Positions 1-12,135 of a stretch of DNA of 12,135 nucleotides are shown piece after piece. Below the pieces are notes generated by a model. That model had not been told where the DNA came from and did not search any database. It worked only from the letters and a program-made list of their open reading frames with translations. The translations under genes were made by a program, and so were the position numbers. Position 1 is the stretch's first letter; every line of letters starts with the position of its first letter. The stretch is from Gemmatimonadota bacterium (lineage in GTDB: Bacteria; Gemmatimonadota; Gemmatimonadetes; Longimicrobiales; Gaopeijiaceae): NCBI GenBank assembly GCA_039589315.1, contig JBDHHQ010000115.1, positions 1 to 12,135 on the forward strand, in the 5' to 3' direction.

Positions 1-1143
1 TTCAACGTGATCGGCGTACGGCCCGGGGTGGGCGACGGGCCGACGGTCGTGCTGAACGCCCACCACGACAACGTGGCCCTCTGGCCCACCGACCAGGCCG
101 TGGAGGCGTTCGTGGCCGACGGCCGGGTGTGGTGCCCCGCCGCATTCGACGACCTCATGGGCGTGACCCAGATGCTCACCGTGCTTCGGGCCATGAACGC
201 GGCAGACATCCAGACAGCGGGGGACGTCTGGTTTGTGGGCCTGACCGGCGAGGAGGCGCCCCACGGCCCCAGCCACCCGGACGCCAGCCCCGGCGCCGAG
301 CAGCTCGTGCGGGCGAACTACCCGCGCAACCTGGACTGGCGCGACGGGGACATCCTGGTGCAGTTCCACGGGCGCGGGGGCGAGGGCGTTGCCACAGGCA
401 GCACGCCGGTTCGGAACCGGACCATCCTCCGGATCTTCGGGCCCTCCGACAACGGGCTGCGCTGGGCGCCCCACGGCGTCGACGCGTTGGCCCGGATCGT
501 CACCCGTGTGGGCCTGGAGGTCAGGGATCCCCGGGCCACCGACGTGCCCTTCGAGAGCAACCAGCTGGCACCGCTCCCCGAGGACGTGCTGTTCATGAAC
601 ATGGGCATGGTGGGCTCGAGCGACATCATCGGTCGGCCCGGCAGCGAGACGTGGGTCCGGTTCGACATGCGGGCGGCGACCCAAGCCCGCCTGGACATGG
701 CCCACGACGTCATCGAGGGGATCGCCGGTGAGGTCACGAGCGCTATGGGTGACGGCTTCTCGTACGTCTACGAGATCAACAGCAAGAACGGCGTCGAGGA
801 GGGAATCCCCGGCTGGGACAAGGTCGACAACGCCCCGGCCCGGATGGCGGCCGCAGCGTCGGTGGCGCTGTACGGGACGGACCCCGTGATCGATCCCGAC
901 AACGGTTGCGGGGACTGCGTGCGGGCCTACAAGACGGGTATGCCCGCCTTCTCGCTCCGGGGTAACGTCGTGGACCACCAGAACGGGCGGGTGGAGCTGG
1001 ACGCGGGCAACGCGCTGGTGTCACCGGTCCGGCGCATGACGGCGACCCACGATGTCACGGAAAGCGCCGAGATCGTGCGGCTGTGGGCCGGCGTGAAGCA
1101 TGGGCTGGTGTTCGCGGTGGCGTACGCGGGGCTAGCCAACTGA
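1..1143 (+). CDS. M20/M25/M40-family metallo-hydrolase/peptidase, 5'-truncated
   Basis: Frame is open from base 1 (FNVIG...). Clan MH motifs NAHHD (HxD), AFDD, TGEE, dimerisation-domain FDMR and C-terminal THDVTE (last His ligand). Stop TGA 1141-1143. Confidence 0.8.
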   Translation, partial: FNVIGVRPGVGDGPTVVLNAHHDNVALWPTDQAVEAFVADGRVWCPAAFDDLMGVTQMLTVLRAMNAADIQTAGDVWFVGLTGEEAPHGPSHPDASPGAEQLVRANYPRNLDWRDGDILVQFHGRGGEGVATGSTPVRNRTILRIFGPSDNGLRWAPHGVDALARIVTRVGLEVRDPRATDVPFESNQLAPLPEDVLFMNMGMVGSSDIIGRPGSETWVRFDMRAATQARLDMAHDVIEGIAGEVTSAMGDGFSYVYEINSKNGVEEGIPGWDKVDNAPARMAAAASVALYGTDPVIDPDNGCGDCVRAYKTGMPAFSLRGNVVDHQNGRVELDAGNALVSPVRRMTATHDVTESAEIVRLWAGVKHGLVFAVAYAGLAN

Positions 1144-1145
1144 TT

Positions 1146-1161
1146 CCCGCTCGAGCGGGTT
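1146..1161 (+). terminator. Possible weak terminator or hairpin right after the hydrolase stop
   Basis: Perfect 14-bp palindrome CCCGCTCGAGCGGG (1146-1159) followed by only TT, between convergent genes. Confidence 0.3.
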
Positions 1162-1272
1162 CGGCTCAGGATCCACGGCCGGGTACCCAAGCGATCGATC
1201 GACCGAGCTCTTGGCGTGCGCGCTGGGTCCGCCGTCCTCACGATCCCTCGTGATCGATCGGAAACCGAGAAC

Positions 1273-2067
1273 TCAGTTGAAGACCGCTGGCTCGTGAACG
1301 GGATGACATCCCACGCACCGGTCGGTCATGGGCTCGAGGTGCCCTGGGGGGCCGTCCGGACCTCGGGGGGCCGGAGGTTTCCAGGAGGAAAGACGTGCTC
1401 CACCGTGGCAGGATTGACACAGAACGTCCGAGTCGGAGGCCGCCAGGCGCACCGGCCCCACGCTGCCATGAAGTTGGTGGCAATCCGAACAAGTGCTACT
1501 GCTGTGGCTCGGCGTGACGTACGCGGCGGGCTCGTGGCACGTCGAACAGAGCATCTGCTGGCCGTCTGCGTCGTTGATCTCCGGGTTGGGCGTGTGGGGG
1601 TCGTGGCAACTCATGCACTGCACGTCGCCGCCGGTGGCTCCGAAGACGCCCATAGAGGACGCCGGTCGCGCGTAACGTATGGAATTCAGGCGGTCCTGCA
1701 TCAACGCGCCAGACCCTTCTGAGCGCTTTCCGACGAAGTGATCGTCCGACAAATCCAGCCCGAGGTAGGTGTTGGGCCCTGCAGAAGGGTTGCCCTGCCA
1801 GTTGCCGCGCATGTGCCGAGCGCGCTCCGTAGTACTCGTGTGGCAGGCGAGGCAATTCGCGGTCGATTCGTCCAGGCCTCCCGGCATGTCCAGCGTTCCG
1901 AACGTTCCTACGCCGTGATCGACGTGACACATCTGGCAGCTGCCCGGCGACTGGGTCAGCGTGCTTCCCCCCGGGTGCTGCCCCATGAGGGACGCCGGGA
2001 CGAGAAGGAAGACCGTCATGAGCGCCGCGCCGCCCAGAGCGGGCACCGTTGCGGACCGCCAAGCCAC
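1273..2067 (-). CDS. Exported heptaheme cytochrome c: OmcE-like tetraheme core plus three extra C-terminal hemes
   Basis: Seven CxxCH (CQMCH, CLACH, CMSCH, CSTCH, CSDCH, CQSCH, CVGCH). Signal-peptide-like N terminus (...LMTVFLLVPASLMG|Q). LGLDLSDDH motif shared with the 6149-6796 protein (VGTDLSDDH). GTG start lies 1 nt after the upstream TGA. Confidence 0.9.
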   Translation of the reverse strand: MAWRSATVPALGGAALMTVFLLVPASLMGQHPGGSTLTQSPGSCQMCHVDHGVGTFGTLDMPGGLDESTANCLACHTSTTERARHMRGNWQGNPSAGPNTYLGLDLSDDHFVGKRSEGSGALMQDRLNSIRYARPASSMGVFGATGGDVQCMSCHDPHTPNPEINDADGQQMLCSTCHEPAAYVTPSHSSSTCSDCHQLHGSVGPVRLAASDSDVLCQSCHGGARLSSWKPPAPRGPDGPPGHLEPMTDRCVGCHPVHEPAVFN

Positions 2068-2068
2068 G

Positions 2069-4000
2069 TCAGAAGCTCCGGCTCAGGCGAACCATGACCC
2101 GTTCCTCGGTCCGCGGGTTGAAGTTCTCCCAAACCAGCCGTTCATAGCCCATCTCCGCGATGACCAGCCCGGGGGCCCATCTCACCCTCAACTCTCCGCC
2201 CAGGAAGTTCTCGAGGCGCGCGGGCTCTCGCCATTTCCAGTAAACCAGCTGACCATCGAGGCTGAGGTCCTCCATGAAAGGCCATTCGAGACCGCCGCGT
2301 GCTTCGGTAAGGACCAAGGTGATGATGCCACTTGCCCATTGCGTCGTGTGGGACCCTGACAGGAGCCAACGCAGCCGGTTGGCCAGGAGGAAGCTCCAGC
2401 GGCCCTGAAAGCGGAAAGTGTCATTGTCGAAGGTGTCGGTAGTGCGACGGGAGTATTCACCCCCGATTCCCACCGTCCCGACGGGCACGGCGGCATTCAA
2501 GGAGGCGCCCGCCGTGAGGAAATCGTAATTGCGGAGGGCCGAGAGCGTCCCCGGGATCACGTCGTCCGTGGCGGTCTGTACCGAACGCCGGTGATAGAGC
2601 CGGACTCCGCTTCCGATGAGCAGTGCCACGTCCAAATCGGTTACCCAGGCGTTGGAAAAGGCTCCTGCCAGCAGCGTGTGTCGGTAGTCCACTCGGACCG
2701 AGGTGCCGGGCGGCATGCGTCCACCTGGAAGGCTCAGGATCTCGACGAACGGGCCCGCGACCACCGCCCTGTAGTCGAAATCTTCCTGGAATACCTCCGC
2801 CCCGTCCTCGCTGCTGATGAGGATGCTGGAGGGATCGGCAAAGGGACGGTCGAGCTGGAAGCGGCCGGACGGAGACACGACATGCGGCTCGTCCACCACG
2901 TCGACGCTGCCCTCGAGTTTGGGATCTTGACCATGCCATTCGTAGCCCAGGGTACCCGTGGCCCGGAGCAGGATGCCCAGCGGCAGCGGCGTCGTCAGAT
3001 TCACGCCCGGACCGATCCGGGAGTACCTCAAGCTGCCGAGCGCCAAGTCCCGATGCTGCGTGTAGGCTGTAGCGTCGACACCCAGGCCTGGCAGGGCTTG
3101 GAAGGTCAAGGCGGCGGATCCCGTGGTCTCACCGGCCCGGCCCACCGCCCTCGACTCTCCTGTCCGCTGAAACCACATCTCCGACGAGACTTTCTGGGTG
3201 TGCTGGATCCGGACGCTCTCTCGCCACGACAATCTGCGGAAGGGGTTGGTCCCCATTCGCTGTCTACCCGAGAGCTCCGACAGCAGCTGGCTGCCCTTGC
3301 CCCAGGTCAGCCGGTGGGAAAGGACGCCATTCCTTAGTCGGTAGTTGCGCCCGGTCAGGCGGTCCAGGAAGGAGACCTGATCCAGCGCAATCCTCAGCCT
3401 ACGGTTCGTTGCCCTGAAGCGCCCGGTCCGGGTTCGTGTCGCGATGCGGAAGGTGGAAGGCGTCGTGCCCGACTCGAAAGACTGGCTCCGGTCATCCTCC
3501 TCGAACGTCAGCTGCATGGGCAGGTAGCGGTTCCGATGATTGAGCGTGGCCCGCAACTGGGTCGCGTCGATCTCCGTGTAGGCGCCCAGCCGGGCTCGCT
3601 GGTCGGCATCGATCCTCGAGCCCTGGAGGCTCAGGGAGACCAGCGACGACGAGAGCAGGGTCACGTTGGCCGAACCCGTGAAGCTCGTGCCGGCGCCATC
3701 CGGCGAGTGGGGCTCGCCAAAGAACGCGGTCTGGGAAAAACCAGGGCGGACGTTGAGGGAGAAGCGTAGGAAGCGTGGGTCCAGCACGGCCCCGCTCATC
3801 TGTAGCCTGATCCACTCGTGAAACGTCCGCAGCCCCCTTTTGGCCAAGGAAGGGACGGTTGAACGGTTGGCGTCCAGGCCGACGCCGAGCTCGCCGGCCG
3901 GACGCGTCACCGTGAAGGTCTGTTGAGCGGCCGCCGGGATCGCCAAGGCGGAGGCCACGCCAAAGGCCAGTGTGCCAACGAACGACGCCCGCGTGATCAT
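2069..4000 (-). CDS. Large outer-membrane beta-barrel (putative porin of a porin-cytochrome complex), about 643 aa
   Basis: Signal peptide MITRASFVGTLAFGVASALAIPAAA|Q. Many alternating amphipathic strands (FSLNVRPGF, LVSLSLQG, FRFQGRWSF, LSLDGQLVYW). C terminus VRLSRSF fits a BamA beta-signal. No heme motifs; flanked by multiheme cytochromes. ATG at 4000 overlaps the upstream TGA (ATGA), preferred over the ORF-track start 4033. Confidence 0.8.
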   Translation of the reverse strand: MITRASFVGTLAFGVASALAIPAAAQQTFTVTRPAGELGVGLDANRSTVPSLAKRGLRTFHEWIRLQMSGAVLDPRFLRFSLNVRPGFSQTAFFGEPHSPDGAGTSFTGSANVTLLSSSLVSLSLQGSRIDADQRARLGAYTEIDATQLRATLNHRNRYLPMQLTFEEDDRSQSFESGTTPSTFRIATRTRTGRFRATNRRLRIALDQVSFLDRLTGRNYRLRNGVLSHRLTWGKGSQLLSELSGRQRMGTNPFRRLSWRESVRIQHTQKVSSEMWFQRTGESRAVGRAGETTGSAALTFQALPGLGVDATAYTQHRDLALGSLRYSRIGPGVNLTTPLPLGILLRATGTLGYEWHGQDPKLEGSVDVVDEPHVVSPSGRFQLDRPFADPSSILISSEDGAEVFQEDFDYRAVVAGPFVEILSLPGGRMPPGTSVRVDYRHTLLAGAFSNAWVTDLDVALLIGSGVRLYHRRSVQTATDDVIPGTLSALRNYDFLTAGASLNAAVPVGTVGIGGEYSRRTTDTFDNDTFRFQGRWSFLLANRLRWLLSGSHTTQWASGIITLVLTEARGGLEWPFMEDLSLDGQLVYWKWREPARLENFLGGELRVRWAPGLVIAEMGYERLVWENFNPRTEERVMVRLSRSF

Positions 4001-4941
4001 TGCGCTCGGACGGTGATGTGGCAGCGGTGGCACTGCTCGATTCCTGCATCGAAGGCCACTACGCCCTGATGGCAGGCTCCGCAGCCCGCCCGTCCGTGAG
4101 CCTCATCCTGGTTGAGATCCAGGGCTCCCCGCAAAGGCTCGAAGAGTTTGTCGTGGCAAGCCTTGCATTTGTAGCGGATCCTGTGCGCCCAGTGCGGGAA
4201 CCGGGAGGGAGGATAAAGGTTGCCCGACAAAGCCGTGAGATCGGGTCCCTCCTCTGCCAGGGCCGAGTCCGCAACCACGGGCTCTGCTCTGATGAGCACG
4301 TAATCCGGCTCCAGGTCTGCCCGGACCCGGTTCGCCGGCAGATCGGGGGCCTCGTGGCAGCGCTCGCACGTCTGAATCGGGAAGGCTACGGGTCCGTGGC
4401 ACCTTCCGCACGACGCATCGCTGTGGATCACATCCCCGGAGACGTCCGCGTCGCCTCGCCGGTAGATGCCCGGGTGACATGTCTCGCAGGTGATCTGGTC
4501 CGCGTGGGTCGAGTGCGGGAACGAGGCTTCGGGCCCGTCTCCCGACTGCATGAAGAAGTCGAAGGGGAACTGGGCGCTCTGCCCGTCATCCTCGCCCGGT
4601 AGCGCATCGCGGGGCCGAATGATCCGCTGGTGCTCGGCGGCGACCCAATCCACGTTCCCGGCTCGGTCCCGAGGCAGCAGTGCAAGGACGCTGTCCCGCT
4701 GCATGATCGCCTCGATCGGCGGCGGCGGTTCCTCGACCTCCACAACGAGTCCGGCTCCGGATCCGGCGGTCCCCGCAGCAGGCTCGGGCGGACGCTCGGC
4801 CGCCGGCGGAAGATCCAGGAGAATCTGAGCCGCCTGGGCGCAGCCCAGCGTGAGGAGCGCGCCGAGAACGACCGGGGGCAGGTTCCGCTTGTTAGGGCCG
4901 CCCCTCGGTCTGGGCCATCTGCCGGGGCTCGACGAAGCCAT
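3997..4941 (-). CDS. Hexaheme lipoprotein cytochrome c with two c(7)-type triheme domains
   Basis: Six CxxCH (CETCH, CGRCH, CERCH; CKACH, CGACH, CHRCH) in two repeats of FPHxxH..CxxCH..CGxCH..VAF..CxRCH. Lipobox LTLG|C. LPRDRAGNVDWV motif precedes the first domain. Start uncertain: ATG 4941 overlaps the upstream gene by 50 nt. Confidence 0.9.
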   Translation of the reverse strand: MASSSPGRWPRPRGGPNKRNLPPVVLGALLTLGCAQAAQILLDLPPAAERPPEPAAGTAGSGAGLVVEVEEPPPPIEAIMQRDSVLALLPRDRAGNVDWVAAEHQRIIRPRDALPGEDDGQSAQFPFDFFMQSGDGPEASFPHSTHADQITCETCHPGIYRRGDADVSGDVIHSDASCGRCHGPVAFPIQTCERCHEAPDLPANRVRADLEPDYVLIRAEPVVADSALAEEGPDLTALSGNLYPPSRFPHWAHRIRYKCKACHDKLFEPLRGALDLNQDEAHGRAGCGACHQGVVAFDAGIEQCHRCHITVRAQ

Positions 4942-6025
4942 AGACGTTCAGTCGGTCTGGACCGTACTGGTTCGTGACTAGGATGAGGTATTTGAGCTCG
5001 AACGACTCGTGCACCAGCGGGCGAAAGTAATCCAGGTTGTCGTAGTCGATGATCACCTGGGCCGGCAGCCACATGTCTCCCGGTCCCTGGTACGGTCCGC
5101 CGAAGAACATGAGCAGCTCGCCATCGCGATTGAACACCTGCACGTTCTCGAAGCCCGAGTCAACGACGTAAACGTTGCCGTCACGGTCCGCGGCGACTCC
5201 CTTGGGACGGGTGAACTGGCCCATCCGGGAGCCGTAGCTTCCGAGCCGATGCAGGAACCGGCCCTCGCGAGAGTAGGCCTTGACGCTGAAGTCGCCGAAG
5301 TCACTCACGTAGACCCGGTCATCTTGGACCCAGAGATTCGTCGGCTGGCGGAGGACCCCGTTCGACTCGTTCTCGGGGAAGGACCGGACGTGGCGGCGGG
5401 TGGATTTGTCATAGACATGAACCGCTCCCCCAGTGACGTCCGCGACCCAGAGACTCTGGTCGTCCACGAACACGTCCGTGGGTCGCAGCCCCCGATCCTC
5501 GCCGAAGGCATCCTTGTAGACCCCGGTCGAGTCGAACACCACGATCTGACCGCGATCCGCATCGGCGACGTACAGATCGCCCGTGACTCTATCTACACTG
5601 CAGTTGATGGGCTTTCTGAGCTTCCCGGGACCCTGCGGAACGAAGTACTCGAAGGTCTTGGCATTCAGGTCCAGGACATCGAGGCCCGGGAGCATGGAGT
5701 CGCAGACGTAGATGACACCGTCTTGGATTGCGACTCCGTACGGCTTGTTGAAGGTCTTGTAGCTCTCGTCCTCGTCGGAGCCGATAAGGGCATCCAGGAA
5801 CGATCGACCCTTCTCTCCCACGACGTCTCGCTCATCCGAGAAGGCGGCCAGAAACTGGATGCGCGGGGGGTCCGGCGGCAAGGGGTATACGATCAGCAGG
5901 TCGTCAGGAGAGGGTTGTGGGCTGCTGTCGCTCTGCCCGGTGGCGCACGCAGCTGCTGCGAACAGCAGCGCTGCGGTTACGATTCGCTTGGCGGCTTGCG
6001 CTCCGCCGCTGCTTTCCATGGTCAT
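4892..6025 (-). CDS. NHL-repeat six-bladed beta-propeller lipoprotein
   Basis: Repeated NHL blades (FNKPYGVA, LRKPINCS, LRPTDVF, LRQPTNLW, FTRPKGVAADRDGNVYVVDSG, WLPAQV). Lipobox AAAA|C and PLPPDPPRIQFL after the tether. Start ATG 6025 (AAGG upstream) or 6019; the ORF-track start 6067 lies inside a stem-loop. Confidence 0.88.
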   Translation of the reverse strand: MTMESSGGAQAAKRIVTAALLFAAAACATGQSDSSPQPSPDDLLIVYPLPPDPPRIQFLAAFSDERDVVGEKGRSFLDALIGSDEDESYKTFNKPYGVAIQDGVIYVCDSMLPGLDVLDLNAKTFEYFVPQGPGKLRKPINCSVDRVTGDLYVADADRGQIVVFDSTGVYKDAFGEDRGLRPTDVFVDDQSLWVADVTGGAVHVYDKSTRRHVRSFPENESNGVLRQPTNLWVQDDRVYVSDFGDFSVKAYSREGRFLHRLGSYGSRMGQFTRPKGVAADRDGNVYVVDSGFENVQVFNRDGELLMFFGGPYQGPGDMWLPAQVIIDYDNLDYFRPLVHESFELKYLILVTNQYGPDRLNVYGFVEPRQMAQTEGRP

Positions 6026-6053
6026 CGCTCGAACCTTGAGGACCGTTTGTGGA

Positions 6054-6082
6054 GGGGGGGCAGGCATCGGGCCTACCCCCCC
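6054..6082 (-). terminator. Strong intergenic stem-loop downstream of the omcE-like gene (mRNA stabiliser or leaky terminator)
   Basis: mRNA GGGGGGGUAGGC-CCGAU-GCCUGCCCCCCC forms a 12-bp stem with one G-U pair and has no poly-U tail. Confidence 0.6.
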
Positions 6083-6148
6083 AGTAGGTGCTCAGGCCGC
6101 GGCGAGTCCGCCCCGTCCCAAGCGTTGAGGCCGTTGAGGCAGCGCTCC

Positions 6149-6796
6149 TTACTTCTTGTGGCAGGTCAGACAGAACTGGCTGTTCGTGTTCTCGACCAGC
6201 AGCAGTGCTGTGTTCCCGCTGTTATGGACGTCGTGGCACGAGGCGCACTCCAGGTTGTCGCCGAAGAGCAGGTCTGCCTGGATGGTACCGCCTAGCGCCG
6301 TGAGGTGGCCGTTGTCCGTGGGGTCCCAAAGCTCGATGTCGGACGTAGCAAGCGCTGCCGTGTACGCGAACGAAATCGGGTGATCGTCCGACAGATCCGT
6401 TCCGACGTCCCGATTCGCGGGGATGAAGTTGGTGCCGGTCGTGTTGCCGCTGAAGTTGTCCAGAGCCACCGTGCCGTCGTGACAGCTCAGGCAGAGCTTC
6501 GACTGATTGTTGGGCTGGCCAGGGGCCGACTGCATCTCCGTGCTGGAATAGGGCGTGAAGTTGGTGACGCCTGTGACCGTATGATTCCACAGTGGCGCCG
6601 TGAGCACCGTCTGGTCGCCGTTGTGAGGCGTGTGACACACCTCACAGATCTCACCGCCGGCGGTACCGGGGCCCGGGTTCCATGCATCGTCACTGAAGTC
6701 ATGAGCCGAGCCTATGATGGTCGCCTGTCCCATAGCGGGAGTCGCCGAGAGCGCCGCGAGCAGCGCGACAGAAACAAGTGTGGCTGTGCGTTTCAT
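6149..6796 (-). CDS. omcE: OmcE-like exported tetraheme cytochrome c (candidate cytochrome nanowire subunit)
   Basis: Signal peptide, four CxxCH, and the ordered motifs HDFS / EICEVCHTPHN / PLWN / FTPYSS / SKLCLSCHDG / GTDLSDDHPISF / LECASCHDVH / NSQFCLTCHK. These match my recollection of Geobacter OmcE (HDLS / QICVFCHTPHN / PLWN / FTLYSS / SLFCMSCHDG / GTDLSNDHPVNF / LECGSCHKVH / GSKLCLGCHK). Size 215 aa. The symbol denotes homology, not proven orthology. Confidence 0.85.
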   Translation of the reverse strand: MKRTATLVSVALLAALSATPAMGQATIIGSAHDFSDDAWNPGPGTAGGEICEVCHTPHNGDQTVLTAPLWNHTVTGVTNFTPYSSTEMQSAPGQPNNQSKLCLSCHDGTVALDNFSGNTTGTNFIPANRDVGTDLSDDHPISFAYTAALATSDIELWDPTDNGHLTALGGTIQADLLFGDNLECASCHDVHNSGNTALLLVENTNSQFCLTCHKK

Positions 6797-6800
6797 TCAT

Positions 6801-6808
6801 TCCTCCTT
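6801..6808 (-). promoter_or_regulatory. Strong Shine-Dalgarno of the omcE-like gene
   Basis: AAGGAGGA ends 4 nt before ATG 6796 and is the best SD match seen in the cluster. Confidence 0.85.
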
Positions 6809-6841
6809 GGAAGAGAGGATTCCCCGGGGTTTGCACAACCC

Positions 6842-6863
6842 GTCCGGAGTCCTCGCTCCGGAC
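6842..6863 (-). promoter_or_regulatory. Perfect 8-bp inverted repeat upstream of the omcE-like gene
   Basis: GTCCGGAG-N6-CTCCGGAC, seen directly; function inferred. Confidence 0.45.
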
Positions 6864-6958
6864 TTTCTCCAAAGGTACAGGAAGGCCCCAAACAGCGGCG
6901 TAGGGAGAGATTAGGTGCGTGAGAGGGGAGCTGTCCCGCCCGACTGTCAGGGCATTCC

Positions 6959-8785
6959 CTACAACGAATCGTTACGCCGCCCTCGAGGCACCGTATCCGG
7001 CGTGGGCGGGCGTGGGTCGAAGGGCTCGTCCCGCAGCTCCTCGTGGCACGCGAGGCACACGGAGCGGGTCCACCAGGGATCTGCCGCGGGGAAGGTCTTG
7101 TGGCACACCGAGCCCGAGCAGGTGGCGTGGACCAGGTCTTCCTCATGTGCCCAGGACGGCGGTGGGTTGTGACACGCCGCGCACTCGGTTTCGGTCTCGT
7201 GGTGGTCCACGTGACAGCTCACGCAGTCCACCTCGTCGGCGTTCATGGCCCGCTCCACCTCGTGGCACTGGGCACACCCCGCTTCCACGTGCGAGCCGTG
7301 GGGAAACGCCACGCTCCGGACCTCGGGCCCTCCCGGAAGAGCGAAGACCACGAGACGCTCACGCTCCGCCAGGTTCGTGGTGACGTGGCAGGACTCGCAG
7401 CTGTCGGGGGTTCGGCCCGCGTGGTGGCAAGCGTTGCACCATCCGGCGTTCGTCACCGGAGGCGCGCTCCCGGACTCGTGGCACCTCAAGCAGTCCACGC
7501 GCCGATGGGCGTTGTGATTGAACGTGCCGCTGCCGTCCGGCGGGGGAACGTTTGGGTCAACCTCCTGAGCGCCTGCGGACGCTCCGGCAACGGGACGGAC
7601 ACCCGCGGAGGCCTGCAGCGAGGCCATGATGGGCGCGACCAGGGCGACGGGGAAGACGCCTACCGCCCCGGACAGGGCACCCCCTCCGGGTAGCAGCCTG
7701 ACGCTCTGGACCGCCCCGCCGCGCGGCTCGCCGCGTTGTCGAGACGTGAATCCCTCGCTCGACGTCGAGAGACCCACGCGAGGCTCCCTCATGATCTCGC
7801 TGTGGCAGCTCAGGCAGTCGTCTTCTTCCACTCGGAAGTCGTGCTGCGTGTGGCACTGGCTGCAGTCGTCCACGTCGATCCCGGCCCAGACGTGATGCTC
7901 CACGGGCAGCGTATCGACCATGGTGTGACAGCCGATCTCCGAACATGACTGGCCAGCGTCGCGGGAGCGGACCTGGTCGTGGGGGTTGTGGCAGGTGCTG
8001 CACTTCCCCTCGTGCGGCTCGTCCTCGGGGAAGATGCCCACGATCTCACGCATCTCGTGACACGCCAGGCAGGTATCGTGTCCGGGCCGAAGCGTGTTGA
8101 GCGCCAGCGCGGCCGCGCCGTCATGGGCGCCGAAGTCGCCCTCCGGGGGGCTATCCCAGAGCTCGGACTCCTGGTCCGGTAGCTCCGCGTTGAACTGGTG
8201 GCAGGTCACGCAGTGGATGCCCAGGCCCTCCATCCGACTCAGGGCCACGCGGATCTCGTTATGGCATCCGGACCGCCCGCAGGTCCGGTCCGTCGGCGCG
8301 AACTCGTGAATCGAGACGGAATGGCATTCCACGCACTGCAGCCCCCGCAGCGTGCGGTCCTCCGATTCGAGGTGCACCTTGTGCCCTGCGGTGTTGCCGA
8401 CCAGGGCCCACTGCTCCGGGTCGCCGTCCACGTGGCATGCCGCGCACTTCTCGTTTTCGACTTCTGCGTGCGCGCCAATCTCCTCGGGCCCGAACAGGAC
8501 CTGTTCGAGCCCCATCCGGGCGCGCTGGTACGTCGTGGGATGGTGACACGCCTTGCACGAAAGGTCCTTGTGGGCGCTCACCTGGAACAGCTCGAACGGC
8601 TCTGCCATGAGATGGCAGCTCGTGCAGAAGTCGTTGTCGTGCTGGACGTAGTCGTACGTGCCGTAGGCGAGCATCCCGGCCGCGGCCGCGGCCAGGGAGA
8701 GGAGGACCGTCAGCCCGGCAACGGCACCTCTGGGAAGTCTCCGCACCCCTGCGAGGAGTCGGCGTGCCCACTGTGGACGTCTCAT
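6959..8785 (-). CDS. Membrane-anchored NapC/NirT(NrfH/CymA)-like multiheme cytochrome c with 19 heme motifs (putative quinol dehydrogenase plus periplasmic heme chain)
   Basis: Arg-rich N terminus and one TM helix (AVAGLTVLLSLAAAAAGMLAY), then NDFCTSCHLM...SAHKDLSCKACH typical of NapC/NirT N-domains. 16 CxxCH plus 3 CX4CH. ATG 8785 preferred over GTG 8869. Confidence 0.85.
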   Translation of the reverse strand: MRRPQWARRLLAGVRRLPRGAVAGLTVLLSLAAAAAGMLAYGTYDYVQHDNDFCTSCHLMAEPFELFQVSAHKDLSCKACHHPTTYQRARMGLEQVLFGPEEIGAHAEVENEKCAACHVDGDPEQWALVGNTAGHKVHLESEDRTLRGLQCVECHSVSIHEFAPTDRTCGRSGCHNEIRVALSRMEGLGIHCVTCHQFNAELPDQESELWDSPPEGDFGAHDGAAALALNTLRPGHDTCLACHEMREIVGIFPEDEPHEGKCSTCHNPHDQVRSRDAGQSCSEIGCHTMVDTLPVEHHVWAGIDVDDCSQCHTQHDFRVEEDDCLSCHSEIMREPRVGLSTSSEGFTSRQRGEPRGGAVQSVRLLPGGGALSGAVGVFPVALVAPIMASLQASAGVRPVAGASAGAQEVDPNVPPPDGSGTFNHNAHRRVDCLRCHESGSAPPVTNAGWCNACHHAGRTPDSCESCHVTTNLAERERLVVFALPGGPEVRSVAFPHGSHVEAGCAQCHEVERAMNADEVDCVSCHVDHHETETECAACHNPPPSWAHEEDLVHATCSGSVCHKTFPAADPWWTRSVCLACHEELRDEPFDPRPPTPDTVPRGRRNDSL

Positions 8786-8977
8786 GAAGCGATCACGGTC
8801 CCTACGTACAGACACGTTTCTTGCGCCCACCCCACCACACCTCGGCGCCGCCGGGTATGACGCACCCACTCGCAGTATCTGCGGGCGCGAAAGAACGAAG
8901 TATCGGGCGAAGCCTGGGTCGGCCGGTAGGGAATCGTCCCTGCACCGGGTGGGGAATCCCCCTTCGAGCTACCTGGC

Positions 8978-10402
8978 TCAAGTGCTCTCGGGCGTGCGTT
9001 CCGGTTCTGCCTGGGGGTGCGGGTTCTCCTTCACCTCGGCCAGCCATCGGTGAAAGGTCCGGCGGCTCACGCCCGCAGCCTCCGCGGCCTGTGAGACATT
9101 GCCGCCGTGCAGCCTCAGCAGCTCCGTCACGTAGGACTCCTGGAACCTCCGCAGCGCCTCCTCGCGCGCCTCGGCGTATCGGACCGAGGAGATCGGGGCG
9201 GGCAAATCCGGCGCGGGTGGTGCGGAACGTCCGAATCGCATCTCGATCGGCAGATCGGACAACGTGACCCGACCGTCGGAGTCCAGCGCTACCACGCGTT
9301 CGACCAGGTTCTTCAGTTGCCGGACGTTGCCTGGCCACGCATAGCTCTCGAGGGCCTCCCACACCTCGGAGCTCACCGCCGGGGGGGATCGTCCCGCCTT
9401 TCGGGAGAAGCTCTCGATGAAGTGCTCTGCGAGAAGCAGGACGTCGCTGTTCCGCTCCCTCAGGGGAGGAACCGTCAGCTTCACCACGTTCAGCCGGTAG
9501 AAGAGGTCCTCGCGGAACCCTCCATCGGCCACCGCGGCTTCGAGATCTCGATTGGTCGCGGCGATCATCCTGACGTCGATGCCGTGGTATTGCGTCGCAC
9601 CCACGGGGCGAACGCTGCGGTCCTCGAGCACGCGGAGGAGCTTGGCCTGGAGAGGTGGTGTGAGCTCGCCCACCTCGTCCAGGAAGATGGTCCCACGGTC
9701 TCCCTCGGTGAGCAGGCCCTTGGTACGGTTCACTGCCCCGGTGAACGCGCCCTTCTCGTGCCCGAACAGCTCGCTTTCCAGCAGTCCCTCGGGCAACGCG
9801 GCGCAATCGACCGGCACGAACGGTCGGTCCCTCCGGTTGCTCGCGGCGTGGATCGCCCTCGCGATGACCTCCTTTCCGGTGCCGCTCTCGCCGACCACGA
9901 GCACGTTGGCCTCCGTCTTCGCCACGCGCTGGGCCTGGTCGAGCAGGCGCACGAACCGCGGGCTGGATCCGACGATGGTGGCGAGGGAGTCGGGGTCGAG
10001 TTGCCGGCGAAGGGCCTGGTTCTCGAGCATCAGACCCCGGTAGCGAACGGCTCTCTTGACGACGACGGAGAGCTGATCGGCCGTGAAGGGCTTGGCCAGG
10101 TAGTCGAACGCTCCTTCGCCGATGGCCTGGATGGCCGAATCCACGGTCGCGTAGCCCGTGATGAGGATCACGGGCAGGCCGGGGTCTTCGGCCTGCGCCT
10201 GGGCCAGGATCGTCAGGCCGTCAACCTGCGGCATGCGTACGTCGGAGATCACGATGTCGGGGTCGGTTTCCCCCAGAGTCTCGTGGAACAGGGTCGGGTC
10301 CTGCAGCGTGGTACAGCGGTATCCCTCGGCCGACAGCAGCCGGTCGAGGTTCTCGAGCATCTCGGGCTCGTCGTCGACGATGAGCACGCGGGTCTCGCTC
10401 AC
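8978..10402 (-). CDS. NtrC/AtoC-family sigma54-dependent response regulator (REC-AAA+-Fis HTH)
   Basis: REC domain (VLIVDDE, ISDVRMP, ITGY, YLAKPF). Walker A GESGTGKE, ESELFGHEKGAFTGA, Walker B FLDEVGE, FREDLFYRLNV, WPGNVRQL, HTH GGNVSQAAEAAGVSRRTF. GTG 10402 overlaps the kinase stop (GTGA). Confidence 0.95.
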   Translation of the reverse strand: MSETRVLIVDDEPEMLENLDRLLSAEGYRCTTLQDPTLFHETLGETDPDIVISDVRMPQVDGLTILAQAQAEDPGLPVILITGYATVDSAIQAIGEGAFDYLAKPFTADQLSVVVKRAVRYRGLMLENQALRRQLDPDSLATIVGSSPRFVRLLDQAQRVAKTEANVLVVGESGTGKEVIARAIHAASNRRDRPFVPVDCAALPEGLLESELFGHEKGAFTGAVNRTKGLLTEGDRGTIFLDEVGELTPPLQAKLLRVLEDRSVRPVGATQYHGIDVRMIAATNRDLEAAVADGGFREDLFYRLNVVKLTVPPLRERNSDVLLLAEHFIESFSRKAGRSPPAVSSEVWEALESYAWPGNVRQLKNLVERVVALDSDGRVTLSDLPIEMRFGRSAPPAPDLPAPISSVRYAEAREEALRRFQESYVTELLRLHGGNVSQAAEAAGVSRRTFHRWLAEVKENPHPQAEPERTPEST

Positions 10403-12135
10403 GACCCCATCCGCGCCGGTGCTTCGCCCCGAGCCGCACGGACCGGTAGCTCTACCACGAAACAACCGCCGAAGCCCTCTCGCTCGGAGGCTCTGATGGA
10501 GCCCCCGTGGCGTTCGACTACGCTTCGGCAGACCGTGAGCCCCAGACCGGTTCCGCCGTCTGCTGCCCGGGTGGTGAAGAACGGCTCGAAGATCCGTCCG
10601 CGCAGCTCCCGAGCGACACCGGGGCCCGTGTCACGGACCTCCCATCGGACGTACCCCGGTCTGGACGCCTGTCCCACCACCACCTCGACCACACCTCCCT
10701 CCGGCGTCATCGAAGCGGCGTTGAGGAGCAGATTCACGAACACGGTCTCGATGGCCTTCTCGTTCCCACTCATGGGGGGCACACGGGACTCCTCGGTCGT
10801 GACCAACTCGACTCCTTTGCGCTGGAAGTTCCGCCGCAGCAGCCGCGTGACCCGGTCCACGACCTGATGCAGATCCACGGTACCATCGCCTTCGGTGTCC
10901 TCGCGCGCGAACGCGAGGAGATCCGTGGTGAGTCGGCCGATGCGCTCCACGTGGGCCCGCAGAACGTCGAGATCGGCACGCACGCGCTCGGGATCCGGCT
11001 GTGCGGCGAGCTCGCGCTGCATGAGCTCGATCCGGTTTCCGAGGATGGCCAGCGGGTTGTTGATCTCGTGGGCCAGTCCCGCTGCCATGACGCTCACGGC
11101 GGCCAATCGCTCCGATCGGCGCATCTGCTCCTCGAGCAGCTGTTCGGCCCGTGCGTCCCGGATGATCAGGGAATACCCGACGACGGCTCCGTCCTTGTCC
11201 ACGATGTGACTCTGTGTGAGGCTGACCGGGAGCTCCTCGCCGGAGCGCGTCGTGCGCAGGGTCCTGAGCGCCACGACGGCCCTCGACTCCGCCAGCTCTC
11301 GTTGGAGGAACGTCTCCTCGGCGGACCGGTGGGTCGCAGCCGGGCCCACGAGTCGCTGGATCGGCACTCCGCGCGCCTCGACCTCGGTGAAGCCGAAGAG
11401 CCTTTCGGCCGCCGGGTTCCAGAGCGTGACCTTGCCGTCCCGATCCAGAGCGACGACCGCGTCGGCCGCGTGTCCAACCACCTGATCGAGATGAGCACGG
11501 GTGGCCGCGAGGGCACGCGTACGTGCCTCCACCATGGCCTCGAGATTGCGACGGTGATCCTCGAGCGACCGCGCCATCTCCGAAAAATCCCGGGCCAGCT
11601 CCTCCAACTCGTCGTTCGTGTGGATCTGGATCGGTCGCGCAGGCTGGCCAGTGGCCAACAGGCGAGTCGCGGAGCGGAGCTCGTAGATGGGACGGGTGAA
11701 CTGATCCGCCGCGACAGCGGAGACCGACAGCACCGTGACCAGAATGGCGGCACCGAGGATGGCCACGATGCCGGCGAAGTAGGCCAAGGACCCTCGAACG
11801 GCTTCCAGGGGGACAACCCGGTAGAGGGTCAGGGGGACCGAGGTGCCCGTGAGCGGAATGGGCCTGAAGCTCGCGAGGTGCGTGGACGTTCGGGTCCGGC
11901 CTGGCCGGCCACTGAGGACCTCCTCGGCCAACTCGCTCCCCAACTCGGCCAGCGGGTCCGACACGGGATCCACCGGCGCGGTCGCTTCGGGCGGTGGGGA
12001 CCACGTCGTATGAAACAGTAGGCCCCCATCGGGACCCACCAGACCGCTCGAGCCGCGATTCCCGGATCGGTCGAGGGACAGAGGGCCGAAAAGGGAGGCC
12101 AGGGGAACCTCCCCCACCGTCAACCCGACGGTGCG
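10399..12135 (-). CDS. NtrB-like sensor histidine kinase (TM-HAMP-PAS-HisKA-HATPase_c), 5'-truncated
   Basis: TM (LAYFAGIVAILGAAILVTVLSVSAVA), HAMP (TRPI..DELEELARDFSEMA), PAS (WNPAAERLFGFT), H-box AHEINNPL, N-box NLLLNA, G1 DTGPG, F-box IFEPFFTT, G2 GTGLGL. Frame stays open to the window edge. Confidence 0.95.
   Translation of the reverse strand, partial: RTVGLTVGEVPLASLFGPLSLDRSGNRGSSGLVGPDGGLLFHTTWSPPPEATAPVDPVSDPLAELGSELAEEVLSGRPGRTRTSTHLASFRPIPLTGTSVPLTLYRVVPLEAVRGSLAYFAGIVAILGAAILVTVLSVSAVAADQFTRPIYELRSATRLLATGQPARPIQIHTNDELEELARDFSEMARSLEDHRRNLEAMVEARTRALAATRAHLDQVVGHAADAVVALDRDGKVTLWNPAAERLFGFTEVEARGVPIQRLVGPAATHRSAEETFLQRELAESRAVVALRTLRTTRSGEELPVSLTQSHIVDKDGAVVGYSLIIRDARAEQLLEEQMRRSERLAAVSVMAAGLAHEINNPLAILGNRIELMQRELAAQPDPERVRADLDVLRAHVERIGRLTTDLLAFAREDTEGDGTVDLHQVVDRVTRLLRRNFQRKGVELVTTEESRVPPMSGNEKAIETVFVNLLLNAASMTPEGGVVEVVVGQASRPGYVRWEVRDTGPGVARELRGRIFEPFFTTRAADGGTGLGLTVCRSVVERHGGSIRASEREGFGGCFVVELPVRAARGEAPARMGS

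What the first reader, a model, noticed from the sequence alone, without database searches (positions are those of the whole stretch)
1273..12135. Compact candidate cytochrome-nanowire and extracellular electron transfer operon: quinol dehydrogenase, OmcE-like subunit, NHL propeller, c7 lipoprotein, porin, OmcE-like adaptor, with its own two-component system
Seen: eight co-oriented genes, several translationally coupled (GTGA 10399-10402, ATGA 3997-4000, 1-nt gap at 2068), encoding 19+4+6+7 = 36 heme motifs, a beta-barrel and a beta-propeller lipoprotein. Known: OmcE polymerises into conductive filaments in Geobacter sulfurreducens, where as I recall it neighbours an NHL protein and multiheme cytochrome genes; NapC/NirT proteins oxidise quinol; porin-cytochrome complexes (MtrAB, Pcc/Ext, PCC3) carry electrons across the outer membrane. 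Inference: this one locus encodes a whole path from the quinone pool through periplasm and outer membrane to a filament. The very high GC does not suggest Geobacter, so it may be an undescribed nanowire system in a lineage (possibly Gemmatimonadota) not known for it.
Basis: partly seen in the sequence, partly recalled or inferred. Interest (0 to 1): 0.92.

Follow-up and report, generated by a model that had tools for sequence, protein, structure and literature searches.

The report
Gemmatimonadota OmcE nanowire cluster with cap
These genes are a compact Gemmatimonadota version of the known OmcE/Uet cytochrome-nanowire gene set, and the last gene looks like the end-cap or anchor subunit that a recent nanowire paper said was missing from such operons.

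Summary
The eight genes, their overlaps and 36 heme motifs are real (33 CxxCH, 3 CX4CH). The five-gene core is an omcE/uet-type cluster, a described kind: an OmcE-like tetraheme, an NHL lipoprotein, a c7 lipoprotein, a plug-less barrel (pLDDT 95) and an OmcE-domain heptaheme. I found no report of it in Gemmatimonadota. Strong OmcE homologues occur in 22 of 400 sampled genomes of the phylum; 20 of these have all five parts. This scan has found the same cluster type on other DNA, in other phyla.

The single eight-gene quinone-to-filament operon is not conserved. The NapC-like gene comes from a separate, commoner conduit family (130 of 401 genomes). The two-component pair is not at this position in the same-genus genome. 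A nitrate-reductase operon probably lies just upstream.

New point: ordinary subunits stop within four residues of heme 4. Of 68 longer paralogues, 64 carry an extra histidine at +9/+10 (background 4%), in three separate clades. The heptaheme has 15 conserved histidines, the 2n+1 count expected of an anchor. That role is inferred, and the direction of electron flow is untested.

The parts
6149..6796 (-). OmcE/UetA-like tetraheme, candidate polymerising subunit; ends 2 residues after the heme-4 motif
   Evidence: PDB 7TFS E 8e-26 and 9YUQ E 1e-22, full length; four CxxCH plus distal H32, H58, H139, H191 in 31-32 of 32 aligned homologues
4892..6025 (-). NHL beta-propeller lipoprotein (UetH/I-like); possible chaperone or scaffold (inferred). 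The ORF extends to 6067
   Evidence: Pfam NHL over cut-off; Cys after a hydrophobic leader in all homologues printed; near omcE in 22 of 22 strong phylum hits
3997..4941 (-). Hexaheme lipoprotein of two c7 domains (GSU1996-type; like fused UetD/E/G); likely periplasm-facing relay
   Evidence: TIGR04257 over cut-off; PDB 3OV0 E 3e-23; conserved lipobox-position Cys
2069..4000 (-). Large plug-less outer-membrane beta-barrel (about 26-28 strands) with an inserted beta domain at about residues 335-420 of the mature chain; UetC-like secretion pore or anchor site
   Evidence: AlphaFold2 pLDDT 95.4; fold matches to TonB-receptor barrels, MtrB 6R2Q_B (Z 15.3, rmsd 8.6, 381 aligned), LptD, FimD; no Pfam, NCBIfam or PDB sequence match; 2,673 representatives at E<=0.001
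1273..2067 (-). Heptaheme OmcE-domain paralogue with a three-heme extension and 15 conserved His (2n+1): candidate cap or anchor, a short UetJ-like protein
   Evidence: HHalign to the OmcE alignment 99.35%, E 6.6e-21; its profile hits 9YUQ and 7TFS; His conservation; extra His at +10 after heme 4
6959..8785 (-). Membrane-anchored 19-heme cytochrome with an NrfH/NapC-like N-terminus; accessory, from a phylum-wide porin-cytochrome cassette family
   Evidence: NrfH PDB 2J7A E 1.5e-5; TIGR03153 below cut-off; family in 130 of 401 genomes; 19 of 20 sampled homologue neighbourhoods show the paralogue beside a different porin
8978..10402 (-). NtrC/AtoC-type sigma-54 response regulator; accessory
   Evidence: Pfam Response_reg, Sigma54_activat, HTH_8; not at this position in the same-genus genome
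10399..12135 (-). HAMP-PAS sensor kinase, cut by the contig end; its N-terminus is probably the last ORF of G000:C41
   Evidence: Pfam; the window covers residues about 199-760 and the end of C41 covers residues 1-135 of the same-genus homologue

Best explanation
The five-gene core builds an OmcE-type cytochrome filament on an outer-membrane barrel, most likely to pass respiratory electrons to solid or polymeric acceptors or to partner cells. Shown: the gene identities, the barrel fold, the conserved synteny, and that subunits stop at heme 4 while the paralogue continues with an extra His. Inferred steps: (1) Ccm-matured tetraheme subunits polymerise head to tail, each lending a His to an open heme of its neighbour, as in OmcE. 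(2) The barrel is the exit pore or anchor site, helped by the NHL lipoprotein. (3) The heptaheme binds one OmcE through its OmcE domain but fills its own open heme with H188/H200, so it ends the chain; its three extra hemes probably reach toward the periplasm (base anchor). (4) The c7 lipoprotein feeds it. (5) In this genus the NapC-like 19-heme protein has been recruited as the quinol-oxidising entry point.
For: Full-length match to the solved tetraheme filaments with all eight heme ligands conserved. Barrel model. All five parts in 20 of 22 strong phylum hits, in six families. The barrel profile finds barrels beside omcE in metagenome loci across a wide GC range. 91 subunits end within 4 residues of heme 4; 64 of 68 longer paralogues have their first downstream His at +9/+10, against 37 of 876 motifs in other multiheme proteins of the same loci; 13 proteins could not be parsed. 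The three cap types form separate groups in a quick tree, and the short-tail type sits among the subunits of its own clusters. Petersen 2026 give extra-His as the anchor criterion. Ccm genes are present. A full-length NapC-like gene precedes omcE in G000, G001 and G027.
Against: No filament, expression or physiology data. Which heme is open and which His bridges subunits in OmcE was not established: the OmcE paper was not held, and in OmcS the open heme is the fifth of six, not the last. H31 is kept in only 21-22 of 30 heptaheme homologues and H243 in 16 exact, 27 nearby. The 68 capped proteins are 2-3 lineages, not independent cases. One cluster (L047) has no cap gene in its 7.7-kb contig. 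The NapC-like gene and the two-component pair are not conserved with the core. A cluster with the same inventory was proposed for electron uptake.
Confidence: 0.55

Rival explanations
1. The same machine, run inward: electrons are taken from Fe(II), reduced humics or a cathode and passed to nitrate reductase or oxygen reductases, as proposed for the uet cluster.
For: The inventory matches uetA-J of the cathode-oxidising Tenderiales and some Gallionella. NapA (over the NCBIfam cut-off), DsrO/NrfC-like and DsrP/NrfD genes lie on G000:C41, which probably adjoins the window, and NrfD is directly upstream of the NapC-like gene in G001. Four heme-copper oxidase loci are in the genome.
Against: The characterised homologues with solved filaments are from metal reducers. 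The nap operon has its own quinol-interacting DsrO/DsrP-like pair. Gemmatimonadota are mostly heterotrophs (recalled). I did not test for carbon-fixation genes.
Confidence: 0.22
2. A fixed porin-cytochrome conduit without a long filament: the heptaheme sits in the barrel like MtrA in MtrB and holds one or a few tetrahemes at the surface.
For: The barrel is MtrB-sized and plug-less. The heptaheme's extension resembles MtrA-type doubled-CXXCH repeats (6R2Q_A is the top hit of its profile). The uet authors framed it this way, with polymers as a possibility.
Against: The tetraheme keeps the eight-His pattern and the abrupt C-terminus of the solved filament subunits; both solved relatives are filaments.
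Confidence: 0.13
3. The heptaheme is the distal tip or initiator, with solvent-exposed hemes that touch minerals, not the base anchor.
For: The His count only says that it ends a chain, not which end. The short-tail caps have no extension to span a barrel. In many other clusters the 11-heme paralogue has its own NHL gene, as if exported like a subunit.
Against: In most Gemmatimonadota clusters with a heptaheme it directly follows the barrel gene, and its extension is MtrA-like.
Confidence: 0.2
4. The cytochromes serve a periplasmic soluble-substrate reductase (Nap) and have no extracellular role.
For: The nap operon is probably adjacent, and NapC-family proteins feed Nap (established knowledge). 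This may hold for the 19-heme gene alone.
Against: It does not explain the barrel, or the five-gene core that recurs in many genomes and metagenomes.
Confidence: 0.05

Closest known systems
omcE nanowire gene cluster of Geobacter and Desulfuromonas (Petersen et al. 2026, PMC13712944; PDB 7TFS, 9YUQ)
   Same: Tetraheme with four CxxCH and four distal His; large beta-barrel; beta-propeller lipoprotein; two further multiheme cytochromes.
   Different: A phylum not among the five listed; one propeller in the core where their smallest clusters have two; Ccm maturation genes elsewhere in the genome where theirs adjoin resB/ccsB; a NapC-like 19-heme gene upstream. They report no anchor or tip candidate in omcE operons. 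I could not check whether their two extra cytochromes are OmcE-domain caps.
uetA-J cluster of Ca. Tenderia electrophaga and some Gallionella (bioRxiv 10.1101/2022.05.06.490989; PMC9900912)
   Same: Tetraheme (UetA), predicted 28-strand barrel (UetC), c7-type hemes (UetDEG), NHL proteins (UetHI), a longer extracellular multiheme (UetJ). Two metagenome loci with three trihemes next to omcE, NHL and barrel are hit by my profiles (L106, L121).
   Different: One hexaheme c7 lipoprotein for three trihemes; a heptaheme for the undecaheme; one NHL; no PPIase or cupredoxin in the core. Uet was proposed for uptake. I did not compare Uet sequences directly.
osc cluster for OmcS assembly (Shen et al. 2025; seen only as a citation in PMC13712944, details recalled)
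   Same: A porin-like pathway with helper proteins proposed to mount an insulated cytochrome filament.
   Different: The subunit here is OmcE-type, not the hexaheme OmcS; homology of the barrels was not testable.
MtrAB / Pcc porin-cytochrome conduits with CymA
   Same: Plug-less barrel of similar size; doubled-CXXCH extension; NapC-family entry point.
   Different: No sequence match of the barrel to MtrB; no decaheme MtrA or MtrC.

Membership tests
OmcE nanowire subunit | Full-length homology to solved OmcE filaments | tested here: met
   7TFS E 8e-26, 9YUQ E 1e-22. The PDB listing names them only 'cytochrome c'; that they are the two OmcE filaments is recalled for 7TFS and inferred for 9YUQ
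OmcE nanowire subunit | Four CxxCH plus four conserved distal His | tested here: met
   H32, H58, H139, H191 align with His in both structures and are kept in 31-32 of 32 homologues
OmcE nanowire subunit | Polymerises into a conductive filament with an inter-subunit His ligand | not testable with these tools
   Needs cryo-EM or expression
omcE gene cluster (Petersen 2026) | Large outer-membrane beta-barrel nearby | tested here: met
omcE gene cluster (Petersen 2026) | Beta-propeller lipoprotein nearby (their inclusion criterion) | tested here: met
omcE gene cluster (Petersen 2026) | Two propeller lipoproteins (smallest Desulfuromonadia clusters) | tested here: inconclusive
   One in the window; a second NHL gene with a 13-heme partner lies on G000:C41, about 17 kb from the end that probably adjoins the window, and such a pair adjoins the core in many relatives
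omcE gene cluster (Petersen 2026) | Two further multiheme cytochromes | tested here: met
   c7 hexaheme and heptaheme; orthology to the Geobacter genes not tested
uet cluster | Tetraheme, barrel, c7 hemes and NHL co-located | tested here: met
   By gene inventory against passages of the paper, not by sequence
uet cluster | Undecaheme UetJ, cupredoxin, PPIase | tested here: not met
   A heptaheme instead; no such genes among the eight
NapC/NirT/NrfH quinol dehydrogenase (19-heme gene) | N-terminal membrane anchor and NrfH-like heme domain | tested here: inconclusive
   Hydrophobic N-terminus and CxxCHxM at heme 1; PDB 2J7A E 1.5e-5 over 56 residues; TIGR03153 23.8 bits against cut-off 134; the paralogue passes the Pfam NapC/NirT cut-off
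NapC/NirT/NrfH quinol dehydrogenase (19-heme gene) | Quinol-binding residues and activity | not tested
   No structure or assay
Anchor cytochrome as defined by Petersen 2026 (heptaheme) | OmcE-like fold with one more His than its own hemes need | tested here: met
   OmcE domain; 7 hemes and 15 conserved His (H31 and H243 less strictly kept). Their wording is nine His and four hemes; 2n+1 is my extension of it
Anchor cytochrome as defined by Petersen 2026 (heptaheme) | Encoded in the same cluster as the subunit | tested here: met
   52 of 63 distinct barrel-containing loci by parser, 3 more by eye
Anchor cytochrome as defined by Petersen 2026 (heptaheme) | Terminates and anchors the filament | not testable with these tools
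   Needs deletion or structure

The most novel reading that the evidence does not exclude
OmcE/Uet clusters in many phyla encode a dedicated chain-ending subunit: an OmcE-domain paralogue whose extra His, 9-10 residues after heme 4, fills the heme site otherwise bridged by the next subunit. This cap exists as a short tail, a 7-heme form and an 11-heme (UetJ-type) form, and arose at least twice. It would be the missing terminator or anchor of cytochrome nanowires. About one in twenty sampled Gemmatimonadota genomes would then build anchored nanowires, and this genus would wire them to the quinone pool with a recruited 19-heme protein.
Probability: 0.4. Interest if true: 0.78.

Novelty: new variant of a known kind. 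Interest (0 to 1): 0.52.

Why it matters
How cytochrome nanowires are secreted, started and ended is stated as open in Petersen 2026. The cap reading names one gene and one His per cluster to mutate, and it can be tested in Geobacter or Desulfuromonas as well as with this five-gene minimal set. The finding also adds Gemmatimonadota, abundant in soils and sediments (recalled), to the lineages with nanowire-type gene sets; this genome carries a second, unrelated porin-cytochrome conduit too.

Tried and rejected
Single-sequence fold of the barrel failed (pLDDT 30) and was replaced by an alignment-based fold. The complex prediction of barrel plus heptaheme gave no verdict. No sequencing run was listed, and no RNA holder, so expression and the C41-C115 join were not tested with reads; the two contig ends share no exact overlap. 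No sigma-54-like site upstream of any gene with my simple recalled consensus; no sigma-70 promoter and no minus-strand terminator. The 13-heme protein on C41 has no PDB relative. The attempt to reach Geobacter clusters through the phylum of G442 failed: that genome is Pseudomonadota and 0 of 150 others had a match at E<=1e-30. Ten proteins of the barrel family gave no useful names. Rejected: 'eight-gene fixed operon' and 'own two-component system'; my first assignment that heme 4 is the open heme and H58 the donor, which is left open. Not held: Shen 2025, Wang 2022 (OmcE), Wang 2023 review, Wang 2019. The supplement of Petersen 2026 could not be read.
Full report
OBSERVATION. The window is the whole 12,135-base contig C115 of a 6.67-Mb, 67.5% GC genome (95% complete). 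The eight minus-strand genes, the two four-base overlaps and the 1-nt gap are as described. There are 33 canonical heme motifs and three CX4CH sites. Those sites carry a CX2-5CH motif in all nine homologues aligned, so 36 is fair. The same-genus genome G001 has the six genes from the NapC-like gene to the heptaheme in the same order at 81-91% identity; the matching public record is titled as a Gemmatimonadota bacterium.

WHAT THE CORE IS. The 215-aa tetraheme matches only two PDB sequences, 7TFS (E 8e-26) and 9YUQ (E 1e-22), over its full length, with all eight heme ligands in place. That these are the OmcE filaments is recalled for 7TFS and inferred for 9YUQ. The 643-aa protein has no family match. 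With a 146-row alignment it folds at pLDDT 95.4 as an all-beta chain: 27 long strands by my count of the DSSP list, so a 26- or 28-strand barrel, with no plug and one inserted domain. Its fold matches TonB-receptor barrels, MtrB, LptD and FimD about equally, which shows a large barrel and no closer kinship. The NHL protein and the two-domain c7 protein keep a lipobox-position Cys. The heptaheme begins with an OmcE domain (HHalign 99.35%).

CONSERVATION. Of 400 sampled Gemmatimonadota genomes, 31 matched the tetraheme at E<=0.001; 22 were strong (E<=3e-14) and 9 weak. I fetched all 22 neighbourhoods. Twenty hold omcE, NHL, c7, barrel and an OmcE-domain paralogue; one contig is cut short and one (L047) lacks the paralogue in 7.7 kb. 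They fall in six families. In metagenomes, 557 stretches encoded a relative and the best 80 were kept (73 loci). Most long loci show omcE, NHL, barrel, a second NHL and an 11-heme OmcE-domain protein. The barrel family has 2,673 representatives.

WHAT IS NOT CORE. The NapC-like family occurs in 130 of 401 genomes. In 19 of 20 neighbourhoods I fetched from that list it lies beside a different porin, mostly with 8- and 16-heme partners; G000 has such a cassette on C12. A full-length copy precedes omcE only in G000, G001 and G027, all one family; none of the 22 phylum-sample stretches has one, and G434 has the C-terminal part. Close two-component orthologues lie near the cluster in 2 of those 22, and near clusters of G001 and G021. 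In G001 an NrfD/DsrP gene, not the kinase, precedes the NapC-like gene. In G000 that gene lies on C41 after napA (over the NCBIfam cut-off). The last ORF of C41 matches residues 1-135 of the G001 kinase and the window starts at about residue 199. C41 therefore probably joins the window across a short gap (inferred; no overlap). Ccm genes, four heme-copper oxidase loci and four NrfD genes are in the genome.

THE CAP. Petersen 2026 say each OmcE interface has a heme that needs a His from the next subunit. They propose that an anchor would be OmcE-like with nine His for four hemes, found a candidate only outside the cluster, and saw no tip candidate in the operons. Among OmcE-domain proteins in my loci, 91 end within four residues of heme 4 and 68 continue; 13 could not be parsed. 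In 64 of the 68 the first His after heme 4 is at +9 or +10: 42 of 43 of the 11-heme type, 16 of 18 of the 7-heme type and 6 of 7 with a short tail. The background is 37 of 876 motifs in 114 other multiheme proteins. The short-tail proteins add only 11-12 residues holding that His. The window's heptaheme has 15 conserved His for 7 hemes; H31 (21 of 30 exact) and H243 (16 exact, 27 nearby) are the weakest. A capped paralogue was parsed in 52 of 63 distinct barrel-containing loci and seen by eye in 3 more. Seven of the other 8 end within 1.6 kb of the barrel. A quick, unfinished tree puts the three types in separate groups (SH-aLRT 96-99), with the short-tail type among the subunits of its own clusters. 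This suggests at least two origins, though the 7-heme branch is long. Limits: kin are not independent; ligand assignments are inferred; in OmcS the open heme is the fifth of six, so the open heme in OmcE may be heme 3; the data do not tell base from tip.

MECHANISM. Most likely (0.55): quinol, 19-heme protein, c7 lipoprotein, heptaheme at the barrel, OmcE filament, external acceptor. Only the parts, the fold, the synteny and the His pattern are shown. Rivals are inward flow as for uet, a fixed conduit without filament, a tip role for the heptaheme (compatible with the rest of the model) and a periplasmic role.

PRIOR WORK. Petersen 2026 (PMC13712944; I read the abstract, introduction, results parts 1-3 of 10, discussion and passages) list OmcE clusters with barrel and propeller in five phyla; 'Gemmatimonad' does not occur in the main text. 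Its supplement could not be read and may list more taxa or cluster genes. The uet preprint (passages) and Gallionellaceae paper (passages) describe the same inventory and suggest that UetA and UetJ may interact or polymerise; 'OmcE' does not occur in the uet preprint. The peat preprint 10.64898/2026.05.27.727921 (one section and passages) reports OmcE-like conduits in Acidobacteriota and Verrucomicrobiota, without Gemmatimonadota; preprint supplements are closed. Passages only: PMC9473688, PMC12307469, PMC6584659, PMC11492766, PMC1829397, PMC13264449, PMC9769843, PMC11495043; none places such a cluster in this phylum. Searches that found no such report or cap idea. Shen 2025 and Wang 2022 were not held, so the cap idea may be in print there. 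Earlier scan notes list 12 findings of this cluster type on other DNA (8 shown) and none with the cap terms.

VERDICT. Real; a compact variant of the omcE/uet cluster in a further phylum, not a new system. The interest lies in the cap paralogue, which makes a stated open question directly testable. Interest 0.52.

Noticed in passing
G000:C12:102496-108659 (L128:2497-8660): A second conduit: 8+1-heme, 17+3-heme NapC-like, an unnamed porin and a 16-heme protein. The NapC-like member's family is in 130 of 401 Gemmatimonadota genomes; the scan has reported this cassette before.
   Followed up: partly
G000:C41:50855-57664 (L026:10856-17665): A napD-like gene and napA followed by 4-heme and 6-heme cytochromes and DsrO/NrfC-like and DsrP/NrfD genes in place of napGH or napC: an unusual nitrate-reductase operon, probably just upstream of the window.
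   Followed up: partly
G000:C41:43888-46922 (L026:3889-6923): An NHL gene plus a 13-heme protein with no PDB relative. An NHL plus 13/14-heme pair adjoins the omcE core in many Gemmatimonadota (L029-L033, L036-L040).
   Followed up: partly
L021:110-931, L041:10416-11171, L042:5669-6436, L043:7493-8482, L044:8009-8755, L045:6377-8206: OmcE paralogues with an internal fifth heme motif and a short His-bearing tail lie close to ordinary omcE. Some of the '5-heme OmcE-like proteins' proposed as a new nanowire family may be such caps; other 5-heme forms end openly (for example L048:9731-10447).
   Followed up: partly
G001:C252 (L019, L051) and G107 (L031): Two omcE clusters in one genome. In G001 the second has an 11-heme cap and lies near the TonB-receptor plus two-component block that in G000 sits upstream of the NapC-like gene.
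   Followed up: partly
L015, L016, L014: The same cluster type (omcE, NHL, barrel, 11-heme paralogue) in records titled Flavobacteriaceae, Chlorobiota and Proteobacteria; the first two phyla are not among the five listed by Petersen 2026.
   Followed up: no
L032, L033, L036, L039, L040, L046, L047: In several genomes omcE-NHL and c7-barrel are transcribed divergently, which would allow separate control of subunit and pore.
   Followed up: no
window 1-1143 (+): 5'-truncated M20/M28-family peptidase-like gene, convergent on the cluster; the same neighbour in G001 (94% identity). Not part of the system.
   Followed up: no
G000:C10, C12, C21, C40, C54, C63: Six further ORFs with eight CxxCH motifs, five of them 800-950 aa, were seen in the genome scan and not identified.
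   Followed up: no

Follow-up and report, generated by a model that had tools for sequence, protein, structure and literature searches.

By sequence and modelled fold, the tetrahaem cytochrome c of 215 amino acids encoded at 6149..6796 (minus strand) of the DNA analysed here is a full-length relative of the filament cytochrome OmcE and has the OmcE fold. The DNA (hereafter the window) is 12,135 nucleotides long and is the whole of contig C115 of a Gemmatimonadota genome of 6.67 Mb (67.5% G+C, 95% complete). On sequence and tree evidence the protein sits in a uet-like sister branch marked by a histidine at position 72, and is no orthologue of Geobacter omcE. We think it probable that it is a secreted subunit which polymerises through another histidine, H58, working with an NHL propeller and a large outer-membrane barrel, capped by a seven-haem paralogue and receiving quinol-pool electrons by way of a sixteen-haem and a c7 cytochrome.

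Sequence and predicted fold of the tetrahaem cytochrome

The gene (minus strand, as are all features below unless stated) has an ATG start preceded at 5 nt by a GGAGG ribosome-binding site (AAGGAGG, 6802..6808), identical in the closest related locus, L001. Residues 1-23 (6728..6796) read as a cleavable signal peptide, with a basic start, a hydrophobic stretch (a helix at residues 2-17 in the model) and AMG before a Q at the predicted cleavage site, and since the first cysteine is C51 there is no lipobox, in agreement with the sequence-only reading. That reading had listed four CxxCH motifs and histidines in AHDFS, CHTPH, DDHP and CHDVH, and all are present: haem motifs 1 to 4 are C51-H55 (6632..6646), C102-H106 (6479..6493), C184-H188 (6233..6247) and C209-H213 (6158..6172), and the candidate distal ligands are H32 (AHDFS, 6701..6703), H58 (CHTPH, 6623..6625), H139 (DDHP, 6380..6382) and, after haem motif 3, H191 (CHDVH, 6224..6226). 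It had also placed the last motif at the extreme C terminus, and the protein indeed ends in CLTCHKK. Chance clustering of CxxCH was rejected, as the probability of four in 215 residues is about 1.6e-10 at the genome's own motif rate (321 CxxCH per 8.8 million ORF residues). Pfam and NCBIfam returned generic multihaem models alone for this protein, chiefly doubled CXXCH.

A sequence search of the PDB gave two matches at E 0.01, both of them OmcE filaments: 7TFS from G. sulfurreducens (E 8e-26, query residues 4-215) and 9YUQ from D. soudanensis (E 1e-22, residues 11-215); a profile search returned the same two entries (E 2e-39 and 1e-36). The alignment with G. sulfurreducens OmcE, proposed earlier as a check, runs over nearly the whole length with ~78 identical residues over 212 (counted by hand), and as the non-motif blocks PLWN, YSS and GTDLSDDHP align in all three proteins, the similarity is not limited to CxxCH. 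Length, signal-peptide-like N terminus, four CxxCH and four distal histidines in register, a C terminus flush with haem 4 and the fold are all shared with the two solved filaments. The AlphaFold2 model, which has no haems, has a pLDDT of 68 (under 50 at residues 39-60, which include haem motif 1 and H58); 7TFS was its sole clear match in Foldseek (E 3.3e-7, TM 0.52) and the leading one in a second fold search (Z 9.9, rmsd 3.6 over 167 residues), OmcS (6EF8) coming next at Z 2.4. OmcS likewise has a chain of bis-His haems in which one ligand comes from the adjacent subunit (described in PMC6584659 and PMC9473688), but it has six haems and gave no sequence match.

Of 7630 candidates, 5112 scored E 1e-10 or better, and conservation was read from an alignment of the query with 111 of 120 relatives among the matches listed; as this alignment holds the closest relatives, invariance within it describes one branch. 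Every CxxCH motif, H32, H58, H139 and H191 are invariant in all 112 sequences, and so is a ninth conserved histidine, H72 (PLWNH, 6581..6583), which is Arg in 7TFS and 9YUQ and which the earlier reading had overlooked along with H164 (present in 1 of 112). In 110 of the 112 the chain has just two residues beyond haem 4. Five-haem OmcE-like paralogues, 14 among the matches listed (e.g. L011:15366, L014:755, L015:16503, L016:4554 and L020:10198), resemble the 'leaky' family proposed in PMC13712944.

Gene neighbourhood

In minus-strand order the window holds genes for a histidine kinase, an NtrC-type regulator, the sixteen-haem protein, the tetrahaem protein, an NHL protein, a c7 protein, the barrel and the seven-haem protein. 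The HAMP-PAS histidine kinase (10399..12123) is probably cut by the contig end and is followed by a sigma-54 response regulator of NtrC type (8978..10465); an M20/M28-type peptidase (1-1143, plus strand), cut by the contig start, is unrelated to the module. The sixteen-haem cytochrome (6959..8869, likely start 8785) has an N-terminal membrane anchor and an NrfH/NapC-like domain (NrfH 2J7A, E 4.7e-7; TIGR03153 at E 3.8e-5, below cut-off) and is a predicted link to the quinol pool; among the loci read its gene occurs in the window and L001 only. Downstream of the tetrahaem gene lie an NHL beta-propeller of 'NHL1' type (4892..6025, Pfam NHL E 2.6e-15) with a lipobox-like AAAAC (Cys27 counted from the ATG at 6025), and a six-haem protein (3997..4941) with a lipobox-like LTLGC and two c7 domains (TIGR04257 above cut-off over two stretches), which is a predicted periplasmic carrier. 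Next comes a large beta-barrel protein of the outer membrane (2069..4033, likely start ATG at 4000; 654 amino acids) with a C-terminal Phe and no Pfam match, whose model has ~30 long strands (pLDDT 89.8) and, among the matches listed, resembled outer-membrane barrels in the PDB only distantly, with TM up to 0.37. A small beta-domain is inserted in the barrel model at residues about 391-454, and the sole invariant residues in a 42-sequence alignment, E382, D420 and Y450, lie in or beside it.

From at least 620 confirmed matches 79 loci were kept, of which 74 have a tetra- or pentahaem relative and 44 of these are 14 kb or more in length. Among the matches listed, these 44 long loci have the propeller in 41, the barrel in 41, a second NHL gene in 37 and an undecahaem gene in 36. 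In its available text, PMC13712944 uses a propeller lipoprotein and a large barrel to recognise nanowire-capable homologues, and both stand beside the tetrahaem gene here. The observation in the sequence-only reading that the window lacks glycosylation genes was borne out, no glycosyltransferase family matching any of the nine window proteins scanned; this is no objection to a filament, since D. soudanensis OmcE filaments are described as lacking glycan density and its cluster type as lacking such genes (PMC13712944).

The intergenic stretch 5' of the tetrahaem gene (6797-6960) is strongly conserved with L001 and has two short hairpins. The region upstream of the gene folds no better than shuffled sequence (z -0.3), and the window gave no Rfam match up to E 1, and hence no known riboswitch at that place. 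Neither a sigma-70-type promoter nor a terminator was found on the coding strand within 1000-9200, and no sigma-54 consensus within two mismatches was found in the window, although an NtrC-type regulator adjoins. Immediately 3' of the tetrahaem gene is a 12-bp G+C-rich stem-loop without a U tract (6054..6082, z -2.78), predicted to be an mRNA-stabilising or attenuating element, whose pairing is kept in L001 through one compensatory change, alongside one one-sided change. Among related loci in the matches listed, z is below -2 after the tetrahaem gene in 43 of 68 and after the next gene in 6 of 68, a contrast which is overstated because a mostly intergenic stretch is set against a mostly coding control; the loci are also related to one another. 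Such an element fits the idea of a subunit made in excess.

A uet-like branch distinct from canonical omcE loci

An IQ-TREE phylogeny with midpoint root was built from 66 rows, taken from the window and 40 chosen loci. It places the tetrahaem protein in a branch of 26 rows (98/96), separate from the branch of five canonical rows (97/84); several His72 rows lie outside the 26-row branch. Matches were found in 20 of the 41 genomes of the family to which a Geobacter-titled locus belongs, and seven regions were read. Five have the canonical layout of two multihaem genes (nine-haem and eight-haem), NHL, an Arg-type tetrahaem gene (one of whose products matches 7TFS at E 4e-46), NHL and a ~770-aa barrel, unlike the window; the remaining two have NHL, a pentahaem gene, a ~675-aa barrel, NHL and a ten-motif undecahaem relative. 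The window barrel matches that of the second layout and not the canonical one: against a profile of the five canonical barrels it showed no similarity (hhalign probability 0.4, E 0.16), and the same five-sequence profile found nothing in this genome or in the other loci. Orthology to the canonical omcE locus, the type in which both solved filaments, those of G. sulfurreducens and D. soudanensis, are encoded according to PMC13712944, was therefore rejected on gene set and order, on the unmatched barrel profiles and on the separate tree branch.

The content of the window, rather than sequence identity, recalls the uet cluster of Tenderiales and Gallionella, made up of the tetrahaem UetA, the barrel UetC, the c7 trihaems UetDEG, the NHL proteins UetHI and the undecahaem UetJ (bioRxiv 2022.05.06.490989). 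A tetrahaem protein, a large barrel, c7 domains and NHL are all in the window, and the ~30 strands modelled for its barrel compare with the 28 predicted for UetC, with a pore of about 5 nm (same preprint). It differs in that no UetJ with its own NHL protein was found in this genome, a seven-haem OmcE paralogue following the barrel instead, in that the c7 domains are fused in one lipoprotein, and in having no PPIase or cupredoxin in the window. In the available text of the preprint and of PMC10734462, uet is presented as an MtrCAB-like conduit with polymerisation as a mere possibility, and OmcE is not mentioned. A related-looking occ cluster has also been described (bioRxiv 695007).

The seven-haem paralogue and the distribution of the module in Gemmatimonadota

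The last gene of the module (1273..2067) encodes a seven-haem protein which, across haems 1-4, is paralogous to OmcE (hhalign probability 98.9, E 3.5e-17, 172 columns) and which aligns to positions 105-291 of a profile of the undecahaem proteins, themselves starting with a complete OmcE domain. It stands where other phyla usually have the undecahaem gene, and no undecahaem was found in this 95% complete genome or in three of four other genomes tested. Eight candidate distal histidines for seven haems leave one spare: in 18 aligned relatives H51, H110, H158, H188 and H200 never vary, H258 is present in 17, and all 16 rows with seven motifs have a histidine before haem 1 and another between haems 6 and 7. 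From this histidine pattern the seven-haem protein is a candidate filament cap or anchor.

The closest related locus among the matches listed, L001, is 87% identical and titled Gemmatimonadota, and its match coordinates are those of the same-genus genome G001. As 16S primer motifs gave no site in the assembly, assignment to the phylum goes by this kinship. A contaminant contig was rejected as the origin of the window, as a genome of the same genus has the same module at 81-88% identity (tetrahaem, barrel and sixteen-haem proteins). OmcE-like matches were found in 4 of 41 relatives of this genome and in 23 of 401 sampled Gemmatimonadota genomes; the 23 genomes hold 28 matches, for which 14 regions were fetched. 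Nine of these have the tetrahaem, NHL, c7, barrel and seven-haem genes together, four are Arg-type clusters without the seven-haem gene, and one is a lone copy without H58. Elsewhere, related loci among the matches listed are titled Bacteroidota, Calditrichota, Verrucomicrobiota, Pseudomonadota, Thermodesulfobacteriota and others. The Arg-type cluster is a second OmcE cluster in the phylum (NHL, tetrahaem, c7 and barrel genes; L089 (G001:C252), L090, L091 and L130-L133) and includes an undecahaem gene in L089 and L090; the same-genus genome G001 holds both cluster types, its undecahaem gene lying in the Arg-type one.

In the genome studied here the tetrahaem protein is the only one found (at 95% completeness). 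Genes of ccmC, ccmE and ccmF type are on contig C30, and three ORFs have a haem-copper oxidase motif in context. An NHL lipoprotein and a thirteen-haem cytochrome encoded on contig C41 (43888-46922, plus strand) are 35-52% and 33-43% identical to a pair flanking the module in L120, L122-L124 and L126-L129, and probably belong to the same system, from which they have become detached. A cluster of eight-, seventeen- and sixteen-haem cytochromes lies on contig C12 (102496-108659, minus strand); its seventeen-haem member is a paralogue of the sixteen-haem protein of the window (38% to the L001 orthologue of the latter), and relatives of the cluster adjoin the second OmcE-type cluster of G001. Five ORFs of 800-950 aa with eight CxxCH each were also seen, on contigs C12, C21, C40, C54 and C63.

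No description of an OmcE-type cluster in Gemmatimonadota was found in the open-access main texts searched. Gemmatimonadota is not among the five phyla to which the available text of PMC13712944 assigns nanowire-type OmcE homologues, that of the Gemmatimonadota-related PMC13264449 says that nanowires were not investigated, and a peat preprint (10.64898/2026.05.27.727921) has OmcE-like cytochromes in one legend.

H58 as the putative inter-subunit ligand

Histidine losses in the family fall unevenly. Among 109 non-redundant tetrahaem proteins in the matches listed, H191 is kept in 109, H139 in 108, H32 in 100 (with 6 gaps and 3 other residues) and H58 in 98. H58 is present in all 68 copies encoded directly before a propeller gene but lost in 11 of the 41 other copies, 9 of the 11 sharing their locus with an H58-bearing copy (again among the matches listed). 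As whole paralogues can lose it, H58 may be read as serving another chain, and the pattern points to this CxxCHxxH histidine after haem 1, rather than H32, as the inter-subunit ligand; the set of four distal histidines given by the sequence-only reading stands. In OmcS, too, the donor is the CxxCHxxH histidine after the first haem. In both OmcE and OmcS one haem takes a histidine from the adjacent subunit (PMC12954529, PMC9473688, PMC6584659, PMC13712944), and as the OmcS acceptor is haem 505 of six (PMC6584659), haem 4 as the acceptor here is a guess.

The tetrahaem paralogues without H58 (L002:6665, L006:16222, L015:17383, L016:16470, L023:16624, L026:11107, L036:11741, L052:10088, L054:12403, L092:550 and L121:3174) are, judged by that loss, candidate filament end subunits. 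A homodimer prediction with four haems (residues 24-215) scored 0.01 against a mark of 0.42, which does not bear on the question either way.

Polymerising subunit or fixed conduit

In the explanation that we favour, the subunit would be exported and then loaded with four haems by the Ccm system of the genome, a step suggested by the signal peptide, CxxCH motifs and ccm genes. Three haems would be ligated by distal histidines of their own chain, while H58 would bind a terminal haem of the next subunit, as the paralogue losses and the OmcE and OmcS structures suggest. Subunits would thereby join head to tail into a filament on the cell surface, its bis-His haems forming an unbroken chain. From gene order and the barrel model, the NHL lipoprotein may chaperone the subunit and the ~30-strand barrel pass or anchor the filament; the stem-loop may raise the abundance of the tetrahaem protein over that of the downstream parts, and the seven-haem paralogue may cap one filament end with its spare histidine. 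Electrons would pass from the quinol pool to the sixteen-haem protein, the c7 lipoprotein, the barrel and the filament. We lean slightly towards outward rather than inward flow; uet has been proposed for electron uptake (bioRxiv 2022.05.06.490989) and OmcE for export.

Of the earlier proposal of an OmcE filament subunit, family membership and the haem ligand set hold, and polymerisation is the most likely reading, by inference. Homology alone is no proof of polymerisation, since identity to canonical Geobacteraceae OmcE (32-36%) is close to that with the OmcE domain of undecahaem proteins (36-38%). No filament was found described in the literature for the His72 branch, and it is disputed what physiological role OmcE filaments themselves play (PMC11077965).

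The strongest competitor, though a rather unlikely one in our view, is a porin-cytochrome conduit of which the protein is a stoichiometric subunit: a single copy or a small number of copies would sit with the seven-haem protein on or within the barrel and make a short fixed wire. The same histidine-to-haem link would serve, and this is the default published model for uet; the content of the window matches uet, which is described as MtrCAB-like (bioRxiv 2022.05.06.490989, PMC10734462), and OmcE domains also occur in the undecahaem and seven-haem proteins, which are unable to polymerise head to tail. The barrel being unlike those of canonical omcE loci also suits a fixed conduit, and if the subunit does polymerise, its assembly may follow a different route. 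Excess production is suggested, however, by the conserved stem-loop and strong ribosome-binding site, the tetrahaem protein has no lipid anchor, and with the C terminus flush with haem 4 and, by count, one donor histidine and one open haem, both of its ends can join.

That the protein never leaves the periplasm, serving there as an oligomer, a soluble carrier or a store of electrons, seems improbable. A Sec-type signal alone is visible, surface location being predicted, and cytochrome filaments have been credited with storage roles (PMC11077965); against this, the gene is tightly linked to that of a very large barrel (in 41 of the 44 long loci among the matches listed), both solved relatives are extracellular, and the module already has a c7 periplasmic carrier. 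Least credible is H72 as a ninth ligand satisfying the terminal haem within the chain and giving a self-capped monomer or an anchor or terminator, for although nine conserved histidines with four haems are proposed in PMC13712944 as the signature of a non-polymerising anchor and H72 is found in every one of the 112 close relatives, its place in 7TFS and 9YUQ is taken, in a gap-free alignment, by the Arg of PLWNR, which is no iron ligand there, the branch member L025 has Arg, His72 proteins hold the lead position in 64 of 68 cases among the matches listed, and as the sole tetrahaem found in a 95% complete genome the protein would have nothing else to anchor.

Implications for cytochrome nanowires

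The polymerising reading may extend to the whole His72 branch, which could be a second and far more widespread OmcE-type nanowire system, in which paralogues without H58, able only to receive a ligand, would close one end. The other would be closed by the undecahaem protein, or in Gemmatimonadota by the seven-haem protein with its spare histidine, which would donate a ligand and satisfy its own haems. This we hold to be possible but doubtful. That OmcE-like genes are widespread is already known, and uet was published with polymerisation suggested. Secretion, start and end of cytochrome nanowires are stated as open in the available text of PMC13712944, which found nothing in omcE operons that could be the tip and, for the anchor, a distant candidate only. 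The module described here is small and its parts can be named (a donor histidine, H58; a cap candidate, the seven-haem protein with H51; one propeller; one barrel), and it places the capacity in Gemmatimonadota, with OmcE-like sequence in those 23 of the 401 genomes sampled. If the His72 branch were such a second system, the Gemmatimonadota module, with its five genes, would amount to a minimal kit with which a cytochrome nanowire is built and terminated.
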